This document shows positions 1 through 64,000 of a stretch of 64,000 bases of DNA, piece after piece. The translations under genes and the position numbers were made by a program. Source of the stretch: Pachysolen tannophilus NRRL Y-2460 (Eukaryota); NCBI GenBank assembly GCA_001661245.1, contig KV454017.1, positions 549,061-613,060 of the forward strand, given 5' to 3'. Positions within the stretch are counted from its first letter, which is position 1. The number at the start of each line of letters is the position of its first letter. Below the pieces are notes generated by a model, which saw nothing but the letters and a program-made list of their open reading frames with translations, made no database searches and had not been told where the DNA came from.

Positions 1-1104
1 ATCTCTTTTTATTTCAGGAGGAGGAATAATTTTTTTCTTTTTATGTGGGATCAAATCTTCTTCTTCACCTTTAATACCTAATTTCCTTTTAACTTCTTTA
101 ACTTGAGATCTTAAATTAAAAATATTTTTTTCTATTTTCAAAGCATTATACCTTTTAGCTTCTCTAAGAGCACACATATAAACCAATTCTCTTGCATTTT
201 TTAATTCTATATATAATTTGTGTAAACTTTCAGAATTTTGTAAATCTGATTTTCTTGTCTTTCTAACACTTCTTATAGTTCTATGTCTAAAACAAATATA
301 AGGATCAGAATCATTATTTTCATTTGGATCTTCAAATCTTAAAGCAGGGAAAATTGGCCGTCCATTTCTTGCTAATCTTCTTTCTTTCCAATGTTTATAA
401 ACTTTTTCACCATATTTATCAAGTAAATCTTTTAAAATTCTTGGTTGTTTCCCATCAATTGGTTCAGCATCAAATAAAGTTTTAAAATTATGTAATTTTA
501 ATTCATTTTGTAAACTTTTTGCTATATCCAGTTTTGAATTTTCATTTAAAGCATAAGATTTAATTTCTTCATATGAAAATATACTTTGTGGATCTGTTTC
601 TAAAAAAGGTTGTTTATCATTTATAACTTTTTCAAAATTATATGAAATTATTTCAAATTCTGATTCTGTTAATTTAATATTATCCAGTGGTAAAGATGAA
701 TTTAAAATTTTTAAAAAAATTTCATCTTCTTCATCCATATTATATGGACAACCACATGTATCTTCAACTGTTGCTGAAAATTTGATATACGTTGCAGGTA
801 AAACAAACGTTCCAGTATAATATTTAGAAGCTTCTGGCCATGTCTTGGAAGCATCAGGTGTTGGAATATAAACTTGTTCTACTTGAGAACCTGCAATCTT
901 AGCACGAGCCGCATTGATAACTTTTTGTAAATGTTCTTCCTCTTCTTCCCCCTTTTCCACCCCAGTCTCAATCTGTTGTAACTCTCTCTGTTGATCTTCT
1001 GTTTCTAAATCAGGAAGATCACTCTGTTTTAAAACTTGTAAAGTCTGCTTAACAGAAATCTTTCGCTGTCTAAAACGAGCACCTGCAGAAGATGGAGGTG
1101 CCAT
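1..1104 (-). CDS. EPL1: Enhancer of polycomb-like NuA4 subunit, 5' part (runs off the window)
   Basis: Not in the ORF track. Manual translation from ATG 1104: MAPPSSAGARFRQRKISVKQTL...IETGVEKGEEEEEHLQ...YIPTPDAS...GCPYNMDEEDE..., the EPcA domain motifs. Confidence 0.95.
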   Translation of the reverse strand, partial: MAPPSSAGARFRQRKISVKQTLQVLKQSDLPDLETEDQQRELQQIETGVEKGEEEEEHLQKVINAARAKIAGSQVEQVYIPTPDASKTWPEASKYYTGTFVLPATYIKFSATVEDTCGCPYNMDEEDEIFLKILNSSLPLDNIKLTESEFEIISYNFEKVINDKQPFLETDPQSIFSYEEIKSYALNENSKLDIAKSLQNELKLHNFKTLFDAEPIDGKQPRILKDLLDKYGEKVYKHWKERRLARNGRPIFPALRFEDPNENNDSDPYICFRHRTIRSVRKTRKSDLQNSESLHKLYIELKNARELVYMCALREAKRYNALKIEKNIFNLRSQVKEVKRKLGIKGEEEDLIPHKKKKIIPPPEIKRD

Positions 1105-1462
1105 TTTTGTCTCTCTTTATTTCTTTCTTTCTTTAGTTTTTTTTCTTTAATCTTTCAAATTCGGGGCTGTCTCCGGTTCCGCGGCTGTATCGCGCTGTCT
1201 AGACCTGTTTGGGGCTGTCTAGCCTTGTCTGAACCAAAAACAGAAAAAAAAATATATATATTCTTGAAATGAAATTAATCTGGGCGACAAAAAAGAAAAA
1301 AAACTTTTTAACACTTAGAACAACATCTATAATTGAAGCAATCTATCATGAAATTATATTCAGTTGAAAGGCCGAGATTTTCTCTTTAAAACGATATATT
1401 TTTTTAATCAACTCGCCAACAAAAATTCGTTATATGACTATGATTTCAATACATACAACCTA

Positions 1463-1471
1463 GGTGGCAAA
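1463..1471 (+). promoter_or_regulatory. Rpn4-type PACE element (GGTGGCAAA) in the EPL1/carboxypeptidase intergenic region
   Basis: Exact 9-mer match; function inferred only. Confidence 0.3.
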
Positions 1472-2426
1472 AATGCTTTTTTAGTTTATAATAAATTTCT
1501 CGCTACACATTCCGAAAATTTTTATTTTGAGAATGGAGTTAAAAAGCGTAAAATTTTTTGCGAAAGTAAAAAAAAACCAAAAAAAAAAATCCTAAAAGGG
1601 AATAATTGTTCTTTTGGGACACTACATTTATTTGGGATCTAGGGCTGTTTCTTTTTCAGTTTTTTTGCTAGGGGCGGTGGTTTATAGCATCTATTTTCAT
1701 GAATTAAAAATAAAAATTGTAATGTAATTTATCAATTCATCAATGGGGAAGGAGAAAAATGTTCATGTGTGTGTCTATGTGTGGGTTTATTTGGGAGAAA
1801 GCTTAGTTTCTTGGTTTTTTGTACGTAAGTGAGGACTTTACTAAAAACCATAGTAAAAAGAACAAATAAAAGAGATAAAAAGATAAAAAATAGAAAAGGC
1901 AACTTGCTGGTATAACTTTTACTCTTGTGTCTTATATCTGCATTGGTAAATTTGAGCACTCACGACTTTCGAAGCGGTACTAATTACCCCATAGAACTGA
2001 TAAGTCAATTAGTTAGTTAAGTAGTTTCATTAACTTATTACAAGTCAAATAATATTAGGTGGTTGGTGTTCCAATAGAAGTATCAGTATAATAAGTTGAT
2101 TGATATGTAAAGAGATTACTGTGTTTTGTTGTGTGTTTTTGTTTTCTTTTATTTTTTTTTTAGTCAATTTATCCTCTTTTATTTCTTTGGACATATTGCT
2201 GCTGCAGGTTTTATATTGGGGTTTCTTAAATTACGGCTTTTGCATACATAATAATAAGAGTTTAAGTACTCTTGTCGTTTAAGAGGCATCGGACTACATA
2301 TATAAAACCCAAAGTATTTCCGTTACTAATTGTATCAATAAGAAGAGAAAAAAAAAAAGAAAATTGTCTTTCATAGTTTATTAATTTCGTAATTGAACTG
2401 ATAATTTAAAGTGTTAAACTTCTGGG

Positions 2427-4133
2427 ATGAAATTTGGTGATTTTACAGTTTTCGTTTTATTTAGTCTGGTGGTTTTTGGTTGTTCCGGTGGGTTTTGTTT
2501 TAAATTATTACATTTTGGTGATGATGAGAAAGAAATTGATCAGACTGTTATAGGTGGCGATCATACAATTTTTACCCATTCAAATTGGGGTAAAATTTTA
2601 ACTTCTTCATTTTTTTTTCAAAAAACTATTGAGGTTTATGGAGAACCTAATATTGAAGAATTAAATGATGAAATAATTGAATCTTGGTTAAAAATTGAAT
2701 CGGATTTAAATGAAAAAGAAATTTTGAAAGCAATTGAAAATTATTCAAATTTTTTAAATCATTTTTCAAAACCAAATTCTTACAAGATTTTTTCAAATAA
2801 TGCTAAAAAAATTTGGGAACATATTAATGGTAAAAAAGATTCTTTAAAAGGTTATTCTTTAAGAATTAAGAAAACTAATCCTGAAATTTTAGGAATTGAT
2901 AAAGTTGATCAATATGCAGGATATTTGGATGTTGAAAATGATGATAAACATTTTTTTTATTGGTTTTTCGAATCTCGAAATGATCCTAAAAATGACCCAA
3001 TTATATTATGGTTAAATGGTGGACCAGGTTGTAGTAGTCTTACTGGTTTATTTTTTGAATTGGGTCCTTCTTCAATAACTCAAGAATTAAAACCAAAAAT
3101 TAATCCATTTTCATGGAATTCAAACGCATCAATTATCTTTTTGGATCAACCTGTTGGAGTTGGTTTTTCATATTCATCAAGTGATAAAAGAATTGGATCC
3201 ACTGATGCTGCTGGTAAAGATGTTTATGCATTTTTAGAACTTTTTTTCTTAAAATTCCCTCAATATTCTAAAAATAAATTTCATATTGCTGGAGAATCTT
3301 ATGGTGGTCATTATGTTCCAAAATTTGCATCTGAAATCATAAGCCATCAAGATCGGTCTTTTGATTTGACTTCAGTTTTAATTGGTAATGGTATGGTTGA
3401 TCCAAAGTCACAATTTAAATCTTATAAGCCAATGGCATGTGGAGAAGGTGGTTATAAACAAGTCATCTCAGATGAAGATTGTATAAATTTAGAGAAAATG
3501 ATACCAAGATGTGATCTGCTCAGTAATTTATGCTACAAATATCAATCTGCATTCACTTGTATTCCAGCAATGGCATATTGTTCTAAAGTTTTTGATCCTT
3601 ATTCAAAGACAGGTTTAAATATGTACGATATAAGAGTTCCTTGTGATCCGGACACTAAACTTTGCTATAAAGATATTGAATTTGTAGATCAATATCTTAA
3701 TCTACCACAAGTTCAAGATGCATTAGGTGTTGAAGTTGATGAGTTTACTAGTTGCTCCGATCAAGTTGGTGTCAGTTTCCTGCTCACTGGTGATTCTTTT
3801 AAACCATTCCAAGGATATGTTGCAGAACTTTTACTGAAAGATATCCCAGTTTTAATCTATTCTGGTGATAAAGATTACATATGTAATTGGTTAGGAGGTC
3901 ATTTCTGGACTGAAGAATTGGAATGGGATGGTGAATTCTTATTTAGAGCAGATGATTTCAAAAAATGGAATACATTAAATGAAAATCAAGATGCTGGATT
4001 AGTTAAAAGTGCATCTAATTTTACCTTCTTAAGAGTCTTTGACGCTGGTCATATGGTACCTTACGACAAACCAGCCAACGCCTTAGATATGCTAAATAGA
4101 TGGATCAATGGTGACTATACCTTTGGTCACTAA
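2427..4133 (+). CDS. Serine carboxypeptidase S10 (carboxypeptidase Y / Prc1-Atg42 family)
   Basis: Signal peptide; FFYWFFESRNDP, WLNGGPGCSS, GESYGG (catalytic Ser), GDKDYICNW (Asp), AGHMVP (His). TATATAAA at 2299-2306. Confidence 0.95.
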   Translation: MKFGDFTVFVLFSLVVFGCSGGFCFKLLHFGDDEKEIDQTVIGGDHTIFTHSNWGKILTSSFFFQKTIEVYGEPNIEELNDEIIESWLKIESDLNEKEILKAIENYSNFLNHFSKPNSYKIFSNNAKKIWEHINGKKDSLKGYSLRIKKTNPEILGIDKVDQYAGYLDVENDDKHFFYWFFESRNDPKNDPIILWLNGGPGCSSLTGLFFELGPSSITQELKPKINPFSWNSNASIIFLDQPVGVGFSYSSSDKRIGSTDAAGKDVYAFLELFFLKFPQYSKNKFHIAGESYGGHYVPKFASEIISHQDRSFDLTSVLIGNGMVDPKSQFKSYKPMACGEGGYKQVISDEDCINLEKMIPRCDLLSNLCYKYQSAFTCIPAMAYCSKVFDPYSKTGLNMYDIRVPCDPDTKLCYKDIEFVDQYLNLPQVQDALGVEVDEFTSCSDQVGVSFLLTGDSFKPFQGYVAELLLKDIPVLIYSGDKDYICNWLGGHFWTEELEWDGEFLFRADDFKKWNTLNENQDAGLVKSASNFTFLRVFDAGHMVPYDKPANALDMLNRWINGDYTFGH

Positions 4134-4271
4134 TTCTTTTTTATAATTAAACAACATTTATAGGCATATAAGTTTTAAATAATAAATAAATCTTTAAAAA
4201 GTGAAAAATTTATAAACAGATTAAAAAAAAAAAAAAAAGAAAAAAATTTTTTTTTTTTTTTTCTTTTTATG

Positions 4272-4282
4272 TGAAAAATTTT
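4272..4282 (+). promoter_or_regulatory. RRPE element (TGAAAAATTTT) upstream of a nucleolar gene
   Basis: Exact RRPE about 100 bp upstream of the SRP40 ATG; a second near-copy at about 4202. Confidence 0.55.
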
Positions 4283-4383
4283 TTTAGCTTATCATAAGAG
4301 TATTATTTATTATCAATAAGTTTCTTTCAATTTGTTGGTGTCTAGAGAGAGAGAGGTTGTGTTTTGTTGGTGAGTGTTTGAAA

Positions 4384-5628
4384 ATGCCTGAATCACAGAG
4401 AGTTTTGTCATTTATTGTAGATTATTTGGATCGTAATGATTTTAAAGTTGTATCTAAGAAGTTGGTGAAAGAATTGAAGAATAAGAAAATTGAGATTGAT
4501 GAGTTAACGAAAGATGAATCAAAGAAACTAGAAGATTTGATTGGGTCGCTCAATAAGACTCTGGATTCAGAAAAGGAGTCTTCTTCGGAAGAGGAATCTT
4601 CTTCTGATTCAGACAGTGGTTCCGACTCAGACTCAGACTCAGATTCAGACTCAGATTCAGATTCGTCACCAAAAAAAGATGAAGAAGAATCATTAGATTC
4701 TTCTGACGATAGCGATAGTAGCAGCGATAGTGAATCCGATTCAGAAGGAAAAGAAAAGAAAAATTCTAAAAAAAGAGCATTAGAAAGCAGTGATTCTGAT
4801 AAGGTTTCTCCTAAAAGATCCAAGACAGAAGCTAAATCGGATTCGAGTTCCGATTCTTCTTCTGACGATTCTGAAGGAGAAAGCTCTTCTGACTCTGAAG
4901 ACAGCAGCTCAGATTCGGATTCAGATTCAGATTCTAGTGATTCTAGTGATTCTAGTGATTCTAGTGATTCTAGTGATTCAAGTGATTCAAGTGATTCAAG
5001 TGATTCTAGTGATTCTAGTGATTCTGACGATGAGTCCTCCGACTCGGATGAACAAGATTCAAAAAAAAAGAGCGAAAATAAAGAATCGTCATCAGATGAA
5101 AGCAGTGAATCAGACTCTGACTCAGATTCTGATTCGGATTCGGATTCGGATTCTGATTCGGATTCTGATAATGCACTGAAAAAAAATGGAAAAAGTAAAA
5201 TAAAACATGCAAATGAAAAAGAAGCTCAAACAATAACCCATACCGTAGACGTTTCCGTTACCACTACATCATCAAACATAAATAATAAACCACATAGTAT
5301 ATCGGAATCTTCCACCACAGAATCACAGATTTCTTCAAGAGGTTCAACACCACCAATTCTTGCCACAGATTTAGCTCCAGACAATAACGGACAAGGAAAG
5401 AGGCATCATTTTTCAAGAATTGATAGATCAAAGATTTCTTTTGAAGACGTGGCATTGGTTGATAATACATATAAAGGTGTTGCAGGAACTTGGGGTGAAA
5501 GGGCCAACGAAAAATTGAATTTGGTTAGGGGAAAGGATTTCACAAAAAATAAAAATAAATTGAAAAGAGGTTCATATAAAGGTGGTAGTATAACTATGGC
5601 TACTGGAAGTTATAAATTTTTAGATTGA
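4384..5628 (+). CDS. SRP40: Nucleolar Ser/Asp-rich protein Srp40/Nopp140
   Basis: LisH-like N-terminus, long SD tracts, C-terminal SRP40_C motif (FSRI...[32 protein letters not shown]...SYKF). First ATG is at 4384. Confidence 0.93.
4903..5026 (+). repeat. Coding minisatellite (GATTCA/GATTCG then GATTCTAGT/GATTCAAGT units) encoding SD/DSS repeats in SRP40
   Basis: 6- and 9-bp tandem units visible in the sequence. Confidence 0.9.
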
Positions 5629-6109
5629 AATAATAAAGGTTTGAGTATATTAACCTTGTGTTGATGATTTGTTAAGTAGAAAAAACATTGTAATAACATC
5701 TTTTTTTTTTTCTTTTCTTTTGCTTTTCTGATTTCTATTTCTTCTCTATTTAATTTTGGTTCAACGCATCAATAGGCTATATTTATATATATCAATTTAA
5801 TTCAAATACAATATTATTTTTATTTTTTAAAATGAAGTTTATATAACTCTTACAAAAAAGTTCGGATATCAAAAAAATATACACGTATATATTAATACAA
5901 GTAAATCATGCTGTTCTTTTTAAGAAAAGTACAATAAATGGAGAAGAAGAAAAAAACTCCTTTAAAACAAGCCCAAGACACCCAAGAATATAGTCCAGTT
6001 AAAGATAAAATAAAAAAATAAAATAAAAAGTAAAAATAAAAATATAAAAAAAAAAGAAAAAAACCACTTCCTCACAAAAACAAAAAACAGCCATATGATT
6101 ATACATTCA

Positions 6110-7657
6110 TTAATCGCTATCAGTTCTAATTGATTCTTTCATTTCATTGTCATCATCTTCGACATCAGTCTCAGTCTTATAATCCTCATCTACGTCTGTA
6201 CTAACATCTCCAATTCGATTACTATTATTGTACATATTTTGTCTAAACGATGGTGATTGTGACCTTGAATTAGTCAAAAGACTATTTGCCGAAGCATTTT
6301 GTTTTGTTGGAGAAGATAAACTAATTAAAGATATAATTGCATTTGTCTCTGCTGAAGTATCTAGTTCACTTGTACTTCTATGTCTTGAATGTTCATTTTT
6401 ACGGACCATTTTAATTGGTGATGAAGTGGAAGTAGTCTTTTGGGACAAAACATTAAATAGAGCTTCGCTAGCATCTTGAGTTGATGATACAGACGAAAAT
6501 GAAGATGAAGGAGACAAACTAGAATGACCAAATTCTGCAGAACTACTTCTCTTATGTCCTTTAGGATTATGAACACGAGTGGATGCAAATTCATCTAATC
6601 TCATTCTAGAATTATGATGTGGTTGAAATTGGTGTGGTTGATTTGATGTTTGTGGTGGTATATACAAAGGTCTTGGTCTATGATTTTGATTTCGTAAAGT
6701 AGAAGCTGCACTTTGTGAATTATTTGATACAGAAGTGGTATTATTTTTCCTTGGACTAATTGATGATGGAACTGATGATGTTATTATATTTGGTGGTGCT
6801 GAATTTGTAATAGAAGTAGAGTTTGTATTATCAATTTTTTTCTCCAATTCTGATATTGGTTTATCAGTCCATCCATTTTGAATTTTAACATAAGCATAAT
6901 TAAGCCTTGTTTTCAAATTTTCACTTATTTCTTTTATTTCAACTTCTGATTGTTTTACTCTTAAAGTTTCATTTGGAGGAGACTTATTATTTGCAGTTTC
7001 ATTGAAAACTGATGTTTCCCGTTGTAAAGTTTTTGAAATAGATGATGTATTTAATTTTGCCAAATTATCTTCATTATTTAAAAGCTTGTATAATTCCAAA
7101 GATCTTTTCTTTGCTTGGGTAACATTATCTTCATTAGCTCCACCATTATCGTTATTATCATTTGAATGTTCATTTCGATCTGGTGTTTTCAATAAATTAT
7201 AAAAATCAGTTGACCTTCTCTTTGCCGACCTCGGAGTCTTTGTTGGAGATTGTAAAGGTGTTCCATCAAATGCACTTAAATTCCTTTGATCAGGTGTACG
7301 TGGAATTAAACTCGTATTATCAGAAAAACTTAACCTTCTTGTATTAGTAGTACTATTGAATTTAACTGTGGGTAAATGTTGTTGCAGAGTTTGCATAGAC
7401 TCCAGTTGTTGAAAAGCCACAGAATCATTAGAATTTCTATATTTTGGAGAATTTACAAGTGGAGGTGTTGATGGAGGTGTATTTTTCCTATCACCCACTA
7501 CCGTATCTTTATCTGTATCTTTACTTGTATCTGTATTTGTATTAATTGTACCTGATGATACTTGGGAATGTTTTTGAGCTTGATGGCTTATACCACTAAT
7601 TGGAATTTTGAAATTCTTATTTTCGGCCGCTTCATTCTTTTCTACCCCTGATGACAT
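6110..7657 (-). CDS. Whi5/Nrm1-family G1/S transcriptional repressor
   Basis: GTB motif LKTRLNYAYVKIQNGWTDKPISELE; many S/T-P CDK sites; adjacent to SRP40, as the WHI5 ohnolog SRL3 is in S. cerevisiae. Confidence 0.8.
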   Translation of the reverse strand: MSSGVEKNEAAENKNFKIPISGISHQAQKHSQVSSGTINTNTDTSKDTDKDTVVGDRKNTPPSTPPLVNSPKYRNSNDSVAFQQLESMQTLQQHLPTVKFNSTTNTRRLSFSDNTSLIPRTPDQRNLSAFDGTPLQSPTKTPRSAKRRSTDFYNLLKTPDRNEHSNDNNDNGGANEDNVTQAKKRSLELYKLLNNEDNLAKLNTSSISKTLQRETSVFNETANNKSPPNETLRVKQSEVEIKEISENLKTRLNYAYVKIQNGWTDKPISELEKKIDNTNSTSITNSAPPNIITSSVPSSISPRKNNTTSVSNNSQSAASTLRNQNHRPRPLYIPPQTSNQPHQFQPHHNSRMRLDEFASTRVHNPKGHKRSSSAEFGHSSLSPSSSFSSVSSTQDASEALFNVLSQKTTSTSSPIKMVRKNEHSRHRSTSELDTSAETNAIISLISLSSPTKQNASANSLLTNSRSQSPSFRQNMYNNSNRIGDVSTDVDEDYKTETDVEDDDNEMKESIRTDSD

Positions 7658-8029
7658 TTTCTATTAAAAATAAAATATATTTTATATATATTAAATATAT
7701 ATATATATATATATAATCAACAGTCAATTTAATATTCTTTTATTTGATATTATAGAATAATTAAAAATATTCTTATTTCTATTGTATTGAATTAAAATAA
7801 TTAAATATAATATATATATATATATATTATATATATTATTCAATTATATTTATGTTTAAAATGAGATGGTGACTTATCCATTTTTAGTTCTATTATTGTT
7901 TTACTTTAAAAAAAAAAAAAAAAAAAATTTTCGCATTTGAAGCGGGAAAATGCGCACGCATGTTCTCCACTACAAACAGATTTTTGAAATGACTTTAAAC
8001 CGGTAATTTTATTATGTATTTTATCAATT

Positions 8030-8120
8030 GATAATGATAATAATAATGATAATAATAATATGAAATTATAATAATATGAAATAATAATAATATGAAATAA
8101 TAATATGAAATAATAATAAG
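8030..8120. repeat. Low-complexity (AAT)n / ATAATAATATGAA tandem repeat
   Basis: Seen directly. Confidence 0.7.
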
Positions 8121-8267
8121 AAAAATTTTCTCTTTTTTTTTTTAAAAAAAAAAAAACATGTAATGAAAAGCACACATTAATTCCCCAAATATAATGAAAT
8201 TTTAATAATAAAAAATGAAAAATAAAAATTAGTAGTATACAATATAAATAATTGGCTATTAAGTTTG

Positions 8268-10598
8268 TTATTTCTTTAAAACTTTCTCTAATTCATCTTC
8301 TTCAGCAACGCTTAATTTTATCAATTCCTCTTCGTCTTCGTCCTCATCCTCGTCACTTTTATCTTCTTCTTCATCTTCGTCATCATTATTCTCGTCATCT
8401 TCTTCACTTTCCTCTTCATCTTCTTCAGGTTCACTTTCTTCATTAAAACCCAATTTTTTAGCTTTTAAACATACAGTATTAACGATTTCATTCCAATCCA
8501 TCATACCACCCATACCAATATCACCATAACTTCCAACAACTTTTTCTGTTGGTTTTAAAATTTCAATCCATTTCATTTCTTCTTTTATAGCTTTTAAATG
8601 TCTCTTTGTAGTTGGTGAATTATATGCATAACTAACCATTGATGGTGCTAATAAAATTGGATATTGTGTATTCCATGCTCTAACAACATTTGTTAATAAA
8701 TTATCACAAAGTCCAAGTGCAATCTTAGATAAAGTGTTTGCAGTTAATGGTGCAATTATTAAGATATCAGCCCAACGACGTAATTCTATATGTAATACAG
8801 GATCTGATCTTGCACCCCATGTAGACCATTCATCTTTATCTCTCCATATTTGAACATTTGTTGGAAACTCACCACGAGAAACAAAATGTTCTGCTGCAGA
8901 AGTTAAAATTAATTGTATTGAAATTTTACGTCCAAATATCTCTTCCAATTTATTTATTATTAATCTTGTCTTTTTGGTAGATACTGAACCACATATACCA
9001 AATAAAACATGGAATTTATTATCATCTTGAGGTAATCTTGCATCTATGATTTGCTTTGTCACTGGAGACAGAACTGATGTTGGATGGCCAGTTGCAACAC
9101 CATTCGATGATTGCGCATTAGTGGAAGCTGCTGGTCCTCCTCCTCCTCCTGCTGGTCCTGCTACTCCAGGTCCTCCTCCTGTTGCTGCCACCCCAACTAT
9201 TGACAGAGGTCCATGCAAGTTGCTGGCGCTCCTTCTTGAATCTCGATCATTAATACTATTTAGAGCTGTATCTATGGGTACGGGTACATTTCTTGATTCA
9301 CATGTACTAGCAGATCCACTGCGTGATCTAGATTCGCCACTACTTCCACCATGCTTCAAAGTATCATCAACATAAAAATGTGCATGCATAGATGGTAATT
9401 TTTGATGATGAAATTGTTGTTGATTTAATTTTAAATTTCTAACAGATAATTCACGATCATCATTAGATTGTCTTTCTTCATCAAATAATTCTGCCAATTT
9501 TGATGAAGATTTCTCTCTTGCTGCATGGGCTGCAGCAGCTGATACTACAGCTTGAGCAGCAGCTCTTCCTCTTAATAATGCACCTCCTGCTGGTATTGTT
9601 TCTCTTTCTCTTTCTCTTTCTCTTTGTTGTTGTTGTTGACTTACTATAGAAGGAACAGGTGATTTTGGAGGTGAAATAAAATGTGGTTTTATCGAACTTG
9701 GAGAACATGGATTTGATTGAACTAAAATCGATTGTGGTTGAGGAGAAACAACATGAGTATTTGTTGAATCCAATTTAATTGGTTTAAAATCATTTGTAAC
9801 AGGATTATTTGTAGAATTTGATACTCCAGGAATTACATCAGCAATCGAGTTTGTACTCACACTACCAATGGAATTTGTTGCAATAAATTGTTGTTGTGAT
9901 TGATTTGGTTTTAAAATTGGAGGAGGTGATGGACATCTTAAATTTGAAATTGCCATAACTCTTGGATTTTCTTGTTCAAATTGATCTTTAATACTATTAA
10001 TATCCAGAGAGCTCCCATTATTTGCTTGATTGCTTGATATTGTTACTGATGATTTTTTATTAGTAAAAGTTTGACTCTTTGTTGTAGAATCAAATGTAAT
10101 GACTGGTTTCTTTCTTGGAGCATCGATATTATTTTCTGAAGCAACATCATTAACTGTGAAAGAAGAAGTTGAAGATATATCCACTGATGGCTGCTCTGCA
10201 TTGGCATTGGCGTTGGTGCCGCTGTTGACACCGTTGTTGTTTGTGCTACTGTTGTTGCCGCCACTGGCACTGCCACTGGCGGTACCTACTTCTCTTCCCA
10301 CTGAAGCTGCCGAGGCTGCCGCCAAAGCTACTGAAGCTGCTACCGAAGCTGCCGCCGGTGCATCACATTCCTGCTGTGGTTGTACCGCCAGCGCTGCTTC
10401 AGAAGATCCCGGTGCTGGTCCTGGTGATGGTGCTGCTCTATCTCCAAGAGCTTCACCTTCTCCATGGGTTACTCGCCGTTCCAGCTCTAATGAAGGAGAA
10501 CCAACTACTCTATCCACCGTATGCAGTTCTCTTATTGCTGTTGTTGATGCATCACTACCATCTTTATTTGAATTATCTGGATTTGTTTCCCCCGTCAT
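8268..10598 (-). CDS. SIS2: Hal3/Sis2-Vhs3-type PPC decarboxylase subunit and Ppz1 inhibitor
   Basis: PQDDNKFHVLFG, VLHIELRRWADIL, APLTANTLSKIALGLCDNLL. The clamp region has GSYGDIGMGGM without the catalytic Cys, so Hal3-type rather than Cab3. Acidic tail; synteny with NOB1/SGT1/ASE1/DRE2. Confidence 0.9.
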   Translation of the reverse strand: MTGETNPDNSNKDGSDASTTAIRELHTVDRVVGSPSLELERRVTHGEGEALGDRAAPSPGPAPGSSEAALAVQPQQECDAPAAASVAASVALAAASAASVGREVGTASGSASGGNNSSTNNNGVNSGTNANANAEQPSVDISSTSSFTVNDVASENNIDAPRKKPVITFDSTTKSQTFTNKKSSVTISSNQANNGSSLDINSIKDQFEQENPRVMAISNLRCPSPPPILKPNQSQQQFIATNSIGSVSTNSIADVIPGVSNSTNNPVTNDFKPIKLDSTNTHVVSPQPQSILVQSNPCSPSSIKPHFISPPKSPVPSIVSQQQQQRERERERETIPAGGALLRGRAAAQAVVSAAAAHAAREKSSSKLAELFDEERQSNDDRELSVRNLKLNQQQFHHQKLPSMHAHFYVDDTLKHGGSSGESRSRSGSASTCESRNVPVPIDTALNSINDRDSRRSASNLHGPLSIVGVAATGGGPGVAGPAGGGGGPAASTNAQSSNGVATGHPTSVLSPVTKQIIDARLPQDDNKFHVLFGICGSVSTKKTRLIINKLEEIFGRKISIQLILTSAAEHFVSRGEFPTNVQIWRDKDEWSTWGARSDPVLHIELRRWADILIIAPLTANTLSKIALGLCDNLLTNVVRAWNTQYPILLAPSMVSYAYNSPTTKRHLKAIKEEMKWIEILKPTEKVVGSYGDIGMGGMMDWNEIVNTVCLKAKKLGFNEESEPEEDEEESEEDDENNDDEDEEEDKSDEDEDEDEEELIKLSVAEEDELEKVLKK

Positions 10599-10615
10599 TC
10601 CGTATTGAATAAATA

Positions 10616-10650
<35 letters not shown>

Positions 10651-10849
10651 TATAAAGCGGTTAGATTAACCCCTCGAACCCAAATGGTAAATTTAAAGAA
10701 AATATTGGATCACACCTTTGCAACAACTTGACAACAAAAAAAAAAAAAATAAATAAATAATAATAATAATAAAAATAATAAAAGAATTTAAAAAAATAAA
10801 AAAATTCTAGAAATACAAATACAAAATCAAGAAATTAAAATAAAAAAAA

Positions 10850-11427
10850 NNNNNNNNNNNNNNNNNNNNNNNNNNNNNNNNNNNNNNNNNNNNNNNNNNN
10901 NNNNNNNNNNNNNNNNNNNNNNNNNNNNNNNNNNNNNNNNNNNNNNNNNNNNNNNNNNNNNNNNNNNNNNNNNNNNNNNNNNNNNNNNNNNNNNNNNNNN
11001 NNNNNNNNNNNNNNNNNNNNNNNNNNNNNNNNNNNNNNNNNNNNNNNNNNNNNNNNNNNNNNNNNNNNNNNNNNNNNNNNNNNNNNNNNNNNNNNNNNNN
11101 NNNNNNNNNNNNNNNNNNNNNNNNNNNNNNNNNNNNNNNNNNNNNNNNNNNNNNNNNNNNNNNNNNNNNNNNNNNNNNNNNNNNNNNNNNNNNNNNNNNN
11201 NNNNNNNNNNNNNNNNNNNNNNNNNNNNNNNNNNNNNNNNNNNNNNNNNNNNNNNNNNNNNNNNNNNNNNNNNNNNNNNNNNNNNNNNNNNNNNNNNNNN
11301 NNNNNNNNNNNNNNNNNNNNNNNNNNNNNNNNNNNNNNNNNNNNNNNNNNNNNNNNNNNNNNNNNNNNNNNNNNNNNNNNNNNNNNNNNNNNNNNNNNNN
11401 NNNNNNNNNNNNNNNNNNNNNNNNNNN
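10850..11427. other. Assembly gap (N run)
   Basis: Ns in the sequence. Confidence 1.
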
Positions 11428-11866
11428 TTATTATTATTATTATTTATTTTATTATTATTATTAGTTAGTTACGTTTAGTTTATTTTATTTTNTTTTTNTT
11501 TTTTTTAAATTTTTATTTTTCTTTCTTTTTTGGTAATTGATTTTTCTTAAATTATTTTGTTTTTTGTTAGATGATTTATATAATACAAAGGAAAAAAAAC
11601 TTTTTATGCTTTTTTTTTTTTTTTTGCTTTTAAAATTGCGAGAAAAATAAAAAATAAAAAATTAAAAAAAATTTTTTTTCCTTTGTTAAATTATGTATGA
11701 CATAATAGAAAAAATTAATACAAAAAATTAAAAATTAAAATAAGCAAAAAAAAAATTAATTTTTTAATAAAATAAAGAAAAGGAAATTACCGAATTCAGT
11801 AACTCAAGACTCAGCACAAATAGGGTTAATAATATCCAAATAGAGAAAAAAAAAACCAGAATTTTG

Positions 11867-13285
11867 TTAGCATTTTTTCTTTGTTGAATTTACAAATTTA
11901 CTTCTGCCAACTCTAACACCTGTTGGCCTTATATCTTGTTGTGATGTAAAGGGAGAAACATAATTATCTGCACTTCCACCACCTATCCATTCCAGTAATA
12001 ATTTTTCATTTTGTTTTCTTTGCCATAAATCATTTTTTAATGCTTGTTGATATTCTTTTTGATCTTCATTTAATAATATTATTTCTTGTTTATTATTTTT
12101 ATTTTGTTGATGTTGGAAACCTGAATTTCCATATTTTTTAATTGAATTTTTTGATAATGGTGATGGTAATGAATATTTATCTCCTCTTTTATGCCATTCA
12201 AAATTTTTTTTCAAATGTGGTGTTATTTCACCTGTTTTAGAATCAATACTAACTGCACATCTTAATAATGTTGAACCTCCACAATATGGACAAAAATGTT
12301 TTGGTTTACCATCTTTTGGTAAAGGAGTTAAACGGAAACATGCATGACATCTAAACATATAATTTCTTACTCTTTTAATTCTTAATCCAGACATTGAATT
12401 CATTAAATTTAAACCAATTTGTAAAGATACATTTTGACAAGCAAAATCACCAGTTGTTAATGCAACTTTAATTTTAATTTTACCTGTAGTACTAGTTTCT
12501 TTTTCAATTTTCTCATTACTATCTTTTATCATTTCTTCTTGAAGATTTTCTAGAGTTATCCAATCACCATCATCATCTTCTTCATTAAATTCAGGTTCTA
12601 AAGAAACAGATAATGATTCAACTTCTCTTGCTTCTCTTTTCTCTCTTTGTTTCTTCCCACCTCTTCTTTTCTTTTTTTGCTTCCCTTCACCTGTCCCTAT
12701 TTTTTGAGAAACAGATGTCCATTCTCCTGTTTTCGAAGAATCTTCATCTTCCTCATCATCCTTAGATAAAACTTTATCAACTGGTGATGTTTCTACACCA
12801 GCAGCTATTGCTGTTTCTGCATCAGCAGCTATTTTTTGAGGAAAAATTTTTTTCTCACCTGGGTATTTCCTTAATCTCCAATCTCCATTGTTCAATTCAT
12901 ACTCTAATTCATAAGCTAATGCAATTATATGAATATCATTAATAGAGAGAACTGAATAATCTCCTGTAAGTTTAGAAAATTCTGAAACTCTCTTAATAAA
13001 TTCAGGTTTTGGTTGTCTTATTTTTAAATTAGATCCCCATAGCACTAACTGAGATTTTGCAAAATCATCTTTTAACTCAGAAAATACCCCAGGTGTAGTT
13101 ATAAAATTATCTGCAAATTTTTGTAAAACATCTGCAGTTTGAGTAATTAAAGGTCCCGCATCAAGTATTAATGTATTCACTTTTTTAGAAATATGATCTA
13201 TACCAACACCATTCAACTTTCCTTCTTCTTCTTCTTCTTCTTTTCTCCTTTCAACACAAATATCTTCCAGATTAACACCACTCAT
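11867..13285 (-). CDS. NOB1: 20S pre-rRNA D-site endonuclease Nob1
   Basis: PIN domain (LILDAGP...TGDYSVLSINDIH...TTGDFACQNV), Zn ribbon RCHACF...FCPYCG, WIGGGS motif. Confidence 0.97.
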   Translation of the reverse strand: MSGVNLEDICVERRKEEEEEEGKLNGVGIDHISKKVNTLILDAGPLITQTADVLQKFADNFITTPGVFSELKDDFAKSQLVLWGSNLKIRQPKPEFIKRVSEFSKLTGDYSVLSINDIHIIALAYELEYELNNGDWRLRKYPGEKKIFPQKIAADAETAIAAGVETSPVDKVLSKDDEEDEDSSKTGEWTSVSQKIGTGEGKQKKKRRGGKKQREKREAREVESLSVSLEPEFNEEDDDGDWITLENLQEEMIKDSNEKIEKETSTTGKIKIKVALTTGDFACQNVSLQIGLNLMNSMSGLRIKRVRNYMFRCHACFRLTPLPKDGKPKHFCPYCGGSTLLRCAVSIDSKTGEITPHLKKNFEWHKRGDKYSLPSPLSKNSIKKYGNSGFQHQQNKNNKQEIILLNEDQKEYQQALKNDLWQRKQNEKLLLEWIGGGSADNYVSPFTSQQDIRPTGVRVGRSKFVNSTKKKC

Positions 13286-13567
13286 TATCTCTAAAACAAG
13301 AAACCTAGTTGAGTATCAGTATTATTCTTTTCTTAATTTTAACTAGAAAACTTTTCACTTTTTACAAAAATAAAAAATAAAATTTTATATTTTTTTCATA
13401 TTAAACCCATCACGTCCCAAAATGGAAGAAAACACTTTATTTTCCAGAAGAACTTAAAGGCTAAAAGAAACTAAAACTTTTGAAGTGTTGCTGGTGTTGG
13501 TATTTATATACGAGATACAATTTGTTGTTAATTGAGTTATTGTGGTAAATTATTACTTATTGCAAGA

Positions 13568-14662
13568 ATGAGTGTTACTTCTTATACCAAGAAAGGTGAT
13601 GAACTTTCTGCTAAAGACAAATACGAAGAAGCTATTGAACAATATGGGTTGGCTTTAAAAGCAGAAAATAATTCTTTTAAACCATTATATGGTAGAAGTA
13701 TTTGTTATCAAAGGTTGAAGCAAAATGATCTAGCAATTAAAGATTTGGAGAAATGTCTTGATATAGCTTTAGAAAGAGGTCATAGGGAGAAAATAGCATT
13801 AGTTTATTTTAGGTTGGCTATAGTGTATTTTAATATTAATAGTGTGGCATTATCATTGGAAAATTTAAATAAGGCAATACAGTATGGTTGTAATGATCCA
13901 AGTTTATCTATTTGGAAACTGAAAATTACTCAAAGGGCTGAAAGAAATGAAGAAGATCAGAAAAAATTGGTACAACAAAACATTAATAATACCACAGAAT
14001 TAAATTCAAAGTCAAATGTATCAAATACTCAATTAAAACCAAGATTCGATTATTATCAATCTAGTGAGTCGGTGACTGTGGATTTTTTTTTAAAAAATGT
14101 TGATAAAGAAAATTTGATTCTTGATTTTCAAGAAGATTCGGTTACTATCTTATTAAAAGATGAAAAACTGGATTCACAGCTTAAGTATACCATTTCACCT
14201 CTTTTCGATAAGATCAATGTTCAACAAAGTACATATAGAGTCTTGAAAACTAAAATAGAAATTACATTACTGAAAGAGACAAAAGGAATTAAATGGAACT
14301 CTTTAGAAAAAACTGGAAATGAGTCCGGGTCACAGGTCTCCCAAAATCATTTTTCAACAATAAAACAATCAGATCAACATTTGTTAACATCATCGTATCC
14401 AACCTCTTCTAAAAAGGGTAAAAATTGGTCAGAAATAAAAATTGATGATGAAGATGATGAAAAAGAAGAGGCTGACCTGGATGAAAATGCATTTTTCAGA
14501 CAATTGTATGCAAACGCAGATGATGACACTAGGAGAGCAATGATGAAGAGTTTTATAGAATCTAATGGAACGGCCTTGTCTACAAATTGGGAAACTGCAA
14601 AGGATGAAAAATACGATATTAACGCTCCAAGTGGAGTAACCCCTAAGAAATGGAATAGTTAA
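13568..14662 (+). CDS. SGT1: Hsp90/SCF co-chaperone Sgt1 (TPR-CS-SGS)
   Basis: CS domain (RFDYYQS); SGS domain (YPTSSKK..NW, FFRQLYANADDDTRRAMMKSFIESNGTALSTNW). First ATG is at 13568. Confidence 0.96.
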   Translation: MSVTSYTKKGDELSAKDKYEEAIEQYGLALKAENNSFKPLYGRSICYQRLKQNDLAIKDLEKCLDIALERGHREKIALVYFRLAIVYFNINSVALSLENLNKAIQYGCNDPSLSIWKLKITQRAERNEEDQKKLVQQNINNTTELNSKSNVSNTQLKPRFDYYQSSESVTVDFFLKNVDKENLILDFQEDSVTILLKDEKLDSQLKYTISPLFDKINVQQSTYRVLKTKIEITLLKETKGIKWNSLEKTGNESGSQVSQNHFSTIKQSDQHLLTSSYPTSSKKGKNWSEIKIDDEDDEKEEADLDENAFFRQLYANADDDTRRAMMKSFIESNGTALSTNWETAKDEKYDINAPSGVTPKKWNS

Positions 14663-14811
14663 CTTTTTTTTCACTCAAAAAATAGAATTATGAAAAGAAA
14701 ATAATATCATTCATTCCTTGTAATATATTAGTTCCGTCCATTGAATTTATATAGTTCAAAAAGAAAAGAAAAAAAAAAAAAAAAAAAAAAAGAAAAAAAA
14801 AACCTATATCA

Positions 14812-17664
14812 TTATATACCAATATTACTGTTGAATACAGATCTATCATCTTCGCTACTTATATATTGTTTGCTATTGACTTTAGCATCTTGATTCTCCT
14901 TATTTTCCTCAAAAAAATTACTTGAATCACCTTCACTCGATAACTGTATTGGTCTTTCAAGAATAGAATTGTTCGATCTATTATTGATATGGTTAAGATT
15001 TGGCTTGATTATAGGTAACTTTACCGGCATTTTTGATTGTCTTTGAGGTGAAACGTTAAATGTCCTTATCGGAGATTTTAAAATACTATTACCAGTGTGT
15101 TTCAACTGTGGACTTCTCTTACTGATATTAATTACATCCTTATTATTGGTAATATTTATCAATACAGCTCTATTTGGAGATAATAATTTTCGTTTGGGTA
15201 TTCTGCTATTATTATCTTCAGATTTAGATTCAGGACTCGAGGAATAACTTAATATCTGCGAAATAGGTGTGGTAGCTGGTTGTGGTCTCTTTTTGGTAAC
15301 TTTTGAATTTTTCATTGAAGTTGAATAGAAGTTTGTCTTGCCAAATTTAAAGGATTGCTCTGTATTGTTTTTTGTTTCCAATAGCCCTCTTCTGACAGGA
15401 GTTTCATCAATAATTGGTAACGAAGCTTGTCTGGAAATAGAGGTCGAAAAATTAGCAGTTCTCTTCGATGATAATCTAGAAGGTTGTTGCCTGTTAACAT
15501 TAGATCGAAGTGATGTTGATGGTGCAGATCTAATACTGCTATTTAACCTTTCATTATTTTGCTGTTTTCTCTTTACCGATGGTTTTGTGTTTAATTGTTC
15601 TTCTAAAGTTATCAATTGATCATAATATATGCTATCACCAGTATGACAAAAAGGTTTTTTATTTTTCAATTCATAATTCTGTAATTCAAGTTTCAAGTCG
15701 TTAATCGTTAATGGAAGAAGTCTTGCTAACCGGGACCTTGTCTTCTCCTCTTCTTTCAAAATTCTAAATGAATTTCTTTGAAGTAATCTTGAGGAATCTT
15801 TACAATTTTCTTCTAAAGCATATTTTTCTTGTAATAAAGAATTAAATTGGTCGATTAATGATAATATTGGTTTCAATTCCTCAACCTGAATATTTAGTTT
15901 TTCAATATAATCATTATGCAAATCAAACATTTCTTCATTATAATCCGACTCATCATTGTTGAAAAAAAGGGGAAATTCTTTGTGCCTTTCTTCAATTGAG
16001 TAATTTAAAAGGTTCCAATTTTGTTCAATTTTAATTCTTGATTCTTCAATAAATTTTGAAATATATACTATTTTTAAATTGTTCAATCTTTTCAATTCTT
16101 TTTCAAAATTTATAATTGATGAGTTGCGTAAATTATTGTTCTGTGCTAAAAATTTATTGATATATTCATCCTTATCTTGATCTAACTTGTACCATAGGCT
16201 TTGACAGTTATTTAATAATAAATTCAATTTATCTTGTCTTGATTTCCTTTCATTGTCCAACTTGTTGTATAGCATATTTAGTTCTGAAATAGTTTTTGTC
16301 TTCAATCCAATATTAACATGAACCAACTCTAAAAAATTATCAAATTTTTCAATGTCCTGATCTTTTTGTAATTCCATTAGATATAAAACTTTTTCATTTT
16401 TTTCCTTAGGATCATAATATAAATCATTATATAACAGATCTATTTTACCTGAAAGATTTAAAATATTTTTAATCCTTTGCTCTGTTTCAATTTTTATGTT
16501 TGAAATTTCTTCAATTATCTTATTTTGCATCAGGAAAGAAATTTTACCAAAACTTGTTTTATTTAATAGAATATCTAGCTCTTTATAATTGTGAAATTGA
16601 TTTATATCTTTATCACAATAGTATCTTGCCTGTTCCAAACTAGGTAATTCGTCAAGCAATGATTCATTCTTAAATTTATAGTTATCAATTTTATAACAAT
16701 AATCATATAATTTGATGACTTTATTACTTATATTTGTAACTTTGCTAATAAAAATAGGTACCATTTTTTGCAAAGCTTCCAGCAATGTCTCTTTTAAAGT
16801 AAGTAAATTTATACTTGTCAAATTTTCAGTATCTAATTTCAATAATATCTTTGAAATCTCACTATTATTTGTATTTTTATCAAAACTGTTGTTAAATTTT
16901 TCAATAATCTTTTGAATGTTATAAGGAATTAATACTTTTTGTTGTTTTGCATAATCTTGAGCAAAATTTATAGTTAATATATTGGAAATTTCAATTATAA
17001 CATTCAATATATCGATAATTTCCAAGCTTAATGTTTGTCTTGTTAAATTTGAATTTTTTATAAGATCACTTAAACCATTTAATAAAACAGTTTCTATTTC
17101 TTTCAAATTATCAGCTGAGTAACCAATTTCGTTATAAATATCTTTCAACAACAACAAGGACTCATTGATATTTTGTAACAAGTCTATGTTATCGTTATTG
17201 ACTTCGCTATTTGGGCTTTTATTAAAACAATCCAGCTGTTCTGCCTGTGGATTTGTTAAGTGGAAAAAAGTATTGTCATTATCATTGTCATTGTCATTGT
17301 CATTGTCGTTGCAATTGTCGTTGTTTCCATTTGATGAAAATTGGGTATATTCATGTTGCTGTTGTATCCGTTTATGAACAGATAGAAGTTGACTTTGCAA
17401 GCTCTCACCCGAAACAAAACCTTGAATAGGGCACTCGGGTTCCTGGATATCTGCAATTTGAGTGCTATCGCTATTAAAACTCTTATTACTGGCAGAAGAT
17501 ATTGATACTTGTTCTTCTCCCTCATCCTTTTGTATTTCCGCAGAAGGCACACACCCATTGCTGCTTGTATATAATTTTTGAATTGCAGTAATAGACTGGA
17601 GGATCTGGTTTAGCTGATCCGGTGTGAGCTGTGATAAATTGATATTTGCTTGATTATTATTCAT
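14812..17664 (-). CDS. ASE1: Spindle midzone microtubule crosslinker Ase1/PRC1/MAP65
   Basis: ELKRL..LK...FIEESR..I...W and DSSRLLQRNSFRILKEEEKTR.RLARLLP motifs; next to SGT1 as in S. cerevisiae. First ATG is at 17664. Confidence 0.9.
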   Translation of the reverse strand: MNNNQANINLSQLTPDQLNQILQSITAIQKLYTSSNGCVPSAEIQKDEGEEQVSISSASNKSFNSDSTQIADIQEPECPIQGFVSGESLQSQLLSVHKRIQQQHEYTQFSSNGNNDNCNDNDNDNDNDNDNTFFHLTNPQAEQLDCFNKSPNSEVNNDNIDLLQNINESLLLLKDIYNEIGYSADNLKEIETVLLNGLSDLIKNSNLTRQTLSLEIIDILNVIIEISNILTINFAQDYAKQQKVLIPYNIQKIIEKFNNSFDKNTNNSEISKILLKLDTENLTSINLLTLKETLLEALQKMVPIFISKVTNISNKVIKLYDYCYKIDNYKFKNESLLDELPSLEQARYYCDKDINQFHNYKELDILLNKTSFGKISFLMQNKIIEEISNIKIETEQRIKNILNLSGKIDLLYNDLYYDPKEKNEKVLYLMELQKDQDIEKFDNFLELVHVNIGLKTKTISELNMLYNKLDNERKSRQDKLNLLLNNCQSLWYKLDQDKDEYINKFLAQNNNLRNSSIINFEKELKRLNNLKIVYISKFIEESRIKIEQNWNLLNYSIEERHKEFPLFFNNDESDYNEEMFDLHNDYIEKLNIQVEELKPILSLIDQFNSLLQEKYALEENCKDSSRLLQRNSFRILKEEEKTRSRLARLLPLTINDLKLELQNYELKNKKPFCHTGDSIYYDQLITLEEQLNTKPSVKRKQQNNERLNSSIRSAPSTSLRSNVNRQQPSRLSSKRTANFSTSISRQASLPIIDETPVRRGLLETKNNTEQSFKFGKTNFYSTSMKNSKVTKKRPQPATTPISQILSYSSSPESKSEDNNSRIPKRKLLSPNRAVLINITNNKDVINISKRSPQLKHTGNSILKSPIRTFNVSPQRQSKMPVKLPIIKPNLNHINNRSNNSILERPIQLSSEGDSSNFFEENKENQDAKVNSKQYISSEDDRSVFNSNIGI

Positions 17665-17894
17665 CGTCACTTAACTAATTAATCTTGAAAAATCTTCAAA
17701 AAAAAAAAAAAAAAAAGATATTACAAATGTCAATATCTTTCACTTCAAATATAAAACTTAAACAAATAACATCTGATAGTCCCTATGAGATCAGAATCTA
17801 CCAATTAGCCTTTTCAACTACTTAATACCTATCAAATACAAAATTTGTGATATATATTTCTTCTATCCATATATTTGAGAGATGAGATAATTTT

Positions 17895-17945
17895 GTAAAC
17901 AATCTTCTCTAAAAAAAGATTTCCTCATTAGGCAAAGTGTAAACA
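17895..17945. promoter_or_regulatory. Mcm1 + forkhead (CLB2-cluster-type) composite site upstream of ASE1
   Basis: TTTCC-TCATTA-GGCAA (17920-17935) followed by GTAAACA (17939-17945); a second GTAAACAA at 17895. Confidence 0.65.
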
Positions 17946-18464
17946 GTGCTTCTTGTCCTAGTGTTTGCGTGCACTACTTTTTGGGGTTTGGGTTGAGTTA
18001 TTACAAAATTAACCAAAAAGATCTTAGGCTGATGATGATCTACTACTACTACAAGTGTTTGACCTTTTATTATTTTTCAAAAAAAAGTGACAGATATCTA
18101 TTATGTATAGTTTTCATTTCCGGAGATATAAATAAAATATTTAAATAAGGTGAAGACAAAATCAGAAAAGAGTTTCTCTTTTTTTTCATTTTTTTTTATT
18201 TTTTTTTTTTTCTTTTGATTTTTTTTTTTGGCAAAACTATAACATCATCCATTTGTTTTTTAGTTTTTTTTTTTTTTTTCATATATATAATTTTCTCATT
18301 CTTTGTTCATTAAATAAGCTCCAAGTACAATAAATAACCTTAAAATTCAGTAACTAAAACCAGTAAACACTTTTAAGTTTAGCAAAAAAAAACTTTTGCA
18401 TTTGCATTTCCATTTTTTTTTTTTTTTTTTTTTCCTTTTTTTTTTTAGAAAATATTTGTCGATA

Positions 18465-19607
18465 TTAAAAATCATCTTCAAAGATTGTAATTTGTTGGCC
18501 TGGTTTGAAAGCAGGCAATCCCAAATATGGACAACCATCACATCTGAAAGCATCACCCAAGGCGCAAGAACCACAACCTCCAGTTTTACCTTCTATTGTG
18601 AAATCGATTTCTGTTATTTCGCTTTCATTAAATTTAACAATTTTACCCTTTGTTGATTCTTGTTTTCTTTTAATTCTTTCTTCAATTTTAATAGCTTCCA
18701 GAGTGGCAGATTTTGCCAAAGTACCCAATACTTGATCTTGAATTGATCTTTGTTTTAATTCATCCAGTTCTTCTTTTTCTTTCAAACCACATGTACAGTC
18801 TTTACAAGCTTTTCTTCTCTTTTTACCATTAGAAAGCCTACACTCTACTGGTACAATCAATGGTTTTGAATTGAAACCAGAAGGTAAATCATCCGATCCA
18901 GCGTCTGCTATTAATAATTCATTTTCATCCAATAATTCTTCATCTTCATCTTCATTTTCATCACCATCATTAGTGAAAAATACCAATTTTGATTGTTTAT
19001 TTGAAAAAGAATCGGTATCATCATCTAAATCTGAAGTGTCTGTTAAAGTTGGGGATGATAATTTCTTGAAATTTGGTAATAAAGACTGTTCATGTTGTTC
19101 AGTTTGCTCTACTGATGCTGAATCTGACAGTGGTGAAGACAATTTTGGTGAAGATAATTTCTTAAATTTCGGAAGTTTAAGTACTGTTTTCGCACCAAAA
19201 CTTTCATCTTTCTTCTTCAATAAGGCAACACCTTCTACTTTTGGTGTAGGTTTAATCCATTTTGTATCCTCCGTTATGAAACCAGCCATAATAGCATCAA
19301 TCTTACTTTCTCTTGGTAAACAACCCATAAACTCTCCATTTGGCTTTAAAATCTTTACTATTAATTCCAACGTCTTTGTTGGAATTTTTTTCAAAAAAGC
19401 TTCTTCAGGCGCTAAATAATATACAATATCATATTCATCCAGTAATCTATCAGATTCTTCATCAAGTGTAAATTTATCAACAATATTTTGGTGAATTTTT
19501 GAATCTCCTCCATATTGACGAGCTAAACCTAATTTAACCTCTTCAACCTTACCTGGCTCTGTTACAATCGTTGGATGTAACAATAATAAGATCTCGTAAG
19601 ACATCAT
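18465..19607 (-). CDS. DRE2: Fe-S cluster assembly protein Dre2 (anamorsin)
   Basis: ILLLLHPT N-terminus; [12 protein letters not shown] and [28 protein letters not shown]ys motifs. ATG at 19607 or 19604. Confidence 0.97.
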
Positions 19608-20159
19608 TATATACTTATTTCCTATCACAATACCAAACAAATGAAGAAAAAAAAAAAAAAAAAAAAAATCAATCCAAAGTAAGAACAAGAAAAAGAACAA
19701 ATAGAAATAAAAAAGAAAAAAGAAAAGAAAAGAAAAGGAAAAGGAAAGGAAAAATTATTAATTTAATTTAATTAAATTAAATTTATTTAATTAATTTTTT
19801 TTTATTAAAAAAATAAAATGATGATGGAAAATAAAATATTTGGTAAATAAATTCCAATATTAGTAAAATGATTACTTCTTACTAATACTTAACCATAAGA
19901 AACTAATAGATAAAAAAGATAAGCACTTTTCTGGATAACTTTTCCTTTTAAAAGAAAAAGAAGAAAAAGAAAATTAAAAAAAAAAATTTTTTTTTTTTTT
20001 TTTGGTGATAATTTTTTTTTGCTATTACGTAATCGCGAAACCGGTCACTTCTCTTGTATTTTGTGCACTACCATTATTTTCATTTAGCTGTATATATATT
20101 ATTACTATTGTTTCTATACTATACAAGTTAAAGAAGTATATATGTACAGGTTTTTATTT

Positions 20160-22505
20160 CTATACGTTTTTGTAGAGTTGGACATCTGAAGATTCTATAA
20201 CTTCTAGTAAAGAAGCGACTATATCTTCTTTTGATAGTTGTGATATGCGCAGTAGTTCATCTTTTGGAGAATCTTTTACTTGTATATTATGATTCTTTTC
20301 AGTTTTTAAAGTTTCTTTATTCTCATTTGAAATGTCAGGGTCCAAGTTTTTATCAAAGATTAAAATCTGTTCTGGGACGTTTTCGGGCTTGGTATTTGAG
20401 TTTTTTACTTCATTTGGAGTATTGTTCATGATATGATTTAGTCCCATATCCATATCGTTATGGAATTTTTCATCAACCTGATTTTCTAAATTTGAAAAAT
20501 CTGCATCAGGGTTATCATTTTCCAACTCTAAGAAATCATGAGCTAATTCAACTTCTTCATTTGATGATTGTGAAATTGGAAATTTTTCAATGTTCCAATT
20601 TTCCCTTATGATTATTTCTATTAGTTGATGATGATTGATGTAATCTTTTGAATCTTTAGTTATATCAGTTTTAATTATATCATTTGTTAATTTTTTGAAA
20701 AAATTTTTAGATTCAAGACTATGATCAGTTTTATATAATCTTATAATTATACCAATAACTGACCAAAAGGATAATTTAAGATTACGTTCATTTAATAAAC
20801 TGAACCATCTTAAAGAGTTTGAAAGATTTTTATAAGATTGAGTATGTATAATTAAATCAAATGCATATGAAGATGTAAACCTTAAATTAATCTTTTCACA
20901 TTTTAAAAAATCATCAAATATAAATTCTGCTAAATCATAATTTTTCAATTGAAATATAGCTTCAGCCAAAAATACAGAAATCACTCTATCATCTAATTTT
21001 GAACTGGATAAAGGATGATATTTTAAAGTTGAATCATTCAAATCAATTTGATTTTGATTTTCTTTTTTCTTTTTTTCCAAATCTTGAATATATATGGTTA
21101 ATTCTTTTAATTTATAATATAAATTAATCAAAATTTTATCCGAATTCAAATTATTGAAATTTAAATAATTGAAAATAGATTTATATAATTCAGTTAATGA
21201 TTCCAGTGATGGATATAACATTTTTTTAGCTATTAACTCATTAACAGATGCTTTTTCAATAGAATCAATTAACCTTGTGTTAGTTAATTTATTTTCAATC
21301 TTATTTTCTAATAATAATGGTAATATACCTAAATTTTCCAATAGAAGTTGTCCCTTTTCATAAAATGCTAATGAATAACTTAATATTATTTTTGAATCTA
21401 AAAGAGAAAATTTTGAATTTCTTAATAATGTTAACATTTCATTAGTTAAAATTTTTAAAGTTATTCCATCAATTTTACCATTATTTTTAATTTTAAAAAT
21501 TTTTAAGATTTGATTAAACATTTTAGTAAAATTTATAATATCATTTTGTTTCCTTAAATGTGTCAAGATAATCATTAAAATCTTATGATTTATAGGTATA
21601 TTTTGTTGTTTCATATCATTCAATATGAAAACTGATGAATATAAACCATATTGATTTAAAGAATGCATCATTAATAAATCATATAACTTATTAAATAATT
21701 GATTTCTCTTGATTAAATCAAATTCTTTTGATATTTTTTGAAATGTGATTTCTATATATTCTTTTAATTTCTCATTATTATCTTGTTTTATACAAAATGC
21801 TATTAAATGAAATAACATATGATATGAATAATTATGTAAAATAAGTTCAGTATTCATTGGTGCAGAAAAATCTAATGAAGCATTTTGCCATAAAAATTGT
21901 TCTTCATTTGTTCCAGTACGTAATTCGTATATTAATTTATTCAAAGGTGAAGACTCACTAATGACTAAATTTATATTTAATAATTTTAAAAATAAATGCT
22001 TATAAAAATGCCTTGGTGTTATTTCAATAATTCTGTTTAACGTTTTAACGTTGAAAAATAATTTAGGAACTTTCCCAACAGATTGAGGTTTTAAAGCATT
22101 TAACAAATAAAAATATTGATAAATCCTTTTCAATTTGGTTTCATTATCTATTTCTGGTTCATCAAGTATATTTATCACCACATCTTCAATTAATCGATTT
22201 AAATCATGGAATTTATCTCTATCTAATTCCAACGAATTATAATACCTGAAAAGATTGATCTTGTACTGATTATTCCCAAAAACATGGTTCAACGTCTTTG
22301 AATCTATCACCTCATCAAGTTCGGTATTACCGAACTCAGTTTTCAATCGATTTATCAAATTTGGAACAATTTTAGGTTGTGAAAGAATCTTTTTATTTAT
22401 AGTGAAAAGTAAAGTCTCTGGCACTTCTGCTTTCGCCACTATACCACTATTAAACGCCGTAGACGAGTAGCATCTACTAAAGATTATCCCTATTCGAGGC
22501 ACCAT
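20160..22505 (-). CDS. Uncharacterised 781-aa helical protein, probably mitochondrial (PPR-like)
   Basis: Long ORF with an Arg/Ser presequence (FSRCYSSTAF) and PPR-like helix pairs; no firm family recognised. Confidence 0.6.
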   Translation of the reverse strand: MVPRIGIIFSRCYSSTAFNSGIVAKAEVPETLLFTINKKILSQPKIVPNLINRLKTEFGNTELDEVIDSKTLNHVFGNNQYKINLFRYYNSLELDRDKFHDLNRLIEDVVINILDEPEIDNETKLKRIYQYFYLLNALKPQSVGKVPKLFFNVKTLNRIIEITPRHFYKHLFLKLLNINLVISESSPLNKLIYELRTGTNEEQFLWQNASLDFSAPMNTELILHNYSYHMLFHLIAFCIKQDNNEKLKEYIEITFQKISKEFDLIKRNQLFNKLYDLLMMHSLNQYGLYSSVFILNDMKQQNIPINHKILMIILTHLRKQNDIINFTKMFNQILKIFKIKNNGKIDGITLKILTNEMLTLLRNSKFSLLDSKIILSYSLAFYEKGQLLLENLGILPLLLENKIENKLTNTRLIDSIEKASVNELIAKKMLYPSLESLTELYKSIFNYLNFNNLNSDKILINLYYKLKELTIYIQDLEKKKKENQNQIDLNDSTLKYHPLSSSKLDDRVISVFLAEAIFQLKNYDLAEFIFDDFLKCEKINLRFTSSYAFDLIIHTQSYKNLSNSLRWFSLLNERNLKLSFWSVIGIIIRLYKTDHSLESKNFFKKLTNDIIKTDITKDSKDYINHHQLIEIIIRENWNIEKFPISQSSNEEVELAHDFLELENDNPDADFSNLENQVDEKFHNDMDMGLNHIMNNTPNEVKNSNTKPENVPEQILIFDKNLDPDISNENKETLKTEKNHNIQVKDSPKDELLRISQLSKEDIVASLLEVIESSDVQLYKNV

Positions 22506-22846
22506 TGCTTATAATATACCCATAAACCTGATCCTGATCTTTATCATCTTGTTCATCTTCATCATCATCTTCTTCTTCTTCTTCTTCTTCGGCATCTTCC
22601 CATTTTGGTTTTTCCGGGTTTTTCTTTTTTTTCTTTTTTTTTTCCACAATTTGAAGTTTATTTCTCCGATCGGGAGAAGATTTTCTTAATAAAACTCAAT
22701 TTTACCTTATTTATTTACTTCCGAAAAGGAAACTGACTTTTTTTTTCTTTTCTTCTCCGTTTTGCATACTATTAAAATCGAAATTTCTATGCGGGTTCAA
22801 GCTTGTTTAAAAAGTGGAAAGTTAAGGTGAAAGGTATCATTATCAA

Positions 22847-23701
22847 ATGATTGTTTGTAAGACTTCAAGTCTTATTCATGGCACAAGAAACAAAGTATTG
22901 CTGTCGAAAATTCTAAGTAGAAAGATGCATGTTCGATTTATTCCCATGAGATGGGGTTCTGGTGATAATTATTGTTATGTAATTACTGATAGTCAGAGTA
23001 AGGATTCTTGGATTATTGACCCAGCAGAACCAGATGATATAGTTCCAACTTTAGAGAAACTTTCGAATGATATCAGTTTGAAGGCAATTGTTAATACACA
23101 TCACCATTGGGATCATTCCAATGGGAATAAATTTTTTTCGATAAAATATAAAGGGTTGCCGATTATTGCAGGAAAAGATTCACCTTTAGTTACATATACA
23201 CCATCACATAACGAAGTTATTCAATTGGGTACCAATATTGAAATTAAGGCATTACATACCCCATGTCATACACAGGACTCCATATGCTATTATGCAATTG
23301 ATAAGCAAACAAACGAGAAATGTGTCTTCACCGGTGATACTTTATTCACTTCTGGTTGTGGGAGATTTTTTGAAGGTACGGCAAAGGAAATGAATAAGTG
23401 TTTGAACGACATTTTAAGTTCATTGCCAGATGATACCGTGGTTTATCCCGGTCATGAATATACACTGTCAAACTGCAATTTCAGCTTGAAAGTTATGCCT
23501 CGAAACAAAGAGTTACAAGAATTGGCCAAGTTTGCCAATAAACATGAATTTGCCACTGGTCATTTCACCATTAAAGACGAAAAACTATTTAATCCGTTCT
23601 TCCGGTTGAATAAAGATAAGGAGGTGGTTGATTTCTGTAAAGGATTAGCAGATCCAATCCAGATAATGGACTTTCTCAGGACTCTGAAGAACAATTCCTG
23701 A
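22847..23701 (+). CDS. GLO2: Glyoxalase II (hydroxyacylglutathione hydrolase, Glo2/Glo4)
   Basis: NTHHHWDHS, HTPCHTQDSIC, FTGDTLFTSGCGRFFEG, YPGHEYT. Confidence 0.96.
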   Translation: MIVCKTSSLIHGTRNKVLLSKILSRKMHVRFIPMRWGSGDNYCYVITDSQSKDSWIIDPAEPDDIVPTLEKLSNDISLKAIVNTHHHWDHSNGNKFFSIKYKGLPIIAGKDSPLVTYTPSHNEVIQLGTNIEIKALHTPCHTQDSICYYAIDKQTNEKCVFTGDTLFTSGCGRFFEGTAKEMNKCLNDILSSLPDDTVVYPGHEYTLSNCNFSLKVMPRNKELQELAKFANKHEFATGHFTIKDEKLFNPFFRLNKDKEVVDFCKGLADPIQIMDFLRTLKNNS

Positions 23702-24187
23702 TCAAAGCAATTTTTCAATATATATAAATATATATTTTTTACCTTTTTTTTCTCGTTTTTTTGTTTGTTTTTTTTTTACTCTTTTTTTTTTTGAATATGG
23801 ATGGGCCAATAATCCCATACCATATCTCACCTATTTATTCTTCTTTTAATGCTGCTCTCTAATCCTTATCGTCTATAAATGGAGCATAAAACCTTCAATT
23901 CGTAGTTATCATCCTCGTTGTCGCACACACACCAAAGTATTTGCCCGTGTTTTTGTTTTGAGAAAAGTTCTGCCATTTTAAAAGAAGAAAAAAAAAAATT
24001 TTTTTTTTTTTTTTTTCTTTCTTTCTTGATTCAGATCATCATCACGAAGTTAAAATTTAACAAGCAGTTTAATAGTTTAATTTGTTTGTGAAATAATTAT
24101 TTATAACGGCGCTTATACTTCCCGAGTAGATATATAAGGTTTTTTCCTTTTAATCCGGTAATCCTGTAATTCTGAGGTGTGTGAAGA

Positions 24188-27100
24188 ATGAAGGAAATTG
24201 TTGTTGATGTTGAGCCGAAGTATATCAAGGGGATTGAGTTTGGGGCCTTGTCTACTTCAGATATCATTTCTCAATCTGAGATTGAAATATCAACAAGAGA
24301 TTTATATGATTTAGAACAAGGTAGAATTCCAAGAGCAAGTGGTGCTTTGGACACTCGGATGGGTATATCTTCGAATTCGTCGGAATGTAGTACTTGTCAT
24401 GGGAATTTGGCGTCTTGTCATGGGCATTTTGGTCATATAAAATTAGCCTTACCAGTTTTCCATATTGGATATTTTAAAGCTATTATACAAGTTTTACAAT
24501 CGATTTGTAAGAGTTGTTCTTGTATTTTATTAGATGAGCATTCTAGAAGATCATTTGCAGATGAATTGAGGAAACCAGGGATTGATAATTTGAGAAGGAT
24601 GAAAATATTAAAAAGAATTTTGGATCAATGTAAAAAACAAAGAAGATGTTTTAAATGTGGTGGATTAAATGGAGTTGTTAAGAAAGCAGCTAGTGGTTCA
24701 TCAACAGCGGCTTTGAAAATTATTCATGATTCTTTTAGATGGGTTGGAAAGAAATCTGTTCCTGAAAAATTGAAATGGGATGAAGCATTTGATAAATTAA
24801 TTGAAAATTCACCAGAATTAGAAAGATTTATGAAAAGATGTTATGAAGATTTAAATCCATTAAAAGTTTTAAATTTATTTAAACAAATTCCACCATCAGA
24901 TTGTGAACTTTTAGGTATAGATTCTGGAAGAGGTGGTAGACCTGAAATGTATATATGGAGATATTTACCTGCTCCACCAGTTTGTATTAGACCTTCAGTA
25001 ATGATGCAAGATTCACCTTCTTCAAATGAAGATGATTTAACAGTTAAATTAACAGAAATAGTTTGGACGTCAAACTTGATACGAGCAGGTATTGAAAAAG
25101 GTATATCAATAAACAATTTGATGGAACAATGGGATTATTTGCAATTATCGGTTGCAATGTACATAAATTCAGACGTTGTTGCACCATCAATGTTACAAGG
25201 TGGTAGTTCGTTTGGATCAAAGACAGCAAAACCAATAAGAGGTTTATGTCAACGATTAAAGGGTAAACAGGGGAGATTCAGAGGGAATTTGTCTGGTAAA
25301 AGAGTAGATTTCTCTGGTAGAACTGTTATTTCTCCTGACCCAAATTTATCTGTTGATGAAGTTGCTGTTCCGGATAGAGTAGCAAAAGTTTTAACGTATC
25401 CAGAAAGAGTCACTAAATATAACAAGGCAAAGTTACAACAGTTGATCATAACTGGTCCTTCTGTTCATCCAGGTGCAAATTATTTATTGAAAAAAAATGA
25501 AGATGTCAGAAGAAATTTAAGATACGGTGATAGAATGAAATTGGCTAAATATTTGAGTATAGGTGATGTTGTCGAAAGACATATAGAAGATGGTGATATT
25601 GTCTTATTTAATAGACAGCCGTCATTGCATAGATTGTCTATCTTGTCCCATTACGCCAAAATCAGACCTTGGAGAACCTTTAGATTAAATGAATGTGTCT
25701 GTACTCCATATAATGCTGATTTCGATGGTGATGAAATGAACTTGCATGTTCCGCAAACAGAAGAAGCTAGAGCAGAAGCAATAAATTTGATGGGTGTTAA
25801 AAATAATTTGTTAACGCCAAAGTCTGGTGAGCCAATTATTGCAGCAACACAAGATTTTATTACTGGTTCTTATTTGATTTCACACAAAGATTCTTTCTTT
25901 GATAGAGCAGAATTGACACAATTGTTGTCCATGATGTCAGATGGTAATACTCAATTTGATTTACCTCCTCCTGCAATTTTCAAACCAATTTATTTATGGA
26001 CTGGTAAACAAGTTTTTTCTTTGTTGATAAGACCAAATCATGAATCAAATGTGGTAATTAACCTTGATGCCAAAAATAAAACATTTATTCCACCAATTAA
26101 GAAGGGCCGGCCTAATGAAATGTCACCAAATGATGGATTTGTTATTATTAGAGGATCCAATATATTAAGTGGTGTAATGGATAAATCTACCTTAGGTGAT
26201 GGTAAGAAACATTCAGTCTTTTATACTATCTTGAGAGATTATGGTCCAGATGCGGCTGTAACTGCAATGAATCGTATGGCAAAGATGTGTGCCAGATACT
26301 TGGGTAATAGAGGTTTTTCCATAGGTATTAACGATGTGACACCAGGAGATGAATTAAAAACTAAAAAAGAAGAAATGGTTGAAAGTGCTTACAAGAAGTG
26401 TGATGATTTAATTGCCTTATATAATGAAGGAAAATTGGAAACTCAACCTGGTTGCGATGAAGAACAGACTTTGGAAGCTAAAATTGGTGGTTTGTTATCA
26501 AAGGTTAGAGAAGAAGTAGGTGACGTTTGTATTAACGAATTAGATAAATTGAATGCACCATTGATCATGGCAACGTGTGGTTCAAAAGGTTCTACTTTGA
26601 ATGTCTCACAGATGGTTGCTGTGGTGGGACAGCAGATTATTTCTGGTAATCGTGTTCCTGATGGGTTTCAAGATAGGTCTTTACCACATTTTCCTAAACA
26701 CTCCAAGACTCCACCTTCAAAAGGTTTTGTTCGTAATTCATTTTACTCTGGATTAACTCCAACAGAATTCTTATTTCATGCCATTTCAGGAAGAGAAGGT
26801 TTAGTTGATACAGCTGTTAAAACGGCTGAAACTGGTTATATGTCTCGTAGATTAATGAAATCTTTGGAAGACTTGAGTTCTCAGTATGATACCACTGTTC
26901 GTAACTCGAGTAATGGTATTGTACAATTCAAATATGGAGGAGATGGTTTAGATCCTTATGATATGGAAGGTGATGCAAGGCCGGTTAATTTTAATAGAAC
27001 CTGGGATCATGCGTATAATTTAACTTTCAACGTTAATGATCGATGTTTAAAGCCTTATGAGGTCATTGACTTAACTCACAGCATATTAAAACCTTTAGAA

Positions 27101-28552
27101 GAAAAATTAATCAGATTAGACAACTTGGGTAACGTTGTTTCTAAGGAAAAGGACTCTGCTATTGAAAATATCGATCAATATGATGGTGAAAGAAACTTTT
27201 ATCAGTCAATTAGAGAGTTTATTTTTGCTAAAGCTGAAAAATTATCAAAGGTCAGACATAATAAAGGTATGAAGCCATTACTATCTAAAAATGAATCACG
27301 CTCATCCGCAAAACTGGAAAAGAATGATACAGTAGTACAACAATTAAGCAAAATATCAGAGAAAGCTATTATTAAATTCTTGGAATTTTGTATTTTAAAA
27401 TATTCGAGAGCTAAGGTTGAACCTGGTACCGCAGTCGGTGCCATTGGTGCACAATCTATTGGTGAACCAGGTACACAAATGACGTTAAAAACGTTTCATT
27501 TTGCTGGTGTTGCCTCGATGAATGTTACATTGGGTGTTCCTCGTATAAAGGAAATTATTAATGCATCTAAAATTATATCAACCCCTATCATCAATGCTGT
27601 ATTAGTTAATGATACCGATGAAAGAGCTGCCAGAGTTGTTAAAGGTAGAATTGAGAAAACTTTATTGGAAGATGTTGCTTATTATATTCAGGATGTTTAT
27701 AAGGAAAATGAGTCATATTTACAAGTAAAGATTGATTTGAGAACGATTGAGAAATTACAATTGGAATTGACAATTGAAGAGATAGCTAATGCTATCTCCA
27801 GTGCACCTAAATTGAAAATTAGTCCCTCTGATATTTCGATAGTTGGTAAGAACAAAATCAATGTTTATGTTGATCAGCCATCGGTAACTTCAACTGCAAA
27901 CTCTTTAAATTCCTTAAAATCAGATGACCTGAATAATTCCTTATTTTTCAGAATGCAACACTTGAGAAGGACTTTACCTCAAATTGCTGTCAAAGGTTTA
28001 CCAAATATTTCCAGAGCTGTCATCAATATTAGAGACGATAGTAAAAAAGAATTATTAGTTGAAGGTTACGGCTTGAAGCAAGTCATGACTACTGACGGTG
28101 TCATCGGAACACTGACAAAGACAAATCACGTATTGGAAATTTTTGAAGTATTGGGTATTGAAGCTGCAAGATCTTCCATCATCAACGAAATCGACTACAC
28201 AATGTCCAAACACGGTATGAGTGTGGATCCTCGTCACATCCAACTTTTGGGTGATGTCATGACCTATAAAGGAGAAGTTTTAGGTATCACAAGATTCGGT
28301 CTTTCTAAAATGAGAGACTCAGTATTGCAATTGGCATCTTTTGAAAAAACTACAGACCATTTATTTGACGCGTCATTCTACATGAAGAAGGACTCGGTTG
28401 AAGGTGTTTCTGAATGTATTATTTTAGGTCAAACTATGAATATTGGTACTGGTGCATTCAAATTGGTTAAAAACAGTAATATTTCGGAATCTGATTTGAA
28501 ATTGAAGCCAACGCTATTTGAAAACTTGTGCTCTGAAGAAATAGCTGTTTAG
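24188..28552 (+). CDS. RPO31: RNA polymerase III largest subunit C160
   Basis: [60 protein letters not shown]; no CTD. Confidence 0.99.
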   Translation: MKEIVVDVEPKYIKGIEFGALSTSDIISQSEIEISTRDLYDLEQGRIPRASGALDTRMGISSNSSECSTCHGNLASCHGHFGHIKLALPVFHIGYFKAIIQVLQSICKSCSCILLDEHSRRSFADELRKPGIDNLRRMKILKRILDQCKKQRRCFKCGGLNGVVKKAASGSSTAALKIIHDSFRWVGKKSVPEKLKWDEAFDKLIENSPELERFMKRCYEDLNPLKVLNLFKQIPPSDCELLGIDSGRGGRPEMYIWRYLPAPPVCIRPSVMMQDSPSSNEDDLTVKLTEIVWTSNLIRAGIEKGISINNLMEQWDYLQLSVAMYINSDVVAPSMLQGGSSFGSKTAKPIRGLCQRLKGKQGRFRGNLSGKRVDFSGRTVISPDPNLSVDEVAVPDRVAKVLTYPERVTKYNKAKLQQLIITGPSVHPGANYLLKKNEDVRRNLRYGDRMKLAKYLSIGDVVERHIEDGDIVLFNRQPSLHRLSILSHYAKIRPWRTFRLNECVCTPYNADFDGDEMNLHVPQTEEARAEAINLMGVKNNLLTPKSGEPIIAATQDFITGSYLISHKDSFFDRAELTQLLSMMSDGNTQFDLPPPAIFKPIYLWTGKQVFSLLIRPNHESNVVINLDAKNKTFIPPIKKGRPNEMSPNDGFVIIRGSNILSGVMDKSTLGDGKKHSVFYTILRDYGPDAAVTAMNRMAKMCARYLGNRGFSIGINDVTPGDELKTKKEEMVESAYKKCDDLIALYNEGKLETQPGCDEEQTLEAKIGGLLSKVREEVGDVCINELDKLNAPLIMATCGSKGSTLNVSQMVAVVGQQIISGNRVPDGFQDRSLPHFPKHSKTPPSKGFVRNSFYSGLTPTEFLFHAISGREGLVDTAVKTAETGYMSRRLMKSLEDLSSQYDTTVRNSSNGIVQFKYGGDGLDPYDMEGDARPVNFNRTWDHAYNLTFNVNDRCLKPYEVIDLTHSILKPLEEKLIRLDNLGNVVSKEKDSAIENIDQYDGERNFYQSIREFIFAKAEKLSKVRHNKGMKPLLSKNESRSSAKLEKNDTVVQQLSKISEKAIIKFLEFCILKYSRAKVEPGTAVGAIGAQSIGEPGTQMTLKTFHFAGVASMNVTLGVPRIKEIINASKIISTPIINAVLVNDTDERAARVVKGRIEKTLLEDVAYYIQDVYKENESYLQVKIDLRTIEKLQLELTIEEIANAISSAPKLKISPSDISIVGKNKINVYVDQPSVTSTANSLNSLKSDDLNNSLFFRMQHLRRTLPQIAVKGLPNISRAVINIRDDSKKELLVEGYGLKQVMTTDGVIGTLTKTNHVLEIFEVLGIEAARSSIINEIDYTMSKHGMSVDPRHIQLLGDVMTYKGEVLGITRFGLSKMRDSVLQLASFEKTTDHLFDASFYMKKDSVEGVSECIILGQTMNIGTGAFKLVKNSNISESDLKLKPTLFENLCSEEIAV

Positions 28553-28776
28553 CATGTATAGACAATTATAAATTTTGTAAATTAGTTAATTGATAAATCG
28601 TTATTATCTAGAGATCTGAAAATTTTTGCAAATTTGTAAAGAAAAACATAAAATAAAATAAAATACAATAAAATAAATTTTACGTGAATTTTCATTAAAT
28701 CTACATTTTTAAATTCATAGAAAGCGTTTCGTTAGAGCGTTTGGATGATCATCTAATTCAGATTCAAGAATAAAGA

Positions 28777-31101
28777 ATGCTAGAGACTTTGAAGACATAC
28801 TTGGTGAGGCCGTCAGATAAAAAGTTTGGACTAACTGCGTACCGTGATTCACCATATGTATTGCGTTCAGTTCTAATCAGGCCCAGACCACCGTTAAGTA
28901 TTGAAGAGAAACAGAAACATCACTTGGTTTCCACAGAGGTCTTGGAAGTCTTTGGGATATATGTGCATTTGGATACGTTGGCAGTTTTAGTGTGTTGTCT
29001 TGACAAGTCATCTTTTGTAATAAGGAAAACAGTCGATGAGTTGCTGGATCTGATGTTTCGCTCTACTGTCAGCAATCTAAAAGATGATAGTCACAATGAC
29101 AATGTTAGTGGTATTGCAAAGGAAGATCAAAATAACAAAGACTTGAATTCAGGAAGCGTGACTTCATCATCTTCTTTATCTTCTTCATCATTCTTTGTGG
29201 GTTCTCAAAGTGGTAATTGTGAAGTAAGAAGAAAAGTACGCGTTTCTAAAGAAACAATTCGAAATACATCAGAAATAGTGGACATTGATGATTTAACAGT
29301 AGAAGATTTGTTAGTTGAGTTAGATTTCATTGAGGAAACTTATAAAATTAAGATACCTTCAGAACTTGCATTTAATACGGATTTTCAATATCCAGCTAGA
29401 GAGTCATTGCATCAAATTCATCATAACATTAACCCAATTCCATTCTTACCGATATATTTGGGTTTCCAAGAATACCATGGCCAGTTAATAAAACCTATAA
29501 ACTACAATGATGATACGTATCAGTTTAAAATGATAGTCAATAAGGAAAAGATGGTTTTTTTCCAAAGGATTTACAGTATATTATCTTCTGAAATGATTAT
29601 TGTTAACCCTTTAGATGTTCCAAATGACATTGGAACATCATATCCAAAGCTAGCTGTTGCTATTGATAATGTTACAAATCTGGAGCTAGATGCGAATGAC
29701 ATGAGGTTGGATAGAAGTTTTGGAAATAGTGATGTTCCAGGAGAGACAAATTTCATTGAAAAAATCTTAAACTATTATGAGCGCTACTTAACTGAACAAA
29801 AAGCAAAAATGGAACTGAAAAGTACAACTGATAACTCATCCACTCCTTCTGAGGATTGGGAAAAAGTATCAAGTGTTGAGGAGGTGCTAAATATTCCGAG
29901 CGGTTTAACTCCTCCTCCTCCTCCTCCTCCTCTTCTTCAATCTTTATCAACTACGCAAACGTCAAATCAAAATGAAAAATTTCCAGACAAGAAGAACTGG
30001 TTATCTGCAAATGAATCCGCGCAAAAAGGAATTTCTCCTAACGGAGTTATCAGTGTGCGTAAGATTAAAGTTTTCAGCAGTTCTGTAAATTCAACACCAA
30101 GAAGAAATTTGAGTGAAAAACTTATCAATGATAGTAAGAATAAAATTAAGGTTTTTTTTGGTATTAAAGACGAAGAAAAATCCGAGGAAAATGCATTTAA
30201 TGAGAGTATCCTGATAAGCGATTCTGATGATAGTTTTGATGATATGTTAAGTGATAGCGATTTTGAACATGACGAGAATGCAACTAATCTTCATGAAAAG
30301 ATCAAATATCACGTTTTGGAAGAGGGGAAGAAGGGAACTGTTGAAGAAGGAAAAGATAATTTGAATAATAATAATAATAATAATGATGATATGAAAAATG
30401 ATACTAATGTGCAGTTAGTCAAACCAACACCGAAGGATAACAAGTTAGTACATGATTTGGAATCGATTGAAGACTCGCAAGAGATAAATATTGTGCTACA
30501 TCCTTCAACCAATAACGATAATCTTGAAGCACAAGTTCCCATTAAAGGAAATGGTAAAATTTTGGAGAAAATGAATGATCCAGATTCAAATTTTAGTAGT
30601 AGTCTTGGAGAATTTTTCCAAAAAAATTCTGATAATGCTAATAATGCTTTGAAAGAACTAAGTAATATAGCCTTTTCAGAGTCTAGCTTATCTCTGAATT
30701 TAGATAAAGAACTGGAATCGACATTTACAAGAAATGATCTTGATAATGTTGTTACTGAGGTTATTGAAGAAAATGGGAATGAAGATAAATTTCAAGAACC
30801 ATACATGAAACAAAAACAAAAAAAAGAAATTTTTAATTCTTCAGTTGATTCAAATTATTATTCAAATATGAGTAATCAACCAAAGAACAATGATAGTAGA
30901 TTTAAAATTTTTGTTGATCAAAGTGATTGTGAAGAAAATATTCTCAAAACTGTGGAAAATTTAGAACAAACTACTAATAAAATCGCTAAAGGTACAAAAC
31001 GTCAAGCCCCGCATTTACAAGAAACTGGTAAAAAAACAATAACTAGAGACGCCATAAAAGATTATCTTTCTGGCAACACTTCAAAAAGAAGAAAGGACTA
31101 G
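28777..31101 (+). CDS. Uncharacterised 774-aa protein
   Basis: Long ATG-initiated ORF with a globular-looking N-terminal third, a poly-Pro tract and an acidic/Asn-rich tail; family not recognised. Confidence 0.75.
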   Translation: MLETLKTYLVRPSDKKFGLTAYRDSPYVLRSVLIRPRPPLSIEEKQKHHLVSTEVLEVFGIYVHLDTLAVLVCCLDKSSFVIRKTVDELLDLMFRSTVSNLKDDSHNDNVSGIAKEDQNNKDLNSGSVTSSSSLSSSSFFVGSQSGNCEVRRKVRVSKETIRNTSEIVDIDDLTVEDLLVELDFIEETYKIKIPSELAFNTDFQYPARESLHQIHHNINPIPFLPIYLGFQEYHGQLIKPINYNDDTYQFKMIVNKEKMVFFQRIYSILSSEMIIVNPLDVPNDIGTSYPKLAVAIDNVTNLELDANDMRLDRSFGNSDVPGETNFIEKILNYYERYLTEQKAKMELKSTTDNSSTPSEDWEKVSSVEEVLNIPSGLTPPPPPPPLLQSLSTTQTSNQNEKFPDKKNWLSANESAQKGISPNGVISVRKIKVFSSSVNSTPRRNLSEKLINDSKNKIKVFFGIKDEEKSEENAFNESILISDSDDSFDDMLSDSDFEHDENATNLHEKIKYHVLEEGKKGTVEEGKDNLNNNNNNNDDMKNDTNVQLVKPTPKDNKLVHDLESIEDSQEINIVLHPSTNNDNLEAQVPIKGNGKILEKMNDPDSNFSSSLGEFFQKNSDNANNALKELSNIAFSESSLSLNLDKELESTFTRNDLDNVVTEVIEENGNEDKFQEPYMKQKQKKEIFNSSVDSNYYSNMSNQPKNNDSRFKIFVDQSDCEENILKTVENLEQTTNKIAKGTKRQAPHLQETGKKTITRDAIKDYLSGNTSKRRKD

Positions 31102-31665
31102 ATATTATTAAAGAAATGAAAAAAATGAAAAAAATTTTTTAATTTATCTATTTCATAAGTAAATAGAGTTGCAGTTGCAGTTGCAGTTGCATCGGTCATA
31201 TTTTTTTTTTCTTTTTTTTCTTTTTTTTTTTTTTTGTGTGTTTTCTGATCTAGACTGATCTTGAATTTCTATTTCTACCCCAATTCTAATTCTTTTACTA
31301 ATTCTCTTAAAATCTTTAAGCATGAAGAAAACGCATTCCACATTCCAGCCCTGTACGGAAATTGGGTTATCTTATATCCGTACTTTATTTTATTTTTTAT
31401 TTTGATTTTTTCAACCACAATACGCTTAAACGCGACTATATCCAACGGCTGCATGAAGATGATTAAACTTTAACAATATTCCGTTTTCAATTGGTCCAAA
31501 AGGTTAACAAAATCCAGCATTATTTAGATTACTTTCAAATAACCAACCAATAGTTTATTTTCATTGTGATACTTTTCCATTATTGAATTTTCATTTTTCT
31601 TTTTTTTGCCACGGAAAATCTAATGTTTTCCAAGCTCATGCAACTCCGACAAGGTTGAAATGTAA

Positions 31666-31721
31666 TTTTTCAGGTATTATTTATTTATTTTGGTACAAAA
31701 AAATAAATAATACCTGAAAAA
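31666..31721. repeat. Inverted repeat with perfect 21-bp arms
   Basis: TTTTTCAGGTATTATTTATTT (31666-31686) and AAATAAATAATACCTGAAAAA (31701-31721), separated by a 14-nt spacer. Confidence 0.95.
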
Positions 31722-32403
31722 AAAAAAAGGTTTTTCACATAGTACTCCAAAAAGAGATATTTAAGTCCGAATATAAAAATGTTTCTTTTCTTAAATATTA
31801 TCAAAATATTATTGATTTAACTAAAAAAAATCCAACAATAATGTTTAATTTTTTTTAATATTTCTGTTTCTGTATACGAGGTGGGATGTGCTTCTAATTT
31901 CGGCCCACTTTACAAAGCATGTAGCATAAAGCATGAAGCATAAAGCATGAAGAAACATGAGGTAAGGTAAGTTGATAGAAATTTTACCGTGTACCCTAAT
32001 TTTGAATTCGGTGTTTAAGTAAAATTATGTATCTCTCAAACTTTGCAGCCTTCTTATCTGGCTTTTTTAAGCGCCTTTTACAGAAGTTACATTCTTGATT
32101 ATAAATTTAAAAGAACCAAAAGAAAAAAAAAAAAAAGGACCAACATGTGAAATATAGTTATGTCGTATTTTTGAACTAATGTAGTAATTGCACAATTCTG
32201 GTTAATTCAACATTTAACTGTAAAGTGACGTTGCGGTTCAAAGATAAGACCTTTCGCTTTTTTTTCCTTTATATATTCGTATTTGTCTTTGTAAAAGCAT
32301 TTAAACCTTTTTTCTTTTTTCTATTTTTTTATTTTGTAATTGTTTAAATTCTTAAACTGATCGACTGGACGACAGAATAGAAATCTTGTTGGGAAGAAAA
32401 GTG

Positions 32404-33192
32404 ATGGTAGTAGAGACATTTTCATTAATCTCAGTTGACTCATCACCAAATAATAATACTAATACTCATAGTAATAATAATAATAATAATAATTCATTCA
32501 CAATGCAATCAGTGCAAGTCAAATTGCAAACACAATCTCCAGAAATTAATGAAGAAAGTACTTCTTATTCAAGACCTTATAAATCAAGAAGACAAAGGCC
32601 TTGTGATTTTTGCAGAAGAAGAAAAGCTTGTTGTATAATTGAAGGTACTTTACCTTGTAAGTTATGTCGCAATTTTAATAAAGAGTGCACTTTTAAAGAA
32701 GGTCCAATTTCAAGACCAAAACCAAAATATGATGAAAATGGTCAAAGAATAGTAGTAAGAAGAAGGTCTGCTCCATCTGCTCAAAAACAACAAAAAAATA
32801 AAATTACAAATGAACCTGCAACTAAAAAGAGAAGATACACTACAGCAACAGCGTCTGCGACAGCTTCTGCTCCAGTTTCTGCAACAGCGTCTGCAACTGC
32901 TTCTTCAAAAAATGAAACAGCTAATACCTCTTCTAGTTCTTCTTCTTCCGTCCAAGTTTTCAACTCCAAGCCTAAAAGTCTTGTGGAAAATAATGCTGTG
33001 AAAAAAGAAGAACAGTACAGTATGAAGTTCCCGTCATTTCCAGTATCTTCACTACCTCCAAGTTCATTTTCAGTTCCTTCAACATTCACGTTTGCAGTCA
33101 CACAAGCTAATAACAATGGTTCAAATGATGATTCAGTGGTGAATGCTGAAAAACCTTTAAACTATTCAGGATGTAATGATAACGATAATAAC

Positions 33193-33239
<47 letters not shown>

Positions 33240-35730
33240 CATTAAAAATGATACAAATCCCGAAACAAATAATAGATATAAGGGAATCATTTTAGAAGCA
33301 ATAACTGAAACATCAAATGACGTATTGGCAGATAATGCTGTCATTGATAATTTGCATTATTCTTTAGAAAGTCATAATGAACATAATTTACTAACAACTG
33401 TAATAGAAGATCAGAAAAATGATTTTGAATTTTTAGCAGATAGTCCAATTTTGCAACTGCTGAATGATGAATCTACTGCATTTCTGGTAAAGCCATTTTT
33501 TTTCAACAATAATGATGACAATAGACAAACTTCAACAAATGATAGCTTGTTAGGATTAGAAGAAAGATCTCTTTCTAATGCAACTTCTGCTTTTGACTAT
33601 ATGAGATCTTCAGAATCTATTTCAAGTTTCGAATCTCCAAATTCTGCAGCTATAAGTTTCCCTCAACAAAAGGAAAACTATGATGAATTAATGGCAAAAA
33701 GTTCACCTTCCATTTTTCAATTCATCGAACAGGACTCTTACTCCTCATGTATTGATCCTTATAATTTTTCATTACTGGATAATGATCACAAAGAAGAGTT
33801 TGCTTTGAATGATTCTATAAAACTTGATAAAAACAATTACAATGGTTCAATATTATCAATGAATTTTAAATCTAAGAAAGATTTTACACCAAATTTCGAA
33901 AATATAATAAATCCTGAAAATTTCAATAATCAACAACAATTATTTTATATAATCGATAAATATGGGTGTAAACTAATAAGATTATATTTAAATTATGTCA
34001 ATCCATTTATGCCTATTCTTTCAGATGATCAAATTAGCTTGTTTTTAAATAACCAATCGGCGGCAACGATAAATTCTAATTTGAAAAGATTGGGTTTACC
34101 TTTAATTGCGTCTATTATGGCTGCAGCTTTAGATTATTGGCATCTTGATCAAGATTTAGTTTCAATTGAAAAACCATCAACTGATCACATCAGTAATATG
34201 GCAATTGACCTCATTTTTAGGGACTTTAATTTTAAATCACATGTGGCCGCATCGTCATCCATTAATTTCAATGAAAAATATGAGCTACTTCAAGCTTGCT
34301 TAATTATTTGCATCAAAAGTTCTTCGAATATCTTTAATCTTGATCAATTGTTTAAAATTAAAACTCTTAATAAATTAATTGTTGTCTCATATTCATTGGC
34401 AATGGAGTTGGGATTAAACATTGACTTATCAAATACAGAGAAAGATAATAGTTATCTTTCTAAAGATGAAAGAAATTTTAGAACCAATCTATGGTGGTGC
34501 TTTTATATACAGGAAAAATGGTTGAGCTTAGTTGTTGGGAGAAGAAGTTTAATTAAAGAAAATGATATTGAATATCGTCTTCCAATTGAAACACCAGATC
34601 ATCATTTGATTGCTTCTATAAGTGATACAAATATTAGAAAAATTGGAAGAAAGTATTTTGAAGAAATGATTAAATTGACTCTCATTTCATCTGAAATATT
34701 AACAAAATATTATTTTGCCGATGAAAATGATTCCGATCTTTTTCATAATTCGAAATCTCATTTTGAACTGTTGGATACATTTTATAATTTATCAATTGAT
34801 TTGGAAACAAAGTTACTCAACTGGAAGAATAAATTGTCGCAATCGTTTAACCTTTCAAATGAAATAAAGACAGAAACAACAACAGATTCTTACACAAATG
34901 CTTATGCCTCTTTACATATGTCTTATTACGTTGCAAATTTAGCAATTTCAAAATTTGCTTTAAAAAGATTTTCAAAGACATATTTCCAATTAGCTACAAA
35001 TAATCTTGAAAATATTTCAATTTGTAATTCAGAAAGTTTTGAATTAAAATTTAATAAAATTAAATTAAAAGCAGTCAAGACATCGATTGAATGTTCGAAT
35101 TTGGTTAAAAATTTAACTTTAAATGATTTAAATAGTTTTTGGTATGCTTTCACCAATCTTGAGTTCACATTTATTGGCAATTTTTTCTTGTTATTATGCA
35201 TAGTTATTGAAAAGACAATGAATGATCTCCAACTAATGGGTACAAATGAAGATAATTCAAATTCTTCATTTTTTTACAATAATAATTTACAATTTAAGAC
35301 TACAATGCAAAAAGTTATAACTGATTTCAGGATTGATGTTAAAAACAAATCAACCCAATGGAATTTTTGTAAATTGGTAAATGATTTATTCATGAAATTT
35401 AAAGGTATTGGAGATTTCAACGTTTTAGACAAATGTCTTGAAGGCAACATCATTACTACAGAAAAACCTCAAACATCATTTTTAAATTTGAATGAAAATC
35501 AAAATATGTATTACCAAAACTCCAATTATGATTCACAATTTTTCGTCACTAAAACTCAACAAAAGACAATATATCCAAAAAGTAACATCGTCAATGATGA
35601 GTTTACAAGTTTCACTGCTAGATACGGTGGAACTGAACCGATGGAATCATCGAATGCTTATACATTTTTAAATCCGAAAAAATTGTCTGCGGCTCATGAT
35701 ATAAAGCATACAGAATCTTACTTTAATTAA
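32404..35730 (+). CDS. Zn(II)2Cys6 transcription factor with fungal-TF middle homology region
   Basis: RPCDFCRRRKACC...PCKLC...ECTF; AMELGLN...ERNFRTNLWWCFYIQEKWLSLVVGR; poly-Asn. Start at ATG 32404 or 32503. Confidence 0.93.
33176..33240 (+). repeat. (AAT)n coding microsatellite, poly-Asn
   Basis: Seen directly. Confidence 0.95.
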
Positions 35731-36060
35731 GATAAGCGTTTTTTTTTTTTTTGTTTTCACTGAGAAGCTTTTTTAAACTTCATCTTTTAGAAGTAGTTAT
35801 ATTTTATTCTATATTTATGATTATAAATAGCAGCTTTCTACAGGGTAATCAAGTTTTTTTTTTTCTTCTTTTTTTTAAAAAGAAAAATTCATGTGAATAT
35901 TTCAAGTATTTTAAATTTTATTACGAAGAAGATTATTTATTACTTTTAAGGATGTTTATGTTGAAATATGTACTTAGTAGCGGATATTGTCTTAGAAGTG
36001 CGGCTACAGACGCTTTAAATAAATAAAAAAAACATAAAAAACCGGAAAAAAAAATTAAAT

Positions 36061-36148
36061 AGCCCGACGCGGGGGTCGAACCCGCAACCTTTTGATATCC
36101 GTTTAATATCGTAAGAGTCAAACGCTCTACCGATTGAGCTAGCCAGGC
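36061..36148 (-). tRNA. tRNA-Lys(CUU) with a 15-nt intron (36097-36111)
   Basis: Manual fold: GCCTGGC/GTCGGGC acceptor stem, GCTC/GAGC D-stem, TTTGA-CT-CTT-A[intron]A-TCAAA anticodon arm, GCGGG-TTCGACC-CCCGC T-arm. A T-run terminator follows. Confidence 0.96.
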
Positions 36149-36877
36149 TTAAATTTTAATTGTTTTTGTCCCATGATAAACATCTGCATTTATACTCTTA
36201 AAAACCTATGCAAAAAGTGTAGTTACCTACACCACAACTTCGCCTCTCACACCATTTACACCAACATCCTACACCGGTATATATCCCCAATCCCAATTTA
36301 TGAATTGTATATTACATATATACATAGATATAGTTTTCTAGGAACCTTCAAGCTATTGTGACAGAAGCAATTTTCTTTGGTATTCTTTTTAACTTGTTTT
36401 AAAGCTTTTTCAACAGAATGATGACAAACAATTTTGAATTGAACCAATAAAATACCAAAAAAAGCTATCCATTTCTAATTTGTAACTACTTTAAGGATTA
36501 ATTCTAATCTTGAATCTTATTTCTATTAAATTTCAATTAAAAGTTTACAATTGGCAAAGAGTAATTGAACATTTTTTTTTTTCATTTAGTTTCAAAACGT
36601 ATAAAATTTAAGTTATAAATTTTTATTGAAAATAAGATATTAGTATATTAAAGAAGTTGAAATTTAACCTGTGTAAAAACCCAATAACTGAAAAGCAATG
36701 CCAAAATCACCGCTATATACTGAAAAGAATGCAACTATAAACAATACTCCATCAAAGTGAAATAAATAATTAAAAATTAAAGATACTCAAAAGAAATTTT
36801 TCAAACGAAAATAAAAATGTAATAATAAAAAACCATCTAGTCGCCAGATAATTAATTAAGACGCAAAAAAAAAAACA

Positions 36878-37171
36878 TTAAATCAAACGACCTTGTGAAT
36901 TATTATAAAGTCTTTGCGCAGCTACTGCATCTGTACTACAAACGCTCGAAGTAGATTGTGATTTAACCTCACCATTAGGACCATAAAACCAAGCCTTTTC
37001 TTTAATACAATTTGATCCAGCACAACCACATTCCTTATGATGTGTAATATCACTTTGAGAATCAGACATAATCAAGGATGGATGATGAGATGGTATGGTG
37101 GGTCTTTCCTGTTGCTGTTGTTTAGGAATATAAATCTGATTTTTAATGCTGCTTAATCTCTCTGTTTCCAT
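36878..37171 (-). CDS. Small uncharacterised protein (about 97 aa)
   Basis: ATG-initiated ORF, more GC-rich than its flanks, not overlapping another gene; contains CGCAGSNC and AWFYGPNG. Confidence 0.55.
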   Translation of the reverse strand: METERLSSIKNQIYIPKQQQQERPTIPSHHPSLIMSDSQSDITHHKECGCAGSNCIKEKAWFYGPNGEVKSQSTSSVCSTDAVAAQRLYNNSQGRLI

Positions 37172-37649
37172 TTTTCTTGTTGACTTATACAAAAATAAAT
37201 AAACAATAACCCAGTTAAAAGACAGCTGACAGCTACTTAAAGAGTACTGTATAAATCTGCGAAAAAAAAAAAAAGAATTGGATTTCCCTTTGTTTAGAAT
37301 AACAAAACCAACCTGGTAACCGTGAAATAAAATTTATAAGTAACAGCTAACTAAATGTAATTATAAACAATAATAAAAGAAATAAAACAAACTCATCATT
37401 TAATTTTAAAATTTTTGTATCTATCTATATCAGGATCTGCTGTTTCGAGTTATTTTTTTTTTATATATTTTGATAAGATAAGTAAGCCGCAGACGAGATG
37501 CATGTCACATTAAGTGATACTTGCAGTTGTGCGTCCAAGTTATCAAGACGATATTCCATAAAGGGTAACTGTTAAGAAAAAAAAAGAAAAGAAAAAAAAA
37601 ATAAACGAAAATAACCAAACATAAGATAGACTTCAAAAACAAATTCAAA

Positions 37650-40600
37650 CTATATTTTATTTTCTTCTAGTTGAAGATTTTTCCAGAGATCAGATAACTA
37701 GTTTAGCAAAAATAAAAAAAAAAAATAATAGAATATTATCATAATAGTTAGAGAATTGCCAGGGGTAAGCTGAAGAAAAAAAACAAAGTTTTTTATGAAT
37801 ACTTACTTTTCTTTCAGCATCTGGAGAGATATAGCCTGAGAGTTTCATAGAGATTGTACACCAATATTCGCCTTCCTCTCTCCGTTTTTCACTGCATTAG
37901 CATTGTTAGAAATAAGGGTTCTTAGTTTTTTTTTTTTTTTTTTTTTTTCTTTCATTGTAGTTGGAAATACTCACATTATATATGAAACTCCTCGATTCCA
38001 ACAAGTGATCGATAACCACTCTATTTCTTCAATTGGGACCGGATCTTCGGTAGTAGTTACACGAATTCTCGTATACATTTGATCGACAATACGTTTCCAA
38101 GTTTCTTCCTCTTTTGTTGATAAATTCTCTAGTAAAAATCTCACCCATTTAGAAACATTTTTAGAAGATACCGATTTACTTCCAATGGATCTATCAGCAA
38201 TTATTAATAAAATTGAAGATTTTTTTGAAGATGATATATTTTTTTGCTTGTTAATAGTATGAATTAAAACATTATCTAGCTTCAAGGAATAAGGTACAGG
38301 TAATTTTTGTGTTTCTTGGGCCGTGGTTTCCGCAGAGCTCCAGTTACTTAAGCATAAATCTGCATTAAATTGAAAAGATAAAATAGTAGCGTATGATTCA
38401 TTCCAGATTGCTTTCTCATCTTCACCACACTCCAGTAATTTTCGTAAAATAAAAGTATTTAAATTCAAACAACACTGTAAGATTTCTTTCCATATCTCTA
38501 TTTTTTCATTTTCCTTGATCATTTCATCAGCTGTTAGCATAGACAAAGATAGTAAATACACAACATAGCTTCTAGTATACCATATATGTAACCTGCTGTT
38601 GTTTTCATTACTGATATCTTTTGGAATTAGTTCATTAAATTTAAATGAAATTTTAGATAATTCCTTTGAATATGTACATAGCGATGACTCAACACATTCT
38701 AAAGATATTGTATAACTTTTAGATGAAAACCATTCCAAATCATTAAAAGTGAAAACTTTTCGATTATTTTTTTTCTTTGAAACAAATAAAGCAAACTGAT
38801 AACTTTCATAGAAAAGTTCTTGTAACTTATCTAAATACAATATCATCATATTCTTATCAGTTTCTTTAACACTATTGAACTCCTGGATAATTAACTCAAC
38901 AGTAGAGCGTAAAGAGGAAACTATTAATAGATCATTGGATAATGTTGTCACATCCGCTTCATTATTCAACCCGCTAACATTAATACTTTTAATAACAGAC
39001 ATAACACCATGGATGGTGACATTGAAATTATCTATTTTTCTTGCTTCAATTGTAGACATTGCCAATACCGTAATTCGATTTGGGTCTTTGGAATTATTAA
39101 TCGTATCCAATATTTTGATTGCCTTCGTATTATCCTTTTTCAGCAAAGAAACCATGAACAAACAATATTGGGTGATTGGATTCAATCTGTCGTCATCATC
39201 CATCGTGTTACATAAAGATTCAACTTTATCATACTGGCGTAAAGCTAAATTGCACTTCAAAATATTTCTTTGAATTTTTCCCTTTTGCGTATTCTCATGA
39301 CTAATTAAACGGTGTAATGATAATTCAAACCAGCTAATTGCTACTTTATAATTTTTTTCCTTCTTTAAACGTGTTCCAGAATTCCACAAAAGTGTGACAA
39401 TACAACTTGAACATCTCTTGGTCAAAGGTTTAAAAAATTTCTTTTCAGAAGTGTTCAAATAAGAACTGATATCTTCTGGTGAAGGACTTTCAAATTTTGA
39501 AATACTGATCCATATTCTCACAGTCATTAACGATTCCAAATGATCATGAAAATCTTTAATAGGATCTAGCTTATCACTATTGACAATATAATCTAAACAG
39601 CGAATTGCTCCCATAGGATCATAATTTGCGTGTTCATTAATTAAACCCATAATTTCTTTAAAATTCTGTGCAAATGAAATTGATTTCAACATTCTCATAA
39701 TCACTTTCTCTATATCCTGAGCTTGGTTTTCTGTTTTTTGAGACTTCAAAAAATTAACGAGTAACGTATATGGTTCAATTTTAGTTGGAAATTTGTTTTC
39801 CAAATACGAAATAAAATTATGAGCTTTATTATAATCATCTCGTTTCATACAACAGTGTATTAGTAAGATCAAATTGTTTAAATGAACAATTCTAACTGCA
39901 TCTTCATCGGTTTGAATTGACTCTAAATATTCAAAACATTTGCTACCAAAGTAGAAGCTTTGATCAAAAGTATTTCGATTGAATAAATTTAAACTTGCAT
40001 TATACAATATTCTGCAATAATTTAAAATAAATTTTGAATCAATAATTCCTTCATTTAATTTTTTTGCTATAGAAATTTTTGAATCATATAATTTTGCAAT
40101 TTCAAAATCACGGACACAAAGGGATAATTGTATATCTACAACGTATATTTCAACCTTGATAAGTTCCAATTGAGGTGCCAATTTCCTCAAATTAATTGAA
40201 TTTTCAATTTCAAGCAAAGAAATTAACTTATCTGAATAATCTTGAATTTTTTTGGCTAAATCAATCTCATTTTCATCCATGCAGGAATTAAATAATTTCA
40301 AAAACAATTTAAGAATTTTCAACTTGTTATCGACTGATTTCTTAAATGATTCATGAACCCACAATAACATGATTGCAAACAATCTAACATTACATACAAC
40401 TGATTTCAAGTTACCCTCGTAAGATCTATAGTACACAGAAGCCGTGTTCCATAAACTTGAACCTGAAGCATCTATAGATTCCAATGTAACAGACGTTACC
40501 GATTCATTCTCATCACTTACTTTTTCAGTTTTAGTATAATTGGTATTCCTAATCGATTCTAAAATCGGCAACAAACTGGTAACATTAACCGTCTCAATCT

Positions 40601-40796
40601 CATTCTGCTCAAACAGTCGAATGAAACTTTTGGCATTATCTATTGTACAATTCAAATGTTAGATCTCATAATTATACTTCTTCTCAATCTAGACAATACA
40701 ACATTCACAATGTTGTAGTGCAAAAATGATACTTCTAAAAGGGAAAGGGTAATAAATACCATCCAACTGTTTCAAAGTTTCTTCAACATTTGACAT
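37650..40796 (-). CDS. SPO22: Meiotic ZMM TPR protein Spo22/Zip4; exons 40796-40760, 40639-37975, 37891-37807, 37697-37650
   Basis: SCIVTLLWNSG, WFELSLH, KIQRNILKC, EWFSSKSY, EIEWLSITCWNRG motifs. Introns GTATTT..CTAAC..TAG, GTGAGT..CTAAC..CAG and GTAAGT..CTAAC..TAG all keep frame and give the C-terminus EEGEYWCTISMKLSGYISPDAERKLSDLWKNL, similar to yeast Spo22. Alternative in-frame ATG at 40805. Confidence 0.88.
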
Positions 40797-41003
40797 AACT
40801 TCCATTTCAAAGCTCTTAAGCCAAAAATCAACACAAAATCAATCCAACAAGATAACCAAACGCTCTTTAATTCAATTAATAATATAATAAAATACAATTA
40901 GATAAATGAAATGTTCAGATCTCATAAGCGTTTAAATTTAATCTGGATTTTTGATTTGATTTCTTGTATGCTAATATTGCACGACTAAATTTGAATATAT
41001 ATT

Positions 41004-41651
41004 TTATGTATTTAAAATCATCAATTGGTTGGTTGGTTGATTTTGATAAAAAAACCAGGAATGCATTATAAGATAAGCACATGTAATGAACGATCCTATG
41101 TCAAATGCTAAAACCATATTTGGATAACCTGAAATTAAGGAACTAATCAAAGTATCAAAAGATCTCACTGAAATCAATAATGACAAATCCAATGAATAAA
41201 ATCTATTTTTCGAAACAGCATCTATTTGAAAACGCGGGAAATTAACCGCTGAAGAAATGAAACTTGAAACAAAAATTGAAATTAATCTAACTAATTCATT
41301 GTTTTTCATCTTGAAAACTTTCAACAAAACCAGTCTCAAAGCTGGATCTATAGAGTTCAACGTAAAAATCAATTTGAACATGAAAAATGGGAACTTATCT
41401 AACTGAGCAGCTTTTCTTAACAATTTATAACATTTAAGCAAATCATTTTTAAAATCAAAATCATTTTTTCTATGTTTAAACAGAATCACCATTCTACTTA
41501 TCAACTTCGGCAAAGTGATATATATATACGTGACAAAAAAAGCTTTTGCAGATGATTTAGCATTCTTGTTTGCATATTTCATTAAGAGTTGAACCACCAA
41601 AGCAATCTGCTCTGCCTTAGTTTTTTGCTTCATCAAGTTCGCAGAACTCAT
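41004..41651 (-). CDS. N-terminal half of a TMEM135-family membrane protein (split gene)
   Basis: FPFF...LDLSLLISVRSFD...FITCAYLIMHSWFFY. Family similarity stops at Tyr202 and is followed by 13 unrelated residues. Confidence 0.8.
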   Translation of the reverse strand: MSSANLMKQKTKAEQIALVVQLLMKYANKNAKSSAKAFFVTYIYITLPKLISRMVILFKHRKNDFDFKNDLLKCYKLLRKAAQLDKFPFFMFKLIFTLNSIDPALRLVLLKVFKMKNNELVRLISIFVSSFISSAVNFPRFQIDAVSKNRFYSLDLSLLISVRSFDTLISSLISGYPNMVLAFDIGSFITCAYLIMHSWFFYQNQPTNQLMILNT

Positions 41652-41772
41652 ATATTAAATTTTTTTTTCTTTTTTCTTTTTTTTTGTTTTTTCCTCCAAA
41701 CCACTGAAAACTATTGATAACCAAAAATCACAAAAGTTGCCAAGTCACACCATATACTATACTCTTCCCTAA

Positions 41773-42579
41773 ATGCTTCTCTTTCCTACAAGATTACCCC
41801 CAAGTTATCGTAACTGGATAACAAAAGCTGCAAATATGGATACAGAATTAGTTGAAGCCTTAAGATTAATGCATAGTAATCAATTATTTTATGGGAAGCC
41901 TAGTGAAAATGAAAAAGTTTTAGAACCATTATGCTTAAGAATTAATATTGATCCACTGACAGGTAATCCTGCAAAGACTTTTCCTATTCCTTGTAAAGTT
42001 GTTCATTCAGGCTTGACAGATAGTTGTGAAATTAATTCATTAATAAAATTTTGGAAAGGTTTTAAATTTGCATTCAAGATATACGCACCTTTAAATTCTA
42101 TTATCATGTTAATTAGTGCGGTAAACACAAAAAACAAAATCATGTTTCGTTCCATTTTCATTAAAAATTTAATATCATCCTTAAGGTCTTCAATTTTCTT
42201 AGCTACTTTTATAGCCTTGAATTGGTATCCGATTTGTCTCTTTAGAAATAAAATTGGACCGTTTTTGTCGAAATACAAGTTATTATCATCAACTGTGAAT
42301 AATAATTTTGACAAATCTTTAGCTCCATCTTTTGGTTCTTTTATTTGTGGATTAAGTTCTTTAATTGAGACCTCGAAAAGAAGAAAAGATTTGACCTTGT
42401 TTATGGCTCCAAAAGCATTATTAACTATTATACCCTTGGAACTGAAAGAATCTTACTTACGAATTGAAAGTTTCGCATTTAGTGTTTTTTTCGCAATCTT
42501 GGTTTGTTACGCAAAAGAGCACCCAAAGAAAATAAGAGGCATGTATGGTAAAGGGTTGAGCGCTCTATTAAAATTGTAA
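41773..42579 (+). CDS. C-terminal half of the same TMEM135-family protein (split gene)
   Basis: PTRLPPSYRNWI...PCKVVH...SC...LRSSIFLATF...LIETSKRRKDLTLFMAPKAL are typical TMEM135 motifs; the ORF starts mid-domain. Confidence 0.85.
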   Translation: MLLFPTRLPPSYRNWITKAANMDTELVEALRLMHSNQLFYGKPSENEKVLEPLCLRINIDPLTGNPAKTFPIPCKVVHSGLTDSCEINSLIKFWKGFKFAFKIYAPLNSIIMLISAVNTKNKIMFRSIFIKNLISSLRSSIFLATFIALNWYPICLFRNKIGPFLSKYKLLSSTVNNNFDKSLAPSFGSFICGLSSLIETSKRRKDLTLFMAPKALLTIIPLELKESYLRIESFAFSVFFAILVCYAKEHPKKIRGMYGKGLSALLKL

Positions 42580-43006
42580 GTTTTTTTTTTTTTTATTTTC
42601 ACCTATGTAATGTATTCTACAACTGTAAATTGCTTCATTTTATAGGTTTATGTGATTATTAATAAATAACGATAACGAAAAAGCAAAAATCGAACAAAGA
42701 TTTATAAACAATGGCAAACTTGTGTTTTTCTAATATTAATGATTAAATTACAAAAGAAAAAAAAAAAAAAAAAAAAATAGACATTCAAACAAGATAAAAC
42801 AAAATTCAATTTTTTGACTGTGCTATTATTTTTTTCAAATTTAGAAATAAAAACAGATAAGAAACTCTGAAAGAGCAAAACGATTGAAATTTTTTTGGAA
42901 AACAACACTTAATTTTCTTTAGAGACAAGAGATTTAAAATAGAACAAAAAACATAAAACAAAAAACAAAAGAAAAAAAAAAAAAAAATTCAAGAAACAAA
43001 ATGAAT

Positions 43007-46000
43007 TTAAGAATTAACTGCATTGGCCATCTGGATCAAACGCTTGATACCAACCATCCATTGACCACATTCAGATGGATGTTCGATCGAAACTTCTGAT
43101 TGTAATCTGGCAACATTGTCATAATCGCGAACTTCAAAATATTTTACTAACTCCAATAACCTAGCAATAATATCGTCACTCAATTCCTCGTTATTCAAAT
43201 GGTCGAATAAAATATCAATTCTCTTCTTCGTATCCAGAACTTGTTTCTGGTATTTTTCTGGCATCTTCGGTGTAACTGTATCTAAAACTTTTGACAAAAC
43301 ATGATATATAGGTAAAACGTTTTGTGGAATGTGCTCACGATCACCAGCTGGATACTTTTGTTTTTGGAGTTCATTCTGTTGCTGCTGTTGTTGCTGCAAA
43401 GAGACCGGTTTTGGTGGTGGAGGAGCAAATGAAGCACCTGCACCTTGGCTGTACAAATCGGTGGAACTTGTCATAGGAGAAGTAATTGAGTTGAGAGCCG
43501 TAGCAGGTGGCGGCATAGTAAAACTAGAACCGGAAGGTTGCATTGGATTGCTAACAGGTGCTGATGGAGCATAAGGATTTTTTGGGGCCTGCGGAGGTTG
43601 TGAAAAGTTTGGTGGAGGTGGTGGAGGGGGCATCTGCTGTTGAGGAGGAGCAGCTGATGGTGGTCTTCTAGCGTACGGATTTGTCACGTTAACCAGAGTT
43701 TGTGATGGCGGAGAAGGAAAAGCATGCTGTCTCTGTTGATCTAGCTGTTGAGGCTGTGGTGGTGGAGCGTATCTATTAGACTTGACTGATGCTGGAGCTG
43801 GCGATTGTGGTAAAGAAGGAGTAGCCGATCTACTTGAAGCCTTTGGTGGAGGATTAAGTGATGGCGGCGGTTGATTGAACGATGTATTACGTGTCTGTGA
43901 TGGAGTACCTCTTGCCAATTCCGTACTGCCATGTTGCCCTAAAGCAATGTTCGAATATGGAGAAGAAGTCAGGTTTGTAGTTGGTCGACTTCTGTTGGTA
44001 CCAATATGAGAAGGCAAATCATTCCAACCTCCAACATCTTTTTTTATACTAGCTTTTGGTGGTGCTGGTGGAGGCATTGAATCATCATGTTGCTTCAATT
44101 GTTGTTGTGCCAGCAAAGATCCATGTCTAACGCTATCCAAAGCAGTTGATGGAGCATAAGCATTCAGTGTGACGGACAATCTTGGACCAGCTGATGGTGT
44201 AGATACAGCAGCAGTAGCATACGGGTTTATAACACTAGCTGCTGGTTGTTGCTGAGCACCGTTATACGCAGGCAGTCTGAAATTATTTTGATTTGCCAAA
44301 GTGGCCGGAGCAAACGATGGAGAAGTATTTGGAAGCTGTTGACTCAAAGATGATGGAGGATTTAACTGAGTCGCTGGAGTGACCTGATTGTAATATGGCT
44401 TCATGTATGAAGCTCTTCTAGGAGCTCCGGAAGTCGATAACCTTGATATCGCAGGGTTTTGAATTGGTTTTACAATCGTCTTTCCCAATACTTTGGCGAG
44501 ACGTTCCTTTTCTAATTTCAAACCTTCAAGATTTTCAGGTAACAATTGCAAGAATTTATCGGCTAGTTCAAAATGACCAAAGCCAGCAACTGAGTTTGAG
44601 TATTCTAAATAAGCCTTACAAATAGGCTCAAGACCTGGTCCAGAAAATTCACCTGTAATTTTTGAAGCTGCTCTGTAAACAGTGATTTTTTCGACAAATT
44701 CGTTCAAAGCTTTGAAATGAGCTTCGGATGGAGTTAAGTGAGTCTCTGACTTCAACAATTCTGTTTCTGTTTCTGTCAATTCTTTTATCCATATTGCTGC
44801 AATCTTATTAATAGCTCCACCAGCTAAATAACATATAAAAGCGTTTTGACGAGCATCAGGTAATTCCGAAAATAAGATACGATCACCTAATTCTGAAATC
44901 TTTTTACTAAACTCTTCAGATTGCTTACAATATGTTGAAATTGCTGATGCAATCTCTTTCCAGTTAGTAACATCACCATTAACAACAAGATCTGTAATAT
45001 CCTTGGAAGCAACATTGTATATCAAACGTGAAATCGCTGAATTTTCAACAGTCTTTTTGAAATATGCATTCTTAACTTTTTCCTTAATTTCATTAGAAGA
45101 GTCTAAGGCCAATACAAATGCCTCAGACAAACGATCTTCTTTAAGGCATAAACTTACTGCTTCATCAAGTTTTCCTGATAAAATAGCCTTTTTCAAATTT
45201 TTATCCACTTCAGAGTCATCGATTGGGTTCAACGAGAATTTACCAGTAGGAATGAAAGATTGAAAATCAGAATCTAAACTAAGTTTAGCAAATATATCAT
45301 CTGAATCATCATCTAAAAATGAAGTATCTCCATTTTCGGTTTTTTCTTTATTTTCAGTTTTTTCTTTATTTTCAACTTCTTGAGTCTTTTCCTTTTCAGA
45401 TGTAGACTTTTCCTTTTCAGTTTTCTGTGAAGATATTTCGAATGAAATACTTTGTTTTAGTAAATCAGATTTATCTGTAACTAACAAAGTTTTTAATAAT
45501 TTCCAATCAGATTTGGTGGTTTCAGTTGCAGCTTTAGAAATTCTCTCTTCGACAACTTCAGTGAAATCATTTTTTTCTAAAGCTGCAGTCAAACTATTGG
45601 CAGCATCCTCGACATTAGTATCACTAACAAATTTAGTTATTGAAATTGTTGATTTTGCTTCATCTTTATTTGGTTGAGTTACATGAACAATTTTACCACC
45701 AAAACCAAAAGAAACACTTGTTGGACGTTTCAACCATTTTGGGGCTTTTTTAACAGCAAACTCAGGCTGTTGAGTATCTGTTTCAGATAATTGATTCCAA
45801 AATTCTTCAGGATTAGATGAAGTTGAAACTTTAGAAGAAACGGGTGGTGAAGTATCTTGTAATGTTTGGACCACCACCTTACCATCAAATGAAGCTGTAG
45901 CAAAGATTTCTGGTAAAGATGGAGCAAACCTTGTTTCGAAAACCCAATTAGCAGTTGTTGGATATTCACCAATTTTAGTACCTTCTTTTGGATCCCATAA

Positions 46001-46852
46001 ATAAGTAGAATTATCTTTACCACTTGAAAGTAACAATTCATCATCTTGAGGACACCAATCTAATGATAAGACACCTTTCTTATGACCTGTTAAAATTTTT
46101 TCTGGTTCTCTTGGATTTCTTAAATTCCAAGATAAAATATATGGTGCTCCATCTGTATCAGAAGCAGTTACTAATTTTGTACTTTCACTTGGATGCCAAG
46201 AAACCACAGATAAGTTACATCTTCCAGTTGGACTTGTATAATTCAAATGTAAAACTTCCTTTTGTGCTCTTAAATCCCAAATTGAAGTATAACCTGTAGT
46301 ACCAGCAGATGCAAAAACGTGACTAACGCTATTATTCCATGAAAGACAAGTTATATCTTCCATTGGAGTCATTGCCTTCCCAGGAGCAATTGGATGGTCT
46401 ATCTTATTAGTATCCCATATGAAGATTTCACCTTTGGCACCAGCAGTGGCAAGAACATGATCTTCAGTAGGACTAAATTGAACAGCTTTTACTGGACCAG
46501 AATGATTTTTCCCAATATAAATACTAGCAGCGTCAAGCGAAGAACCATCTATTAATTTCTTGGCATCCCAGAATTGAACAATACTATTTTCTAAAGCTCC
46601 AACAAGCATACCATTGGTATGATCCGCATATTTCTTACTCCATGCTAAAGCATGAAATTTTGTATCCAAAGCAGCAGAAACTATTGGTTCCTTTGTCAAT
46701 TTGGAACTCAATATATCCCAAATCTCCAATTTCGACGAAGCCGAAAAATCCAAATCAACAGCGCCTGCCGCAGAACCAGTAGCCAACAACGGTAGCGAAT
46801 CATGAGACCATACAAACGTTGCTGTACGTTCAACTTCACTAAGTTTCACCAT
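43007..46852 (-). CDS. SEC31: COPII outer coat protein Sec31
   Basis: MVKLSEVERTATFVWS WD40 N-terminus, APKWLKRP..VSFGFGGK, Pro-rich region with GGWNDLP, C-terminal helical domain (WMVGIKRLI). Confidence 0.98.
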   Translation of the reverse strand: MVKLSEVERTATFVWSHDSLPLLATGSAAGAVDLDFSASSKLEIWDILSSKLTKEPIVSAALDTKFHALAWSKKYADHTNGMLVGALENSIVQFWDAKKLIDGSSLDAASIYIGKNHSGPVKAVQFSPTEDHVLATAGAKGEIFIWDTNKIDHPIAPGKAMTPMEDITCLSWNNSVSHVFASAGTTGYTSIWDLRAQKEVLHLNYTSPTGRCNLSVVSWHPSESTKLVTASDTDGAPYILSWNLRNPREPEKILTGHKKGVLSLDWCPQDDELLLSSGKDNSTYLWDPKEGTKIGEYPTTANWVFETRFAPSLPEIFATASFDGKVVVQTLQDTSPPVSSKVSTSSNPEEFWNQLSETDTQQPEFAVKKAPKWLKRPTSVSFGFGGKIVHVTQPNKDEAKSTISITKFVSDTNVEDAANSLTAALEKNDFTEVVEERISKAATETTKSDWKLLKTLLVTDKSDLLKQSISFEISSQKTEKEKSTSEKEKTQEVENKEKTENKEKTENGDTSFLDDDSDDIFAKLSLDSDFQSFIPTGKFSLNPIDDSEVDKNLKKAILSGKLDEAVSLCLKEDRLSEAFVLALDSSNEIKEKVKNAYFKKTVENSAISRLIYNVASKDITDLVVNGDVTNWKEIASAISTYCKQSEEFSKKISELGDRILFSELPDARQNAFICYLAGGAINKIAAIWIKELTETETELLKSETHLTPSEAHFKALNEFVEKITVYRAASKITGEFSGPGLEPICKAYLEYSNSVAGFGHFELADKFLQLLPENLEGLKLEKERLAKVLGKTIVKPIQNPAISRLSTSGAPRRASYMKPYYNQVTPATQLNPPSSLSQQLPNTSPSFAPATLANQNNFRLPAYNGAQQQPAASVINPYATAAVSTPSAGPRLSVTLNAYAPSTALDSVRHGSLLAQQQLKQHDDSMPPPAPPKASIKKDVGGWNDLPSHIGTNRSRPTTNLTSSPYSNIALGQHGSTELARGTPSQTRNTSFNQPPPSLNPPPKASSRSATPSLPQSPAPASVKSNRYAPPPQPQQLDQQRQHAFPSPPSQTLVNVTNPYARRPPSAAPPQQQMPPPPPPPNFSQPPQAPKNPYAPSAPVSNPMQPSGSSFTMPPPATALNSITSPMTSSTDLYSQGAGASFAPPPPKPVSLQQQQQQQNELQKQKYPAGDREHIPQNVLPIYHVLSKVLDTVTPKMPEKYQKQVLDTKKRIDILFDHLNNEELSDDIIARLLELVKYFEVRDYDNVARLQSEVSIEHPSECGQWMVGIKRLIQMANAVNS

Positions 46853-47125
46853 TGTTATTATTATTATATATTACGGATCTCTCTTTCTCTCTCTCCTTTT
46901 GATTTCAACACTTGACACACACACAAACAAACAAAAAAAAAAGAGAAATACTCTTTTTCTCAACCCAATTCAATTATACCAATCACTTCAATCCAAACAG
47001 CAATTTATATTGGAAAGAAATTAATTCCGTTAAAAATCACCTAGATCTGACTGACACGTATTTCAAAAAAACAAAAAATAGTTATTTAAATTAATTGCTT
47101 TTTTAATAGAAATCAAAAAAAAAAA

Positions 47126-47388
47126 NNNNNNNNNNNNNNNNNNNNNNNNNNNNNNNNNNNNNNNNNNNNNNNNNNNNNNNNNNNNNNNNNNNNNNNNNNN
47201 NNNNNNNNNNNNNNNNNNNNNNNNNNNNNNNNNNNNNNNNNNNNNNNNNNNNNNNNNNNNNNNNNNNNNNNNNNNNNNNNNNNNNNNNNNNNNNNNNNNN
47301 NNNNNNNNNNNNNNNNNNNNNNNNNNNNNNNNNNNNNNNNNNNNNNNNNNNNNNNNNNNNNNNNNNNNNNNNNNNNNNNNNNNNNNNN
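47126..47388. other. Assembly gap (N run)
   Basis: Ns in the sequence. Confidence 1.
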
Positions 47389-47935
47389 ACTATTTTCTAA
47401 GCTCCAACAAGCATACCATTGGTATGATCCGCATATTTCTTACTCCATGCTAAAGCATGAAATTTTGTATCCAAAGCAGCAGAAACTATTGGTTCCTTTG
47501 TCAATTTGGAACTCAATATATCCCAAATCTCCAATTTCGACGAAGCCGAAAAATCCAAATCAACAGCGCCTGCCGCAGAACCAGTAGCCAACAACGGTAG
47601 CGAATCATGAGACCATACAAACGTTGCTGTACGTTCAACTTCACTAAGTTTCACCATTGTTATTATTATTATATATTACGGATCTCTCTTTCTCTCTCTC
47701 CTTTTGATTTCAACACTTGACACACACACAAACAAACAAAAAAAAAAAAAGAGAAATACTCTTTTTCTCAACCCAATTCAATTATACCAATCACTTCAAT
47801 CCAAACAGCAATTTATATTGGAAAGAAATTAATTCCGTTAAAAATCACCTAGATCTGACTGACACGTATTTCAAAAAAACAAAAAAATAGTTATTTAAAT
47901 TAATTGCTTTTTTAATAGAAATCAAAAAAAAAAAA
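47389..47935. repeat. Near-identical direct copy of 46583-47125 (SEC31 5' end and upstream region); probable unmerged contig overlap
   Basis: The copies flank the gap, and the only differences I can see are A-homopolymer lengths. Confidence 0.9.
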
Positions 47936-48281
47936 AAAAAACAAAAAAAAAAACAAAAAAAAAAAACTAGATTTTAATTCTTTCAAAAATACCTTCACTC
48001 AAATTATATCAATGGGTACCAATGAAGAATAAACTTATATATTAATTATATATTTATCAATTGAATTCAAATAATAAAATATAAAAAATATCTTTGATGA
48101 GGAACCTTTGATATGAATTGGGCGAAAAGCACGATTTTTGTTGTTGATTCTAATTACACGTGAAAATGCTGGCTGACAGAAGATTTTATTTTAAAGAGCA
48201 AGAACGAACAAGTAATTCTATGGGTTGAGTGAGTAAATAAGTAAGTCCTTGAATAAGAATTACAGTTAAGATATTGGAAGG

Positions 48282-48767
48282 ATGTCTGTTGAAAATGGAA
48301 GTGAGAAGAGAAATCTGGAGGAAGCAATTGATGATGAACCAGATGAATGGTATGTTAATTTTCAAAATTTTTTTTTTTTTTGGGCTTTATAGAGATTTAC
48401 TAACTAGTATATCGATTAATGGTTTAGGGACAAGAGAATTATAAAGACAGGGTGTCATGGTAAGTACAAATAGTGTTATGAAAATTTTTTTCCTTAAAAA
48501 TATTTGAACTAACTGATTTATTCTATTGTATTCTATTCTATTAGAGGAAAACATGAAATTATTATTGTGTCATGCAGATACAAACGACTGGAGAAAATGT
48601 GTTCTGGAAGTAAGTACAGGTTGTACTTTGTTAGCAAGTTCTCAAAGAGGTTTTATACTAACGAACCGTGTAAATGACTTTAGATGAAAGCTTTCCGTGA
48701 ATGTTGGGACAATAATCAAAACAATAAGAGGACTCAAACCAAGGATAATGATTTAAGTGGGTTTTAA
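48282..48767 (+). CDS. COA4: Twin CX9C cytochrome oxidase assembly factor Coa4 (82 aa); exons 48282-48349, 48428-48459, 48545-48609, 48684-48767
   Basis: Three introns (GTATGT/GTAAGT..ACTAAC..TAG). Spliced product: ...DDEPDEWDKRIIKTGCHEENMKLLLCHADTNDWRKCVxEMKAFRECWDNNQNNKRT. Lies near CPR6, as in S. cerevisiae. Confidence 0.93.
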
Positions 48768-49106
48768 GTACTGAAAATGTACTGCAGATACCCTGGCATT
48801 TCCTTTTTTCTTTTGCTTTTTTGTCTTTTTTTTTTTTGCTTTTTTTTTCCCTCTCTATGAGGTCTTTAACATGATGAAATGATCAAACTCTATCCTGTAT
48901 ATATGAATATAAATCAATCAATAGCTCTTGGTAATATAGCTTTTAAACGGTATTAAAGAAATTGTAGTAGTGCGATGTAACCCCAATTTGCACCAATGTA
49001 GTAATACTACTTTCTGAAATATAACTAGACTTAAAAACAACCATAGAGTATGATTGTTGTATGAGTTGTAATAACTATATGTTTAGGTATTGAAGAAAGT
49101 ATAGAG

Positions 49107-51617
49107 ATGCCTTTATCTAATATTGAGCATCTCAGGTTGAGAATATTGACTCAAAGGGGGAAACTTGAGGAGTATAGTAAGGAAAATCATCAGAATTTTA
49201 GGAAAAGTTTGCGTAAACGGCAGGATGATTCACATTCAGGATATAATAAGAATACACAACAAGAGCAAGAGCAAGTGCAAGAACTAGAGCAAGAGCTAGA
49301 AGAAGAAGAAGAAGAAACTTTTTCTTCTTCTTCAGATGCTGATGAGCCTGAGATTGGGATATTGAATCAGTTTGAAATCAACCAGAAGAAAAAAGAGTCC
49401 CAAGAAAGGTTTAAATATTCATGGAATGCAATTATAGAAAAATATTCTCAGTATAAAGAAGATGATGAAAGGGTGGATATCTTGGATATATCTACTGGAG
49501 AAATTGTTGAGGACAATGGACACTTGAGCTCTTTGCTGGACAAACGGAATAAAGATATATGGCATGAAGAATTTAATGATACAAGGGAAAGAACATATAG
49601 AAAAAGACAAGAACAAAAAGAATTATCAAAGTTGAAAAAAAATAATACAAAACAAAAAACTAAGGTCGATTCACCTAAAAAAAGTATAAATGTATATGAA
49701 GATAACATGTTGATATTGAGCAGTGTATCGTCTCCTTCAAGTCTTCCACAATCAAGATTAAGCTCTCCATCATTGACCCCAACTCTGCGAAAACATAATA
49801 AAGCTACAACTTCTCCACAATCAAAACCTTCTCTAATCTTGGGTGAAGTTTCGTTAATTCCACAGACAGAATTGGTAGCTAATGATCTGTATGTAACTTC
49901 AGATATCATGTCATTCACAGCACAATCGCTGAAATCTTCAACTATAAGAAATCTTGAAGATACTACTTCAGTGGGTACTCCGTCAAGATCTTCTACTTTG
50001 AAACAACTTTTACTGAGAAGACAAAGAGTATTAGAAGAAGGCAACAATGAGTTTCAGGCATCGATTGATACTTTGCCATCTATGAAAGACCAACACAAAC
50101 TAGATAATGATGTGGATGTTCTTCATCAGAGAAATTTAACAATTCAAAGAAAACCTAGTAGTTCCATCGTTATAGCTCCATCAAAAGTCTTAGTTCAGTT
50201 GCAAGAACTCGACGAAGAAGAATCAAAATCTAAAAAATTGCTTAATTCAGTAACTCTCAAGGACTTGGTTCGCAAAATAGAACAAGTGAGAATCTCTAGT
50301 GAATTCAACAAGAATCAAAGAATTCCTATATCGAAGAAAAAGAAGAAGAATTTAAGATCATACCAAACTGCAGCACCTTCAAAAAAGATCATAGTCAGTC
50401 CCAAGTCAGAAATTTCACCTCAGCGGCATCGTCAATATCGCAAAAACTCAGATTTGTTAGAAATATTGAGTAGTATGCCTCCCCATATGCTGAAATTACT
50501 TTCCATCAATATGGCTCCTCCAGGTTCAAAAGTGGATGAAGTGTCACAGGCTCTAGTCTCACTTTCTGCAAATGCTGGTAGACTACGTAAAAGCGCAAGT
50601 TCATATTCAACAGGAGATGATCGTTTGACAGGAAGTAAAGTAAACAGGCGTGATTTTGGAATTCCGAAAAAATTTTTCACTTCTCAAGACGTAGTTTCTA
50701 CTCTGAAAAGAACTCATAATAAGGGTGAAATTGAAAATAAGCAAAAAATTTTACAAAATCCAGGTCAAGGTTATGGAAAAGATAAAAATAGAGAATCAAA
50801 ATCTTCAAACATAGCTCTTCGGGAAAATGAAATTGTGGATTTAGAAATGGACAAAAATGAGGACATTAAAACAAGAGGAAAAATGAATAATACTGAATCT
50901 CTAGTAAAAATACCATCTTCTTCAGGAAAAGAAGATAATTCCCAAATCAAAGTGTCTATGCCACTGCCCACTTCTTCCTTGTGGCTTTTATTACAGGGAA
51001 AAGATGAAGAGGAAAATGCTAAAAAGCAATCAACACCAAATTTAGAAAATCAATCGAATGGCACAAAAGCTGAATTAAGAGAAACAGTAGAAGAGCTTTC
51101 CCCAAGTCTCGAGGAAATACCTGATACAGAAACCGAAGAAAAATTTTTCAGTGCTCATGAAATCGCAGACTCCAAATCTAAAAATATTTCAAGATTTGGG
51201 AAAAGGTATAATCAAGTTTACAAAAAACATTCCAAGAAAAATCCCATCATATCAGATAATGAAGATGAAGCTCAAACAACGTCAATGGAGTTTCAACTGT
51301 CTAAGAAACTACCATCTCCAAAACTCAAGATGGTAGACAATACTGATTTGAGGCAAATGATCAAACAATTATCAAAGAAAAATCCTGAGACTTCTTTGAT
51401 TGAATCATCCTCCCCAATAAAGCTCAAATTATCTCCATTCAACAACTCGGATAAAAAGAGATTGTTGTCGTCCACCACCACCTCCTCCTCGTCATCATCA
51501 TCATCATCATCGATAATTGCAACTACACCTTCAAGAAAAAGACATTCGCCTTCAAAAGCTTATAATGGCAATTACTCCCTACTAGAGGAGTTGTCGTGTT
51601 TAGAGGATAACGTTTAA
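49107..51617 (+). CDS. SCM3: CENP-A (Cse4) chaperone Scm3-domain protein
   Basis: ERFKYSWNAIIEKYS...DILDISTGEIVEDNGHL is the Scm3 domain; near RPO21-BPL1-CRD1-CCT4 as in S. cerevisiae. Confidence 0.85.
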   Translation: MPLSNIEHLRLRILTQRGKLEEYSKENHQNFRKSLRKRQDDSHSGYNKNTQQEQEQVQELEQELEEEEEETFSSSSDADEPEIGILNQFEINQKKKESQERFKYSWNAIIEKYSQYKEDDERVDILDISTGEIVEDNGHLSSLLDKRNKDIWHEEFNDTRERTYRKRQEQKELSKLKKNNTKQKTKVDSPKKSINVYEDNMLILSSVSSPSSLPQSRLSSPSLTPTLRKHNKATTSPQSKPSLILGEVSLIPQTELVANDLYVTSDIMSFTAQSLKSSTIRNLEDTTSVGTPSRSSTLKQLLLRRQRVLEEGNNEFQASIDTLPSMKDQHKLDNDVDVLHQRNLTIQRKPSSSIVIAPSKVLVQLQELDEEESKSKKLLNSVTLKDLVRKIEQVRISSEFNKNQRIPISKKKKKNLRSYQTAAPSKKIIVSPKSEISPQRHRQYRKNSDLLEILSSMPPHMLKLLSINMAPPGSKVDEVSQALVSLSANAGRLRKSASSYSTGDDRLTGSKVNRRDFGIPKKFFTSQDVVSTLKRTHNKGEIENKQKILQNPGQGYGKDKNRESKSSNIALRENEIVDLEMDKNEDIKTRGKMNNTESLVKIPSSSGKEDNSQIKVSMPLPTSSLWLLLQGKDEEENAKKQSTPNLENQSNGTKAELRETVEELSPSLEEIPDTETEEKFFSAHEIADSKSKNISRFGKRYNQVYKKHSKKNPIISDNEDEAQTTSMEFQLSKKLPSPKLKMVDNTDLRQMIKQLSKKNPETSLIESSSPIKLKLSPFNNSDKKRLLSSTTTSSSSSSSSSSIIATTPSRKRHSPSKAYNGNYSLLEELSCLEDNV

Positions 51618-51907
51618 AACCATTAAATAGAACCAAGTAATGATAGTAATTAGAAGTAGTTGAAAAATTATTAGTCGTGTAGTAACAATGAAGTTTATTA
51701 TTCTTTCGTACTAGAACTTTCTTTCTTCACTAAAAACATGCAGAATTAAAGCAGCTCAGCGATTATTATATAAACCCAAGACGAAAGAAGGTGGTCTCTC
51801 TCTTTGCTGCTTTTTTTTTCACTTTTTTTTTTGACTTTTTATAACATAGATTCTCTTTTTATCGGTACTTGATACTTTAGATAGATAATAATTGATAATT
51901 TACAGAA

Positions 51908-53026
51908 ATGACAATTGAAAACTCACAACGCCCAAAAGTATTTTTTGATGTTAAAGTTGGAGATCGTCATGAGGGACGTATAATTTTTGAACTTTTCTCT
52001 GACATTGTTCCAAAGACTGCTGAAAATTTTAGAGCATTATGTACTGGTGAGAAAGGGGAAAATGCCAATGGGGTACCTTTATGTTATAAGAAATCTGTTT
52101 TCCATAGAGTTATTAAAGACTTTATGATCCAAGGTGGTGATTTCACGAATTTTAATGGCACCGGTGGAGAATCGATTTATGGTGAAAAATTTGAAGATGA
52201 AAATTTCCAATTGACTCATGATACTCCGTTTTTATTATCGATGGCTAATGCTGGTCCAAATACTAATGGGTCTCAATTTTTCATAACTACTGTGGCCACA
52301 CCACATCTTAATGGTAAACACACGGTTTTCGGTAAAGTTATTTCAGGCAAATCAATTGTTCGTAGAATTGAACGAATTGAAACTGGAGAGAATGATAAAC
52401 CTAAAGAAGACTGTATTATTGAAGACTGTGGAGAGCTTCCTGCTGACTACGTTGTTGAGCCATCTGCTTCATTAGATGATGGTACTGGTGACATTTACGA
52501 AGAAGTTTTGGGAGATAACGATAATGTTGATGTTAACAATTTTGATTCTGTAATCAATGCTGTTACCAATATAAAAGAAATCGGTACAAAACTTTTCAAA
52601 GCGGGTGATTTTGAAAAATCTTATAGTAAATATCACAAGGCAAATGCTTATTTGGAAGAATATTTCCCAGATGATTTATCAAGTGAAAATATAAATAAAT
52701 TGAACGAATTGAAAGCATCATGTTTTTTGAATGAAGCTTTGGTTGCCTTAAAATTGAATAAAAGTAAGCAAACTATAGAAGTAGCTACCAAAGCACTTGA
52801 AGTCGATGATATTGACGACAAAACAAAGGCTAAAGCATTATACCGTCGTGGTATGGGTTATTTTAAAGCCCACGATGATATAAGTGCTTTAAAAGATTTC
52901 GAAGAAGCATTGAAATACTCTGCAGGAGACGCAGCAATCTTGAAAGGAATAGAAGATGTTAAACAACATTCTAAGAAGTTGAAAGATCAACAAAAGAAGG
53001 CATTTAGCAAATTCTTTGCCAAATAA
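51908..53026 (+). CDS. CPR6: Cyclophilin-40 PPIase with TPR domain
   Basis: [35 protein letters not shown]-terminal TPR (KAKALYRRG). Confidence 0.95.
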
Positions 53027-54071
53027 GTAGTTTTCAAAATGTATATATATAGACAGACACCTTCTTCAGTCAACCCCATGCCAGTCAATTCTCACCAGCC
53101 AGCTGACACCACCAGCTAGCCCGCACCGGCTAGGCCACTCCAACCATTCTCAGCCAATTTTAGCGGTCAGCGTAAATTCTGGACCACTTTGTATAGGCAC
53201 TACCAACTATATCCTAAGTAAATAATATACCTACCGCCCCTGTTTTTTTACTATGTTTATTTGTAAAATAAAATTTTTAAAATAGAAAAAATTCTCAACG
53301 AAAAATGTAAAACAAATTAAAACAAATTAAAATAATAGTAAAACCAATTTATCTTTATATATTGGTTTTATTTTAGTTTAAAATTAATTTGATTAAAATA
53401 AAAGATTAATTGTTTAAATTATTCTTTTGTTTTAAGCTAATTATTTTAAATATTAACCGCTGTTTAATTTGATTGATCCAATTTTATTTTTTATTGGTTG
53501 ATTTCAAATATATCAAAGCACTCATTTAGTTGTTGTTGCTCGCCACGCGGATTTTTTTTTTTTTTTTATTTTGTTTGTAAGAATCAACCAAGGTTATTTA
53601 CTAATATAAGATAGACTTTTATTTATTTGTAATCAGTTGTTTTCTTCCTTTTCTTTTCATTTGTTCCATTTGATTTGATTTGATTTTTTATTCAATTTTT
53701 CGGTTTTGCACATTTTGTATCTATAGAAAGAAATTGCCGTCATATTGAGTGACAAAAAAAAAAAAAATTATAAAAAATTATCAAAATACAAGAAAAAAAT
53801 ATATTAATTAGTTTTTATTCTTATATAATAATTATTTCCAAAGCATTTTCAACCCATCACCATCATTTATCATCATTGTTGAAGGCGGAATTAAATCAAG
53901 TGTCATTCATATTTTTTTTTTTTTTTTTTTAGTTCGTTTTAATTACATTTGTTACTGTATTATATTATTATATTTCATATTTGAAAAAATCCAAAAAAAA
54001 GAAAAAGTTTTTGAAAATTAAAAAAAACCAGGAAAAAAGTTTTTCATTATTAATTATATATTTTTTAAGTC

Positions 54072-57000
54072 ATGGCTAGTAAAGGTGGAAGATTTCCCTA
54101 TTCTAGTGCGCCACTTCGTACTGTTAAGGAAGTAAGTAATACCTCATACGTTTGACTGAGGGATTCATAATTATCAATTGAACATTAGTACTTAACTTTT
54201 TTTTTTTCTTTTTACTTTTACAGGTTCAATTTGGTCTTCTTTCTCCGGAAGAAATTAGAGCTATTTCGGTTGCCAAAATAGAATATCCTGAAGTCTATGA
54301 CCAATCGCATCAGCGATTAAGAGTAGGAGGATTGAATGATCCTAGGTTAGGAACAGTTGACAGATACTTGAAATGTGAAACATGTGGTGAGGATGCAAAT
54401 GAATGCCCTGGTCATTTTGGTCACATAGAATTGGCAAGACCTGTTTTCCATATCGGATTCATTCCTAAAATCAAGAAAGTTTGTGAATGTATCTGTATGC
54501 ATTGTGGTAAGTTGTTATTAGATGAAACTAACCCATTATTTGCCCAAGCTGTAAAAGTTAGGGACCCAAAAAAGAGATTTCACGCAGTTTGGAGTTTATG
54601 TAAAACAAAAATGGTTTGTGAGGCAGATATACCTCAAGAAAATGAAAATGGGGATGTTACCCAGATTGCAAGAGGTGGTTGTGGTAATACACAACCAACT
54701 GTTAGAAAAGATGGATTGAAATTATGGGGTACTTGGAAGAAAAATGTAGATGAAGCAGACCAACCGGAACGTAGATTATTGACACCAGCAGAGATTTTAA
54801 ATGTTTTTAAACATATCTCACCAGAGGATTGTAAAAAGTTGGGATTTAATGAAGATTATGCGAGACCAGAATGGATGATAATAACTGTTTTACCAGTTCC
54901 TCCTCCAGCAGTTAGACCTTCAGTTCAAGTCAATGATACTGCTCGTGGTGAAGATGATTTAACTTTCAAACTAGCTGATATTGTAAAATATAACATGAGT
55001 GTTCAGAAGTTAGAAATGGATGGATCTCCTCTTCACGTTATTAGTGAATATGAAGCATTATTGCAATTCCATGTTGCCACTTATATGGATAATGATATAG
55101 CCGGACAACCACAAGCATTACAAAAATCAGGTAGACCAATCAAATCCATAAGAGCCAGATTAAAGGGTAAAGAAGGTAGACTAAGAGGTAATTTAATGGG
55201 TAAGCGTGTTGATTTTTCAGCTCGTACAGTCATTTCTGGTGATCCAAACTTGGAATTAGATCAAGTTGGAGTTCCAAGAAGTATTGCAAGAACCTTGACT
55301 TATCCAGAAATGGTCACCCCTTACAATATTCATAAATTGACTCTGTTGGTTAGAAATGGTCCAAACGAACATCCAGGTGCAAGGTATGTCTTCCGTGACA
55401 CTGGAGAGCGTATAGATTTAAAATACCATAAACGTGCGGGTGATATAGCGTTGCAATACGGTTGGATTGTTGAGCGTCATCTTATGGATAATGACCCTGT
55501 TTTGTTCAACCGTCAACCCTCTTTGCATAAGATGTCAATGATGACACATAGAGTTAAAGTCATGCCTTATTCTACTTTCAGATTGAACTTGTCTGTTACT
55601 TCTCCTTATAATGCTGATTTTGATGGTGATGAAATGAATTTACATGTCCCCCAATCTGAAGAAACTAGAGCAGAGTTGTCCCAATTATGTGCGGTTCCTT
55701 TACAAATTGTGTCTCCACAATCGAATAAACCTGTTATGGGTATTGTTCAAGATACATTGTGTGGTATTAGAAAAATGACCCTTCGAGATGTATTCATCGA
55801 GTATGATCAAGTTATGAATATTTTGTATTGGATTCCAACATGGGACGGAGTTATCCCAGAACCAACAATAATAAAACCAAAACCTTTATGGACAGGTAAG
55901 CAAATGCTTTCTATGGTTATTCCTAAAGGAATAAACATAGAAAGAAAAGATGAAAAGTTTACATATCTTTCAAAAGATGATACAGGGATGTTAATTATAG
56001 ATGGAGAAATAATGTTGGGTGTCGTGAATAAAAAAACTGTTGGTGCCACAGGTGGTGGTTTAATCCATGCTGTCATGAGAGAGAAAGGACCACAAGTATG
56101 TGCTGACTTATTTGGTAATATTCAAAAAGTTGTAAATTATTGGTTATTACATAATGGTTTCTCTATAGGTATTGGTGATACCATCGCTGACGCTCCAACC
56201 GTTAGACAAATTACTAACACTATTTTAAAAGCAAAAGACAAAGTTCAAGAGATTATTTTGAGGGCTCAAAATAACGAGTTACCACCTGAACCAGGTATGA
56301 CATTGAGAGAATCTTTTGAGCAAAATGTTTCTCAAGTTTTAAATCAAGCCCGTGATGATGTTGGTAAAGCTACAGCAGATGCATTAAAAGATTTGAACAA
56401 CGTTAAACAGATGGTTTCAGCTGGTTCCAAAGGTTCTAACATTAATATTTCCCAAATGTCTGCCTGTGTTGGTCAGCAAATTGTGGAAGGTAAACGTATT
56501 CCATTTGGGTTTTCTGATAGATCGTTACCGCATTTTACTAAGGATGATTACTCTCCAGAATCTAGAGGATTTGTTGAAAATTCATATTTAAGAGGTTTGA
56601 CACCACAAGAATTTTTCTTCCATGCTATGGCTGGTCGTGAAGGATTAATTGATACTGCTGTTAAAACAGCAGAAACCGGTTATATTCAGCGTCGTTTAGT
56701 CAAGGCTTTAGAAGATATCATGGTTCACTATGATGGTACTACTAGAAACTCTCTTGGTAATGTTTTGCAATTTATTTACGGTGAAGATGGTCTTGATGCT
56801 ACCCAAGTTGAGAAACAAGCTATTGACACCATTCCAGGAACAGATGAAGCTTTTGAGCGTCGTTATAGAATTGATGTTATGGATCAATCGAAATCTATTC
56901 GTCCAGAGTTGATTGAATATGGTTCGGAAATTATTGGTGATGTGAATTTGCAAAGTATTTTAGATGAGGAATATAATCAATTACTAGAGGACCGTCGTTA

Positions 57001-59425
57001 TTTAAGAGAAGAATGTTTCTTGAATGGTGATTTCCAATGGCCTTTGCCTGTAAATATTCGTCGTGTGATTCAAAACTCACAAAAGATTTTTCATATCGAT
57101 CATTCTAAAGCAAGTGATTTGACATTACAGGATATTGTACGTGGAGTTCAAGAACTATGTGGCAAGTTATATGTTACTAAAGGTTCGGGAAAATTGTACG
57201 AAGAAAGTACGGCAAATGCCACTTTGTTATTCCAGTGTTTGATTCGTTCCCGTCTTGCTACACGTCGTATTGTTGAAGAATATAGATTGAGTAAAATTGC
57301 ATTTGAATGGGTTTTGGGTCAAATTGAGGATCAATTCCAACGTTCAGTTGTTCATCCTGGTGAAATGGTAGGTGTTGTTGCTGCTCAATCTATTGGTGAG
57401 CCTGCTACTCAAATGACATTGAATACGTTCCATTTTGCCGGTGTTTCTTCAAAGAACGTCACTTTAGGTGTTCCTCGTCTTAAGGAAATTTTGAACGTTG
57501 CCAAGAACATTAAAACACCTGCTTTAACTGTTTATCTAGAACCTGAAGTTGCGGCAGATATAGAGAAAGCAAAAGTTGTTCAATCTGCCATCGAACATGC
57601 TACCTTGAAAAATGTTACTGCCGCTACTGAGATTTATTACGATCCAGATCCTAGAACAACTGTTATAGAGGAGGATTTGGACACAGTCGAGGCATATTTT
57701 GCTATTCCAGACGAAAAAGTTGAAGAAACTATTGATAAGCAATCACCTTGGTTACTTCGTTTTGAACTTGATCGTACCAAGATGTTGGATAAACAATTGA
57801 CAATGAGTCAAGTTGTTGATAAAATCAAGGAAAATTTCCTTGATGATATTTTTGTCATTTGGTCTGAAGATAATGCTGATAAGTTAATTATTCGTTGTCG
57901 TGTTGTCCGTGATCCAAAATCTATGGATCCAGATGATGAAGATAAGGAAGATCAAATGTTGAAGATGGTTGAAGCTCAAATGTTAGAATCGATTTCTCTT
58001 CGTGGTATTCCAGGTATAATCAGAGTCTTTATGATGAAGCATAAGAGAAGAGATCCGGATGCAACAGGTGCCTATAAAGATGGTGAAGAGTGGGTTCTTG
58101 AAACTGATGGTATTAATCTTGCGGAAGTCATGTCTGTTTCAGGTGTTGACTCTACGAGAACTTATTCTAACTCATTCGTTGAAGTCTTGTCTGTCCTTGG
58201 TATTGAAGCAGCAAGAAACGCTGTCTACAAAGAAATTCTTAACGTTATTTCTTTCGATGGTTCTTATGTCAACTATAGACATATGTCTTTATTGGTTGAT
58301 GCTATGACTTCCAGAGGGCATTTGATGGCTATTACTCGTCATGGTATTAATAGGGCAGATACTGGGGCTTTGATGAGGGCTTCATTTGAGGAAACAGTCG
58401 AAATTCTTCTTGAAGCTGGTGCTACAGCCGAGTTGGATGATTGTCATGGTGTTTCTGAAAATGTTATGTTAGGTCAAATAGCACCTTTGGGTACTGGTTC
58501 TTTTGACGTTATGATTGATGAGGATATGCTAAGTGCATTACCCGGTAGTTATGGTCTGCTGCCGGTTTCATTCTCCAAACTTTCTAAAGCTGGAGATGGT
58601 GCTGCCACACCTTATGAGTCGGGTATTTCCTTTGACAATGAGCAAGTTTATGATGACAGTTCTGCGGCATTCTCTCCTATTGTCCAGTCGGGTGCTGAGG
58701 TTGATGAGAACACGGGTCACTTAACAGCATATGGTGGATTCCAGAGTTCTTACACTCCTGCGTCTCCGGGAATTGCTCCTACTTCGCCATTTTCAGGTGC
58801 TGGTTTTGGTGCAACATCTCCTGGATACTCAGTCACATCTCCTGGATATAATGTCACCTCCCCAAGTTATTCGCCAGCTTCTCCAAGTTATTCACCAACT
58901 TCACCATCCTATTCACCAACTTCACCAAGTTATTCACCAACATCTCCAAGTTATTCTCCAACATCTCCAAGTTATTCTCCGACTTCACCAAGTTATTCGC
59001 CAACTTCACCAAGTTATTCTCCGACTTCACCAAGTTATTCTCCAACTTCACCATCCTATTCACCAACTTCACCAAGTTATTCTCCAACATCGCCATCCTA
59101 TTCGCCAACTTCACCATCTTACAGTCCAACTTCTCCTCAATATAGTCCAACTTCTCCACAATACAGTCCAACATCTCCTCAATATAGTCCGACTTCACCA
59201 CAGTACTCACCTACTTCACCACAGTACAGCCCAACTTCACCGCAGTACAGTCCAACTTCACCGCAGTACTCACCTACTTCACCACAATACAGTCCGACCT
59301 CGCCTCAATATTCACCTACATCACCACAATATAGTCCAACCTCACCACAATATTCACCTACGTCACCACAATACAGTCCGAAGTCTCCATCTTACAGTAA
59401 GAAAGATGAGAAGGAGGATCATTAA
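54072..59425 (+). CDS. RPO21: RNA polymerase II largest subunit Rpb1; exons 54072-54131 and 54224-59425
   Basis: Exon 1 [20 protein letters not shown] joins in frame to [11 protein letters not shown] across a 92-nt GTAAGT..CAG intron. [10 protein letters not shown] and a heptad CTD are present. Confidence 0.99.
58805..59392 (+). repeat. 21-bp coding repeats of the Rpb1 CTD
   Basis: Degenerate heptads, then YSPASPS, 11x YSPTSPS, 12x YSPTSPQ and YSPKSPS. Confidence 0.97.
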
Positions 59426-59741
59426 AAATATAAATGGGCTTAGTTGTTTCCTATATAAGCTAGTCCTGGTGTATTTTTATGAAGCTTTTAATTTGAAGAA
59501 TAATTCCTCATTAGCTCGTGGTCCTATGTTTCCTTGGTTGAAGAGTTTAATAAAAAGAGATTTTATTTTGTTTATTAGTATGCGCAAGTTAACTTTTCTA
59601 TAGAGTAACTTGATTTTTTTTATTTATGTACGTTTTTGTTTAATTTTGTTTTTCTTCTAATAAAAAAGTAAAGTGATATAAAAACTGTTCATGTAATTAT
59701 GAACAAACTAATGTATATACAATGTATACGCCTTTAATTAT

Positions 59742-61781
59742 TTAGGATTTTTTCCTAGAAATTAACCCTTTAAACATGTCAAAAGAATTTCCGTCAGGTT
59801 GCAATTCGAATTTCGAACCAGTTAAACAGTTTTGCCAATCTATTTCTTCCGCAACTAGCATACCCCAATCATTGGTGATACCAGTAATTTTTGCTCTCAC
59901 TTTTCTTCCAAGAGAATTATTTTGGTGGACATGACTATTACTATCTATGGTAACAACCTGTCCACTGTGTAACCACCTTTTATAATACAAATCTAAGAAT
60001 TCTTGATCAAATCCTGTGCTTCTAAATTTCGTAAACATCTTATCGAAGATATACATATAATTTGCCAAAAGCTTTTCCGTTGAAAATAGTTCCAATGGTT
60101 TTAAATCTTGCTGTGATCTAATTTGATTTATTTTCTCTAATAACAAGTTGAGAGAAGTTGTTGGAGCTGAATTGGAGACATTTATACCTGTTCCGGAGAC
60201 TAAATAATACTGTCCATCTAAAATGTTAGTATTTATAAGTATTCCGCATACTTTAACGTAAGCTGGATCAGCTTCATTCAATGTTTCCTCCTTTCCGAAA
60301 AATTCTGGTTTTAGCAAGTATATATCGTTTGGCCATTTGATTCTTACAGGAATAAAAGAGTAATCTTGACCCGACTCAGAAACAACATTTCCGTAATTTA
60401 AAACGGCTTCTACCATTGCTAAGCTTACCAAGTATTGTATGAACACAATAGGGGATGTGGATGCTGCTTGTAGAGGTAGCTTCAAAACTTGAGAAAATGC
60501 CAATACACCAGGTGGGTTCACCCAAATGTTTCCGCCTCTACCCCTACCAGATACCTGTGTTGTTCCAACCATAGTATATCCATGGGGCAAACATTTGAGA
60601 ATGTTGATATTTTTATCTATCATGGTAGATGTAGATGTAACCACTTCTCCATAAACCAACGTAGTACCAAGATCACCAACATCTCCCCCCGACAAATGAC
60701 TAAGCACGCTATAATACAATTGTAAGTTAAAATAAGGAGTCAATTTTCTATCTGCCACTTCATATTCCGGAAATATTTCTAATTCTTTGATAGCTGTGTC
60801 AGGATCTTCAAATTCTTCTTGTTTGCTCAAATGGCTTAAATTGGTGTATTCTTTCCCAGCTTCATGTATTCTAAAAGTATCATTATTTCCTCTAAGTAAG
60901 TTATTCTGCTCAAATCCGATCTTAGACTGCCAGTCTTGTATCAATTTTGGAATTACACCCAGTTTCATTGAAGTCAATAATAAAGGAGTCAATCTTGGTC
61001 TTGATGTAGCTTCATCATTCACTTTTAATCCTAATTTTGTTAACCATTTTTTGAAAAAACGAATCCTTGTATGATCAAATTTTCTTAATGTTTCAATTAT
61101 AGAAGCATAGTTTTCATCTCTCATTAACTCTGGTGTAAATTCAGGATGTGTTCCTGATAGTAATACCAGACCTTTACCTACTTTACAAAGTATAACCGCA
61201 GCTCTATTAGAATCACACGCAACATCGACTGGGATCTTATAAGAGGCCAATATTTCTGTATTTTCATAATCTTCAGCATTAACAAACACTGCACCTCCAT
61301 TATAGTAGTTGAAAATTCTTTCACTAGGTGATAATTGATCTCTTGGAGTTAATTCAACAGCTTTTGATCCAATTTCAGAATCATACACAAACCCTTTGTA
61401 AGCACATCCTCTAGCAATTCCTGGGAAAAACTTCAACTCCCTAGGACCACTAACTTCCATCTGAGGATTTCCAACTTCAAATTCACATCTAGATGAACCA
61501 TAATATCCTCCAGCACAAAATCCAATATATTTACCACCCAGTCTTACCCAATCTTTAATAATCTTATTACCTTCGCCATTAAACTCCCTACACATCGGTA
61601 AATCGGCACCACCAGGAAATACTAACAACGACGTCTTTGATTGCCATGGCTCATACTTCAACACTTTGGCATCAACAGAAGTAACTGCATAATATGGAGA
61701 AAGAAACCGTCTTAAAGTCTCAAGACAATGTTTGACTGAGTCAGCTGTCGATCCTGCACCTGAATATACTAAAACATTCAT
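59742..61781 (-). CDS. BPL1: Biotin-protein ligase (holocarboxylase synthetase)
   Basis: MNVLVYSG BPL_N domain, QVSGRGRGGNIW, IKWPNDIY, LQPDGNSFDMFKGLI. Confidence 0.97.
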   Translation of the reverse strand: MNVLVYSGAGSTADSVKHCLETLRRFLSPYYAVTSVDAKVLKYEPWQSKTSLLVFPGGADLPMCREFNGEGNKIIKDWVRLGGKYIGFCAGGYYGSSRCEFEVGNPQMEVSGPRELKFFPGIARGCAYKGFVYDSEIGSKAVELTPRDQLSPSERIFNYYNGGAVFVNAEDYENTEILASYKIPVDVACDSNRAAVILCKVGKGLVLLSGTHPEFTPELMRDENYASIIETLRKFDHTRIRFFKKWLTKLGLKVNDEATSRPRLTPLLLTSMKLGVIPKLIQDWQSKIGFEQNNLLRGNNDTFRIHEAGKEYTNLSHLSKQEEFEDPDTAIKELEIFPEYEVADRKLTPYFNLQLYYSVLSHLSGGDVGDLGTTLVYGEVVTSTSTMIDKNINILKCLPHGYTMVGTTQVSGRGRGGNIWVNPPGVLAFSQVLKLPLQAASTSPIVFIQYLVSLAMVEAVLNYGNVVSESGQDYSFIPVRIKWPNDIYLLKPEFFGKEETLNEADPAYVKVCGILINTNILDGQYYLVSGTGINVSNSAPTTSLNLLLEKINQIRSQQDLKPLELFSTEKLLANYMYIFDKMFTKFRSTGFDQEFLDLYYKRWLHSGQVVTIDSNSHVHQNNSLGRKVRAKITGITNDWGMLVAEEIDWQNCLTGSKFELQPDGNSFDMFKGLISRKKS

Positions 61782-62051
61782 AGTTCAATTCCTAACTCCA
61801 AACACAAACTATAGCTTCCTCAATATATAAGTTATTGACTTAAATCTGGCTCACAACTAGAATACCTTTTGATGATGGTGTTTTATTAGTTTTACTAGAA
61901 ATGGAAAAGGTTGAAATTTTCAGTCATTGCTACAAGTGAAAAATTAAAAAAAAGTAAAAGTAAAAGTAAAACCGAAGTTGAAACCAAAATTAAAACGAAA
62001 GAGACGGATAATACTAGAAGTCCAGATTGTGGATAATTTGGATTCAAGAAG

Positions 62052-62954
62052 ATGCTCATCAGTGTGGGTTTCAGGCCATCAATTAGACATTCAATATTGA
62101 GTTGTTCGGGTGTTAGACCTACATATCCGGCCATACTGTTAAAACCATTATTAAATACTCCATTATTTCCATCAGCTAGTAGCTTTTTTTCAACTTACTA
62201 TGGATTGTTAAACAAGAATGATAAGAAAATAGAATCAAAGATCAGTACGAAGACGGTAATAGAAAAATCTATAGAGAAGTCTAAGGAGCTCCGTTCCAAT
62301 ATTAAGACACTTATTAAGGATACTACGGTACGTGAAAATATATATACTATTCCAAATTTTTTAACCATGACAAGATTGATTGCGGCACCAATTGTTGGTT
62401 ACTTGATAGTGCAACAACAAGTTCTTTGGGCATTGGGTTTATTTACTTATTCTTGTATTACGGATTTTGTTGATGGTTATATAGCGAGAAGATTCAATTT
62501 GAAAACTGTGATTGGAACGATTATAGATCCTATGGCTGACAAATCGTTAATGATAATTTGCACTCTTTGCTTAACACAAGCAGGTCAATTGCCATTGTAT
62601 TTGGCTGTATTGATATTAGGTAGAGATATATTATTAGGTTTAAGTGCTATATATTATAGGTACATTTCTCTTCCACCACCAAAGACTTTTATGAGATTTT
62701 TTGATTTTTCAATTGCAAGTGCAGAAGTCCATCCAACCAATATTAGCAAGGTAAATACTGGTTTACAAATGTTATATATTGGGAGCTGTGTAGTAAAGCT
62801 GGTATTGGTGTCATATCTTGGAGATCATTATACATCTATCTTTTTAGAAGCCATGTCATGGTTTGAACTCGTTGTTGCCAGTACTACAATACTAAGTGGT
62901 CTCTCTTATGTATTCAGTAAAGATGCTGTCAAGATATTGACCAAGCGTCCATGA
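62052..62954 (+). CDS. CRD1: Cardiolipin synthase
   Basis: NIYTIPNFLT; CDP-alcohol phosphotransferase motif TDFVDGYIARR...GTIIDPMADK; synteny with BPL1. Confidence 0.95.
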   Translation: MLISVGFRPSIRHSILSCSGVRPTYPAILLKPLLNTPLFPSASSFFSTYYGLLNKNDKKIESKISTKTVIEKSIEKSKELRSNIKTLIKDTTVRENIYTIPNFLTMTRLIAAPIVGYLIVQQQVLWALGLFTYSCITDFVDGYIARRFNLKTVIGTIIDPMADKSLMIICTLCLTQAGQLPLYLAVLILGRDILLGLSAIYYRYISLPPPKTFMRFFDFSIASAEVHPTNISKVNTGLQMLYIGSCVVKLVLVSYLGDHYTSIFLEAMSWFELVVASTTILSGLSYVFSKDAVKILTKRP

Positions 62955-63183
62955 TATCATACAATTAGAAAAATTTTTTATATCTTAAATATTGCATGTA
63001 TATAAGTTAAGATAGTGAATTATTAGAATTCTAAGGAGTTGAATGAATAATATATTTTTAAATCTTTATTTAAAAACTATTAAGATTAAATCAAGGAATA
63101 AACGACGAAAAGTAAAAAATAAAAAACATAGGTATTAACAACTAACTAACTTAACAAGAAAATGGTCAAATATATGTACTTCT

Positions 63184-64000
63184 TCATCTACTAAACGCTA
63201 TATCATCAATTCTTAAAATAGACTTGACACACTCACTAGCCAACGTAATAGCACTGGTACTAACCAATACCGGTTGTAAAACATGTTCTTCAAGTGTATT
63301 AATTGTACCACCTCTACGGACACTTATACCGGCATTCTTTTCACCCAGGACATGTTTATTTCTTAATTCTGTAACAATATCAATAGGGTTTAATCCTGCA
63401 TTTTCTGCTAAAGTTGTTGGAATAATTTCTAATGCTTCTGCAAATTCTTTAAAACAAAATTGTTGAACTCCAGATAATTTGGATGATTCTTTCATTAATG
63501 TTTGTGAAACTTCAATTTCTGGAGCACCACCACCAGCAATAAGGGCTTTTTCTTTGACCAAACATCTAATGACACATAAAGCATCATGTAATGATCTTTC
63601 AGTTTCATCCAAGATTAATTCATTTGCTCCTCTACATACAACAGAGACAGTTGGAGATACCACGTTTTTAACACCAGTGATTTGAACAATTTTAGAACCA
63701 GCAGATTCGATTTCCTCAACAACATCAGCTGATCCAAGTCTTTGATCAGTAAAAGAATCAATGTCAGCAATAGGTTTACAACCTAAAGATTTTGATATAA
63801 ATTCAATTTCATCTCTTTCAATATCTTTAACAACTAAAATATTCAATTTACTAAGGAAATGTAATGCTAAATCATTAACAGCATCTCTTAATATAGATTT
63901 TTGAATTAATAATACATTACATTTTGCCTTTTTAATTTTTTTGCAAATATTTAACAAATAAGCTCTTTCTTCTTTTAAAATCTTATCCATTTGTCTATAA
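63184..64000 (-). CDS. CCT4: Chaperonin CCT delta subunit, 3' part
   Basis: [56 protein letters not shown]. Confidence 0.97.

Follow-up and report, generated by a model that had tools for sequence, protein, structure and literature searches.

In the draft assembly of Pachysolen tannophilus, a TMEM135-like gene appears as two divergent halves, an arrangement best explained (probability about 0.88) by a local mis-orientation of ~740 bp, the organism's gene being whole. The window analysed here is the whole stretch of 64,000 nucleotides in which the two halves lie. According to this reading, the organism would carry one intact 466-codon gene for an eight-helix, TMEM135-like membrane protein, arranged divergently to the adjacent SPO22 gene, and the assembly would have placed ~740 bp (41045-41785), comprising the leader and the first 202 codons, backwards, so that a whole gene came to resemble two divergent half genes. 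The flip would have arisen in assembly or finishing, and the perfect state of both halves would follow from their being unaltered DNA that was merely set down the wrong way round, nothing having happened in the cell. An earlier note on this DNA had described one gene cut by an inversion of ~739 bp. That description holds for the window sequence as given, and the two-half arrangement is a property of the assembly and not of the organism's DNA as seen in the read-derived contigs.

Two reading frames and their rejoining

The front half of the gene lies in an open reading frame on the minus strand (41004-41651, 215 aa), in which 41046-41651 (202 codons) is the real coding part. Its family-like portion stops at ...SWFFY (Tyr codon 41048-41046), just where the earlier note had placed it, and is followed by a 13-codon tail and a stop (41004-41045, minus strand), both products of the flip. 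The back half occupies 41773-42579 on the plus strand (268 aa), with real coding at 41785-42579 (264 codons and the stop). This frame opens with the codons MLLF (41773-41784, plus strand), a stretch that belongs to the true 5' leader and is read here on its opposite strand, and runs into PTRLPPSY from 41785. We also recovered the other features proposed for the locus, namely an in-frame ATG four codons ahead of the breakpoint, a second methionine at codon 22 of the plus-strand frame, and a gap of 121 bp (41652-41772) between the two ATGs. The true 5' leader and proximal promoter (41652-41784, minus strand) lie within the flipped segment, which spans 41045-41785, or equally 41046-41784, when the window is compared with the contigs of four runs (2-nt ambiguity).

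Reverse-complementing 41046-41784 by script yielded a single open frame of 466 codons (202 + 264), as had been predicted, and the product was identical with breakpoints at 41045-41785 or 41047-41783. Neither half is decayed, and the rejoined frame is fully open. The two halves matched adjacent, non-overlapping stretches of the same proteins, and not unrelated families or overlapping parts of one family; together with the exact restoration of the frame, this is more than chance.

The flip neither lost nor gained bases, and both of its breakpoints are clean. The junctions have 2 nt in common, which we saw as the 2-nt breakpoint ambiguity in both the frame test and the run contigs. They lie in unique sequence and coincide with no N gap, no repeat and no contig end. 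Among the 25 inverted-repeat pairs listed of the 111 found, none had its arms at the junctions, in agreement with the earlier note, and the longest arms nearby belonged to unrelated chance pairs; a repeat-mediated origin was rejected on this basis. A simple scaffolding error does not usually leave seamless breakpoints in unique sequence with 2 nt shared, and a real event with two breaks could produce them too.

Read-derived contigs across the junctions

Five public runs contained 0.95 of the sampled words from 40600-42700, and the junctions were tested in the Logan contigs of four runs. Three of these (X1, X3 and X4) derive from one sample of a study from 2010-11 (P1), and the fourth (X5) derives from a different sample of a study from 2023 (P2). 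In all four runs, 41044 led directly into 41785 read on the opposite strand, and 41045, likewise read on the opposite strand, led directly into 41786. At the left junction, each run had a contig of ~3.2 kb that covered 40600-41044 and then continued unbroken into the reverse complement of 41785-41699. At the right junction, a contig of 1633 nt in each run covered the reverse complement of 41650-41045 and continued unbroken into 41786-42700. The word depth of these intact-order contigs was 70-194. These contigs thus attach the left flank to the distal end of the segment and fuse the two halves of the gene head-to-tail, which is the order of the intact, rejoined gene. Contig breaks were confined to a T/A-rich tract inside the segment (41651-41698) in all four runs.

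We further compared word depth in the bins that contain the junctions of the window (41026-41096 and 41736-41806). In 4/4 runs, it equalled the sum of the intact-order contigs and one 25-nt repeat match. The junction-bin depth was thus fully accounted for, which means that no contig in any of the four runs lay on the junctions of the window; Logan contigs omit rare variants, and minority orientations are invisible in them. Intact orientation alone, which the earlier note had named as the expected outcome for an assembly error, was therefore found in 4/4 runs from two studies at the contig level. The note had offered four options for the locus. Mis-assembly withstood this comparison, whereas functional fission, a bidirectional mini-promoter and a switchable segment were not supported by the intact-only contigs of all four runs. 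An intron or trans-splicing was rejected as well, because the halves lie on opposite strands in the assembly only and the contigs show one gene.

Apart from orientation, no letter differed between the runs and the window over 2101 bases, which indicates that the runs come from the same strain as the window or a near-identical one. The absence of letter differences speaks to the identity of the strain but not to that of the DNA preparation, and the four runs probably stand for one strain. A single difference in length was found in the T-run behind position 42580, just past the stop codon (42581-42594, plus strand), where all four runs are one T longer than the window; the assembly has probably miscounted this homopolymer. 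The window was thus the odd one out against the runs on both orientation and T-run length. By computation, the two false junctions alone would remove 2.9% of 31-mers, and the missing 5% of words is about the size expected from two false junctions plus the T-run difference.

These data also bear on whether the inversion could be real. A very recent micro-inversion, formed by two breaks with 2-nt microhomology and amounting to a knock-out allele private to the assembled clone or DNA, would account for clean junctions that share 2 nt in unique sequence and not in repeats or gaps, and for two halves as undecayed as those of a very young event. End-joined micro-inversions with two breaks share with this locus the pair of clean breakpoints, the 2-nt microhomology and the absence of base loss or gain, but such an event is expected in the reads of the affected DNA, and it was absent from the contigs of the four runs. 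With 4/4 runs from two studies containing only the intact form in their contigs, at 100% identity elsewhere, we consider a private allele of this kind unlikely. We regard as highly unlikely that the assembled DNA truly carried the flip, either through a micro-inversion burst in the clone or as minority molecules, while the bulk cultures of the four runs were without it.

Another possibility is an invertible segment that switches, so that a culture would contain both forms and the assembly would represent the less frequent of them. Rare variants are invisible in the contigs, and the lineage has a programmed inversion at its mating-type locus, which PMC6692504 describes for Pachysolen tannophilus as a starvation-induced flip/flop of 8 kb between 2-kb inverted repeats. 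The likeness consists of a DNA segment that can lie either way round in a CUG-Ala clade yeast. The segment studied here differs from that system in its size (0.74 kb), in its lack of flanking repeats among the 25 pairs listed of 111, and in its single orientation in the contigs. Its junctions share only 2 nt, the junctions of the window occurred in no contig of the four runs, and the adjoining genes are SPO22-like and Sec31-like, with no recombinase gene evident beside the segment. The chance that it is switchable thus appears very remote.

An error of the assembly is, by comparison, consistent with the draft state of the scaffold. The window contains N gaps of 578 bases (10850-11427) and 263 bases (47126-47388) and two single Ns in a T-run (11492 and 11498). 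As in other draft mis-assemblies, a short stretch is reversed relative to independent read data and is itself sequence-perfect, and the window shows further marks of a draft in its N gaps, its single Ns and the T-run of differing length. It differs from such mis-assemblies in its seamless breakpoints, which lie in unique sequence away from gaps and repeats. Among titles and the beginnings of abstracts, we found no reports of small inversions or mis-assemblies in the Pachysolen tannophilus assembly or in yeast drafts. A stop-to-stop listing shows the N stretches as ORFs in all six frames.

Relatives and family of the rejoined protein

We compared the halves and the rejoined protein with their relatives. 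The back half found relatives of 380-497 aa with an uninterrupted motif, and a search with it among longer proteins gave one match (P0001, 497 aa). The rejoined protein gave a single colinear match with no gap at residues 202|203 in 8/8 relatives, and in all eight of these first relatives the motif was continuous across the junction, as the earlier note had held for fungal TMEM135 proteins. A profile search of 1.84 billion representatives detected 1633 relatives at E <= 0.001. Among 155 relatives examined, 138 crossed the junction position in one stretch, two had both sides present in separate stretches, 15 were short and comprised just the back side, and none had the front side only. By these counts, the family is normally a single polypeptide. 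Two of the short forms, P0081 (218 aa) and P0085 (262 aa), have a methionine directly before the residue aligned to the junction position and may be gene models cut short at the edge of an exon; the other 13 start at other positions.

The short relatives are relevant to a functional gene fission, in which two expressed four-helix halves would form one membrane protein, driven by a bidirectional promoter of 121 bp. The break falls just past the fourth hydrophobic segment, between two putative four-helix halves, an in-frame ATG stands four codons ahead of it, and two of the 15 back-side-only relatives start exactly at the junction position. TMEM135 has, moreover, been described as two linked Tim17-type domains (PMC5072337). 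The gene is, however, unsplit in this organism's read contigs (4/4 runs), front-side-only forms are missing among the 155 relatives, and the 15 short forms start at scattered profile positions (169-256), as truncated models or fragments would. We therefore assign fission next to no probability.

The assignment to TMEM135 in the earlier note received weak to moderate support, in that PF15982 was the only Pfam match and the back half remained below its cut-off. The back half matched PF15982 with E = 1.3e-4 and 23 bits, against a cut-off of 27 bits, over residues 74-218 of the back-half ORF. In the alignment of relatives (A1), 6/10 members matched this family at E <= 0.1, and among 60 relatives 20 did so at E <= 0.001 (best 6.3e-9), with no match to any other Pfam family. 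In the top ESM Atlas clusters, PF15982 was present in 10-30% of members. Taken together, these matches make it plausible that the rejoined protein belongs to the TMEM135 family.

PF15982 represents the cysteine-rich region of TMEM135, which Pfam places N-terminally in that protein. TMEM135/PMP52 is a peroxisomal membrane protein with eight helices in two linked Tim17-type domains, which seem to have exchanged places during evolution (PMC5072337). The location of this N-terminal Pfam region in the back half would follow from such a swapped domain order. Hydropathy analysis of the rejoined protein showed four hydrophobic segments on the N-terminal side of the joint and three to four on the C-terminal side, and it is thus by coincidence that the false break separates the protein's two halves. 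In these features, the protein resembles TMEM135/PMP52 as a multi-helix membrane protein of similar size with hydrophobic segments in two groups around the joint, but it differs in its Pfam score below the cut-off and in the position of the N-terminal Pfam region in its back half.

We also examined the fold of the family with a model of an intact relative (P0004; pLDDT 94.8, pTM 0.90). A Foldseek search of this model against the PDB returned nothing at E <= 0.001, and a sequence search of solved structures returned nothing below E 0.1. In a wide fold search with the same model, ranks 1-8 went to chains from mitochondrial complex I structures and from the TIM23 core, and TIM22 was represented at rank 34; the Z scores of 5.2-7.8 are below the tool's reliable level for helical bundles. 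We take the matched complex I, TIM23 and TIM22 chains to be Tim17-type proteins.

Public records and neighbouring genes

The flip was also traced in public protein records. The public model P0002 (264 aa) starts exactly at the P of PTRLPPSY (41785) and reads both CTG codons of the back half as alanine, which places this yeast in the CUG-Ala clade; the rejoined protein translated with table 26 matched it at 100%, and the ESM Atlas contains it letter for letter. The start of P0002 at the breakpoint shows that the public record contains the flip and that the annotation has been cut short by it. The possibility that the flip was confined to the examined window sequence was ruled out by the same start and the Atlas copy. 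Compared with proteins of 118-377 aa, the front half gave no match at E <= 0.001 and thus no front-half model in this length band, outside which the longer relatives fall.

The gene, whole and ordinary, would make this case biologically unimportant. Even so, a seamless small flip, this one at least, stands in the public draft of a yeast whose CTG codons specify alanine, and such flips imitate gene fission, trans-splicing and knock-outs. Small inversions thus need to be checked against reads before genes, synteny or pseudogenes are counted on this assembly.

Upstream of the gene, the neighbour was SPO22-like, as the earlier note had named it. This SPO22/ZIP4-like gene (37971-40370, minus strand) matched PF08631 with E = 1.3e-47. 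Its frame continues from the ATG at 40370 to an ATG at 40806, with two stops within ~70 nt, and 40371-40806 likely holds a first exon and a short intron. Downstream lies a gene on the minus strand (43007-46852) whose Sec31-like product combines a WD40 propeller with regions of the Sec16-binding and SRA1-like types.

Elsewhere in the window, a long ORF on the plus strand (54182-59425) ends in a 21-nt tandem repeat of ~13 or more copies (58862-59381). This repeat encodes seven residues, presumably like the repeat that forms the tail of RNA polymerase II's largest subunit, and also keeps a second frame open (58725-59603). The sole tRNA gene found in the window was a tRNA-Val (TAC) on the minus strand (36060-36149), which at 90 nt is long enough for an intron.
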